A stretch of DNA of 64,000 nt, taken from assembly GCA_028534125.1 (NCBI GenBank), contig CM052816.1, positions 74,960,001-75,024,000 on the forward strand. The letters are read 5' to 3'. Origin of the DNA: Lama glama (lineage: Eukaryota). A model generated the notes under the pieces. That model was not told the origin of the DNA and did not search any database. It was given only the letters and a program-made list of their open reading frames with translations. Below are positions 1 through 64,000 of the stretch, one piece after another. The translations under genes were made by a program, and so were the position numbers. Numbering within the stretch: position 1 is the first letter of the stretch; every line of letters begins with the position of its first letter.

Positions 1-64
1 TAAATCAATTAAAAGACTGAAAAATAATGTAAGATTTTTCTCATGAGAGAAAATAGGACCTTAC

Positions 65-240
65 CATCCATGGGTGACTTAGATGATTCAGATGCAGCTC
101 ATGGGCCAAATAAAAACAGGGCATTCTTTTTACATTAGCTTGAGAAATACAAGATAAAACTAGCATTGGTCTTCCTGAAGATCCAAAAGCTGGATCTGTC
201 ATTGCCATAATACGAGAAAATTCATCTTGCCATTCATGTC
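65..240 (-). CDS. FBXO4: FBXO4 coding exon 6 (..RHEWQDEFSRIMAMTDPAFGSSGRPMLVLSCISQANVKRMPCFYLAHELHLNHLSHPWM); final exon lies outside the window
   Basis: Manual translation matches the FBXO4 C-terminal region. Acceptor TTTAG|GA at 240, donor ATG|GTAAGG at 65. 176 bp; cumulative CDS 1074 nt, phase 0. Confidence 0.95.
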
Positions 241-650
241 CTAAAGGATGTAGTCAAAATCCTTAATTTGCATTACTTGTAATGATTTTTAAAATAATAA
301 AATAAAATTAAAGATTAACAAAACAAGAAAAGCAAAAAATTACCAGGATCCAAACACAAGAAACTGTCTCTACTGCTGTGTTCATTTACTGATCTTTTAT
401 AAAACTATATTAATCAGCCTTGCAAGGATAGGAATTTAAGTGAAATCAGAGAGTAAAAACAGTACCATTCAGATGTCTTGGCTTAAAGGAAAAATACTTT
501 GATATAGATATTTTCCTCTCACAAATTCTAAGCTATCACTATCCTTTCAAAGGCCTTAGTTTTAAACACTTGGAACATACAGTTGAGTGTAGCTTTTTTA
601 TCCAAACTGACAATCTCTGCCTTTCACTGGAGTGTAAATCACTCACATTT

Positions 651-1242
651 TGTGGTAGTCAGATTCCTAAAATGACTCCAATGACTCAAACCCTTGTATA
701 ACTCCTGCCCCTTTGAGTGTGGGAGGAATCTGGTAAACATGATGCGATATCACTGCCATGATTAGGCTGCCATTGCTATAATTAGGCTGTATTATAAGAC
801 AGTTGACTTCAAGAAAGGGAATTACCCTCAGTGAGCCTGATCTAACTAGGTGAGCCTTTAAAAAAGATGAGATTCTTCCTAAGTAAGAGGGATTCCCCAT
901 TGCTGGATTTGAAGACACAGGGAGTCACATAGCAAGGAATGAAGATGGCCTGTAGAAGCTGAGAACAGCCTCCAGCTGACAGCCAGCAAAGAAACAGGGA
1001 CCTTAGTCCTGTAACATTAAGGAGCTGAATTCAGCCAATAACCTGAGTAAGCTAGGAAGCAGATTTTCCCTCAGAGCCTCCAGAAAGGGATGCAACCCAT
1101 CTGATACTCTAATTTCAGCCTGTGAGTACCCAACCATGCTGTACTCGGACTTCTGACATAGAGAACTCGGAGCTAATAAATACATGCTGTTTTAAGCCAC
1201 TAGGTCGGTGGTAATTTGTTATATAATAATAGAAAACAAAGA
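651..1242 (+). mobile_element. MLT1-family (ERVL-MaLR) solo LTR in FBXO4 intron 5
   Basis: Starts TGTGGTAG; carries typical MLT1 text (GGAGCTGAATTCAGCCAATAACCTGAG, TTTTAAGCCACTAGG...GGTAATTTGTTAT). Subfamily unresolved. Confidence 0.8.
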
Positions 1243-2234
1243 TTTAATGTTAATTTTTTTGATCACAGTTCTTTTAATGATCCTTTCTGAGAGTGCCAAC
1301 ATTCATGCCATCTTTGGGTCTGGTTCCATTGGCTGATTTATCTCTTGACAATGGGTCATTTCCTTTTGATTTTTTAATAATATATTATAAATTATAATAT
1401 CTTGTAATTTTAAATTTAATGCTAGATGTTTTATGTGGAAGCACAGAAGAGACTGAGGTAAAGAGAATTTACCTAGAAATTGGCACACACCTTCTGTTAG
1501 GCCATTAATACAGTGGGATGAGTCCAACTAGTCAGTAGTTGAGCAGGATTTGGCTTTTGTTGCTATAGTTAGTTTCAGTGCATCATAAACTTTAAATTCT
1601 TTCAGCAATAGGCTGCTGCTACCTTGTTCCAAGTGAGAACAATGTATTGTATATTTATGCCCTACATTGTTCACAAAGGATTTGGGAAAGAAATTAAAAT
1701 ACTGGCTTGGCCCAATAATATTCTAATTTCATGCTATTTAGCATTGTGAATGACAATTGTTTAGAATATATGGAGTTTTCATAACTAATCTACTTCAACA
1801 CTCCAATCCACACATCTATTATCCGGATAATTAAAATAAAGGTAAAATTTTTCAGTTATCTGCATAGGGCCAAAAGCAGACAAAACATCGATAGCAAAAA
1901 GTGCAGAAGCATACAATAAAAAATACTACCTAGCTAAAGTATCAAACTTTAGTATGTATCAGATACTAAATAATTCAGATGCCCGAGACACAACCTAAAT
2001 CCATGAGTCGCAATCCACCAGGGTAGAAATCATGCTGCTATGTTTTTAACAGGCTCCCCTGGTTATCCCAATGCACATCAAGGTTTGAGATTCTAATATT
2101 AACAGTAATAATACAATCACACTGATAAAATTCGCCCTCATATTCTTAAGAAGCCACAGTAAAGCCTAAAAACATATTCTTTTACTTGCTTTGCAAAGAA
2201 AATGCTTTTAAAAAGAAAATAAGATAATGCTTAC

Positions 2235-2410
2235 TTTTATGAGCTTCAGCATTTGCAACGTAAATGAACCCATCGACAACTTCACACACCTTCTGAATTT
2301 GTGGAATTACACTGTACCGGCTTCCCTGTTGATCATCCCCTTCATTCTGTAGACTGAACATCTTGTTAACTGCACTTGTATGTTCTTCTCTTGCTCTATC
2401 TCTTTCTTTT
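2235..2410 (-). CDS. FBXO4: FBXO4 coding exon 5 (RKERDRAREEHTSAVNKMFSLQNEGDDQQGSRYSVIPQIQKVCEVVDGFIYVANAEAHK)
   Basis: Acceptor TTACAG|, donor |GTAAGC; 176 bp; in frame with neighbouring exons; recognisable FBXO4 sequence. Confidence 0.95.
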
Positions 2411-2504
2411 CTGTAAGAACATTAACAGACACTAAACAGGCTCCATCCCCCTAAAATATTCCATTCCTGAGGTCTCAGGTAGGCTGCCAAGTAGGTAGCC
2501 TTAC

Positions 2505-2580
2505 CTTGTGGTTGAATATAGTATCAGGATGTTGAATTTATGTTGGTTGCTCAACTGAAAACTGACTCCTGATCCAATAC
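2505..2580 (-). CDS. FBXO4: FBXO4 coding exon 4 (GIGSGVSFQLSNQHKFNILILYSTT)
   Basis: Acceptor CCTTTAG|, donor AG|GTAAGG; 76 bp; followed by a 94-bp intron. Confidence 0.95.
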
Positions 2581-3039
2581 CTAAAGGAGAAAATTACAGT
2601 TACCAAAACAAGTCATTAATATAGACAGCAAAATATCAGAACGAAAAAAAATTACTCAGTATAACCAAAAAGAGCAAACAAAAAACACTCTAGGAGTTAT
2701 ATATAGCTTTGGAACAAAATGAAATGTCTGTGAAGAAAAGATGCTGTATGCAATTTTCATTTACACAATAATAAAACTATGAATAAAGAACAAAAAACTG
2801 CCAGGCTTTAACATTCCTTGTCATACCATCATCACTATCATCATTAACTTTATTATCATACTATCAGTAGCAGCTGCATCTTAACAACTACTACTACTTA
2901 TCTTTAAGGCCAACACTTGGTTTCATTTTTTTTCTCATTTGTCTTACACTCCATGTATACATTCAATGAGATGGCTTTTTCTCCCACTCTGAAAAGCTGT
3001 TTTTTAAATTTATGGTAACTTAGAAAATTGAGGAAATAT

Positions 3040-3230
3040 GGCAGACACTGGGATTTGGAATTAGACGTGAGCTAGAATCCTAAATTTGCCACATATAGTC
3101 ATGTTTCTGTGAGCCTCAGTTTTGACATCAAAATACAGAAATACACACTTTTTAGGATTATTGTAAGCATTACATGAGATCACATATGTAAAACTTCTAG
3201 TAGGGTAACTGGTAAGTAACAAGTGCTAAA
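3040..3230 (+). mobile_element. MIR SINE fragment
   Basis: MIR core-like GAATCC...GAGCCTCAGTTT...AGGATTATTGTAAGCATTACATGAGAT. Confidence 0.65.
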
Positions 3231-3399
3231 ACTAGCTTCTTAATATTTTATTTCTGAATCATTCAACATGGTTATTTGTCCTTCTTTTTTAACTTCTTCT
3301 GTTCTTTGGCTGTGTAACACTTAGGGGCTGATTCTCCTCTTGTCTCCTGGAAAGATCCTTCCCTTCTTCCTTGCTTTACTTCTTTTTGCTATATAAATA

Positions 3400-5380
3400 T
3401 CTTCTTAGATCTGACCACCTTTGTCTTCAGCCCCCACCTTTTTGTCTAAATTATCATCTCTCACCTGGACTTCCACAATCATTTCTAACTAGTCTCCTAA
3501 ATCCACTTCTGCCCCCTACTTTCCATTCTTCTGACTAGAGCTGAAGAGATTGCTTAAAAATGCCTTTAATTATGTCTCTTTCCTTCAAAGCCACTGCTCT
3601 TTAGATGAACAAAACTTTAATAATTCTGGCCTCTACTTAACTCATTAGTACAACTGCACCTTTCATATCCTTAATCCCTGTACTATAACCAATCTAGGTG
3701 TTTAAAAAAGCCATGCCATGCCATTTTATGTCACCATTCCAGGCAACACATATAGATCCTGGTGGCTGGGACTGCAAGCATCCCAGGCATAGTGACCCTA
3801 GTTCCCTGGCCTCAATTGGCCAAATCAAAGAGATCATAGAAACAAATTCAACCATGTCTCTGATCTTTGTTTTCATCAGTTTAAATTCCAGAAATTACCC
3901 TCTCAATATATCTAACCTCAGCCCAATATGACTTCCATACTGTTCTGCATCACCATGCCAATGACACATCCCTCTATTCTTCCCTGATCTTGCAGGGTCT
4001 GAGGCACAATTAGACTGGCATTTAAAAAAACAAAAACAAAAACAAAAACAAAAACCTCCAGCTGCTGTATGGAGAATGAAACTGCCACTTCACAAACAGC
4101 AAATTTCCCCATATCTCTGACCTCTTCTTGAAGTGTTCCTTCTACCTCACAGCCCTACCTGAAACTGGTCAGCCCCTAGGGGCTGCTTCTCTTACAGCAG
4201 GCTCTCAAGTAAACAAAGTTGCTTATTCTCTCATATTTCACGGTAAAGAGATGAAGTGAATGTTCTCTTTATTCCTCAATGCCATGTCTTAATCATTACT
4301 CACCAGCCCTCTTGAAAAAACTCCATCTTTTTGAGACACACACCATTTAGCTGTAGTACCATCTCCCCTTCCTTGACTGTCATTTATGAATCTCCTTTTG
4401 ATAATACCTTCCTCTAAACATTCACTGAAAATTTTAGCACCTAGTTCACAATCTTCCTCTCTATTCTCAGAAACTTCCAAGTCCATGTGGATTCCATATG
4501 ATTCCCAGATTTTCATTTCTGCCCTAGATCTTCCTTTTTTGACATATGGATGCATAAAGTAATCCATAAGGTCATTTGTTCATTAATTCATCACATCTAT
4601 ACCAAGTGCCTACTATGTGCTTGGGACCACAAATACAGTTAAGAATAAAGCTGACAAGATTCCTGTCCTAACAGAGCTTCCACTGAAATAGACTGCTTAT
4701 AGCAAGCATCTCTACTTGTATCAAAAGTTTCTCTTCTTTCTCCTGTATTTCCTTGTCCTAGTGAACGGCACCATCATCCAATACAAAAATCACACCAGAA
4801 ACCTGGAGTTATCCTTATTACTGCTAATACATATTCAGTTCATTCTATATCCTTCATATTTTTATCACAGTATTATCATGGTTTCTTAACAGGTCTTCCT
4901 ATAGTTATAGTCCCTTCTTATCAATTATCTACTCAGGAGCAGAGTGATCTAAATAAAATGCCGTCTTGATCCCCACTTTTCTGCTTAAAAATCCTTCAAC
5001 AGCTCCCGGCTTATAAGTGTATTCTCACTTAGCCCCACTCTAGACACACGGATACTCAAATGTGTCATGCACACCCAGAACTTTGTGCTTTTAGAAATGT
5101 AGTTCTCACAGCTTAGAATATTTTACTCTTTTTCTGATGACCTATTCCTACTTACCCTAATAATTCTTTGAAGCATCATGTTCAAAGCAGAACCTTCTCT
5201 GACCCTTACCTTTCTACACAGAAGCTAATTATCCCATATTGTAATCACCTGTGTATTTGTCTCCGCCCTCACCTACACCAATTACATTCAGGGCAGACAG
5301 GAGATTTTTGATGGAGCTTGTTTTAAATCTCTGCATCTGTAGTATCTAATAGGTGTTATCAATAAATGAATTTTAATAAT
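3400..5380. mobile_element. Degenerate L2 LINE fragments in FBXO4 intron 3
   Basis: L2-like text (TCATCTCTCACCTGGAC, AACCTGGAGTTATCCTT, CAATAAATGAAT). Boundaries approximate. Confidence 0.5.
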
Positions 5381-5845
5381 ACCAGATTACACTGTCATAT
5401 GTATTTATTATATACCCTGCTTACTAAACTAACTGCATGGCTGTTGTTGCCATTGTTTTTCATAGGAATAATGGCAAGATGATAATTTAACTTTTTAAAA
5501 ATTCCAATATATGTCAAAGTACTTTGCACAAAGTAGATGCTAAATTGTTTCTGCTGTTAACATTCTTTTAAAGTATGGTAAATACTGTACAAACAAAACA
5601 GTCTGACAGCATATAATTTGCTTTCATATAATCTAATATCCTGGATTGAGAAAGTAAGAGGAAGCTTACTTCTTATAAAAAGTAAATTAATTCTTTTAAA
5701 CCATAGCAATCTGGGGGCTCCCATGCACCAAATTAATATATTTCATTGCATTAAAGAGTTAATTAATTAAAAAACAAATTTCTATTTAACGTTCAAGCTC
5801 AAAGTGTTTGAACTATTATATACTACAGATTAACATGAAAATTAC

Positions 5846-6066
5846 CATCAATCTGCCTCTGAGGCAAACCAGCTGTTGGGCAAAGTTCCTCGGAAGACAT
5901 CAAGCTCAACACCAAAGATGTATTTAGTTCTTCCAAACCTGGTCCAAACATAGCAAATCGTGGTTCATTCTGAATGATCAATGAGTGTAAAAATGAAGTG
6001 ACAGCTCCATACATAGGACGGCTAGATTTTGAGGATCTTCTTGTATGTGGACAGCACATTTTATAG
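5846..6066 (-). CDS. FBXO4: FBXO4 coding exon 3 (YKMCCPHTRRSSKSSRPMYGAVTSFLHSLIIQNEPRFAMFGPGLEELNTSLVLSLMSSEELCPTAGLPQRQID)
   Basis: Within ORF 5823..6083. Acceptor TTATACAG|, donor G|GTAATT; 221 bp; frame consistent. Confidence 0.96.
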
Positions 6067-6398
6067 CTGTATAAAATTGTCACAATTAGAAAATTAACAC
6101 AGACAAAAACTTACTTAGTTATTCATTCAACAGTATATAATTTATTGAGAATTTGCTAGACACAAGGGATACAATGATTATACAGTCCCAATCCTCATGG
6201 AGGGCAGTGGAGAGACATCATTATAATATGTATGCCGAGTGGCAAGGCGCTATGGGTGTAGTAGTGCTCCGGTAGCTGACGAAATCTTCCCCAGGAAGGG
6301 GTCACTTACTTTCTAATTTTTCATTTAGATTCTCTCATGAAACACTTGGTCTAACACTTGTTTCAAAAGTTAAAATAGTTAAAATTTACCACATAGAG

Positions 6399-6616
6399 CA
6401 CTGATTCTCAATCTGGGGAGATTTTGGACCCCCAGGGAACATTTGGTAATGTCCGGAGACATTTTTGTCATCACAACTAGGGCGGGGAGTGGGGCAGTGC
6501 TACTGACATCTAGTAGATAGAGTCCAGGGATGCTGCTAAACATCCTACAATGCACAAGACAGTTCCCATAACATCTAGTCCAAAAATGTCAATAGTACCA
6601 AGACTGAGAAACCCTG
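6399..6616. mobile_element. MER20 (hAT-Charlie) DNA transposon
   Basis: Termini CACTGATTCTCAA...TGAGAAACCCTG; internal GGATGCTGCTAAACATCCTACAATGCACA hallmark; ~218 bp. Confidence 0.88.
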
Positions 6617-8172
6617 CACTAAAGATAAACTACACAGATAGTTAACATAAATGTCCCTAGAAGTAAAAAAAGAAAAAAAAATGACTAAGGGCCCTAATAT
6701 AACCAAGTTTCCTAGGGTACTTCTATTAACAGTAACAGTTCAATAGAGTTAATATACAGGGAGGCTCAAACGTTCCTTACAGATAACCTAGCAAACCAAG
6801 AATCGTGTGAAAAAGACAACTCAATTTCCTCCAATAGCTATAAATTTCTAAACTAGCAATTCAATGTTATCAAAAATTAAAACAAAGTTACTCAAATCAA
6901 AATAAAACCTAAAGCCCTTTAAATCAACTGGTTAGTGGTTGTCTTAGTTACTTAGAAGCCTTGTAATTCAAGAAGGAGAAAAAATCAACTTTGAAGCCAG
7001 GTGGAGCTTGCCAAGGCTCACCACTTTAGTCATATAAGCCACTTATACTCGGAACTTCCGTTTTTTCATCTGCATTATCTGAGCAATAACAACCAACCCA
7101 GGGTCATAAGGATCAGAAATAATTTATTTGATCATAAATGGTAGTAACTATGACTACTACCATCCCTGGGAAAACATGGTACCATAGCACCACAGATACA
7201 CTCAATGTTATGGTTCATTGTGAGACAATGTAGAGGTAACACCCAGCAAGTTAGAGTAATGCAGCACTTGTTAAAATTATGTATAACATATCATTTAATC
7301 AAGTGGTCTCATAAGACTTGATGTAATGGCATCTGTACTGGAATAAGGGAAGAGTCTGAATAACTTAAATAAAATAAGAAAAAAATCCTATAAATAGTTA
7401 CTAAATCTAGCACAGCTAAACAATTCTTACCTAAAGCACAAATATTCTTTAAATTTTACTTACAATGACTTAAATTTGGGGCTCTTGATAAAGTAGGTTA
7501 TATCCAGAACCAACAACATTTTGTATTTTCAAGGTAGCATGATGGGGTTCCAATCTGAACATTCCCTTATAAGTTACATGACCTCAGGCAAATCCGTAAC
7601 CAAGCTGATCCTCAATTCCACATCCATAACACAAGAAGACCTTCTTATCAGGTGAGGATTAAATAAATAAACATACATAATGTATCTATCACAGAATCCA
7701 ATACAGTACAGCTGCTCAGTAACACTGATTCTTCTACCTCCATGATATTTGAAAATGTCAGTGCTTTTGAGTGATAACAAAATCTTATTTCTCAGAATCT
7801 TAACAATTATTTTCTTCCCTGCAAAAGAACTGCTGTCTGAACTCTGGCCATCCCTTTTCTGGATAAGGAAAAGTATTTACTATTTAACAAAATAACAAGT
7901 GTTCTAAAGGTAATGAAAATTTTAAGATGTGTTTTACTTCTTGCCATATCAACTACCTATAATTATTCAAATACTCTAGTAAGGTACTTCAGGGAAATAA
8001 CAAAATGTGAAAGCTCAAAGAGTCCTATGAAGGAAGTTATTTAACTTAACTCCCAATTTTTACAAAAGGACACTGAGACCCAAAATTCATGAAACAAATT
8101 AACTTATACTACTGACTTGTAATATAGTCAGATTTAATATCATCTCTTTAATTCATAAAACTAGATACTTAC

Positions 8173-8408
8173 ACTGCCATGTAGTCAAAAAATGCACCAT
8201 CAGTGACCTCAGATATAGGCTTTTTTAAAATTTCTAGATCTGGAAGAGACTTCCAGTCAACAGAAGACCAAGAAGGAAGATCCCGCAACAAAAAATATCT
8301 CCACAGAATTGGATCTCGTACAGTTTCATTCCAATAATGACTTGTACCTCCCAACTGACATAGGTCATGAGGTGAAAGAAATGACAAAATATATAGCTGT
8401 ACATCAAT
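8173..8408 (-). CDS. FBXO4: FBXO4 coding exon 2, most of the F-box (IDVQLYILSFLSPHDLCQLGGTSHYWNETVRDPILWR...)
   Basis: Overlaps ORF 8169..8387; F-box motif. Acceptor TTTCAG|, donor GT|GTAAGT; 236 bp. Confidence 0.97.
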
Positions 8409-9329
8409 CTGAAACAGAGGGAAGCAGCAAGTAAGTAAAAAGGATGAATAATTTAACTTGGGAAATAGTTTTTTGATAATAAACTACAGAATAACAAATA
8501 ATTATTACGTTATACTGGGAAACCAAAGGTCAACTGAACAGTATGTCGCCGTAATAACTAAATCCATCATGATAATGAGCAAAGAGTTTTTACACTAGAT
8601 AACCAAAGATCAAGTTAATAGTATTTGTAATTAAATTTATCATCCTGAGGTTAATTTCCTGCCATCAAGACAGAATCATAACCGAACACTTAATTTTTGA
8701 CACACTGAAACATTCCTGAAAAATCACCCATTGTTCTGGTATTTCCCCAGCAAAACAATCAGTTCACTGAATTTATCCTCATAAATATTCTGCCACATCA
8801 TTTATCTAAATAAATTAATTAAATAATTTATTCTTCAAAATAAAATCCTTCCCAAGGGGACGAATTTCTGATTTTACCACTAGATCTAATCAAATGTCAC
8901 CTGAGTTCCTCCGTACAATCTATTATTTCAAAGAACCTCTGCAAGGGGAAGACACTGGGAGACGATCTAAACCTGCAGTTTTCAATTTCTGATGGACGTT
9001 AGAAGGACGTGTCAACAGTCCAGCTGAGATACAGAAATTTAATAATTGCTAAGACTTTCTCCTCCTTGTTCCTATCTACCTAAAAACTTTAACAGTAAAT
9101 GTGTGTAATTCTCTCCTGTAACTTGAGGCACTTACAACTTAGGTCATTTATTTTCAATCGACTGGTAGTTTTGTTACTTGAAATATACAGTATGATAAAA
9201 GACGAAAAATCCTCGGAGAGTGTTTGTTTGGGGGACCCCTATACCAGCTCCGGATGGATGATGCTGAGAATACAGGCACTGGATGCTTTTCCAAGCTAAC
9301 CAGAAAGTCTAGAACGGTCTCTGCATTTC

Positions 9330-10080
9330 CTTAACCCGACGTTCAGGGCGTCCAGTCCGAAGACCTGATTTGGGGGCAGAAAACATGAGGGCGACCTGGC
9401 TGGTGACCAGAGCGCTCTCTAAAGGTGAGTTTTGAAGCGCCCTTCGGCCCGCCTGTGGGGCCCCAAGGATCAACGGCAGGGAGTTTCTGCTCTACTGTTG
9501 CTCCCAGGTGACGACACTGCCCAGAAAGGCTGCAAGGACCGGGCCATACACAGGCGGGGGGGGGGGGGCGGGGAGGCTCCCTGGCCCCCGAGTCCGCCTC
9601 ACTGAGGCGCCCCTCTCGGTCCGGCCTCAGGTCCTCCGGGGCCGGCGGCCCACGCTCACCGGCAGCCGCGTCAGCATACTGGCCTCTTCGTCTGCCTCCT
9701 CTGGGGAGGCCCTAGGGGCCGCCCTCTCCTTGCCCACTGACTGCCAGAAGTTCCTCCAGCCGCTGAGGATGGCCGCCTCCAGACGACCCCAGTCGCTGTG
9801 GTGCGGTTGAGGGGAGCTGCCTCGGCTGCGCGGATCGCTTCCCGCCATGGCCGCCGGCGCCGCACGTGACGTGACGCGCCGCAGCGTGAGGCCGGCACGT
9901 CCCGCTCCTCCCCCTCACGCCCCGCCCTCTCCCCTCCCTCCCTCCTCTCCTCCTTCCCTCCCCCTCCCCTCCCTCTCTGGGGCCTGTCCACCCCCACCCC
10001 AAGGTGAGAAAGCCTCCGGAGCCGGAAGGGAACAGAAAGGTGGCTCAATTGAGCATGGTTCCCAGCTGCGCTTGAGGCTC
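9330..10080. promoter_or_regulatory. FBXO4 CpG-island promoter with overlapping E-box/CRE-like motif and a polypyrimidine tract
   Basis: GC/CpG-rich. CACGTGACGTGACG at 9863-9876; C/T-rich tract ~9901-9978 containing a GC box (CCCCGCCC). Confidence 0.8.
9660..9848 (-). CDS. FBXO4: FBXO4 coding exon 1 (MAGSDPRSRGSSPQPHHSDWGRLEAAILSGW...TRLP)
   Basis: ORF 9627..9848; Kozak GCCATGG; donor CCG|GTGAGC after 63 codons; lies in a CpG island. Confidence 0.97.
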
Positions 10081-10629
10081 CCACCATCACTGCTCCCTTC
10101 CTTTCAGTCTTCCACCTCAGCCACGCTAACCTCACCCCTTGTCAAATCTCTTGCCCTTCGCCCCTTAATACTTAACCAAGGTGTTCCCTCGGTCTGGGAC
10201 CTATTTCCACTTTGCGTGGGCCTGGGCAACTCCCACTTACTCAACAGATGGCCCTCTCCCGTGTCCTGGGGCTTAATATCTCTATATAAGCTGGTTTAAA
10301 TTCACTGTCAACCAGCAATTTTTTGAATATCCAGGACATGCAACTATCCAGTGTCTTCGTGAAAATCATCAAATATGGAAGTTTCTAAATTTTGCAAACA
10401 ACATCTGCCCACCGTTGTTTTATTGTCTCAATTGTCAAAATATTCTCTCACATATAACCCAAAGCACCTGTTTAAAAAATTAACCCCATTTTTTTTTATC
10501 GTCTTCAAAATAGAAGGCAGGATCAGCAACTTTATAAAATCTTTGAAGTCCTTAAGGATCATGATAGGCTACAGGGGATATGTGTACGCATACAAATATC
10601 TAAATGCATACATTTAACATATATGCACC

Positions 10630-10705
10630 TCTCTGTTCCTCTTTCTCTCTCTCTACCTATATCTGTATCCATTTCTGTATCTCTATCTATGTCTGTATCT
10701 ATATT
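10630..10705. repeat. (TC)n / (TCTA)n-like simple repeat
   Basis: ctctctctctctacctatatctgtatcc...ctctatctatgtctgtatctat. Confidence 0.7.
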
Positions 10706-11099
10706 CCACATAGCAGAGTGCTTAATGCTTAACAGCGGACACATTGCTTATCAGCTTGTATTTACACTTCAAAAGTAAGTATCTGGGGAGCTAAATGTCA
10801 AATAACAGAAATCCAATAAAGCCCAGTAACTGAGGTTGTGTGAGATCTTAATTTAAAGTTTCATTATTTATCTTGCTAGTGGCAGTATTATCATTGTTAG
10901 TGGCCAAAAACCAATCCAATTGCAGGCTTAATTCTGCCAGGCTTTCCAGACAAGAACCATGAGTAGATTGGCATTTTCCTTCCCTCTTAGGAGCATGAAA
11001 GAACTAACACAAGAAAAAAAAATCCACTTAAGTATGAAGAACTGAAATGAGTCTCAGTTCTCTTACAAAGAAGTGTGAGCATTTGTAAACGAATGGGTT

Positions 11100-12750
11100 A
11101 GAACATTTTTTATTATGGAAAAGTTTGAATATCTACAGGAGAGTAAATAATAAAATGAAATCCCATGTATCCACTAGCCAAGATTCAACAGTTACCAGCA
11201 CATGGTCAATCTTGCTCCATGGCTATCTCTGTCTAATACACACATCCCCAAATCTGTATTATTATCATTTTTAATCTGGATTATTTTTAAGCCAATCCCA
11301 GACATATCATTTCATCCCTAAATATCTCAGTATGTATCTCTAAAAATTAAGGTAACTTTTAAGAAGCATTTGTACTGTACCATTTATTTCACACCTAAAC
11401 AACTAAAATCACCAAATATCTGGTCAGTGTTTAACTTCCCCATCTGCCAAGAAAGTTGCGGGGGATTTTTTATTTTTTATTTTTTCTATATTTGGTTTGA
11501 TTCATAACCCAAACAAGATCCACATGTTACATTTGGTGACATGTTCCTGAAACTTTTTCATTCTATGCATTCCCCCTCCTTTATTTCCCCTTGTAATTTG
11601 TTAAAGAAACTACATTGGCCTTCCTGGACTTTAAGGACCACATTCTGAACTTTCTTGATGACTGTTTCAGTGGTATCTTTAACACATTCCTCTCTCAGGC
11701 CTGATCAAATTTGGGTTTCTTTTGCAAAATATTTCATAAGTATACGGTACTAAGATTGGGAGCCATAAGCCATTCTCATTTTCTCATGTTCAAACTGGTC
11801 GACAGTTTCAAAAGCCTGCCCCATTCATTATCAAGTGCCCCATAAGCTTTTCACTTCAAGGATTTAGCAAGTATCAACAATTGCTATTTGTTTACAAGTT
11901 GCTACTCTAATTTTATAATTCCTTTTATTAGATGAATTAAAGAAAAATTGTCCCTCATCAACCATTTGACCACACTTGACAAGATCTAGAATCAGCTTTA
12001 TCTCCAAGAAGCCCTCGTTTGTTTTAATGAGAAATGGCATTTGGACATTATTTAGTGGTCTTAAGAAGAGACAATGAGTTTATACTGTATTTCACATTCA
12101 AATTTAGAATGATAGAATTTTTACTTACTTTCAATTTCATGTGTCTCTTTTCTGTTACACTGAAAATCATCATGTCTAATTACATACATTTCTAATTTTT
12201 ATAGTTACTGACAATACAAGTACCAAGGAGTTTGATCTCTTTCCAGTTCTTTTTGCCCTTGGGGATATTCCACCAGCGGTGTGAAATTTCTGTGCTTTAA
12301 AGATAATTGAAACATTTCTGTATATTGAAGCCACCAACTTACTACACAATTATAACTCATTTACTTCATTTTGCTTTGGATTTTTAGGGATTTTCTGTAA
12401 GTATGATGCAACCTTATTTTATTACAATGTAGTAAATGGTTCCAAAGCCAAATGTACAAAATTCAAGATATATTCAGAGAAGTCTAGTTTCCATCCTGAT
12501 CCTGTCCATCTAGTTCCTCTCCATCTCCCATCATAGGTAACCATTTTTTAAACTTTTTTTTAATGTAAGCAAACAATGTTATAAACACATTTATATTCCC
12601 TTTCTTAAATAAATTGTACTATATACTTTCATCACCTTGTTTTTCACTTAATAAAACCACTCCATAGTATTTTATAGAAATATTCCTCTTTGCTTTTTAA
12701 AGTGTTATGCTACTCAATCATGTGGATTTACCATCGTTTAGAGTAGTCTA
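11100..12750 (-). mobile_element. Old L1 (L1MC/ME-type) 3' fragments
   Basis: TTTTTTTATTATGGAAAAGTTTGAATAT..., GCCAATCCCAGACATATCATTTCATCC, ATAGGTAACCATTTTT; highly diverged. Confidence 0.6.
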
Positions 12751-13159
12751 TTTTTAAATAGGGTATGCATAATATTTAGATAACTAATATTTATTAAATG
12801 CATCTGACCTGTGTGTTTAAGAGTGAGACCAAAAGGTTAAGAGTGAGACCAGAAGCCAAGTCAATCAAGCTGATTGGTAAAAATAGAAATTGGTATGTAT
12901 TGAGTATATACACACTCAGAGGCTGGGGCTGAAAAACTTCTAAAAATTAACAAATATTTCAGATGACTATCCAGCCAGCGATTTCGTCTCTGAAAGCTGC
13001 TTGCCATTTAGAATGGCCAGCACCACTGAGGGCAGGGCAGTGAGTGAGTGCTCACTGGCCAGAACAAGAATTTGTCACTCCATTATCCCGGCCGATGAGT
13101 ATTAGGATATTTTTCAGCATGATGAATGAGGTGTGCCAATACACAGAACTGGCCATTGA

Positions 13160-13435
13160 GGAAAATGGTAATAGTAACAACTAACTCTTTTGAGCTCTTA
13201 CCATGTGCTAGGCATTGAATTAAACACTTGAAACATTAACTCATTTATTCTTCAATTATGAAGTAGAATACTCTTACTCTGTGAGGTAGGTGCTATTATT
13301 ATTCCTGTGTTACACAACAGAATTTTAAGGCACAGAAAGGTTAAATAACTTATTGAAATCACACAGCTAGGAAACAGCAGAGCTGGGATTTAATTTCAGG
13401 CCTCTGGCTCTAGAACCCACATTCCTAACCACTAA
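13160..13435 (-). mobile_element. MIR SINE
   Basis: CCATGTGCTAGGCATTG...GAGGTAGGTGCTATTATTATTCC...AGGCACAGAAAGGTTAAATAACTT...AGCTGGGATTT. Confidence 0.8.
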
Positions 13436-13443
13436 ACTACCCA

Positions 13444-13778
13444 GTCTGGGGTCTAAATACTTGTGGTCAGCATACAGTTACTTTTTCCATCTGGTAGGGA
13501 TTTCAGTATTTGCAAAACAACCCAAAGGATATGGTTCAGAATATTATCTTTAGCCCTTGAGGAGGAACTGGAGGTCCTTGACTTAAATGGCTAACCACTA
13601 TTATTTTGTCTTGTTCGACTATTTTCCTTTGTCTGCGTTTTCTCACTTCTCTGATTAAATTTATTTTTGGAACTCGGGGAAGGCCTAGGAGGCTAAAGTT
13701 TCTCTACAAACAAGAGGCAAGTGGAGGACACGGCGGGGTCTGTCCCAGGAAGGCTCCATAGGGTCCCACTCAGTTACA
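13444..13778 (-). mobile_element. Partial ERV1-class LTR just downstream of the inferred RIMOC1 poly(A) site
   Basis: Ends in TTACA (TGTAA on minus); resembles ungulate ERV1 LTRs (CCTTGAGGAGGAACT...CTTGACTT, TCTCACTTCTCTGATTAAAT). Confidence 0.6.
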
Positions 13779-13819
13779 AACAGTATATGAGGATGATAAA
13801 AGTTTTCATTCTGGCACAA

Positions 13820-13874
13820 CACCCAGATAGAAAAGAAAAGAAACAAGAAAGAAACATAGGAATATGGTTTTATT
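13820..13874 (-). terminator. Likely distal RIMOC1 polyadenylation signal (AATAAA at 13874-13869) with a U/GU-rich downstream element
   Basis: Minus strand reads TTTTTTTTTAATAAAACCATATTCCTATGTTTCTTTCTTGTTTCTTTTCTTTTC. Implies a ~4.7 kb 3'UTR (inference). Confidence 0.6.
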
Positions 13875-15579
13875 AAAAAAAAAAAGTTTATATACTCCAA
13901 AACATTTTACTTGGAAATTTTCACTAGAAGTAAGAAAACCAAGAACAGTAAGGAACAGGAGCACAAAAACATAATGCATACTTTTAACGGTGGATACATC
14001 AAGTGTATGTTAATGTAATACTTCCATAACATGGTAACTCATATTGTGTTAAAAAAAAAATACTGTTAAGAAGGTGATACTAGAGAACTAGAGAATCCTG
14101 GATTCTGTGGCAAAAGGGGTATCCTTATGGGAACCAGAAGAGCAGCTCTGGAAGGTGAAGAGAGAAAAGTGACAAGCAATCTAAAACTAGCACATCAGCC
14201 AGCAGTGGGTTTTGTTGGGTTTTTTTAATGGCATTAAAATGAATCTGAGAATGCCTTTAGAGACAGTTCCAACTTTAATAAACTTGTAAAGGTAGGAATG
14301 TAAATTTTATTGTGGGATTTCAGGTATGACTCTCACCTCACTCTACTGTATGCGAAGAAATAAGAGAAAATCTTCAGTCAGGATCTAAACTTTCATCAGC
14401 ATCAAACAATTCATGGTAGCCAGACACCCTATAAATGCAGCAAAGCAGATAAGCCTTTAACTAAGTCTCAAAGCCTAGTTAATCTGAGAAAATTCATACT
14501 GGAAAAGAAGCATACAAATTTAAGGACTAGGAAAAATCCTTTAACAGAGTTAAGTTTTTGTAACCATTAGAGAACTCAAAATAGTGTAATAAATGCTACA
14601 ATGCCTTTAGGTTATCACTTACCCACTAGCAAAGACCATACTGGAGAGACACTCTTTAAATGCGATCAAAATAAGAAGTTCCTAGGTAGTGATTCATTCT
14701 TTAATTCAGCATTAGAACTTCCATAAGAAAGAGAAATTTCATGAACATACTAAATGTGCAATGGCACACTGAATGATATTTAATCAAAGGGGTGGAATCT
14801 GAAGACACAAATGCCCAAGTAGACAGGTGCCTACAGGTGCCTTCCCAACCACCCTAAATAAAACAGAGCCCCGTTCCAGAGCCACACTCACTCCACTGCC
14901 CTGCTTTATTCTTCATAGTACTCATCACTTAACATGCTGCACACTTATTTCTTAAAGTGTATTAAGTTCCTCCACTAGAATACAAACTCTGGTGTTTTAC
15001 AAAGCTATATCCTCAATGCCTAGGATAAAACCTGGCATGCAGTAGGCACGTCATACTTGATAAGTGAATTATAGTACTTTGATGATGTGTGAATTACAGT
15101 ACTTTCTTTATGTGAAGTATTTGGAATCTTGACATTAATCCATTCTAAATAAAACAGAATTTATTTAGCAGGCTTTAACACACACAAAGTGTTGTTCATT
15201 GTTTTGTAATACATCAGAGTAAAAAGCACTATAGCTGTTATAGTCTACAAATTATTCTCCAATTGTGTGGGAGATGAAAAAGTTGTACAAAAAGCACCCA
15301 AAAGTACCCTCATCAGTGTACCAAACAGGGAGAGACCCAAGTGGTTCACAAGGGTCGTGATGGCAAAATGGGAGTTCCCAGCTTCTGAAGAGAAAGTTCT
15401 CTCATTTTCTCAGGTTCAAAATCTAAGTAATACTTCACTCCTCTGTGGAGTAATTCCCTGTTCGCTTTGTCAGCCAGTGGTATAAAGGGCATGGCAGTTT
15501 GGAATCCAGTGGCAGTAACCGTTCTGTGCAAAGTACAGCACTTTAGAATCATATCTCTTATTAATTCAAAAACATTACT

Positions 15580-17720
15580 AAGAGCCTACTGTTCAGTAAG
15601 CACTATGTATAAAGATAAATTTTTAAAACATGGAGTTTGCCAATTCATAAGAAAAATGACTATAAAGCAGTAACATGGCAGGGGAAGACTAAGGGAGCAG
15701 AAGCAAAGGAACGTGTAGCTTTGAATGAAAAAGGCTGGAAAAAGTCTTATGGATACAACATAACTGAAGCTGAGTCCTAAAGGATAAATGGGTAGTCACT
15801 TGGCCATAATGAAGGGCAAAGCATTCCAGGCAAAAGTAAGGAGGTCTGTGAAGGGTATCAAGGGAAAAGACACAGCACACTTGAGAAGCAACTGAAACAA
15901 TTGTGACTGACTACAATGCTCCAAAAGGAGCGACGTGGGGGTGGGCAGTCTGTGATTTACATCTTTATATTTAGAAAGCACAAAGGTATTTTCATAGTAA
16001 AACTTGTCAAAAGCTAAGTTAAATAAAAATCTTAACTGTGTAGTGATAACTAAGGAGACAGAGATAGGGAGAGATTCTTCTTGTCCCAAGAGGCTCTATC
16101 AGAATATTTGTTCATCAGAAAGGAGCCTGAGGAACACTGGACTAGAATATGATCCCACAGGAGGAACTACAGAGATGGGGCTGGCAAGGCAAGCAGAAGA
16201 AACCAGGTGCAGTGTTCGGCGTTGCCCTGCTTTGTGAAAGATCGAAAAAAGAGAAAATATGAACTGCAAAAGATTTTTAGATGAACGATGAGGATGAGCT
16301 GCTTGAACATGTAGAATTTAAAATTACTACAGGATGTCCAAGTGAAGATTTTTACCAGGCAGTTAGAAAGGTTTAGAGAGCAGAAGAGTAGCTGGGATTC
16401 AAACTGCAGTTTGGGAATCAGCCCAACATCACAGGTGGAAGAAGCCATAGCTATGAATAATATCACCTAAGAGTCCAGCTGACCTTTGAACAACTCAGGG
16501 GTTAGGGGTCCAACCCTCTTGGCAGTCAAAAAATCTGAGTATAATTTATAGTCGACCCTTCACACCCGCGATTCCTCTGTATCTGCAGATGTAATCAACC
16601 GCTGATTGTGTAGTGCTGGAGTATTCACCACTGGGAAAAACCCCACGAATAAGTAGACCCATGTAGTTCAAATCTGTGTTGCTCAAGGGTCGACTGTATT
16701 TCGAGTAAGTGAAAAAGCAAAAAAAGAGGAAAGAAAAGAAGGAAAAGGGGGAGAAGAGGGAGAAAAAAGAGAAAAAGGATAGCACTCTGGGAAAGAGCAA
16801 TACCTACAGGATATTGGCAGGAAAAAAAAGAGGAGCCCCAGGGGAAACGAGGGAGCCAGGAGAGGAAAAACGGAGACTGAGCCGCAACACGAAGCAGGCT
16901 ATCTCTTTTTCTCTAAAAACGGGGAAAATGAGTAGGGCAATTCTGGTAAACAGATGCTGCCTCCTCACAGTCTCTATCTTCTGTAAGACAGAACCAAGAG
17001 CCACGCGCTGGGGAGGAGACAGAGGGCCAGAGGAAACTGATGACAAAGTTAGATGCCACAGTCGGAAAGGGACGGGGGCCACACTGGTAACAGACTTACA
17101 TCACATTACCTTACCTTACAAAAAGGCTTACATTGAGGGCTCATCTAAAGCTGAAGGTGAGATACTTAAAGCATTCCACTTTGAAGGGCTGCAGGAACTT
17201 CACATGGAACTCAGCAACTCAGAAAAGAAGGCAGAATGATAGAATTAATTCAATGTTGAGGGCTTGCAGAATGATTAGGCTGAAGGACAAGGGGAAGATG
17301 TGTTTGAAGGGATTGCAGAGCACTTCATATGGTGCCCCATAAGGTCGAGGCTGGATAGGGAAAGAAGAAAATCTGAAAGAGGCTGATGGTTAGAAGAAAA
17401 GGAGGCAGTCAAGAGAAGGAGGCTATGAAGAAGCTAAAGAAATAGAGAAGAAATAAGAGAGAAAAACAGCAATAAAAATGAGGAAGTAAAAAGCTGGAAA
17501 GATGAGAATTGTCATCAATCATTGAAATTTAAGATTCAGAAAGAGAAACTCAGGATAGTGTGGCCTTGGGGTTAAGCTCCTGGAATGTGATGAAGTCAAT
17601 GGCCCAGAGGTCAAGGATATTGGCAAGGTATCAGGAGGATCATCCCAAGATGATAATAAGAATTGAGGTAGACAGAAAGACTGTAAGCAAGATACCAGGT
17701 TAGACTCTTGACCTTTGTCA
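15580..17720. mobile_element. Degenerate L2 fragments (purine-rich on +), interrupted by the MITE
   Basis: L2-like text (TGAAGCTGAGTCCTAAAGGAT, AGCATTCCAGGC, GATGTCCAAGTGAAGAT, TTTGGGAATCAGCC). Confidence 0.55.
16476..16696. mobile_element. Tigger2-derived MITE (MER8/Tigger2a-like) in the inferred RIMOC1 3'UTR
   Basis: Inverted termini CAGCTGACCTTTGAACAAC and GTTGCTCAAGGGTCGACTG, followed by TA; 221 bp. Confidence 0.82.
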
Positions 17721-18513
17721 CTCACCCCTACTATTAAAGACAAAAAATATTAAAATTTCAAAGTATATGAAAAGTTGTGCCCTAAAGATACATGAGCTAA
17801 TAGCAGACTAACCTAACTTGATTTTATCTTCATTACACATTGAATAAACCATGCATATTCTATTAAACAAAATAGGAAAATCATTTAAAAATGTTTATAA
17901 AATGCCTAATACACTAAAAAATTTTAAATGCCATTAGTAATATGTGGTAAAATAATTAAACAAAAATTATTTTGTGGAGTGTTTCATCATTTACCTTGTT
18001 CTAGAAATGGTAACTGGATATTAGCCATAATTTTTCCTTATGACAATTTTCATATCCATAGCATATATCCAAAGCAATGAGGGGACTTGATTTTAATCTC
18101 TGAAGTGTAGCAGACTTCAAGATAGGGAGATTAAAAAGTAATCCAAAGATGGTTAAAACAGTCAATTTTATGTTATGTATATTGTACCACAATAAAAAAA
18201 AAATAACCTAAAATAAAAAGAAAAAAATCTTTATAAAGATGAATTGGATTCCTCCTTAGTATTAGTTACAGGATATCTGTAGTTAGAATAACATAAATGC
18301 CAACTTAGAAATTAAAGAATCGTTCCCTCACAGGCTTAAGAGTATAAAGTGAAAGATGGTGACGGCATTTAAAAAAGCGTAACTGTGCTGGCTATCTTCA
18401 TGTATTGTAATGTTTTTAAACTCAATATCAATATGTCTTCTTTTCTGGAACTTCCATTTCATGAGTCTTTTTGTTTGTTTGTCTTCCTGTCTGAAGAGGA
18501 CTAGATGAACTTA

Positions 18514-18797
18514 CTAGTTAGTGTGATGCTGAAAGAAGCTTAAGATTTGTTTTGCATTTGTCGTATTCCATTCTTGTTCTTTCAGGGGTCCTTCGCACAC
18601 AGATACATACTTTTTCAAAATTTTTTCTCCTACTTCTCGGAAATCCAAGGGTTCTTTGCATGTAGGGTTGCTTGCTCCAGAAACACCAGTATCCAATTCA
18701 TGATTTTCTGGCTGTTGATCTGCACAATGCTTCAATCCCCAAAAACACATTTCTCCACTGTACATCATAGCCAGCAAATGAATGTCACTAAATATTC
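18514..18797 (-). CDS. RIMOC1: RIMOC1/C5orf51 coding exon 6 (GIFSDIHLLAMMYSGEMCFWG...NAKQILSFFQHHTN*)
   Basis: Within ORF 18514..18882. Acceptor TTTCCCAG|GA; TAG stop; completes a 293-aa CDS. Confidence 0.95.
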
Positions 18798-20705
18798 CTG
18801 GGAAAGTCATTTGAGAGATTAGAATTAAAAATGTAAAAAGAAACCTGGTGATTAAGATTGTAATAAATTCCTTTTGCAACATTAAACATTCTCCCTCCTT
18901 ATTTAATGGCTATCCTTAGAAAAGCCAATTATCACTAATACAATCCTCATTTCATTGGCACTTCTATCTCTTTTTTATCTATAAAGCCAGCCCAAACCCA
19001 CCCTCAAAAAGAATTATTTTTAAAGAATTGTTTAGGTCAATGTGTTACTCCTTCTGAGGTTCTCTTTAAGATGTCTTTGAGAATCTAATCTATATTGACA
19101 GAACCTCTCCCAGAACATACACCCCATATTCCACATACAATTTCAGAGTACTCAAACACTCCCTCAGTCCCATCCATGAACACAGCTTTTATTCTGGGGT
19201 ATATTCTAGGATCAATGATATAGTTCATAAATTTCTACAAGAGTGTAGAGATGATCCTGCATAATCATGTCCCTGAGAAGCCATTTAATTCTAAATTACC
19301 AAAGATGTTAAATTATATCCAAGATGCCTTATGTTACCAGGAAAAAGAAATACACTGCAGGATGTTCATCAAAAGCTGAAAGCATTCTTATTATGGAATA
19401 AGGCAATGTTATATAATTAAACATTTATGACACATAAAGTACATTAATTTGATATAAAAACAAATAGACCTACAACTGTAAAGATCTGGGGATAAATTAT
19501 TGACTTTGTACAACTCAGCAAAGTCTTTAAGCCTCAGTTTGCAAAAATCAGGATTCCACATGCCCTACTTATTTCATGGAATTTTCTTAAGAAGCACATG
19601 AAATAAAAATATAAAGTGCTATTAAATTATATAACTAACTTCTTAAAGTCACTAGAATACAGATAAATGATCTATCCTATTAAACAGGTACTTGTGTGAT
19701 TTGAAAAGTTTACCTCAAATAAACAAGCATCATAATCTCAGTGCTCACCTAACGCAGCTCATCAGAAATGACTAAAATAGTATCAGAGACATAGAAATAG
19801 AAGCAAAATTCAACTTCCAAAACTGTTATAGTTTCTATTGCCTTGAATCTATTACAAGCTTTTTATAGTCTCAGGGTGTGTCCCTACAGCTATCCCCTTC
19901 ACCTCACCTCAAATTCAGCTTAAAAATAGTAGCAAGAGAAGAACAAGCTTAGCAAGAGCTGATTCATTGTATCAACATAGGAGTTAATCATTTAAGAGCA
20001 GAAGCTGAGGCTTGCATTCATAAAAGTATGATAGGCTACTCTACTAATTATGCTTTCTATGTACAGAACGACTCACTCAATGAGCATAATGTATATTACA
20101 AATAATCATTTCTTTTCACTTTATTCCTTCATAGTTAAAAGATCATAAACCTCAGAGAAAATGCTGGACTAGCATTAGATGTTATTCAGAATATAAAGAG
20201 AAACGGACCTAGAACTGAAAAGATCTGGGTGTAAATCACTGACTTTGTGCAATTCACCAAAGCTCTTTAAGGCTGTTTGCAAAACTCAAGATTCCACATG
20301 CCCTACTTATTTCCAAATTAACAAAATTCACTGCAGAATTACATTTCATTAGATACGGCATTTCATTGAATGCATATCCTTTTTCATTTTTGTGATCCTA
20401 CACTCTTAATTATTCCTAAAAAGACTGGTGGAGGGGAGTAAGGAGATAGAAGTAAAACTGAAGGGAAGGCCGAACTTTTAAACACTTGACTACAGCCTTG
20501 GGAGGAGGAACTGAAATGAGTTCCCCCAGTGAAGCCACTTGTAAAAGATGAAGAGTGTTTGCTTAAGGGAGATTTGGGATCCAACATATGCCCAACTCTA
20601 AAAGTACCTCATTCTTTTTGTTAACAAGGATTGACTGCTGAACAAGAAACACAGATACCCTGTGGGAAGGTGTTTCTAGGGAGAGAATGAATAGCTGTAT
20701 GCTGA

Positions 20706-20885
20706 AGAGTGGTTCTCAAACTTTAATCTGCACTAGAACTACCTGGACGACATGCTCAAATGCTCATCACTGGGCCCCCACCTCCAAGACTTCCAGACTT
20801 AGGTATGGGGTTGGGTCTATGAATTTGTATTTTTAACCGTATTTTTAACAAAGTCCTAGGGTGAGCTGGTCCATAGACTATGTTC
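20706..20885. mobile_element. MER5A-like hAT-Charlie element
   Basis: AGTGGTTCTCAAACTTTAATCTGCACTAGAACTACCTGG...CTGGGCCCCCACC...GAATTTGTATTTTTAAC. Confidence 0.7.
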
Positions 20886-22299
20886 AACTATACTATGTTA
20901 AAATATCAAATGAAGAGATGAATAATGTAAAAATTAGGCACTTTCTCCATCTCTACTGCCCCAAGGAAGCCACTGCTCTGTAGCTGTTGTCTTTTTGCTG
21001 CTACAAATTTTCTGTGACTTTTTTTTCTGCCAATGCTCAGCACAGTTTTCAATAAAAGACTTCATTTTGTACTATTCACATCCTTGATGAACACACATGT
21101 GATAGCAGTGGGTACAGGGAGGGAGAAGGTGACTAACCCATGAAGTAACAGTAAGGGCAGAAAGATCTTTAACTTTCACAGAAGAAAAAACTTTCACAGA
21201 CTGGCAACTGCTAGAAGCAGTGATGTCTCAATCTGATTATCATAATTATGGGAGCTTATAAAAAGATTCCTGGATTCCATATACTAAGTCAGAACCTGCA
21301 GGTAATACACAGAAATCTGTATTTTTCACAAGCTATTTAGGTAATTAGTGAAGTCAGCTCAGAGCTGCTCCTTCAGGAGATCTGTAATCCAGGTTCTGGG
21401 CTAAGAAATGAACCAAAGGCTGCTGGGAAGTGGGGGGTTCCTCAGTAGTATATAAAAAGGGCATAAACCAAGGATGCACACAGCTAAACAGCCTTTTAAC
21501 CTATTTAATTCGAGTTATTCTGACAAGGCTATTTTTATAAGGGCCCAGAGAGGAATGAAGCACAGAAATGAGGTAAAGAGGTTTACTAAACACGTTACTT
21601 GGTAATTTTTAAAAGCTGAAAATTTAAAATGGCATACAAGCAATGTTCAAAGGACAAAATGACTGTCTCACCTTGGAAAAAGAAACAAAAATCATACTAC
21701 GTTTACACAGCTTTGAGTTTTATCTAAAATCAGGTAAATGCCCACTGAAGGAGTGCATTGTTTCCACAGTAAGTTTCTTTTAGGACAAGCTGTTTGAAGG
21801 TAACAACTTCTGGACACTAGTAGCCAGTCATAAATTAATGATTCTTAAATTAAGGTGCTTTTTCTATGCAATGCTTTCAAATAGAAAGGAAAAGCCTACA
21901 GAAGCTAACAAAGAAAGAATAATTAAAATACACTTACAAAACTAAAATATAGAATTTTCTCTAAGAAATTTCTTCTTCCCCATTCGCTTTTTTCCCCATC
22001 AAAATTTCAGATAAAGTATAAAAGAAAGTTTACACATATAATCTAACATCACTTGTCAGCTATGTCACCTTGAACAGGTCATTTAGCTTATCAGGATCTC
22101 AGTTCCTCTATTTGCAAAAAGAGATGGTGAAAATAAATTGTTCTTCCCTCTCCAATCTCAGTCTAAAACCCAAATGATGCTCTATATTTAGTTCCTATCA
22201 TGTTTAAGGGCATAGATGTTTATAACAGAAACTAATAATTATCACTTAATATTCATTCTTCCCATCTTTTCTGGAAAAGAGACTATTTATTTGGGATAA

Positions 22300-22700
22300 A
22301 TCATGTAAAAGGCTATCTATTGCAGATTCTCTTGTAGCTATATGAAGCCATGCTATTAAATTCTGGCCAGTGAAATGCAGGAGTTGTAAGAAACTTCCAA
22401 GAAGGTAGCTCCAAAGGAGCAGACCTGGATGAAAGAAACATCCTTTGGCTATTTTTATAGCCTGAAACACAGCTGAGATGGAAGGAACCTGAGATACTGA
22501 GAATGGAAGAAAGATCCTCAACAGGGATGCATGTTGCACAGCTCTGGCAAGTACTGTTTACATGTATTCTATACAAAGTGCCTCCCTCTGAAGCTGTGGG
22601 GCTCCACTTCGAAAGATGATGAAAGAGAAAGACAAGATCCCTGATGATGCTACGAAGCCACCATACCCAGCTCTGGACCTTTTTAAGGTGAAAAAGCAGT
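22300..22700. mobile_element. Old MLT1-type LTR fragment
   Basis: TTCTGGCCAGTGAAATG, GAGATGGAAGGAACCTGAG, AGCCACCATACCCAGCTCTGGAC; diverged. Confidence 0.5.
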
Positions 22701-22728
22701 AAATTTCTCCTTTAAAAGTTACTTCCAG

Positions 22729-22857
22729 GGGAGAGGGTATTGCTCAGAAGATCCTGGGTTCAATCCCCAGTACTTCCATTAAATAAACAAACAAACAAAC
22801 AAACCTAATTACCTACTCCCTCAAAATAAATAAACAAAAATTTAAAAGTGAAAAACA
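22729..22857 (+). mobile_element. tRNA-Ala-derived camelid SINE (Vic-1 type), internally deleted, with 15-bp TSD
   Basis: GGGAGAGGGTATTGCTCAG...CCTGGGTTCAATCCCCAGTACTTCCATTAAAT...CCTAATTACC and an A-rich tail. TSD AAAAGTTACTTCCAG at 22714-22728 and 22858-22872, preceded by TTT. Confidence 0.88.
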
Positions 22858-23152
22858 AAAAGTTACTTCCAGTCTGTGTTACAAGAGAAACTAGAGGCTG
22901 ATCAGGGATTTGTGGGGATGCAAAATAAGTAAAAGCTACATGCCATATCACTGTCACCAAATTACTAGGAAGAGATTAGCAGTATTTTTCCATATTACCT
23001 GAGAAGATTACTGAATTTTTTAAAAGCTCTTTTATTATTTTGTCTATAATGTAACTTGAAATTTATTTAAATCAGAGTTAAATCTAATAAACGTCTTAAA
23101 TTTTTAAAAAGCTTTAAAACACTTAGAAAACTGAAAAAAGAGATCACATTAC

Positions 23153-23267
23153 CTTCACTCAGTAATTTAGCTGTGTCTAGGTCTTGGAAAGATACACCTT
23201 CATTTAACTGAATAGGACACCGATAATTTAGCATCTGTAGCAAGTAACTGATTCCATCAACAAGGTA
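23153..23267 (-). CDS. RIMOC1: RIMOC1 coding exon 5 (YLVDGISYLLQMLNYRCPIQLNEGVSFQDLDTAKLLSE)
   Basis: Manual translation. Acceptor TTTAG|, donor G|GTAATG; 115 bp. Confidence 0.94.
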
Positions 23268-24176
23268 CTAAATGAAAGTCAAAGACAAAGAATTTAAGTA
23301 TTATATGCAGAGCTGCAGAAATTTCAAATGTTATTTTTCCCCATCCTTTACTCAAGAGAAAATTGGCTAACATATAGATATATCTTATGGCTGTTACATT
23401 ACAATGCTATAAGGACCTACTACCCCAAAACTTTTATAAGTATAATCCTCCAATTAGTAAGAGTATGGGGGAAAAAAACAACAACGAAAGAAATCATTAA
23501 CCAAGAACACATAATTCAGTAACATACTTGTCAAAAATATTAAGAGGAAAGAAAGATATAGATAATAAAGATGTGCTCAACAAATTGTTAAAAACATCGA
23601 TGCATTTACTTTAATTTAGAAACATTTTGATCAAGCTTTTATGTCTGAAGGAGTGACCTCTCATCTGCAGGCCCACATAAACCATGTGTACAATCAACCC
23701 AAGTTAGGATCCTTAGTGATACAACGACAGGACCTTTGGATTTACTGATTTGGTCAGAAGAGTCAAGACAAATCAGAGGGCCACAATTTTCTAGAAGCAG
23801 GGTCATGCGGGAGTTTTAGGAGTGACCTGCTGATAGAGGCTCACAATCAAGTTTGTTTTCTTCAGGCCAAACAATATGCTTAGAAATTAATATAGATTAT
23901 CTACCTTGAATTTTAAAAAATAAAAATCTAGAACTAAAAAACAAAACAAAACAAAAAACAGGTAAAACTTCCCAGTTTACAAAGGGTCTTCACCTGTTAC
24001 CATATTTAATTTTCACAGTAATTCCAATTTGTTTAAGATTACATAGCTGGTAAGTAAAAGACCTGGAATGCAAACCCAGGCCCTTTGATTCCTCTATTCT
24101 TAATACCATACTATATACAGCTTTTGGAAACCTATAAATGTCAATTATCAAAAATGTAGGAGGAATGCCTTTTTAC

Positions 24177-24308
24177 CTTTTTAAGCAAACTAGATTTTCT
24201 TGTGAGCCACTCTCTCCTTTTGGTCAGAGAATGACAATACATATAGAGTAGGGCTCCTCGTCTCCAGGAGAGACATTCCAGGAGTTCGTCCCCAAGCAAA
24301 TCGCAGTT
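24177..24308 (-). CDS. RIMOC1: RIMOC1 coding exon 4 (NCDLLGDELLECLSWRRGALLYMYCHSLTKRREWLTRKSSLLKK)
   Basis: Within ORF 24141..24377. Acceptor TTTCAG|, donor AAG|GTAAAA; 132 bp. Confidence 0.95.
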
Positions 24309-25438
24309 CTGAAACACAACGAAGACACAGCTAAATAGACAAACTTCAAGTCTGTAAAAATCAAAATCAAATTTCAAAATATTGAGCCATTAAAAACACT
24401 CCAATTTCACAAAATTTACTCTATTCTTAGCAGCTTACACAGGAATGCCTTACTCTGAATCAATTAGAAATACAGAAATCTATCACTACATTAAAATTAA
24501 AATTACTACTCCAATTCACAAATTCTTCTAGAAAATGATGTTCAAATATTTTAGCAGCCAACTCTCTAATATATACGAAATATAAGTATTCTATAATCTG
24601 ATTGAAAAAGTAAGTTTTCAGAAATATACATTGCTTGAAACAAGGTCATACCTATCTCTACTACTGCTAAAATAAAATAATGAAAAGATATACACAAAAA
24701 CAATTTTAATAAGTCAAACTTTTACTATGTTGTGTCATATAAAACTTGGGACTATTTGTTTCCAAAGTCAGCATTCCCTGATAAACACAAGGAGCAACAA
24801 AGATATGTAGGAGAGATAGCCAGCAGACAGAAAGATGAGAAATTATCTGCTTGAAAGAGTAGCCAGGGCTAGAGGTAAAAATCTTGGAATCATTAAATAG
24901 AGATGGAACTAAAAAGCAAGTGAACAGGCTGTCAAAGACAGAACAGAGACTATCAGAGGAGATATCCTTGAGGCATGTCTGTTTCCAGAATGGGAGAGAG
25001 GGAAGATGCTTGGAAAAAAGCAAGAACAAGGCTTCTCAGAGATAAGAAGAGCATGCAGGGCCTCCAAGGGATGGGATGATCAGTGGTAAGAAAGGCAGCA
25101 AATGTCCAGTAAGATGAGGACTATAGAAAGGACAAGAGATGTGGGAATTAGATGACTAGGGATCTTCAAGAAAACACAGCATCTGCAAAAGTGAAGGGAG
25201 CAGAAATAGCAATGTGTGTTTAGAAAATGACAGGGCACTGTAATTACAATACAATTCCAATATGCAGACATTCTGAAACATATTTACAAAGTATGAAGTG
25301 TTCAACTCTCATATATCCCTGCTTCAATCTTCATTTAAAACAAAGATACATGTTTGAAGAAACAAGTACAGATTCTAAAGAATAGCAAAGTAAGAATTAG
25401 CAGCATTCCACCATAATTTGTAGTTGTGGAAAACTTAC

Positions 25439-25582
25439 TTTTGGGTGCAAATTATTTTCTTTAACTAAAATTTCTGGTTCTGAAAGAAAACTGATTAGCT
25501 CTTTTACTTTTTGTGAAGAATCTTCAGGAAAATCTTCATCTACCAGCTTGTTCTCCTCAAAATACGTCATGTCCAAAATAGC
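25439..25582 (-). CDS. RIMOC1: RIMOC1 coding exon 3 (AILDMTYFEENKLVDEDFPEDSSQKVKELISFLSEPEILVKENNLHPK)
   Basis: Manual translation. Acceptor TTCAG|, donor AAA|GTAAGT; 144 bp. Confidence 0.94.
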
Positions 25583-27336
25583 CTGAAGTAAAAGAGAAAA
25601 AAAGTAGCTACAAATGATTCGAACTTAAATGAATAGCTCTTATAGTTTAATCTTATATGTATAGATGCTTTATTAGACATTTAAATCTTCTAGCACAGTA
25701 TTTAAATTTAAAAAATAATCAAAATATCTAGTATAAAATATCTAACATAATCTGAGGTGGACTTTATAAGAAAACTTCTTAGGATTTTAATAACATGCTA
25801 AATGCATTAAAATAATCTAGCTTCCCTCAAAAAATAAAATAGAGATTTATGTTGTAGTTCAGATAAGCTAATCATATAACACAATTATAAAAAGTTTAAT
25901 TACTATATTCTTTGCTATTTATACATAAATAGTTCCTGAACATTTTCTACATGCCTGCCGTATCAAGATAAAGACACTATCTTTAGTTTTGCACATTGAA
26001 TCTTCAAAGAATAACCTGTTTCCCCAAATAAAGAGTCAGCATTTGGGGATTACGTATTCTGTCACCTAACAAAGGCAGCACCACCAACGTTATGCAGTTC
26101 AAACCAGCACCCCTAAATATAAGACTTTTTGTTCAAAAACCTTAAAATTACCCAATCCTAGTCCTTTGTTTAATCTACTAAGGCTAAGGAAACTGAGTTC
26201 TAATATCAGTTCTACCTAACCAACCAAGGACAAGTCAAGTTTATCTTTTTTTTTAGAGCCTCAGTTTCTTCCCTGGCAAATGAAGAGACTGAAGTAAATG
26301 CCTTTCAAAGTCCTTTGCTTTGAGGATAAAATGAATTAACAAATGTAAAGCACTTAGAACATTACCTAGCACACATACTACTTAAGTAGTAACTAACTGA
26401 TCTTGTGTAGAAGGCCTAAGCCAGGAAGGCAGAGATCATCACCCTAAGGAAAATGGCCTTATTCAGAAGCGTAAGGTCCAAAGGGGGTTTGGGGAATATA
26501 AATCTATTATCCCCAGGTCTTTTGTCTTATTCTTAGAAATAAGTTAAAATGTTTACAACTCTCCCATGTAAAAGAAACAAGACAAGCAGGAAGCCTTCTG
26601 GAAAGAAAGAAAGCCAGGCAAAGTTCAGCTAAATTGCAACAGCTCTCTGGAGTTTGTGAGTGGCTATTATAGGCTCATTCAACCACATATGAAGGCAGAA
26701 ACCATCTTCAAGTACCTGCTAAAAGAAAGCAGTGTCGGGTACCTAGTGCTATAAATGTGCATTTTGGAAGCTTAACTAAGTTTACTTTCTATAACCACTT
26801 CATCTTTATTATCCCTTGGCAATCAAGTAAGGGCATTTGAAGCACTCTATCAACCACAAAGTGCTACACAAATGTAGTTACTGTAATAAAATTATATTTT
26901 TTAATATCATCTTGCCTCAGCAGTGTTCAAAAAAAAACAGATCTTCTCTATACAGAGACCGGAATTTGAAAGGAAAGTAAAAGAAAAAGAGGGGAAAACA
27001 AAAATCTTATGGACCTGTATAACAAAAGTCGAGAATCCTAAGGAAATGTGAATTTTAGGGAAAAAAATTATGAGCGCCCTTACAGAGACCTCTGTTTCCT
27101 TTGAATAACCTTCAAGAGCTTGGCAACTGCACATATGAGTGTTTTATTTAATTATCTATAAAGGGAAGCAATCCTGTTATCTGCAAGACTTTCTTCCTCA
27201 CTTATCAACATAACCAATAAATTTCACTTCTCCATATACTGCCTCAAAGTTTCAAAGTCTATGTACTTTATACAGTTTTAAAAAAAAATTTAGTACTTTA
27301 AATAGAAAATAAACTAATTTCAATACACCTAAACTT

Positions 27337-28304
27337 TGTTTTTTTTAATTTTAGCCATTTTTTAAAATTGAACTATAGTTAATTTATACTTCTTGTGTTA
27401 GTTTCAGGTGTATAGCAAAGTGATTCAGTTATACATACATACATATACATATATATTATTTTTCAGATTCTTTTCCATTATAGGTTATTACAAGATATTG
27501 AATACAGTTCCCTGTGGTATACAGTAGGTCCTTGTTGTTTACTTACTTTATATGTTAATCCCAAGCTCCTAATTTATCCCTGTCACATCCCTCCGCTTTC
27601 CCCATTGGTAGCCATAGGCTTTTCTATGTATGTCAGTCTATTTCTGTTTTGTAAATAAGTTCATTTCTATCTTTTTTTTTAGATTCCACATATGAATGAT
27701 ATCATACACTTGTCTTCCTCTGACTTACTTCACTTAGTATGATAATCTCTAAGCCCATCTATGTTGCTGTAAATGGCATTATTTCATTCATTTTTATAGC
27801 TTAGGGTTATTCCATGGTATAACTTCTTTATTCATCTGTGGATGGACATTTAGGTTGCTTCCATGTTTTGGCTAACGTGAACTGTGCTGCTATGAACATT
27901 GGGATGCACGTACCTTTTTGAATTAGTTTTCTCTGGAAATATGCCCAGGAGTGGGATTGCAGGATCATATGATAACACTATTTTCATTTGTTTAAAGAAC
28001 CTCCATACTGTTCACCATAGTGGCTGCACCAATTTACATTCCCACCAACAGATTAGCAGGGTTCCCCTTTCTCCACACTCTCTCCAGCATTAATCGTTCA
28101 TGGACTTTTTAATGATGGGCATTCTGACTGGTGTGAGGTGATACTTCACTTCAGTTTTGATTTGCATTTCTCTAATAATTAGTGATACTGAGCATATTTT
28201 CATATGTCTGTTGGACATCTGTGCATCTTCTTTGGAGAAGTGTCTATTTAGGTCTTCTGTCTATTTTTTGATTGGGTTGTTAATTTTTTTTTGATATTAA
28301 GCTG
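27337..28304 (-). mobile_element. 5'-truncated artiodactyl-type L1 (ORF2 end + 3'UTR) with 19-bp TSD, in RIMOC1 intron 2
   Basis: Poly-T at the left; L1 3' text (GATATTGAATACAGTTCCCTGTG, CCCAGGAGTGGGATTGC, TTACATTCCCACCAACAG). TSD TTTCAATACAC(C/A)TAAACTT at 27318-27336 and 28305-28323. Confidence 0.92.
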
Positions 28305-28391
28305 TTTCAATACACATAAACTTCAGAGCCAACCCTCTTAAATGAGTAATCTGCCCCCACAACTTGTCAGAAACCACATCTGTTTCAGTAC

Positions 28392-28498
28392 CTGTGTGTA
28401 AAGTTCTAGAAGATCTGATGGATTTGAACATTCTTTGTCTTCTCCACAAAGAAGTTTCAATTTTTCTAGAGCTGCAGAGGCCCGAATTAAAAAGTGAT
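28392..28498 (-). CDS. RIMOC1: RIMOC1 coding exon 2 (DHFLIRASAALEKLKLLCGEDKECSNPSDLLELYTQ)
   Basis: Manual translation. Acceptor TTACAG|, donor CAG|GTACTG; 107 bp. Confidence 0.94.
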
Positions 28499-31229
28499 CT
28501 GTAAGAGATAAAAACATGAAGATTAATTCATATAGTTTGAGTGTTATTCAAACAAAAAAAAGCCACGTACCTAAAATGATGAAATGAAATTATGTTATGG
28601 CATTAGAAAAGCAGCATGGTAGTTAACAACATCCTTCACAAATTATGAAGTATATCATAATGCCTAATCTTACTTAAACTTATCATGGAAATTTATTCTG
28701 AAAAGTTAGACTGAAAATCTTTTAGGTTCGGTTGCCATTTCTTGAGTGCAATCTTATTTTCATAATACTGCTTTTATGATGTTGACACACTCAAAATGTT
28801 TAAGCAATAAATTGAAAACTTTTATTGAAATAGAACAAATAATGTACATAAATATACAGAAAGGGCTTCACTGAAAATTTAAAATTTTACAAATGTATCT
28901 TCCAAAATAGCATGATTAATAAAATCAAATGCCTCATAAAATGTAAGCATTCTGAGCAATTACAGCTTTATCATAATTGTGTTTATGTATTTACATATGC
29001 AAATAGCCATTACAATTAAAACTGCTATTACACAACGCACCTGCACATTTTATTCCTTTGAAAGCCGAGAAATGGAACAGATGACCTAATTGCTTCAAAA
29101 TCTGGACAAAATTAAACTAATTATTCCTGATGTAAATTCTAAAAACAACTCACCCTTTCTTCTCCCTACACTGTCTAATTTCTTCTCATCCTCTTACGTC
29201 ATATTCCATTTCTATTTCACCTTCTCTTATGATTTTTCCTAACCTACAGTGTCCATTCCAAGGTGCCACCCACCCTTCTGCATCATCTCATGTGGTTAAA
29301 TATGTCCACCATCAAGATGCTAAAGTCCCTGAGTTTGCCCCTCTGCCTCCTCCTGAAATATATATGCTTTCCTCGTCACTGGCAAAGGGACAGAAAATGT
29401 AGCACTTGTGAGGGCCCAGCTAATCCAGCCTCAGCATCTATACTGACAGATAAACTGTTCAGTGTTGGAGCAAAAGCACCACCAGCTTAAGTTGTGTCTG
29501 TTGGCAATCATAAGATGAACTTACGTTTTCCCAGGTAAGGCCTAACCTCTATCTAGACCAGATTCTGACTGTTGTTAAGTTCCACTATTCACCTAAATTG
29601 AAAGCTATTTCTTTGGCACTGCCCTTCCATCTCTCCTCAGCCCAGAAGTATCACCCATACAACCCAGAAAAAAAGATCCTATTGTGAACTGATGTTGCAT
29701 GGAATATAGCAATTCTTATGTGCTTCTTTAAACACTGAGTTGATATTTTCTTCTTAATTTGCAGGATTATTTTAAATGTAAAGACTTGCACTGAATTCAC
29801 TGAACCATTGCTGAGGAGTATCTCACAGGAACTCATGACATAATTATGGAGGTGGGGGGTTCACATTTTAGACATTTTTCATAAAATGTAATTTTTTTAA
29901 CCATTCAGTTAAGGTAGTGACTGACAAGGCAAAGACAAGTGATTCTAACATAATCCCTAGGAAAAGTCCTATGGAATAGCATCTGGCTGTAACTGATCTA
30001 AAGACAACAGAAAGTATCAATCCCTATAACCTAATATAAATATATAATTGTTATATTAAAGGATGCATTTGGAGTGTATATTATTTTTGTTGTACGGGAA
30101 AAGAATGTCAAGTTCCATTCACATACATGCAATTACATTTTAGTAAAACTTCATAGAATAAGAAAATCTTGCTAGTAATACTGATAAACAGCTCATAATG
30201 TGGACCACTATCATTTTAATTTTAGTAAATTTCAGAACTTCGAAGCCTCCAAACAAGAATATAGACCACTTTACTTTTATGTTCAGCTCTCATTTTAGAC
30301 TGGATTAAAGAACTCTTCCATAGAAAAATGAGAATAGCTTTTGGGTTCAGCTATAAGTGAATAAAATACATTCTCTGATCTCTGTAGACTGTTTCAAATG
30401 GAGCTGAAGTGGGGTGAAGATCATGGAATAATCTTATTTACACTGCCAGGTAATAGCTACTACTGTCCATTAACTATTCGTGTGATTCACTTAACCAAAA
30501 ATGAGTCAGCTTTAGAGTGGTCTGTGGGCTTCTTAAGAACAGACCCCTAAGAAAAGAATATCCAGCAAATAATCTTCACTGGAACTAGAGCCATTTTATC
30601 GTGGATCCTATTCAATAAATTCATCAACTATTCAACTGTTTGGGAAAATGTTCCATACTACTTGCCTAGGAATTCAATGACAATGAGACAGTCTACAAAA
30701 AAATTTTAAAACTATCTGCAGTAAAGGTGAAAAACTCAAAAAGGAATAGTGTAGAAACTACAGGCAGCTGAGAAGTAATCAAACAGAACTGGACTTCAAA
30801 TCAAAAGTCAAGGTAATTCCCTATGCCAGTTTTTCCTAAGGAAACTGCTTAGACATTCCCCAAAAAAGTGTTCTAGTACCGACAGGGCCTTCGTGAGAAC
30901 TGAGGTAATGAATAAGAAAGAATCATCTAAATTATATCAATATAAATCTCTTCTGTGGAGTACTGTTTTCAGTTAAGTTTAGAATCCAAAACATAACAAG
31001 GAAATTTACAACGCAGCAATGAAAATGTGAACCTATTCTACACGTCTAGTTATCTTTACTACACGCAAAAACCACCATTACTTTCTCGTGTGCCATCATC
31101 CAACTTTAACCACTCACTTAAACTTTCGTGTGCACACTCACCTATATCTCGCCCTTTTCCCAGTCGTTACCGAGACAAAGGCAAGGAGCACTGGTCTGTC
31201 TAAGATTTAAGCGTTTTTCAGGGTTATGA

Positions 31230-31890
31230 AAAACGGAGTGTCCAAGCAAACGCCCTGGCTTAAGGCAATGGGAGTTCTTGTAGGTAGACAACCGAGGGCA
31301 CAGCTGGGGCCAGAGGCGCAGCACCTTCGGTAGCTCTGGCCTCGGATCTACCCGGACCACAGGCCGCAGCCTCAACCCCTGCGGCCCTGGAGCGCCAGCT
31401 CTGAACCACCGCCCGCCCGCCCGCCTCCCTCTCCTCCGCTCCCTCACCATCTTCGCCGGCGGCTTCGCTAAGCTGTTGTATGTGGGCCTGAGCCAGGTCC
31501 CCGAGTTCCTCCACTCGCCTCGCCACACTGCTGCCTGCGGCCGCCATGGCCACAACGGGCGGGCGCACCCAGCCACGTGACTGCGCCAGCCCGCGGTCAC
31601 CTGATACGCCAATGCGGGCAGGGGGGCGGAGCTCGTCTGGTTGGTGGGAGGGGCCCAGCTCCCGAAGAGGGTCGGCTTCGGCCCACAAAGGTTACTCCGA
31701 GTTATTTTCTTCCTCCCGGACTTCTCCCTTCACAATCCTGAGCAGCAGAGACTTTTAGGGAGGGTGTGATGTCAGGACACGCCTCTCTCCCACCCACTCC
31801 TCTAAGCCAATCAGAAGCCACCCATGTCCCCAAGCTAATCCAATGAGAAGCCAGCTCTCTCCGCCGCGCTGACTAGGGAGCGTAGAAGTG
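31230..31890. promoter_or_regulatory. RIMOC1 CpG-island promoter
   Basis: CpG-rich. CACGTGAC 31574-31581, GTCACCTGA 31596-31604, CCAAT 31609-31613, GC box GGGGCGGAG ~31623-31631, further CCAAT boxes near 31807 and 31840. Confidence 0.82.
31448..31547 (-). CDS. RIMOC1: RIMOC1 coding exon 1 (MAAAGSSVARRVEELGDLAQAHIQQLSEAAGED)
   Basis: Within ORF 31260..31688. Kozak GCCATGG; donor G|GTGAGG; 100 bp; lies in a CpG island. Confidence 0.96.
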
Positions 31891-32571
31891 TCTGGTTGGT
31901 CTCTCCTGTCCATCCTGCTCTGCAGCTGTAGTCAGTAGAGCAGACAGGAAAGTTTGGAAAGTCTGGACTGTCTGGTTTTGGTTGCTTAAAGTATGAAAAT
32001 CCTGACTGGCTCTCTTGGAGCACATCCATATCTCTCAGTGGTTATTGTTGTCTGGATGGGACGCTCCCAGTCTATGCGGTTGAGTGTCGCTTTTCTAAAT
32101 CTTAATTTTATTAGCTAGGTTTTGTTTTGTTGCTGATCTGCTTTGGCCAGTTCACATTTAACATACTCCTTTCACGTCTAATAGCACCAAAACTTTTTTT
32201 TACAGAAATTTCTATTGCTATACATCTTGAGACCATCCCTTAAAGCGCTCATTGTGTGCAGAGTTCATCCTCTCCACTCTCCACTGTGAGTTTCAAAGCA
32301 CTTAGTCAAGAGTTTCACTTCCACTTTGCTTTCACCCTTTTCTTGCCTGAAGTCAAACCTACCTTTAGCTTGTGTTTTTTTGTTTTGTTTTGTTTTGTTG
32401 CTTTGTTTTGTTGCTTTCCAGTTTGACACAGTACATTTTGGATACTCTCCACCCTATCATTTCTTATGAAAGGTAGTTTATATTTAAAAGGAAATAATAA
32501 AAATAATTGCCAACTAAAAATTATTGCTTGCCATCTGGTTCTACAAGAGGGAAGTCACTAGCCAGTGCAGT

Positions 32572-32967
32572 TGTTGACCTTCAACACACTTTGAAAGGAA
32601 TTCAGGGCAGAGATCAGGAATGAGGTACTCGGAGCTTTGGGAAAAACTGGCAGAACAGGCCTTCGGATAGATATTTTCAGGAGAAGATTTTATGAGCCTA
32701 ATTTCTTGCATCCTTTCATACCTAGAAAAACACTAAAATCATTAACGGAGACATGTTTCTCATAGCAGCAACCTTCTGCCAAAATGTGCTTGATTGCACG
32801 TATCCCAACTTCACTAAAATCACATATAAACTGACCTCCCTACCTACCTCTTAGGGGTAATACCTCAGAGTTTCTGAGAGGCTGTTTCCAGGGTTATAGT
32901 CCTCATCAGTCCCCAAATAAAACTTGATGCACAGCTCTCACATTGTACATTTTTATTTCAGTTGACA
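32572..32967 (+). mobile_element. ERV1-class solo LTR
   Basis: TG...CA termini (TGTTGAC...GTTGACA), TATA-like CATATAAA ~32823, AATAAA 32916-32921; ~396 bp. Confidence 0.78.
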
Positions 32968-33765
32968 TGGGGGCATAGTGTGTCATAATTTGTAAGTGAT
33001 TGACCACAATGGCTTCCTAACTGAACTTTGTAACACCTTTCTTTCTCCTTTAATTCACCTTAAACAGAGGAGACAGAAATCATGTATCTATTTTGTATCC
33101 TCAGTGATTCCTACAGTGCCTGACACATAAATTCTCAGGAAATGTTTATTAATTAAACAAAAATGTCATGTTATCTTGTCAGTATATTACTCTCTAATCA
33201 GGAAGCTGAAGGCCTGGAAGTTTGCATTATGTGATCAATGTGGGCTAAAGAATCGAAACTCTAGTAAGTATTTGACATCTCAAAATGCCAAGCTTCACTA
33301 AGTGTATTATTTAAAATAAAATTTACAGTTCTAATCATTCAATAAATAACCATGGACTTTCCTTTAGTGTTTTTAATGATATCCATATTACCTGAAAGAT
33401 ATATCTGCCAGATAAACTAACTCTAGTAAGTGTCACTTTACTGCAATATCAAATAATTTCCAAGTTCTGTGCTTTATCAGGAACATGACATTTAAAGATA
33501 GGGTAGATTACTATAAGTTCACTGGAATCTTAACAATGTTAATATTTCTAAAACAAATTAGTAGAAACACATTGAAACATTGCAAATAATTGTTATTTAC
33601 CTTGCCACGATTCTATTAAAAGCACTTTGATTTATATTACCAGTTTTTAAATTCCTATTAAGCAAATATTTTAAAACCATGTCCACATAGAACATGAATT
33701 TCAACAGACAGATCAGACACACTAGCTTCCTAAAATCCCAAAGAACTTATCTTAAGGAAAAGCAT

Positions 33766-34185
33766 TGTATTATACAGGATAATTTGGGCTGCAGATCTCA
33801 GCAAACACAACTACAATGTAAACAATGAGGAAATACATGGTTTGGAAAATGAATCCCAGAGGTAGGACAGGCTTCAGTGCTGACTTAAACCAGTAGCCCC
33901 AGCTCCATTTCTCTGCATACCTCTTGGTTCTGCAGATAAGTGTTGACTTCATCCTCAACCTGACAGTGAAAGGGCTACACCCATCCCAGGCCTCATATCT
34001 AAGAAAACTACTGTCAGAGGAAGAGAGAGGCAGGTACTACTGGAATTTCTCAGAATTATAAAGAAGAACTTCTCCAGAATTTCATATCAAGCTTTTCCTC
34101 ACGTTTCATTGGTTCAATCTAGGTCACATGCTGGTCTCGAACCAGTTACTGATAGTATTTAAATTACCCTTATACAGATCAGGTC
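33766..34185 (-). mobile_element. Old MLT1-type LTR, interrupted by MLT2
   Basis: GGCTTCAG...CTCCATTTCTC...CTTCATCCTCA...TTTCATTGGTTCAATCTAGGTCACATGC pattern. Confidence 0.6.
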
Positions 34186-34457
34186 TGTATCAGTCAGGGC
34201 TCTCCAGAGAAACAGAATCACTAGAGGAGAGAGAGAGAGAGATCGAGAGATCACAAGGATGATCGTAAGAAGTGATTATACATAAAGAGATATACAAATA
34301 TGGACATACACATGCACACCACAAGAGCAGTCTCCTTGAGGTCAAATGATACATGTTAATGACATGAGCTAAATACTTCACAGCAATACCTAGGTTAGTA
34401 CTTGGTTAGGAAACTGAATACTGTCGCCTACTGAAGCTGACACATCAAACTATCACA
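34186..34457 (-). mobile_element. MLT2 (ERVL) LTR, internally deleted, with (GA)n
   Basis: TGTATCAGTCAGGGCTCTCCAGAGAAACAGAA...GCTGACACATCAAACTATCACA; flanks AGGTC/AGTTC (4/5-bp TSD). Confidence 0.8.
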
Positions 34458-35231
34458 AGTTCCATTTCCAAACCTGTACAGAGTGTGTTGAAGAAGGGTG
34501 AAAATGAGAATCTGTACAAAACCAATCAAGAACTTGTCATTAACTTAGCACAAAGCCAAAGCCCAAGGACATGGCTTTGTGCCTGTTAATAAGAAAAATC
34601 CATCATTTAATTTCTAAATATTTAATCTATTGAAGTAAAAGTTCTCTGTACCTCATTGTATAATGTTGTTTATATCAAGTTCGGAGATTTTTTTAAAAAC
34701 TGATTTTAATGTACTTAGGCCAGGCACAGGTTTAGCAGCTTTAGTTTTTCTCAATTTATCAATAAAAATGAAGAGACAGTAAAATACAATACAAGAGAGA
34801 ATTTAACACTTTTTCAATTTAAAAATTCAACACTGCCAGAATTTAATGGTTTCATTTCTTGCACATTATCCAGAAAGCTGACTTTTGACTTTATTGGCAT
34901 AATAATTGGCCTCCGGCAAATGCAGTTTACTTTTCCTGACTCAAAACAACTTACGCCCAACTTAAGTCATTTGAGCTCAGCTACTTCCAACCATATTACT
35001 AAGCCCTACGTCCTCAGGGAAGGGGAGTCCTACAATCTCCAATCTGCTTTTATGTCCTCATGACCTTAGTATCTCGAGCAACCTTTCCCAAGATTCTTCC
35101 TAAGAATCATCTTCCTCCCACCTTTTTCACGGTACACCCCCAAACTCTTGCTCCAATGTTAATAAATGCCTCCATCTCCTCAAAATTTTCTTGTATTTAC
35201 TTCAGTGGACACTTTATTAACAGTTCACCTG

Positions 35232-36478
35232 CCACCCCCAACCCCCGCGAGTCCCAGCAGCTCGGGCGGCGGGAGGAGAGGCAGCGGCCAGGCAGCCCCG
35301 CTTCGCGAAGGCTCTGGGCTCGCAGCGAGCCGCTGGCGCCACGCAGGCGCCCAGGATGCCGGAGAGCAAGCTCAGCTCTGCCAAGGGTGGGGTGCGAAGG
35401 AGGAACCCAAGAGGAGACTGGCGAGATTGTCAGCTAAACTCGCTCCTGCAAAAGTGGAAACGAAAGCAAAAAACCAAAGCAGGAAAGGATATATCTTCAG
35501 ACAAAAAAAAGTGCAAATAAAAGGGAAAAGGGGAGCAAAGAGTAAACAGGCTGACGTGGCTAACCAAGAGACTAAAGATTTGCCTGCAGAAAATGGAGAA
35601 ACTAAAAACGAGGAAAGCCCAGCCTCTAATAGGGCAGGAGAGAAAGCAGACAAGGCTGATTAACAACATACACCCGGTCTTAGCACTGGTCCCTGTCTCC
35701 CTTCTTGTACAGTCCAGAGGAATATTTTTATCAACTATTTTGTAAATGCAAGTCTTTTTTTTGTAGCTCTAGAAACATTTTTAAGAAGGAAGGAATCCCA
35801 CCTTATCCCATATTTAAAGTGTAAATGCTTTTTTTAAGAGGTGAAATCATTCACCGGTTGTTTATTTTTCAGTACAACCAGAAAATAGTGGGATATCGAA
35901 TATATGGGAGGCGTTGATTGTCCTCGGTGTGAGCTTAACATTCCATAGCTGGGAGTAGTTTTTTATATCCTGTAATACAGAGCATACTTAAATCGCAATT
36001 TGAAGTCAGTTGTGCATTTATTATGTCCTGAACACTTTAAATTACTTCTCTTCCCATGCTGTTTTTGGTAGAATTGTTTCCTAAAGCAAACCATTTCTTG
36101 ATCTTTGCTCTCCTTGTCAGAATTTTATGCACTCTGTAACGACTTTGGTCATAGCAGTCCAGTTTTGTAGTAACTTTGTTAATGTGCTGTGAATGATTGA
36201 AAATTTGAGTATGTAGTGTAATGATTTTAAATTGTGAATTAGTGGGGCTTAGAACAGCATTACCAACATTTGATGATATTGGTGTTTGATATCCTGTTAA
36301 GGATAACTTGCCTACAAATTTTAAGCTGGAAAGTCACTGGAATAACTGGAAAAGAATCACAACTACATGACTTTTTAGATTTTTGGTATGTAAGTAAAGA
36401 ATTGTGTACAAATTGAAATGCTGGTGTACTGGTCATCAAAACAACCAATAAAATCTCAATTATGTAAAAAAAAAAAAA
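35232..36478 (+). pseudogene. HMGN1: HMGN1 (HMG-14) processed pseudogene with 5'UTR, frameshifted CDS remnant 35356-35663, full 3'UTR and poly(A)
   Basis: Intronless. Contains MPESKLSSA / KEEPKRRLARLSAK / AGKDISSDKK / GKRGAK..VANQETKDLPAENGETKNEESPAS in alternating frames (3 frameshifts). AATAAA at 36447-36452 and A13 tail at 36466-36478. Confidence 0.93.
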
Positions 36479-37264
36479 CAATCTGCTTGAGGTCAAGCTC
36501 CCTGACCATTTCTCTGTTCCCCTCTACTGACCTATGGATCCCTCTCTTACATTTGGTAAAGACACTGAATCTTCATTTGCATGATTTATCTTCACCCTAA
36601 ACACTGCCATAATCCTAAAATAGCCCAATATCCTGGTAGACTAATGAACCAGGCTATGGATCTCACAAGCCTTAAACTCCAAAACTCAATCTCTGACTAC
36701 TTCTCATATATCCTTTACAATTCTCTTATGATCTCACACTATAGCAGATCTTTGATCTAGAAAAATCTTTTGGTGAAATTTTCTCTCCATCCTTTTAGAG
36801 CCTGTCTTTATAGCCTGGGTCACAAGATTGATCACCTGAACCAGCACTTCAGTGTCCTACCTTTCACTCTGCAAAACCCAACCAATCTTTAATGAATTAT
36901 CCTCTGCCCTGCAACTCAGGTATTAAGCTCTGAAACACAACCTTATTGCCATGCAGAATGATGCCACTACAAATTGAGCTGGATCCTTCATGCTGCCTGG
37001 CAGTCCTTTGTCACTTGTCTTTAGTCTGCTTCCTCTGGTGAACTTCCCAACATTAATCTTCTTGACGGCATTATTTCACCAAACATCTCTGCAGCATATG
37101 ACACTGTTTATCACACTGTTCAGCACAATTTCTTCTGAGTACTCTCTAGAGTTTCTTAGTTCAGTGACTCAACACTTGATCCTCTTTGTTCCTCTGTGAT
37201 AATTTACTTCTGTACTGTCCCTTTCATGGAATTAACTTTTTCTACCATCCTGCTAAATGTTGAG

Positions 37265-37688
37265 TGTATTAGTGTTAGAATCCTCTGGAAATGCACACTA
37301 AAATGGAGATGTGTGTGGTTTTTTGGAATGCTCTCAGGAAGATTATCTGTGAGAGAGGCAGGATTGGGCAGGAGAGGAGTTGAACTGTGATGCAGTGGAC
37401 ACAGCCGATCTTACACTGAATTCTTGAATTCAAGGATGGCCCTTAACTGATGTCACAAACTGACGCAAAGGGGCCAACATTTGTATTTCTACATTGATTC
37501 TGACATTGGATGAGGGACCTCCCTAGAGAATGGGCTCGATTGCAAAGCATCCCTCTTGCGCAAAGGGCAATTTTACAGAGGTGATACAGCTGTGAGCCAT
37601 CAGCAGGCAGTGCTCCCAGCATCTGGGGAAGTGAGTGCCTTGGTTGTGAAGGGGGGAACTATTAGGGTGCACTATAGCTTCTACTACA
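37265..37688. mobile_element. Ancient ERVL-type LTR (LTR16/LTR33-like), inserted in L2 remnants
   Basis: TG...CA ends; GCAGGATTGGGCAGGAGAGGAGTTGAACTGTGATGCAGT motif. Family uncertain. Confidence 0.55.
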
Positions 37689-37975
37689 GTGAGAAGTTCT
37701 GTCTTCAGCTCACAGGTCTTCTTGCTTCTCATAGTCCTTCTGCCCTGCTTAATATACCTCACTCTTATGGCTTCAGCTGCCACATAAACTAATGACACCC
37801 AGATCTATTTCCAACTCACACCTCTTAGCTGAGTGTCACACTTCTATACACTCACATATATACTCATATAAAACTGTCTACTGGGCATTTTCAGCCGCAA
37901 ATGACGTAGGCATTTCAAATTTACAATGTCCAAACCCAGACTCATCATCCCCACCCCTCTGCCCTTCTAGTCATC

Positions 37976-38052
37976 CACAGTTCCTATCATAGAATCATCC
38001 TTGAATCCTATCCATCACAGTTCCTATCATAGAATCATCCTTGAATCCTATC
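37976..38052. repeat. Tandem duplication: two identical 37-bp copies, period 40
   Basis: CACAGTTCCTATCATAGAATCATCCTTGAATCCTATC at 37976-38012 and 38016-38052. Confidence 0.95.
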
Positions 38053-38189
38053 ACTCATTCAGTCCCACTCCAGTTCAATCCAACCAGTCTTGAATATTGT
38101 ACCTTCTTTCCGTTTCTATGTAGAGGTGAACAACTATCCAAACCAGGTGATTAATATCTTCAGTTTCATTAAGAGGATGATTAACCCAT

Positions 38190-38532
38190 TGCGAGCAGAG
38201 CAATGGCCTCACAAAGATGTCCATTTCTTAATTTCTGGAACTGTGAATATGTTATCCTACCTGGCAAAGGACAATTAAGTTTGCAGATGGAATTGAAGTT
38301 GCTAAACATCTGACCTTAATACAGTGATATTATCCTGGATCATTTGGGTGAGCTCAATGTAATCACAAGGGTTCTTAGAAGTGGAAGATGGAGGAAGAAG
38401 AGATCAGAGTGATGCCTCATGAGAAGGACTTGACTTGCCATGGCTAACTTAGAAGATGGAGAAAAGGAGCTATGTGCCAAGGAATGTGGTAGTGTCTAGA
38501 AGCAAGAAACTGATTCTCCCCTACAACCTCCA
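38190..38532 (+). mobile_element. MLT1 (C/D-like) LTR, 3'-truncated
   Basis: AATGGCCTCACAAAGATGTCC...GGAACTGTGAATATGTTA...TTTGCAGATG...AATGTAATCACAAGGGTTCTT. Confidence 0.82.
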
Positions 38533-38855
38533 TGTATTAGTTTTCTACTAGTTTCTATCACAGATTGCCACAAATTCAGTGGCTTGAAACAACAGACATT
38601 TATTCTTTTATGGCTCTGGAGGTCAGAATTCCAAAATCAATTTCACTGGACTAAAATCCGAGTGTCAGCAGGCCCACATTCTCTCCAGAAGCTCTAGGGA
38701 AGACTCCATTTCCTGTCTTTTCCAGCTTCTAGAGCTGCATTTCCTGCATTCGTTGGCTGATGGACCCTTCCTCTGTCCTCAAAGCTAGCAGTCTAACATC
38801 TTCAAATCACTTTATGCTTTTATCACATCATTTTCTCCTCTCTAAAGTCGAATCT
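38533..38855 (-). mobile_element. Second MLT1 LTR in opposite orientation
   Basis: TGTATTAGTTTTCTA...CCACAAATTCAGTGGCTTGAAACAACAGACATTTATT...CTGGAGGTCAGAA. Confidence 0.82.
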
Positions 38856-39039
38856 CTATATCCTAAATTCTTGCCTAAGAGCCTAACTTCTAACAGTTCT
38901 TTCAACTCTTATAAGACTTCTTGACTTCTTAGAAAATATTCATGCATAAAGGATAAACAGCCTTTTCATTACTAGTGGACAGACCAAGATATCCAATAGA
39001 ACTTTCTGTGATAGTGGGTATGGTTTATATCTGTGTTGC

Positions 39040-40260
39040 TTTTCATATAAATGGAGTCATATACTATACAGTCTTTTGTGATTGGCTTCTTTCACTTAGC
39101 ATAATGTCTTCAGGGTTCATCCATCTTTATGGCATGTATCAGTACTTCATTCCTTCTTATGGCCAAGTAAGACTTCACTGTTTGGATATACCACATTTTG
39201 TTTACCTATTCATCAGCTGATGGGCATTTGGGTTGTCTTCATCTTTGGTTATTATGGGTAATACTTCTATAAACATTCTGTACAAATATTTGTGTGGCCC
39301 TATGTTTTGATTTCTCCTGGGTATGAGTTGTAATGCTGTGTCATATGGCAACTCTATGTTTAATTGTTTGAGGAACTGCCAGACTGTTTCCCAAAGTGGC
39401 TGTGCTGTTTCACTTTTCCAACAGCAGTATATGAGGGTTCCAATTTCTACACATTCTCACTGGAACTTGTTACTATTTCACTTCTTGATTCTGGCCCTCC
39501 TAGTGGATGGAAAGTGGTATCTCACTGTATTTTTGGTGTGCATTTCCCTAATGAATAATGATGTTGAGCATCTTTTCATGATATTACTGTCCATTTGTAT
39601 ATCTCCATTGGAGAATTGTCTATTTAGATCTTTTGCCATTTTAAAAATTGGGTAATTAATATTTTCATTATTGAGTTGTAAGAGTTCTTTATATATTCTA
39701 CATACAAATTCCTTAGGAGATGTACAGTTTGCAAACATTTTCTCCTATTCTGTGGGTTACGTTTCACTTTCTTAATGGTGTCCTGCTTTTTCTTTCACTG
39801 CTCATGCTTTTGGTGTCGTATCTAAGAATCCATCACCAAGTCTGAGGAGGTCATGAAATTTATCTCCATTTCTTCTCTTAAGAGTTTTATAGTTTAGCAT
39901 ATTTTTATATTTAGGTCTTTGATCCATTTTGGGTTAATTTTTGCATATGGTGTAAGGAAAAGATCCAACTTTATTCTTTTGCATGTGGATACCCAGTTGT
40001 TTCAGCACTATTTGTTGGAAAGACCATTCTTTCCCCATTGAATACTCTTGGCATCTTTGTTGAAAATTAATTCATATGTTTGTTGATCTTTTTGCCTACT
40101 TAGCCTATCCATTACTGAAAGTAGAATATTGAAATCTTTGTTCTTATTGAATTGTTTATTTCTTCCTTATTCCTGTCCATTTTTGCTCCATGTAATTTGT
40201 GCACTCATAGTGGGTGCATACATGTTTATAATTGTTATATCTTCTTGATGGATTTTACTT
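39040..40260 (-). mobile_element. L1 (L1MA/MB-type) 3' fragment(s), degraded ORF2 C-terminus
   Basis: ORF 39478..39738 (IYKELLQLN...KDLNRQF...MKRCSTSLFIREM) is an L1 ORF2p C-terminal remnant; typical L1 3' text. Confidence 0.9.
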
Positions 40261-41039
40261 TAATCATGATTTGATGGGTACACTTATGAATGACCTAGCT
40301 ATGGGGAAAACCCTTGTTCCCCTCTCTGCCCCCCTCAATTAAAAGGAGGTAAAAATAAGCCTTCTTCTATATGCAGAGAGTCTAGTTTTCTTACTACTAG
40401 GATTGGCTTTCAATAGATAATTGGCACAGCTATTCAATTTTTGTCGGAAAGGAGGACCATAGTTTATTTATTCTAAAACACAAAGGAAATTATTTTTTAT
40501 CTTGTCCATTCCATTATTTTAAACAGCAAGAATGCAACCCCCTTGTTTCCAAATCATTCATTGGGTTCTAGCTCTTTTTTAGGCAACATAACAAAAAAAA
40601 ATCTTACAAAATCTAGACTTCCAGTTCCTTGAAAGAAGGGAATATATCTCATTCCTTTCTATATTTCTGCTGTTTAGAAAAGAGTCTGCTCCACAATAAA
40701 TGTCTGATGACTTGAAATTTTATAACTATGTTTATCACCTCTCAGGTGGTATGCCTTTTTATCCACAATGAAATTTTTAAAAAGGTTTGATGATAAGAAC
40801 ATAAGAAATAAAGTCAAAGTCACCTGAAAGAGAAGTGAATACTATCACAGTATCTATATTCTTCCAGACATCTGTGCATAAATAAAAGTAACACTTTTTC
40901 ATGGAACCAAACTATTATACGGTTTTAACCTGATTTTTTTGACATGTCAATGTCCTGAAGATACTGAAATGTGTCATTCTTTTTAATATTGCTGACTTTA
41001 CAAAATTAAGAGTTTAAGAAATTACTGAGTCATTCTTAG

Positions 41040-43010
41040 TTCTTAACTTTTTAAAATTACACAAATAATATGTATTAAATACAATAAAAATTAAAACAAT
41101 GCCTGCGAATAGATGGAAAATTTTAAATCCCCTTTATTCTTCTATGAATTTCTATACAACGACTGCTAACAAATAATTTTGATCTGTTCCTTTTTACATA
41201 AATGGAACCATATCATACGTATTATTCTGCAACTTGATTCCTTCAATTAACAATATATCTGGTGAAGTTTTACTGTGAGTATGTGTAGATCCTTCTCATT
41301 CTTTTTAACTGCTGTAGGATCCCATAGTAAAGATGTAACATGGTGAAGGAGATGGAAATTTAAAATTTGTTATTGTGTTTTCCAAAATATGAGAGGATCT
41401 GTTTCTTCTACATCTTGACAATACTGAGCATAGCTAACCTTTCTAAATTTTGCCTAATAAACAAAAAGTGGCATCTCTTCATCTGAAACTGCATTTTCTT
41501 GGTTAGACTATCTTTTCATATAGAAATTGATTACATTTCTAATTACATTATATTTGTTCATTTTTCTTTTTTGGTGATTTTTAAAGATCTTTTTGTAGGC
41601 ATTAGAATTATGGCTATTAACTGTCAGATTTATGTCTAAAGAATACTTTCAGTCTGTTGTTGTCTTTTAATTTTGCTTACATGTGAGATTACACAATTTT
41701 AAAGTTTATATGCTTTGTTGAATCAACCTTTCACTTTATAGCTTTTGGATTTTATGACTTGTTTGGAAAGGACTTTCTCATCCTAAGATTATAAAATAAT
41801 TACTCTACATTTATTTGCACATTCTTCACTTACTTTACACATACCATTTAGTAATACTACATTTATTTCATACATAACTAATGCCAATTTATGGACTAGT
41901 TCACCTTTTTCTACTAATTAAAAAGACTATCTTTTTATATGCTAAATTCATATGCATATAAATTGCTGAATCTAAACTCTATTCTAACCCATTAATCTAG
42001 ATATAGCCCATGTTAATTCCATATTGTTTATTTAGAAAGTGTTAATTCTTATATTTCTTTTTACATTCCTATGCACAATCTGCCTTTAAAGCATATTTAG
42101 AGAAATTTTATTTAGTTTGCTAAGCATGTAATAACATTGGAACTATATGGAAAATCCTGTTCCTATATTACCAGTGTCAAACAAAGCTGGACATTAATGT
42201 GTTGAAAAGAGATTTTATTCCATAAGTACTGCCAGAAAGGGCAAGAGCTGAGCTCCATTCTAGTTTGTGCAGAGGTGACTCGGTGTTTTAATGAGGAAGA
42301 TGAGGGAGTAGGGAGGAGTGAGCAGGGCTCAAATAGAGCCAGGGAAGTGAAAAATTACACAGGGTTGTATAAAAATGATTAGGCCAGCTGTGTCTGCTAG
42401 CTGGCAATTACAAAAATTAGAATTCTGTCCTTCCACTGAGACTGGGAGACTGGTATTAAGTTGATTCTAATTATTTTGCCATTAGGAAAAATACCGCAAT
42501 AAATATCCTTATATATATCATTTCTCATTTATCTATGGGATAAATTTCTAGCAATGATCAGTCAAAATGTCAGTGTATTTTAAATTTTCATAAATATTGC
42601 CAAATTTACTTTCAGAGGAAGAATGCATTAGTGACATACATTAGGGAGACTTTACCACATCCTTACCAAATCAGCATGTGATAATCATTGCCAATATTTT
42701 GGTGAAAAATATGCCATTATAGGCTTAATTGCAATTTTTAAATTATCAGTAAGGCCAAGAGCCTTGTACATTTACTTTCAATCTGTTATATTTCTTTTCT
42801 ACTGATCAGTTTTAATGATTTGTAAAAGTTCTTTATATGTCATTTGTTTCATGACCTTGTTTATGGATTTATTTTTACAGGTCTAAATTTAAAAAATATG
42901 TATTTGGATTTATTATTTTTTGTTTTATTGCTTTGGGGTTTGTGATATACTTAGAATGATCTTTCTCATTCTAATATTTAAAATACTACCATATTTTCTT
43001 CTTATAGCTA
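41040..43010 (-). mobile_element. Very old AT-rich L1ME-type fragments with an LTR-like insert at ~42175-42455
   Basis: ACATAAATGGAACCAT...TATTCTGCAACTTG, GCAATAAATATCCTT...GGGATAAATTTCTAG; boundaries approximate. Confidence 0.5.
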
Positions 43011-44194
43011 AGTGAAATTTTAAGAATGTGGCATGTCAGAAAAATGGTGCAATATAAGCATGATGACTTTTAAATAAAAAATTGTACCTATAAATAACCA
43101 TGGCTATTGCCAAAAATTGAAAACCTATAGTTTTTAAGGATTCAAAATGCATTCTAAAAAACTGATTGGCAATTTATACAAAAGTAACTAATAAATTCCT
43201 TATGTATTTTATATATTGTAAAGTAATTCGGACAATAAAGAGTATCTTCTTATTGCCTATATATAGATATATGCTTTATATTTTACATAATTCTTGAACA
43301 TTTCTGAGTTAATGCTTATTGGTTATCACCATAAAAGAAATAATTTGCTGGTGTATTCCATCAGCCTACAGACACAAATGAACGTTAGATTTGGATCACA
43401 TAATATTTTCTTTCTATTTAGCACGTCTATGTTTTGTGAAGGTGAGTTGGCATAAAGCTTATTGTTTTTGAAATGATACTGTCAATTTAATTTGTTTTCA
43501 GGATCTTCTACAAAGTATGTCAAAATATATCAAGTTATAGATTACTATTTTTTTGCACGTAATGAGAAATGTTCCCCCCCCCCAAATTTACACATTAGCT
43601 TGCTATTTGCTTTTCTAATTACTGACATTTTAATGTCACTTTCTCTTTACTCATTCATGTGTGTATGGACATTTAGGTCGCTTCCACATCTTGGCTATTG
43701 TGAATAATGCTGCAATGAACGTGGGTGTACAGATATTTCTTTGAGATCTTGAAATGTATTATTTTAAATTCTCACACTAAAACTACATACATAGTGCTTT
43801 TAAATGTTAATTAAAAGTTGTAAAATATTTTAGACAATGAGAGAAAAACACCCAAAGTCCTGCCCTCATCATCTTCCCTTTTCTCATTTTTTGGGTTGTT
43901 CTTTTCAGTTTGAGGCCTTATGCAAAGATATATAACATATGGCTATGATCATTAAGGTCTGAATTCTGTACAGTTTGAATTCTGCCTTTTACAATTATTT
44001 TAAACATTTCAAACATAGTTAAAATTTTCACTTTTCAGTGGTGGCATAATAGCTTTTTAAATGTATTTACTAATTCAATCAACTTGGGTTGTATTTTAAA
44101 TATATCCTGAGATATAGGATTCTATATTTTTTCTAAACTTATAGCAAGTTGCCCTAACCTCAATTCAGGGACTAGTTCATCTTTGCCTGCTAAT

Positions 44195-45257
44195 TAAAAA
44201 GACCAGCCATATGGAATGGGAGAAAATATTTGCAAATGATGCAAATGACAAAGGTTTAATTTCTAGAATATATAAACATCTCATACAACTTAAGAAAAAA
44301 AAAAAGCAACCCAATCCAAAAATGGGCAGAAGACCGAAACAAGCAATTCTCCAATGAAGACACACAAATGGCTATTAGGCACATGAAAAAATGCTCAATA
44401 TCACTAATTATCAGAGAAATGCAAATCAAAACTACAGTGAGGTATCACCTCACACAAGTCAGAATGGCTATCATTCAAAAGTCCACAAACGATAATTGCT
44501 GGAGAAAAGGGAACCCTCCTACACTGTTGGTGGGAAAGTAGTTTGGTGTAGCCATTGTGGAAAACAGTTTGGAAATCCCTCAAAAAACTAAAAATAGACT
44601 TACCATATGATCCAGCAATCCCACTCCTGGGCATACATCTGGAGGGAATTCTAATTCGAAAAGATACATACACCTCAATGTTCATAGCAGCACTATGTAC
44701 AATAGCCAAGACATGGAAAGAACCTAAATGTCCTTCAGCAGATGACTGGATAAAGAAGCTGTGGTATATTTATACAATGGAATACTACTCAGCTATAAAA
44801 AAGAATAAAATAATGCCATTTGCGACAGCATGGATGGATCTGGAGACTGTCATTCTAAGTGAAGTAAGCTAGAAACAGAAAGAAAAACACCATATGTCAC
44901 TCAAATGTGGAATCTTAGGGAAAAAAAAAAAAGAAGACACTAATGAACTTACCTACAAAACAGAAACAGATTCACAGACATAGTAAACAAACTTATGGTC
45001 ACTGTGGGGAAAAGGAGTGGGAAGAGATAAATTGGGAGTTTGAGACTTGCAAATATTAACTACAATATAGTTATATAAAACAGATAAAAAAACAAATTTC
45101 TTCTATATAGCACAGAGAATTATATTCAATATCTTGTAGTAGCCTATAATGAGAAAGAATATGAAACTGAATATATATATATATATGACTGAAACATTAT
45201 GCTATACATCAGAAACTGACACACTGCAACTGACTATATTTCAATAATAAAAAAAAG
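44195..45257 (+). mobile_element. 5'-truncated younger L1 (ORF2 C-terminus + 3'UTR + A tail)
   Basis: ORF 44555..44872 ([16 protein letters not shown]...[20 protein letters not shown]...[13 protein letters not shown]) is the canonical L1 ORF2p end; A-rich tail at ~45243-45256. Confidence 0.95.
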
Positions 45258-48200
45258 ATTGGCACTGTCATATATTATTCTGAGTTCTGCCTCCCAATTG
45301 CATAATTTTTAATATGTTAAAGTCAAAGTCATATCACTATTGAGTGAACATGCTACTGCTTTGTTAGAGTTGACAGAAAAGTTAAAATATAATTTAAAAT
45401 TTAATTTCAGTATTTGTGGAACTCCTGAAGTACTTCTGCAGAGCCCTCAAGATGTGATAGTTTAGAAAGATCTTGCCTACAATGGATGTTGGACTTGTAG
45501 CCTATGAGGATTTCTTGGAAAGTTTTAGAAAAGTTTATGAGAAGACCAGATCTGTATTGGAAATGATAATTTAAAAAGTGGCTAACTTTGGGGGGGGAGT
45601 ACTTCATTTAGGTAGCAACTGTAATAATCTAGATGAAAGAAATGGAAATTGAAGTCCTGCCCTAACTAGGGTAGAATGAGTGAAACTGGGGAGTTGGGTC
45701 AGATTTAAAGATAGCTCATAAAGAAGGAGGCATAAAGAGATAAAAACAGTCTCTAATACCATATAGTCCAGGGTTTGAATCTTTCTAGTTTATAAAAAGT
45801 TGAATGCTTTCTAGTTTATAAAAATATAGAAAGCATCTGAGAAATAGATACATTCACAAGGTATAATCTTTTAACATCTGAATAGTACAAATAATGTTCC
45901 AGACATGGCCTTACATCTAGCCTTCCTGCAGCTCTCTTAACTATTGCACCACAGGAGGCTACAGAGTTAGGGAACAGCAGAGCTGAGATCTGAACCCTGG
46001 CAGCCTAGCTGCAGAGTCCATGTCCTTTTGATTCTGATTCTGAGGTTGTGTGAATTCATTCTCTGAAAATCCAGGGGCAAATATAGTTTGGAATATAAAA
46101 GTGATGGGCAGGGGAGAGGAAAACCAAAAGAGATGACCCCCTTCTAGGCCAAGTTAAGAAAGAAGCGCAGACTTTGGACCTTAAAGACAGTGGGGAAAGC
46201 CAGTGAGAGGTTTTTAGCAAAGTAATACGATCAGACTTGAATGCATACAAAATAACTCTGGTGTGTTGTGTTCCTTTAAGCCTCCTTAACATTTTAACAT
46301 AATTTTCATTTTTATTCCAGGAGTTGAGCCTTCTCCAACCATTTCATGATTTATTTAACCCTTTTTTTCCCCTGAGGAAAACTACACTGTAAGTAAAACT
46401 CAATTCATTTTTATCCATTGAACAAATATTGGTACACATTAGTTAATAGAAAGCACTATTTCAAAGAATCTATGAAAATAACAAGCTTAGAAAATAAGAA
46501 AATTAGGGACTGATGATTTGCATTATAAGACAACAGTTAAATTTACAAATTTATGTAAAATTTCAAATTTATGTCTTTCAAATCTACTAGAGGAAAATTA
46601 TTTGTCTGGAGGAATTTGTTTTCTATATATTAAAGGATCATTGTGTGAAATGAAGCATGGATACTTTTTATTTTAGACGCAAATAACCTAGTTAAAAACT
46701 CCTATTAGTAGTTAAACCAGTCAAATGGCATTTGAAAAACAAGTCTTCAAATGCTCCTGATTATCAACTTGGAGAAATATTCCAAATGTGATGGCAGGAT
46801 GCCCTATCTTTCAATAATGAGCGCCAATGCTAATGCACCATACTTTAGGAGATTTAAAAAAAATCCCTTAATCAGAGAATGACAACTTACAGTCTAATTG
46901 TGACACGTTCTCTGCATTCATAGAAAGGAAATATATGTGTATATATTCATACATATATGACAACATAATACATCATATATATATATACAAACAAAATAAG
47001 ATAATACAAAATAAACTTTCCTTATTGCCTGTCTAGAATCAGACCTTTCATTTAAAAGCTTTGAATTCAATTCAATTCTCCCAAGTTTTAAGACTGTGGA
47101 AGTTAAGCTCTACAAGATTACACAAAGAAAAGCTTCCAGTATACATTCGTCATAAACTGTCCCTTCAAAGCAAAGGGGAATTGTTCTAACTAGTTCAGAA
47201 AAATTCAGATATTTTTCAAAAGGAGATTTTACACAGATTAAGACTGAAATGGCTTTGTGTAACCAGAAGGAAAATATGTACAGAAAAACTTTTCTGTAAT
47301 TTGTTCAAGTTGAAGATACTCATAGTTTATTTTTAAAAGTAGCAAAGTCATAGAGTCACCAAATAACAGTGCAGTGTGTTTTGACCATAGAGTAATGAGG
47401 CTGATTTTTTTTCATGAGATTTAGAGTCACACAGAGTACAAAACTTAAAATGTGTCTTTTCCTCAGCCAGGAGCAACAGCATGAGACCAGCCAAGAAGAG
47501 TGAGTCCCATGACCACGGTGTGACAAAGTTGCCCATGCTATTTTCCATTTCACGTGCCCTCTGGAAGGGCAAAAGTGGAAAAGCAGACCCAACTGTGATG
47601 GTTAGCTTTTCACCATTCTGTCAGCTACAGTACAACAGTAAATATACGCTCTATCTAACGAGACTTTAGTTTTGAATTTTCCCCTCTCTCCAAATTTTTA
47701 AAATGTTTTAAAAATAGAGAATATTGTGAAGTTAATTTCTCTTTATGAAATTGGACAGTCTTAACTTGGCATTTGGTTCTCTCACTGATTTTAATTAAAA
47801 TTATAATATAGGAAAAAATAAAGAGCTTGGAAGTAAAAGAATACCACGAAGGGCAAGTGCTTTTATGGGCCCACTTTAAATTGGACTGCGACTGTTCAGT
47901 GTCTCAGTGTACTTGCCAAGGAAGCTGAGGGCTCATTTAATTTTTGTGTTTTCTTTGTTTTGGTTCAAAACCAACAGTCACATTTCCAGGATATGCTCAG
48001 CCCTTAATCAAATAAAACGTTTATTGACTTTTCACTTGGTCCTTCTATTCAGCTGCTAAGTGCACAGATGTTTCTGAAGAAATCAGACTTGGCTCATGTC
48101 TCAAGGAGCTGGTTAAAAGATAAGGCTTCGAGAGAATGTATGTACCATACCAATGCACCACTGCAGCTTGAATAAACTTAGGATAATGCCCATGATCGAT

Positions 48201-48689
48201 TGTTTATAATGGGGCCAGAAGCTTTGCATGAATTACCTCATGTAATCTTTACGACAGTTCTGAGTACTGTAAGCAATTTTAATTTACAGATAAGGACACT
48301 TAGGCTTAAGAAAGTTATGAAACTTTCCTAAGGTCAGTCAAAGGGATACACCCCTGCTGAGTACTCTCTGGGGTTTCTGGGACTCCGGTGTCAGAAAGAT
48401 ACTGAAGAATGCAAACTTGGCTGACGGGGATGGAGAGGACGACGAGGTGTGCCAAGACCAGGCCTCAGAGGCTCCAGTCCTAATCTTTCCTTTTTGTCCA
48501 GGGACAATCTTGACCAGGTCTGTCTGGTTACACCTCATGGCAGATGGTTTCTGGCGGCTTCGCAGAGCAAACATACTCTACACAAACCAGGGAAAGGTGT
48601 AGGGAGAGGGGACTGGGAAGTAGAAGACATGGGAGCGCTGTCCAGATTGTGGGGAAGAGAGATAGTGGGCTTCAACCGGCTACTGCTTT

Positions 48690-49890
48690 GCAACCTACGC
48701 AAGTGCCAGACACGGACTTGAAAAAGCAACATGCTCCGCGAGAGCCCCCTGCGCCGCCGTAACGCTAGGCTGAGACTTCTCCGTGCCCTTGGAGAAGAAG
48801 ACAGACACCCGCGCCCCTGCACAGCCGAGGGGCTGCGGCGCCAAGTGCGCGCAACACAGCTGCCTGGAACACGCCGCCCCTGGACTGGGGACCATCCCGC
48901 GACCCGCCCAGTCCCGGGGCCCCTCCCAGCCTCGCTTGTGCGTCAGCCAGAGCCCCGGTGCCCGAGGCCCCAGGACGTCACCAGAGCGCGGTCGAGCCTC
49001 CCGCCCGCCCCGCGCGCGCCTTCCTCTTCCTCCAGGACCGTGACGCGGCGGCGGCGGCGGCGGCCCGGACGGCGAACACTGACACACTCACACGCGCACT
49101 CCGGCCCCGACCTGCTCCGCAGCCCGACCGCCCAGCCATGGCGGCTCTCACGCGCCTCTCCTCGAGTCTGCGGTTCTGCGCCTCCGCCCGCCGCTCCGAG
49201 GGCGTCTGGTCCAAGGTAAAGTGCAGGTGAAGAGCAAGGCCCCGCGCAGTTAGAACGCGGAGGAAACCCCGAGGGGTGCCGCGTTTTCTCTTCTGCCCGC
49301 ACCCACCCTCTCCAGCCTGGCATCCGGCATCCGGGGCGCAGTACTGGGGGCACCGAGACGCGCCGATGCCTTCCTGGCCTCGCTGCTCCTCCCGCTGGCC
49401 GCGTGGCAGGGTTCTGCACGAGCTTCCCCGATGGGACGAGAAGAGGAAAAGAAGCGCGCGGAGAGGCTGAGAGGCCGGAGGACGACTGACAGCGCCGCCG
49501 CGCCCTTCGGGGCTCGCTCTCGTCCTCCTGGGCCCGCATGCCCGCCTCGCCGGCAGCCTCTTGTGAAGGGGCTCTGGCGGCCAGAATGGGGAGAGGAGGG
49601 CTCGCAGGTTTAAGGAGGGGAAGGGGTGACCGCAGCCGGGGAGAGTTGTGTGCTCCAAATTGGGGATCTCGGGGCAGGGGCGCCTCTAGAGGCCCAGAAT
49701 CCTGAGCCGGGTCAGCCGGGGGTCGAGCTCGCCGCCAAGGGGTGGGACTCCGCGCCCCGCCTTCTCCTCTATAAGGCTGCGCGGCACCTCGGCGGTGGGA
49801 AAGGGAACCCGGACTGGAGCGCTCGCCTGGGCGTTTACCCCGCCACGCGGAGGAGCCTCTAGAGGTCAGCCGGTGGCTGGAGCGCGGGCA
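48690..49890. promoter_or_regulatory. OXCT1 CpG-island promoter and 5'UTR with a (GCG)6 repeat
   Basis: High CpG density; GACGTCA ~48975; GC boxes ~49001-49011; (GCG)n at 49045-49063. Confidence 0.88.
49138..49215 (+). CDS. OXCT1: OXCT1 (SCOT, succinyl-CoA:3-ketoacid CoA transferase 1) coding exon 1, mitochondrial targeting peptide MAALTRLSSSLRFCASARRSEGVWSK
   Basis: Kozak GCCATGG; donor AAG|GTAAAG; 78 bp; resembles the OXCT1 presequence and splices in frame to exon 2. Confidence 0.95.
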
Positions 49891-50759
49891 TCTCTTTTCC
49901 TGAGCTCCTGTGTGTCTGGGTTAGAGGATTTCCGTTTTCAAAGCCTTTTGAGAACCTTGTTCTGCTTCATTGCTCCACGGGTGGTATCCCGAGACACTCG
50001 CGCCGTAATTGTTGGTTGAGTGGGGTTTTGTTTTGTTTTGTTTTGCCCCTTGCTCTGTCCCCGCCGGTAAGCCCACGTCACGTCCACTTGTGTTTTCTGT
50101 CCCGATTCCTTGGAGGCGGTAACTGGACCAGAGTTCTGGGTCTTGGAGGGAGCTTACCTCGGCTACCACGGGAGCCTCCTTGGAAGGGAAAAAGAAAAGT
50201 GATGTTTTTACCTAGTAGCGTTTTGAATAATAGTTCTGAACTTGAAAGCTTGCCTTGCTCACCGTGCGTACACACAGAGAACCGCCCCGCCTCATTGCTT
50301 TTGTATCTTTCCCGCATCCATTTTTTGAGAGCAGGGAACGCAGAAGGGCCCCTAAGCCCCGTAGATAAGTGCTAGGGGACGATTTAGAACTAGAACATTT
50401 TACTCATACATGCCTCTTAGGAAGCATTTTGGTAGTTGAAGATAGCTTTGGATATATAAAACTTTGTTAAAAGGGACTCGACCTTCAGTCAGTTTGCTGT
50501 GGGTACTGAAACTAATGCAAACCAGGACATAGCGATATCCTTGGGCCAAGGTCAATAACATTCCTTCTTTTGGCAGTTACTTATTTGCCTAGGTGTAATT
50601 TACTCATTTTCTTTCCTTAGGTATGTCATTAATCTATTCCGGAAGCCCAGCAAACCTCTTCTTAGATGGCCGAGCTATAAACTTTGGGTTTTTCTGTATT
50701 TCATCTCTCTGTTAAGGTTTGGTTAATACAGATTTGGAAAAAAATCATGAAACTACCGT

Positions 50760-51430
50760 TAACTCTTTACCTACCTCTCTTCCTTGCAACTATCTTTTTC
50801 CAGATCTATCTCCAACCCCAGACTCTCCTTAGCTGCAGTCCTTCTAGTACAGCTTACTAGCCCATGTCCTTCAGGACTTCAAGCTCTTTCTGACCAAAAA
50901 TGAACCAGCCATAGAGTGGCTTTTTCCTCCTCCATTTTGTTTCGATTATGCTTAACAGCACCGGTATCCATCCATAGTGTAAGCTGGAAGTCTTAGAACC
51001 ATTCTCTCCTCTACTCCTTTCTCCAGCCTCCAGTTGATCACCAGTGTCATGTGTAATAATTTTGTAATTAGCAGCTATTACTCTTGCAAATGTGTAAGTT
51101 TCATCAGAGCAGACTATGGCTGTGTGGTTTTTTGTTTAACTCTTTCCCCAGTATTTAGTATATTTGATACAAAATGGATATTTTTGAACAAATAGATGAA
51201 TGAAAGAATAATGTCGGATGAGAGTTGTGACATCTGTTTCAAAAGCTTTGCTGTCCTTTCTTCATTGAAGAATGAAGTTGAAACTCTTCAGTGTGGTCTT
51301 TAAGACCTTTTGCAACCTGCCCCAGTCTACCTTCCGAGCCTGATCTTCATGAGCTTCCCTCCAGGGGGCCTGATCCCACACTTCCCTGAACACACAGGCT
51401 TTTTACATCTCGGTACCTTTATTCAGGCAA
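50760..51430. mobile_element. L2 fragments in OXCT1 intron 1
   Basis: ATCTATCTCCAACCCCAGACTCTCC, AAGCTGGAAGTCTTAGAACCATTCT, TGCCCCAGTCTACCTTCC; diverged. Confidence 0.55.
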
Positions 51431-53745
51431 CTCCCCTTTCTGGATTCCCCGAACTCTTGGAACACTTTTCAAGCTTCCTGATCCTCTGGGCAGAATGCAT
51501 TGTTCCTTCATCTGTGATCCTTCAGAGTGCTTGGTATCCCTCCAAAGTATGTTCCCTTGAAAACAGAGTATGCTGCTTCTGTAGAGAACTGCCCAGCGTC
51601 AGCAACTCCTCTGAGCTCCTCACGATTCATTCATAAGTGCATAATTAGCAGGATTAATGGCAGTGTCCACTTTGGGAGACACTCGTCCAATGCTGGACAA
51701 CTACCTATGTCAGCTAATACAGGTCACTACCTTCTTGTGGCAGTGATTCAAGTCTGTAAATGTATGTGTGTACCTGCATATTAACTGTCCTTTCCTTCTA
51801 ATGGGGTTCTCTTTACCTCTTTCCATATGGCCTTTCCTCCCTGTTTCTATTTATCCAGCTTTGAGACTGAAATGGGCAATGTCAGTCTGTGTCCTGATTT
51901 ATATAACTACAAGGTGACTAGGTAGATAGCACATGGGTGTATGGTTTCATATCATTAAGATATTTTTATTTATTTAAAAACAAAAAAGCAGCATGCTTTG
52001 TGGATTTTTCCTGAAAGAGTTTCAAAGTGAAGTGCATTTTCCTTTCATTAAGTTCTGGAGTGTTGAATGGAAAAAGAGAAATTTAGGTGATAAGATTAGT
52101 GGTTGAAGTGCTCAGAAAAGAAGGAGATTCTGGATTGGGAAATCATGAGATAAAACTTAGGCTCCATGGTGGAAAGATGGAAAGGATTTTAAAAAGAGAA
52201 CTAGATTAAATAGAAAAAAAACTTTGCAGTGTAAGAATTTTACTTCTTACACGTCAATATGTGCCGAATCATTATTTCTTTCCCCCAGTAGTAGTAGCAG
52301 AAACTAGTGGCATCAATAAGATGGCATGTTGCAGAAGGTAGAAGAGTGGAAAAACAAAACAAAATATGTTAACGTTAATGTAACGGAAGACCTTGGTGAA
52401 AAAAGTCATCCCCAGTATAAATAGATGTCAAAGCTGTACAATTCATTACTCTTCATTCTTTTAGGTGATCTCTGCAAACTTGAAGGTTATTTATTTACTT
52501 ATTTATTTTTGTAGCAGATGGTGCTTGAGTCTTCTCACATCATTGTTTTAGTATTTAAAATATATCAGAAGCCAGGATCACTTTGTGAGCAGTTTAGAGC
52601 CCTGCTATGAATTCAGTTTTCTAAGGAAAAAAGGTAGCTGTTATTAGAGACATACTTTTCCCCACTTCCCACCTAATCTTAGAAGGTGTTGGGCGAGAAG
52701 GAAGAGAAAGTGGGCAGGGAGGAAGCCACGTCAGAAAACAAACCCAAAGGCTTTCTCTGGGATGCTGCCTCCTGGGCTCTAAGCAGCTCCCTGGGCTTCA
52801 GGGCTTGAAGATTCTGCTGTAAACTTTCTGGTACAACTGGCCTCAGGCCTCTTGCTTCCTCTTTGCCCCACTGCCTGCATTTATATTGCTGAGTTGCCCA
52901 ATAATCTTTACTTAGACTGGCACGCTTGACTGCAAATAAAATAAACATGTTAAAGTAATTGCAAAGCTAGGGCTCATTTTTTTCAAAGCCCTTAACAAAG
53001 ATCACATGGATTAACTGGCTATAGTATGGATTGTGTTAAAAAAATTCTTTGTAGAATCAGTAGTATATGCAAGTGTGTGTGTATATAGGGTAGAGCAGGG
53101 ATGTTAAAAATGGAAACTAAACTCCAACCAATGACAAGTTAATCTTACTGCCCTGGAGGGGAATGGAGAAAAGTTCACGTTTCCCAAAGGAAGCTCATAT
53201 CCCCTGGGTATCTTCTGTAATCCAGGCTCAGATCTAAGTGCTTCTTAGTCTTATAAATAATAAGACACCATTGCTTAATCTTTACTACATCCCTAAGAAA
53301 CAGTTATCATCCTTTTGTAAATTTAAAATCAACCCCACTCCCCCCAAAACAAGAGACTCCGAGGTTAAGTAATTTTCTCAAGTTCATACTTTTTACTGGC
53401 ATTAGAAACAAGGGTATTTGTGACCCCAAGATTACTGGAATGTGGCACATTATACCACATCATTTGTTTGTCAGTCAATAGATATCAAATGTCAGTATGA
53501 CAAATAGATAGTAAACGTCAACAAATATTGTTAACTGAATGTATGAAAAATGAAAAAACCCAATGTTGAGTGCCTGTAAATTCCTCAATATCTCGAGCCC
53601 TTTGCATATTCCCTGAAAACATGAGTTACTTTTATTGCTTTTAAATTTTTGGTTATCTGAGTAAGTGGGAAACGCTTGGGTCCTTTCTAAAATACTTCTG
53701 AGGTTCTTTTTTGGGGGATGTGGGGCAAGCTTCTCAGTAATTTCT

Positions 53746-53892
53746 TTTATTTTTTTTAATTCTTTTTTTGGGGGGAGGGGGGAGGTAATTAGGTTTATTT
53801 ATTTTTATTTTTTAATGGAGGTGCTGGGGATTGAACCTAGGACCTTGCGCATGATAAGCATGTGCTCTACCACTGAGCTATACCCTCCCCCC
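53746..53892 (-). mobile_element. Full-length tRNA-Ala-derived camelid SINE (Vic-1 type) with 16-bp TSD
   Basis: Minus strand: GGGGGAGGGTATAGCTCAGTGGTAGAGCACATGCTTATCATGCGCAAGGTCCTAGGTTCAATCCCCAGCACCTCCATTAAAAAAT...CCTAATTACC. TSD CTTCTCAGTAATTTCT at 53730-53745 and 53894-53909. Confidence 0.92.
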
Positions 53893-54728
53893 ACTTCTCA
53901 GTAATTTCTGACTGTTTATAATGATGACACCGATAATCAGCTGAAAGAAAGGAATAGAATTCCTGACAAGTCTGCACTATGTAGGTTTGTTTCTTATGAA
54001 CCTGAAAAACCTCTCTAGGTCTGTAGGGGAAATGAGCTTTCTTCTGACTTCCTCTCTGTAGGATTCATGTTTCTCAGTCCATGGATAAATAGTTCAGGAT
54101 GACCTCACCACGCAGACAGATTCTTTAATTTCCTTCCTCCTCCTGCTAAGGCTCTGACTCTTCACTCTTAACTAGAGATATGACAGTAGAGTTCTTCATG
54201 AGAAAATAGGACCTCATCCAGGTTTGTTGTATATAAATGATGAAATAGAAGTAGTATAAGATCAAGGACTTTTAAAAAACACAGAGAGGAGTATATTGTG
54301 ATAGAAGGCCAAACCTGGGACCTGGTCTTGCTTTAACAGTGTTGGGAAAGTTACAAGATCCAAGCTTCAGAAACTTGACCTTGTAAATTGAGTTGGTTGG
54401 ATTAGATATCTGTGTTTTTCTCTTCTCTGTTTTCTCGGAGATAATCCTCAACTTTATTTTATGATTCTATGTGTTGGCCTATTTATTCAGGCTCTCAAAC
54501 TTTTCATTTCTAAGATTAAAAATGTATTTATGTGTATATGAGTGTCTTAAAGCAGAGTCAAATAACGCCTTGCTACTTGAGAGGAAAGAGGAGAAAGCTG
54601 TTTGTGGCCCAAACCCTTTCCTTTCTATCTCTGCCTCTGCTTATTTTCCTGGGCTGTGTTGCTAGGATATACTGACCTCCTCCTCTGACCTTGACCAAGG
54701 TTGAAATTTAAAGGGACAAAGGTCATTT

Positions 54729-55092
54729 TTTGGGTGTATATATATGTTTTTTTTTTTAATTGAAGTATAGTCAGTTTACAATGTTGTGTCAATTTCTGGT
54801 GTACAACATAATGCTTTAGTCATACATGAACATACATATGTTCGTTTTCATATTCTTTTTCACCATAAGTTACTACAAGATATTGAATATAGTTCCCTGT
54901 GCTATACAGTATGAACTTACTGTCTTACCAGATTTTCTGAGAATCCTACTGTATTTCAAAGCGAGAGACATCTTGCCAGAGTTCAGTAGGTGTTCTGTGC
55001 GATTCAGTGGGTTTGTAGATGTACTTCTTGGTGTATTTGTGGGAGAGGGCGAGCTGTGAGTCTCTCTACTCCGCCATCTGGCCCCACTCCCT
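54729..55092 (-). mobile_element. L1-derived mini-element: L1 5' terminus (~174 bp) fused to L1 3' terminus and tail (~190 bp), with 16-bp TSD
   Basis: Minus strand begins GGGAGTGGGGCCAGATGGCGGAGTAG (L1 5'-like, YY1 core) and ends with L1 3' text plus an A tail. TSD GGGACA(A/G)AGGTCATTT at 54713-54728 and 55093-55108. Confidence 0.82.
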
Positions 55093-55440
55093 GGGACAGA
55101 GGTCATTTGAGCAACCTCTATCTTTGCGGGCTACCTGCTTGCTTTCACTCTTTCTCCAGGGATCACAGATGACATAGAGTTGGTTGGATTAGTTGGTTGG
55201 TTCTCTTATATAATAGAAGATATTGATCACAAGGGGATTCTGGTGATAATCTGTGATAGAGTATGTCCATCCTGCTCTTAAGATGAACTGTTTATAGCCC
55301 CACTTTTTCAAAGATGAGGTAGCAAAATTATTCTTATATGTATATATATGTGTGTATATATATATTGAATAAATTACTGTACATGTAAAGACATATCTCC
55401 AAATAATTTTTCACTTAAAAAATGTTTTTTAATGTTTTAG

Positions 55441-55549
55441 GGATGTGTTTCCTACTTTTCAATCAGCACACGTTGCCATACTAAATTTTATACGGATCCA
55501 GTGGAAGCTGTAAAAGACATTCCTGATGGTGCAAAGATACTGGTTGGTG
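55441..55549 (+). CDS. OXCT1: OXCT1 coding exon 2 ([36 protein letters not shown])
   Basis: Acceptor TTTTAG|, donor G|GTGAGC; 109 bp; manual translation. Confidence 0.96.
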
Positions 55550-56615
55550 GTGAGCAATAGTATTGTCTTCCTTTTTATGGTGACATCCTTGTGTTTTTAG
55601 CAAAGCAGAGAAATCACAATGGGGACATATGTAGATTAGAAATGCCAATTATTTTATTACTCAGTTATTGTTTTATTCATTATTTTAAAATTTATGACAT
55701 ATAACATCTATTATTTTATTATACTGTCCCCTTCCTGAAAGTTCTGCAAGCTTAGCCCTCTGTATTTTACTTTTTCTTTTCTTTTGTGTTTCTTTTTCTA
55801 TTATTTTGAAAAATGGGAGCTTAAAATGGTGATGTCTTAATAGTAGCTTTGAAAAATCCCTGGATCCTTGGGAATTCTGTTTAGCTTAGAATGTTTGCAT
55901 TGCTCTCATCAACACACACTTAGCCACTCCTTTCGTTCCTCCTCATTAGATGAGATAGAGAGCACATGTACATCTGTCTGTTATTCAGCCTCCCAAGTTC
56001 TGTTGCTTCTTTTTGTTCGGAATGTCTGTTAGAACCACTGTCTCACATTCATTAAACTTGCTGCCTGATTCTTACACATTTCTTTGGATTTTTAGGCCTT
56101 GGTCATAAAAGTCAAGGCTTATTTTTAGGGCGGCTTTTCATTCATTCATTCAGCTGATCAGTCTTTGAACATCCATTTTAAACCCAATACCATTTGAGGA
56201 GTTGTGGCAGATGTAAAGAGATGAAAGTCATTGGCCTAGACTTCCAATTCTGCAAAATCTATTCAGGCATATAAAACAAACATGCTTGAAAAAGTGACAT
56301 ACAAAGGTTGAATTTTAAAGTGACACAGTAATAGCTGTGTCGTTAAGTGCAAGAACAACATGTAATCATATTAACACATTGCACTTGGCTTTATTCTTAG
56401 GACTCAAGGACGTGGCAGTGATGTCTGGTGCTATAAAATGATGTAAAACTTTTGAATACAGCTGTATGACCGTTTACTGAATTTCTGAGATATATCTGCA
56501 TTTTGCTTAATATGTCTGATAATGCATTTTGTATTTTTTCTTTTTTATTAAAAAGAATAACACACACATTTCCTTGAAAGAACATTATCCCCTTCAAAAT
56601 TGTTTATCTTTTTGA

Positions 56616-56717
<102 letters not shown>

Positions 56718-58506
56718 TAAGTGCATTTTTAAAATGATTGGTTTGAAAGAAATTGCAATTATTCATAACATTTAAATGAAGTCCATCAATGATGGAAAAA
56801 TTTCACCATTTTTATAAGCAGTATACTGGAGCATCGAAAGATAGTGTTTAAGAAGCTCAGGAGTGGAGGTTACATTTCTTCAAATATTTTTGGTACCACC
56901 CTTCATAATCATAAGCAAGGAGACTTGCATTATTTTATATCTCAATCTGATGTGATTTTATTTTCCTAAACTTCATAAAGTTAAAATATGTGTTTTCCAA
57001 TTGAGTCCTGCATTTTAAAATTTAGAGATGTTCCTTTATGTTGTATGTTATTGTAGATCATTATTTATAAGGGAAGGTGGACATTAATTTGAAATCTGTT
57101 TCAAGTCTTTTCTTTTGGTTATGCCCTGACCCTAGGTGATATATAAAGAATATGTTAATTATTAATATATAATATATATAATATATATTAATTAATATAA
57201 TTAATCATTAAAAATATTGCTGGTCTTGGTAGGAGGAGAAGGGTATGCAGCCAGCACTTAAGACACTAGGATCGCATATCAAAATGGTCAACAATGAGCC
57301 ATGACATTTTAATGAAGAATGGCCTGCACGTTAAGGTATATTTAGTTATCAAGGAAGAAGCTGGTTTTATACAATAGTCATTTATATAAAACAGCAAGTC
57401 GTCAGCTCTCTTTTAACAATGAAAGACTTAAAAGATCTTAAAAAAATTAAAGAAATGAACTAAATTGGCAGTTTAGTCTGTTATCCTAAATGGAATTTGG
57501 AATAAATAGCACAGATTATTTAGGAAACAAAACTGATCCTACATTTATGCTCATTTTTTTTTCTTCACTGAGTTTATTTACGCCCTCATTTTCACTTGGA
57601 AACACTCCGCTTTTTCTGAGTATCCACATCTTTCCCATCTTACAGAAGAAGCCTTGCCCAGTTATGTAACTGCTTTAGCCTTCACCGACCTTGCCTCTTT
57701 CTGAATTCCTCGGAGATGGTTAGCCTTTCTTTCTGCACTGAATTGTATTTGTTCTTTCCGATATATGTTACAGACAATGATGTTACCTTAGAGTAGTTTT
57801 CTGTTCCCTACTGTGTGCTCAGCTAACTGTCTCAGAGTCACTGTGTGTTGTTGCTGGACGGGTTTGTAGAGCTCACCTGTTCCTGTTCCCTCATTTAACA
57901 GGGGAAACTCATCTGTGAATAGAGAAGTAACTTGTTCATGGTCACTTGATAGTTCTTAAACACATCCTGTGCTCTCTGAGCTGACTTTATATTTGTTACA
58001 AAATGCTTTTGATTGTCAGTACTTGGTTGGGTTTTTCTGACGGCTCAGAATGGTGTAGATCTATACGAATTCTTGATGTAGAGTGGGTACTGATAACCTA
58101 CTTCATTGAACATGAAGAAGGCACTTTGCACACCCTCACTGGCAGTCGATCTCTTAATTAGAGGAGTATAAATCCTAGGGGTCTGTAGGAATGAGGGCTT
58201 TGTTTTGGCCACAAGAGTCAGATAAATGAAGACAACTTAGCATTGCTTCATTGGAGAACCAGTGACATGCTTTGAATTGGGTAAGTGGAGAGAACATGGA
58301 ATTGGAAGTGATGGCTTTTTTCTGGTTTAGAAAAAAGACTTTCTTATAAAAAGCTGCCTGAATTGGAAGTCTTTCCAAAGCGCAGGACTCCTGATTGTCT
58401 GCTTTTTTTTTGTTTGTTTATTTTTAATGATCAATAAGACCCATTGGCCTGAGGTACTACTTACTTCACTATGGAGTATTAACTGTTAGTCTTGATGAGA
58501 TAAACC

Positions 58507-59035
58507 TGTTGCAGGAGAATCCAGGGAGTGAGAGAGTGGTCACATCCTAGGTCTTCGGCTAAGTTCCTGGGTTAGTCCTTGGCTTCTCACAGGAAAGAAT
58601 TCAAGAGTAGGCCATAGTAAAGTGAAAGCAAGTTTATTTAATGAGATACACATTCCACAGATGGAATGTGGGCCTTCTTAGAAGGGGAGAGGGCCCTGGG
58701 ATGTAGGGTTGTTAGTTTTTATGGCGGATAATTTCATAGGCTAGCAAGTAGGAGGATTATTCCAAATATTTTGGGGAAGGGTTGGGGATTTCCAGGAATT
58801 GGGCCACCGCCCACTTTTTGGCCTTTTATGGTCAGCCAGGGAACTACCATGGCACCTGTGGGTGTGCCATTTACATGCTAATATTTGCAATGATCGAATA
58901 ATGAGGCTCAAGGTCTACTGGAAGTTGAATCTTGCACCATCTTGAGCCTAGTTCTAACCAGTTTTTGTTGTATCCTGCTTTCTGACCAACTGTGTCATTC
59001 TTATAACGTACCCTGCCCTCTTCCCTCTGGTCTTG
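58507..59035 (-). mobile_element. ERV1-class LTR (MER4/MER41-group-like), antisense to OXCT1
   Basis: Starts TGTTGCAGG; AGGAAAGAATTCAAGAG...AGTGAAAGCAAGTTTATT (AATAAA on minus); ends ...CCTGCCCTCTTCCCTCTGGTCT. Confidence 0.75.
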
Positions 59036-59359
59036 AACCCTCCGTTAAATCACTCAGATGAGTCAATACTTTGATATAAATTGATTAGGAAGGTAGGAAA
59101 ATTGCGACTGTTCCTTTGACTTTTGAAAGACTTTAACATATGAATTAGAAGCTTGAATGAACCAAGTTTCACAATAAACTATAAATCAACCAATTAAATG
59201 ACAGACTCAGGGGAAGAATAGATGTGCTATATTGGTCATTTTCATTTCCTCTTGACAAGATTGTTTTAGATTACAGTTCTCGCAGGTGGGGATTTAGCCG
59301 GCTCCAAGGGCAGCCCCACTTCTATGTGAAGACTAATACATGCTGTCTGATAATATGTA

Positions 59360-60152
59360 TGGCATTCCCCCCTCGTCCATGGTTTTGCTCTCCCCATGGT
59401 CAACCTCAGTCTGAAAATACTACATGGAAAATTCCTGAAATAGTTCGTAAGTTTTCAATTACAGGCTATTCTGAGTAGCGTGATGAAATCTCACACTCTC
59501 CTTCTCTCTCCTGCCCTGGACAGGAATCATCCCTTTGTCCCGTGTATCTTGCCTGTTAGTCACTTGACAGCCACATCGGTTACCAGATCGACTGCTGAAT
59601 CACAGTCCTTGTGTTCAAGGAGCCCTTATTCTACTTAATAATGGCCCCAGAGTGCAGGAGTAGTGATGCTGGCAATTTGAATATGCCAAAGAGAAGCTGT
59701 AAAGTGCTCTCAACTTAATAAGGAAAGGAAAAATACTGTACACTGTGGTTGCCAAGATCTATGGTGAGAATGAACCATCTATCCATGAAATTGTGAAGGA
59801 GAAAGAAATTTGTGCCAGTTTTCCTGTTGCACCTCAGACTGCAAAAGTTAGGGCCACAGGTGTGTGGTAAGTGCCTAGTTAAGCTGGAAAAGCCATTAAA
59901 TTTGTACGATAACATATTTTGAGAGACAGACCACATTCACATAACTTTTATTACAGTATGTTTTGTAATTGTTCTATTTTATATTTAGTTATTATTGTTA
60001 ATATCTTACTGTGCCTAATTTATAAATTAAACTTTATCATAGATATATATGTATAGGAAAAAAGGTAGCAGGTATAGGATTTGGTACTATCTGCAGTTTC
60101 AAGCATCCTCTGGGGGTCTTGGAATGTATCCAAGGATACAGGGGGACTACTG
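59360..60152. mobile_element. MER44/Tigger7-derived DNA transposon
   Basis: Right TIR GGGGGACTACTG+TA; internal TTCTGAGTAGCGTGATGAAATCTC and CACATTCACATAACTTTTATTACAGTA hallmarks. Confidence 0.85.
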
Positions 60153-60194
60153 TATGTACCTGTGCTTGTGAGTACAATCTGTTACCTGTATCTA

Positions 60195-60664
60195 CAGGTG
60201 TACTTTGTTTATTGCAGTTTGCTTTACTGTACTTCACAGATACTGCATTTTTTACAAATTGAAGGGTTGCCCGGCATTGAACCACATCTGTTGGTGCCAT
60301 TTTCCCAACAGCATTTGCTCACTTCATGTCTCTTTGTGACATTTTGTTAATTTTCATAATATTTCAAACTTTTATTATTTTTACATTTGGTACGTTGATC
60401 TGTGGTCAGTGATCTTTGATGTTGATGTTGCTATTGCAAAAAGATTATGACTCACTGAAGGTTCAGATGATGGTTAGCATTTTTTAAGCAATGAATTATT
60501 TTTTAATTAAGGTATGTGCATTGTTTTTTAGCATCATACTATTGTACACTTAACAGACTACAGTGTAGTATAAACATAACTGAAAAACCAGAAAATTTTC
60601 AGGATTTGCTTTATTGTGATATTTGTTTTTTTGCAGTTGTCTAGACATCCCTGAGGTATGCCTG
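60195..60664. mobile_element. Internally deleted Tigger1
   Basis: TA+CAGGTGTACTTTG...GAGGTATGCCTG+TA; internal TTTTACAAATTGAAGG and CTGAAGGTTCAGATGAT. Confidence 0.85.
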
Positions 60665-61042
60665 TAATACCTTACAAGTCAGGGACAGGACTTCTGTGAG
60701 GGCCCAGTCAGCAGTTTCTCACCCTAAATAAAATTTCTGGTTCTGCACCAGTGATGTTGAACCAGGAGACAAGGGCAGATGGCCCCTCTGTGGTGCCTTC
60801 TTCCTTACTTGTTGAGACAGCTGCGGCTCTGAGAGCTCTGCAGGGCTCAGTGGGGAGGTCTAGGTCGCTGTGGCTGATCATTAGCATCCTCCAGGATCTG
60901 GTTATTTGTGCTGGGAAGGGCTACCCACTTCCTGGGATGGGCACTTGGACTTCCTGCTCAGCTCATGGAAGATTTCACTTGTCTCCTATTGCCATAAATT
61001 CTTACTAACCTCCTGTGTCATAAATTAACCTTATACTAAGTA

Positions 61043-61527
61043 CAGATCTTCCTCCACTTATAATGGGGTTACGTCCCCATAACCCCATTGTAAGTTGAAA
61101 ATATCCTAAGTCATAAATGCACTGGATACAGTTCGCCTACTGAACATCATAGCTTAGCTAGCTTGCCTTAAACATGCTCAGATCATTTACATTGGCCTAT
61201 AGTTGGGCAAAATCATCTACTACAAAGCCTGTTTTCTAATAAGGTGTTGAATATCTCATGTCATGTATTGAGTACTGTACTGAAAGTGAAAAACAGAATG
61301 GTTGAGTGAGTATCAGTTGTTTACCTGGGTGATCATGTGGGCGACCGGGAGCTGCGGCTGCCACCGCCCAGCGTCAGGAGAGAGTATTGTACTGCACATC
61401 GCTGGCCCAGGAAAAGACCAAAATTCAAACCTGGAAGTATGGTTTTTACTGAATGCCTGTCACTTTCACACCACTATAAAGCCTAAAGTTGTTAAAAGTC
61501 AAGCCATCTTAAGTCAGGGACCATCTG
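61043..61527. mobile_element. MER47/Tigger5-derived element
   Basis: TA+CAGATCTTCCTCCACTTATAATGGGGTTACGTCCC...TAAGTCAGGGACCATCTG termini. Confidence 0.83.
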
Positions 61528-63119
61528 TCATGCACTATCTTTTCTTTTGATCCTCAGTATTATTACAGAGTAAGTATAACATGTGTAATTGAGATTTAAG
61601 TATGTTTAAAATGAGAGTAAACAAGAGAAATACAGTTTGGTAAATGGTCGCAACTTCATTTCCATTAGTTTTGACAAGAACTGCCAGTTAATGAGATTTC
61701 AGAAAATGAAGTTTCAAATTGAGAAAATGAAAAATAGTTGTGGAATATTGATGTGTTTCATGAAATATCATTTTGTTTTGTATTAAAGTATCACTGTAGC
61801 GAATTCTTGGATTTAGATATCTTTTCACTACTGAAATATTTGAAACCTGAACTTTTTGTGCTGCAGGAAAAAGGTTGAATCTAGTTATGCAAGGAAAATG
61901 TTGGCTACTAAAAGCAAGCAAGATAATCTCTTTGAAAGTCCACCAAATTATCTTTAATATCAAAGAGATGCAAAGTACTTTAATATACAGTTTTCTCTAT
62001 TAGAAATGGTATGTTCCTCATTTGAAAGGATCATGTATGTTTTTCTTCTCTCTTTATATTGTGAGTGAAGGCCCTGCCTTTTTCATTTTTGTACTATCAG
62101 TGTCTGATACACAGTAGATCTGGGATATGTGTTTGCTGAATTTGTGAGTTGGAAAGTAGGTGGCAAAAAAGACACTCTTATTATAAGCTATCTAATAGCA
62201 TTTTTTTGAGGGATAAAGTTACTTTGTTACATGGTCAGGTGGTGACCTGGGCTGAGCATCTTAAACATTGCTTGGTTGCCTTGCCAAGTTGCTAGTCCAG
62301 AAATAAAGCAAAGGCCAAAATATACATGCTTTCCAGAGCCAAGATCAACAAATACGGAAAGGTCATCTCCAAACAGAGCCAGGTTCAAATGTGTAATGGG
62401 TTGAAAAGCCAAGCAGAGATCCATGAAAGTGTGGCTAGAAAAACTCCCAAGTCAATGAATGACCAAGTGTATTCTGGTTTATGATATGGACCTCTGTACT
62501 TGGAGGGCGTTTCAGATATTTAAAACTGCAGAAAGGAAATGGACTATATCGACCTTTGTGGATTATTTCATTGTCATAACTTTAGACAGGGTTCCAGAGG
62601 ATATCGGTGGTACTCTTGTATTGGATAATTGAGAGAGTTTACCAAAGAGACTTTCTTTTAAAGGAATGGTCAGGGCTGAGGGAAGGCGACATGGGTACTG
62701 ATGAACTCTGGAGTTAGGAACAGAGGAGAGCTGTTACCACCAGCCCTGGGCCTGATAAGTTGAGGGGAGGGAGCCACTAGGACCTGGAAGGAAGCCTTAA
62801 GGAGAAGGCTATCCAGTGTGCTTGGGCTTACCAGGCAGAGAGCCAGGAGAGTGTAAGTCATGACATTCTGCCATCACCCGCCCCCCATCTTGGTGATGCC
62901 TCCCACTGGCTGAACCCCACCAGAAGTGGGTGGACCCAGTCAGAAGCCAGAGGGCAGGGGGGCCTCATAATTCAGTCTGTACATGTCAGCCAGCCCAGGC
63001 ATAGGGCAGGCTGGGGTTGGAGACTAGATCCAGGGGGACAAGCAGCAAATATCCAGCACAGGGACTTGAAGACTTTGATTTTTATTACAGGAGAGCCAAT
63101 GAGAAGGGGAAAGTGAAAT

Positions 63120-63720
63120 CAAGCCACAAATTCATTTGGCAAATGTTCAGCAAATGTTTATGTAGAATCCTGTCTGGTGGAGGAGTTTCTGAGAGATGGA
63201 AAGGCCAGTGCAAAGGCCCCCAGGCAAGATGCCTGGTGTGTTTAAGAGCCAGTAAGGAGGCCAGCAGAGGTAGAGAAGTGAGGAAAGAGAACGGGAGGAG
63301 TGAGGGCAGAGATATGAAAGGGCGCCTCATCACATTCTATCCCATGAGACCCTTTGCTTTGTGCTGAATAAATGAGTACCATGGCGGGATTTTGAGCAGA
63401 GCAGTGACAAGATCTCACATACTTTATACTTGCAGTTTTGGCTGTCATTTTGTGAGTGGATCACAGGGATCAGGAGTAGACACGGGGAAGGTCACTGCAG
63501 TCCCTGGGCAAGAGATGGTGAAGGGTCCCAGAGAAGGCGTGAGAATGCTCAGATTCTGAAGGTAGAGTCAGGATTTCCCTGTAGAGTTGGCATGAAATGT
63601 GTGGGAGGCAGAGCTCACTCCTCTAGTTTTGAAGTGAAGATCTATAAGGATGTGGTTGCCATCAAGTGAGATGGGGAATGCTGCAGGTGGAGCCGAATTT
63701 AGGGGAATGGAATTGTTAAC
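63120..63720. mobile_element. L2 fragment
   Basis: CAGTGCAAAGGCCC, GCCAGTAAGGAGGCCAG, GGATTTTGAGCAGAGCAGTGACAAGATCT, GATTCTGAAGGTAGAG. Confidence 0.7.
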
Positions 63721-64000
63721 CTGAAGAACTGAGGGCCTCACTAGGAGTTAATTAGGAGTAGGGAAGAAGCAAACAAAACCCAGAAAGCACTGTGTATATG
63801 TGGGGAGGAACCAATTTTCCAAGAGATTCCTTAGTGATTTGGAGTCCTCTAGTAGACAAGTGTATTATTAATCTTCAGGGAATTGTCCCCGTGTCTCAAA
63901 GTGCATTCTTTTAAGAATACTTGTTATTTAGGCTTCAGTTTTCTTTTGGACCAAGTAAGAATAAACCATGCCGCTATTCTTTTTACACCCATGGTGGGTG

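Follow-up and report, generated by a model that had tools for sequence, protein, structure and literature searches.

The DNA analysed here, a window of 64,000 nucleotides from Lama glama (GenBank assembly GCA_028534125.1, contig CM052816.1, positions 74,960,001 to 75,024,000 of the forward strand), carries on its minus strand a gene-less L1 element of 364 nt (55092-54729), in which 170 nt of an L1-type 5' end are joined to about 190 nt of an L1 3'UTR and a tail. We favour, with a probability of about 0.58, the reading that this copy descends from a spliced L1 RNA: the coding middle would have been lost as one intron, the remainder mobilised by the proteins of another L1, and the junction altered at a later time.

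At the level of its architecture, the element had been described in the initial annotation as a mini-L1 that retains both termini, has no ORF and lies within a single TSD. This description was confirmed when the TSD, the two halves and the absence of ORFs were checked. The TSD copies, located at 54713-54728 on the 3' side of the element and at 55093-55108 on its 5' side, are 16 bp long and identical at 15 of the 16 positions, as had been claimed; as estimated from base composition, a pair this similar would arise by chance among 40 x 40 border positions with a probability of ~4e-5. The empty site rebuilt from these borders reads TC/AAAT in the sense of the element and agrees at four of six positions with the endonuclease consensus TT/AAAA, as this consensus is given in section 4 of PMC5860796. 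The longest stop-free sense frame has 72 codons, which bears out the absence of ORFs. The 3' part, whose L1 3'UTR end occupies 54923-54758, carries an ATTAAA at 54760-54755, and the tail (54757-54729) is composed of (i) 11 As (54757-54747), (ii) 15 non-A bases (54746-54732), which might be a short 3' transduction or a decayed portion of the tail, and (iii) three As. Taken together, the sequence of the element supports an L1 origin of both halves and their insertion in a single event.

For comparison with other copies, we used contigs from six of 23 listed public runs: four DNA runs from four organisms (X1, X3, X8 and X10) and two RNA runs (X15 and X17), the small-share runs X19-X23 being left out. 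The initial annotation had proposed that the 3' half is homologous to the ends of two L1s of the window, and this proved correct: 54748-54911 is 80% identical to the L1 end at 45.1 kb and 78% identical to that at 27.4 kb. The 3' half can be assigned to L1 because the homologous element at 45 kb codes for the terminal part of LINE-1 ORF2p, as shown by the match of window positions 44552-44869 to this protein (E 5e-38); Pfam returned no match for this ORF2 piece, nor for an exon-like stretch described below. In addition, the loose ends of contigs behind 54923 continue as L1 3'UTR in 260 contigs of X1 and 209 contigs of X10.

From its sequence, the 5' half very likely represents an L1 5' end. When metagenome contigs were scanned with a pattern, seven loci were obtained (L001-L007), which we regard as mammalian L1-type 5' ends in metagenome contigs. 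When the first 200 nt of the element were compared with them, six of the seven (L001-L004, L006 and L007) scored above the best of 100 shuffles, with 62-65% identity; L005 contains just part of the region. These six loci share an AT-rich flank and a purine run at the start, followed in five of them by the motif AAGATG, and they run on as GC-rich sequence for up to ~1.2 kb. The assignment of the 5' half to L1 made in the initial annotation is therefore upheld as far as the alignment to the starts of long GC-rich repeats is concerned; on the other hand, none of L001-L007 and none of the matches to looser patterns or to an ORF2 query reached ORF1, and the name L1 5'UTR rests in part on the L1 anatomy that we assume. 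The looser patterns gave eight loci and the ORF2 query one, none of which resembles the element beyond the seed; searches of plasmids, and of viral contigs and genome contigs with a 22-letter pattern, gave nothing useful. One contig from a viral collection (L016, 3191-3511) carries an L1 ORF2 end at 65% identity and is probably host DNA.

This 5' end is present in high copy in the four DNA runs. Copies that stop matching at 54923 and then continue as A-rich sequence account for 17 of the 119 contigs in X1 and 14 of the 122 in X8, and the same stop and continuation were found in the RNA runs (4/32 in X15 and 6/50 in X17); the A-rich continuation resembles that of the metagenome loci. Close to the start, at element positions +13 to +21 (55080-55072), a motif scan identified the core CAGATGGCG, which lies one mismatch from the YY1 motif and is YY1-like by sequence. 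It is overlapped by an A-box-like stretch with one mismatch (+17 to +27), and a scan of the element with the box motifs found no B box within one mismatch. Rfam gave no match inside the element and a single weak one in the flank (E 0.72).

Junctions of the same type occur at other loci. The segment formed by element positions 1-164 (55092-54929) equals the 5' exon of the spliced class, and its end at 54928/54929 is spanned, with a minimum of 31 letters to either side, by at least 19 of the 32 records listed; these records have single-copy depth and differ from the window copy by 11-16% substitutions. They display nine patterns of length and indels, of which two pairs perhaps represent one locus each, and thus correspond to seven to nine loci, a number to be taken as a lower bound for the class. 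Three of the bridging patterns carry 280-775 letters past the 5' end that are unmatched to this locus, and several recur in two to four organisms. The indel content varies between bridging records, and pieces of the unspliced type have 0, 2 or 10 gaps; these differing indels weakly fit an origin from several source L1s. The recurrence of the junction at many loci, which the initial annotation had regarded as indicative of a mobile family, is found for the class junction (at least seven to nine loci) but not for the exact junction of the window copy, encountered only at its own locus. Uniqueness of the junction, which the initial annotation had named as a refutation, therefore holds for the window copy and not for the class. 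Contigs joining the flank of this locus to the 5' end of the element were recovered from all four DNA runs with 0-1 differences, indicating that the insertion predates the split of these four organisms.

Joins of the spliced type represent 22-38% of the summed depth at 54928, a measure that is not usable as a copy number. Among the matches listed, they are no commoner in RNA (4/32 and 3/50) than in DNA (up to 8/122), and contigs of the RNA runs X15 and X17 cannot in any case demonstrate expression, splicing or strand. Other joints were found with the same 3' end and 5' breakpoints further upstream (54918 to 55058 and 54918 to 55036); one such joint reads as a join at 55011 with three shared bases and constitutes an even shorter mini-L1. 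The 54918-to-55036 joint and the 55011 join show that non-splice joins also occur.

Where it can be read, the class join connects the donor CTG|GT exactly to the acceptor AG|ATAAAC. The donor, CTG|GTAAGA with its GT at 54928-54927, agrees with the U1-type consensus at seven of nine positions. The 3'UTR consensus upstream of the join, built from the loose ends behind 54923 with an agreement of 0.63-0.66, contains TACTAAC, a first AG located 18 nt past the branch A, and then ATAA. The background chance of a GTRAG together with a branch motif followed by such a first AG is ~1e-5. Three observations speak against splicing: the pyrimidine tract of the acceptor is nearly absent, in the two older L1 3' ends of the window another AG follows soon after the branch-like motif, and the two non-splice joins mentioned above use other 5' breakpoints. 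The 5' exon passes straight into the 3'UTR (i) at 54925 in four contigs of X8 and one of X15, (ii) at 54931 in four contigs of X8 (mixed consensus), three of X15 and two of X17, and (iii) at 54951 in a single contig of X17, which reads CTG|ATAAAC in full; among the rows listed, X1 is of the unspliced type at 54931. The exon ends in CCA in the 54931 group, and this ending and CTG would both go back to an older CCG through CpG decay. The letter expected from splicing at 54928 was counted in 15, 16, 13 and 9 contigs of X1, X3, X8 and X10, respectively, and the expected gap of 1 nt at 54924 in 10, 13, 13 and 9, these counts being made per position and not established for the same contigs; the junction letters themselves are readable in few contigs, partly of mixed consensus (agreement 0.70-0.84).

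Since the other loci join precisely at splice signals, the class is likely composed of retrocopies of spliced L1 RNA, that is, of L1 RNA minus both ORFs removed as one intron, and in this respect would represent an extreme form of the SpIREs described in human. Among the explanations listed in the initial annotation, that of a spliced integrant is thus supported for the class by the exact GT-AG joins and by the branch motif at other loci. A GT is also present at the homologous donor place in all seven metagenome 5' ends; it was read from the sequence, the best-scoring donor being an upstream GT in five of the seven. From the conservation of this GT, related L1 lineages may be able to undergo this splice as well.

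The window copy departs from this pattern at its junction. The initial annotation had placed the join at 54918. We moved it by about 4-5 nt, to 54923, as 54920 has the majority letter among the covering contigs and 54919 is a private change: the match to the unspliced 5'UTR ends at 54923 and that to the 3' end starts at 54923-54922, with an overlap of 1 nt (A, 54923). The copy therefore keeps the donor bases GTAAGA (54928-54923) and enters the 3' exon 4-5 nt past the AG used by the other copies. Compared with the spliced form, it shows G instead of A at 54928 and one additional base at 54924, both of which are the letters of the unspliced 5'UTR. In those other copies of the class whose junction letters can be read, GT and AG lie exactly at the breakpoints, whereas the window copy retains the GT and misses the AG by 4-5 nt. 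Alternative canonical splice pairs for the window copy were considered and ruled out, as the unspliced 5'UTR after 54923 is A-rich and not GT. The exact junction was found in one of the 122 contigs of X8, in none of the 119 of X1 and in none of X15 or X17. In X8 its depth is 29.8, with one record at least 99% alike, which was taken as this locus and reaches 54906. The exact junction looks single-copy in this count, from which some records had been filtered; the lack of such a contig in X1 and a gap in cover at 54728-54751 carry no evidential weight.

Nonetheless, neither breakpoint is more than 6 nt away from the corresponding splice site of the class. The chance that a random pair of positions does so is 2e-4 for ends of 800 x 1000 nt and 8e-6 for an element of 6.5 kb, and this proximity ties the window copy to the spliced class. 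As splicing removes the GT that this copy has retained, the junction was likely altered afterwards. If the divergence is 5-8%, the chance of three changes within 13 nt is 2-8%; because two of the three restore unspliced letters, copying from an unspliced 5'UTR is favoured over plain mutation. The window copy is accordingly treated as a member of the class, and is not filed as a SpIRE proper, as its junction is not the exact splice junction.

The sequence of events that we favour would be as follows. Full-length L1 RNA would at times be spliced from +164 to the 3'UTR, which would remove both ORFs, and the short spliced RNA would then be reverse-transcribed in trans with the proteins of another L1. 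Later, a tract would have been copied at the join from an unspliced 5'UTR, running 6 nt past the donor and rejoining where GTAAGA and ATAA-A match imperfectly. The same result could be produced by two point changes at the join. Conversion by an unspliced 5'UTR, at a rate that is a guess, would be the likelier of the two. By analogy with human SpIREs, each mini copy would probably be a dead end.

The main rival places the origin of the junction in reverse transcription itself. The reverse transcriptase, acting in cis on an unspliced L1 RNA, would have jumped from ~190 nt inside the 3' end to ~+170 through the same imperfect match of GTAAGA and ATAA-A, with no splicing involved. A single private substitution at the join is then sufficient, the retained GT is directly explained, the exact junction looks single-copy, and another copy does join at 55011 within a stretch of 3 shared nt; template switching during TPRT is moreover discussed as a route to L1 chimeras in the available text of bioRxiv 10.1101/2025.02.02.635956. 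However, the exact overlap is just 1 nt, a commonplace match shared by 198,011 of the 800,000 5'/3' position pairs tested, and a jump leaves unexplained why the two breakpoints are so close (within 6 nt) to splice sites that other copies use. We consider this explanation possible but doubtful. The same coincidence with splice sites weighs against the proposal that a full-length L1 was inserted and lost its interior later by deletion at the DNA level. Such a deletion would leave the TSD intact, and it is compatible with the retained GT and the single-copy junction; yet the 5' end is at this site in all four organisms, of which X8 alone yielded the short junction and thereby documents the short form, and we rate this as the least likely option, with very little probability.

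The mini-L1s might also form a self-amplifying, SINE-like family, founded by one or a few spliced copies that kept enough promoter, with the YY1-like start, to be transcribed and recopied, the window copy being a mutated or recombined member. The element has an intact 5' start and 3' end, and the 22-38% share of spliced-type joins is high next to the ~2% given for human SpIREs in section 7 of PMC5860796. That share is nevertheless one of summed depth, in which long homology favours the matching of bridging contigs, and a 360-nt RNA, by escaping 5' truncation, could increase this ratio even if no master copy existed. Furthermore, the indels vary between the bridging copies, and according to the available text of PMC5860796 promoter activity is weak in those human SpIREs from which 5'UTR sequence has been lost. 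The element is also without a B box, so that the classical Pol III form of the SINE-like option raised in the initial annotation is unsupported. We therefore hold the family explanation to be quite improbable. A bolder proposal is that a splice from the L1 5'UTR to an acceptor in the 3'UTR, driven by the branch point, gave rise to a gene-less parasite of L1 whose own copies serve as the source of new ones. It would be a bipartite non-autonomous LINE of the L1 clade, a kind absent from the 2018 survey, and the GT-retaining copy would record exchange with the 5'UTRs of full-length L1s; this proposal is in our opinion unlikely. Descent from a spliced RNA with a later change at the junction thus remains the reading that we prefer.

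Regarding its position, the element is located, in antisense orientation, ~330 nt upstream of an exon-like stretch (~55441-55551, plus strand) that matches succinyl-CoA:3-ketoacid CoA transferase (OXCT1; E 2e-8), and from this arrangement it is probably intronic. The exon-like stretch has KIL where the human chain has TVL and possibly belongs to a diverged paralogue. The promoter of the OXCT1-like gene may correspond to a CpG island found at 48-50 kb. The element is flanked by a direct repeat of ~20 nt (54387-54407 and 55174-55200, 787 nt apart), the right-hand unit of which is accompanied by a short tandem copy, and a local duplication of ~125 nt with 85% identity is found at 19452-19575 and 20191-20313, 739 nt apart. 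The locus of the mini-L1 itself is probably inert.

If the favoured reading is true, an L1 lineage possesses a donor and a perfect branch point through which the cell deletes the two genes by a single splicing event, and the spliced leftovers still get copied into the genome. Two questions would then become testable: whether splicing restrains L1, as raised in the available text of PMC5860798, and whether L1 yields ORF-less parasites with two ends, which are absent for the L1 clade from the survey in PMC5786205, as far as its available text goes. Junction-shifted copies such as that of the window would show repair or recombination of mini elements with full-length L1s.

We compared the element with known short derivatives of retrotransposons. 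The tRNA-derived SINE located nearby (53746-53892, minus strand), of which a related copy, flanked by a separate TSD, is found at ~22729-22856, is likewise short, non-coding, A-tailed and flanked by a TSD; the head of the mini-L1 is in contrast an L1 5' end devoid of a B box, whereas the SINE has perfect A and B boxes. HAL1, as presented in the available part of PMC5786205, is also a non-autonomous L1 derivative but keeps ORF1, while the mini-L1 has no ORF. A likeness is also seen with SIDEs, bipartite non-autonomous LINEs devoid of ORFs, such as Bov-A, RIME, NARTc, R2 SIDE and Persaeus: in the available texts of PMC5786205 and PMC6740152, these are made up only of the non-coding 5' and 3' termini of a LINE, exist in several copies and depend on the parent LINE. 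The window copy likewise has just the two termini of a LINE and no ORF. Short internally deleted elements are called rare in the part of PMC6740152 available, and in that of PMC5786205 (Kojima, 2018) ORF-less bipartite LINEs are reported only from RTE, Ingi, Vingi and R2, and not from L1. However, SIDEs are ascribed in these texts to internal deletion and amplify as families, whereas the junction of the mini-L1 class follows splice signals.

The closest relatives are human SpIREs, which, according to the available text of PMC5860796 (Larson et al., 2018), are retrocopies of spliced L1 RNA and amount to ~2% of full-length human L1s. As in the human elements described there, the 5' start is intact, a donor is located in the 5'UTR, and a TSD (15/16 in the window copy), an A tail (A11) and an endonuclease-type site (TC/AAAT) are all present; many human SpIREs are antisense in introns, as the window element also appears to be. 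In the human SpIREs of that text, however, the splice either stays inside the 5'UTR or leads into ORF1 and the greater part of the element is preserved, whereas in the mini-L1 the acceptor lies in the 3'UTR, both ORFs are gone and all proteins would have to be provided in trans; the window copy differs further by its retained donor GT. A class joining the L1 5'UTR to the 3'UTR is not described in the literature searched, which took in few subscription journals and neither Repbase nor Dfam, nor in the available text of the camelid survey PMC8605555. Relative to this literature, the class is best described as a new form of SpIRE-like retrocopies, with a likely 5'UTR-to-3'UTR splice.
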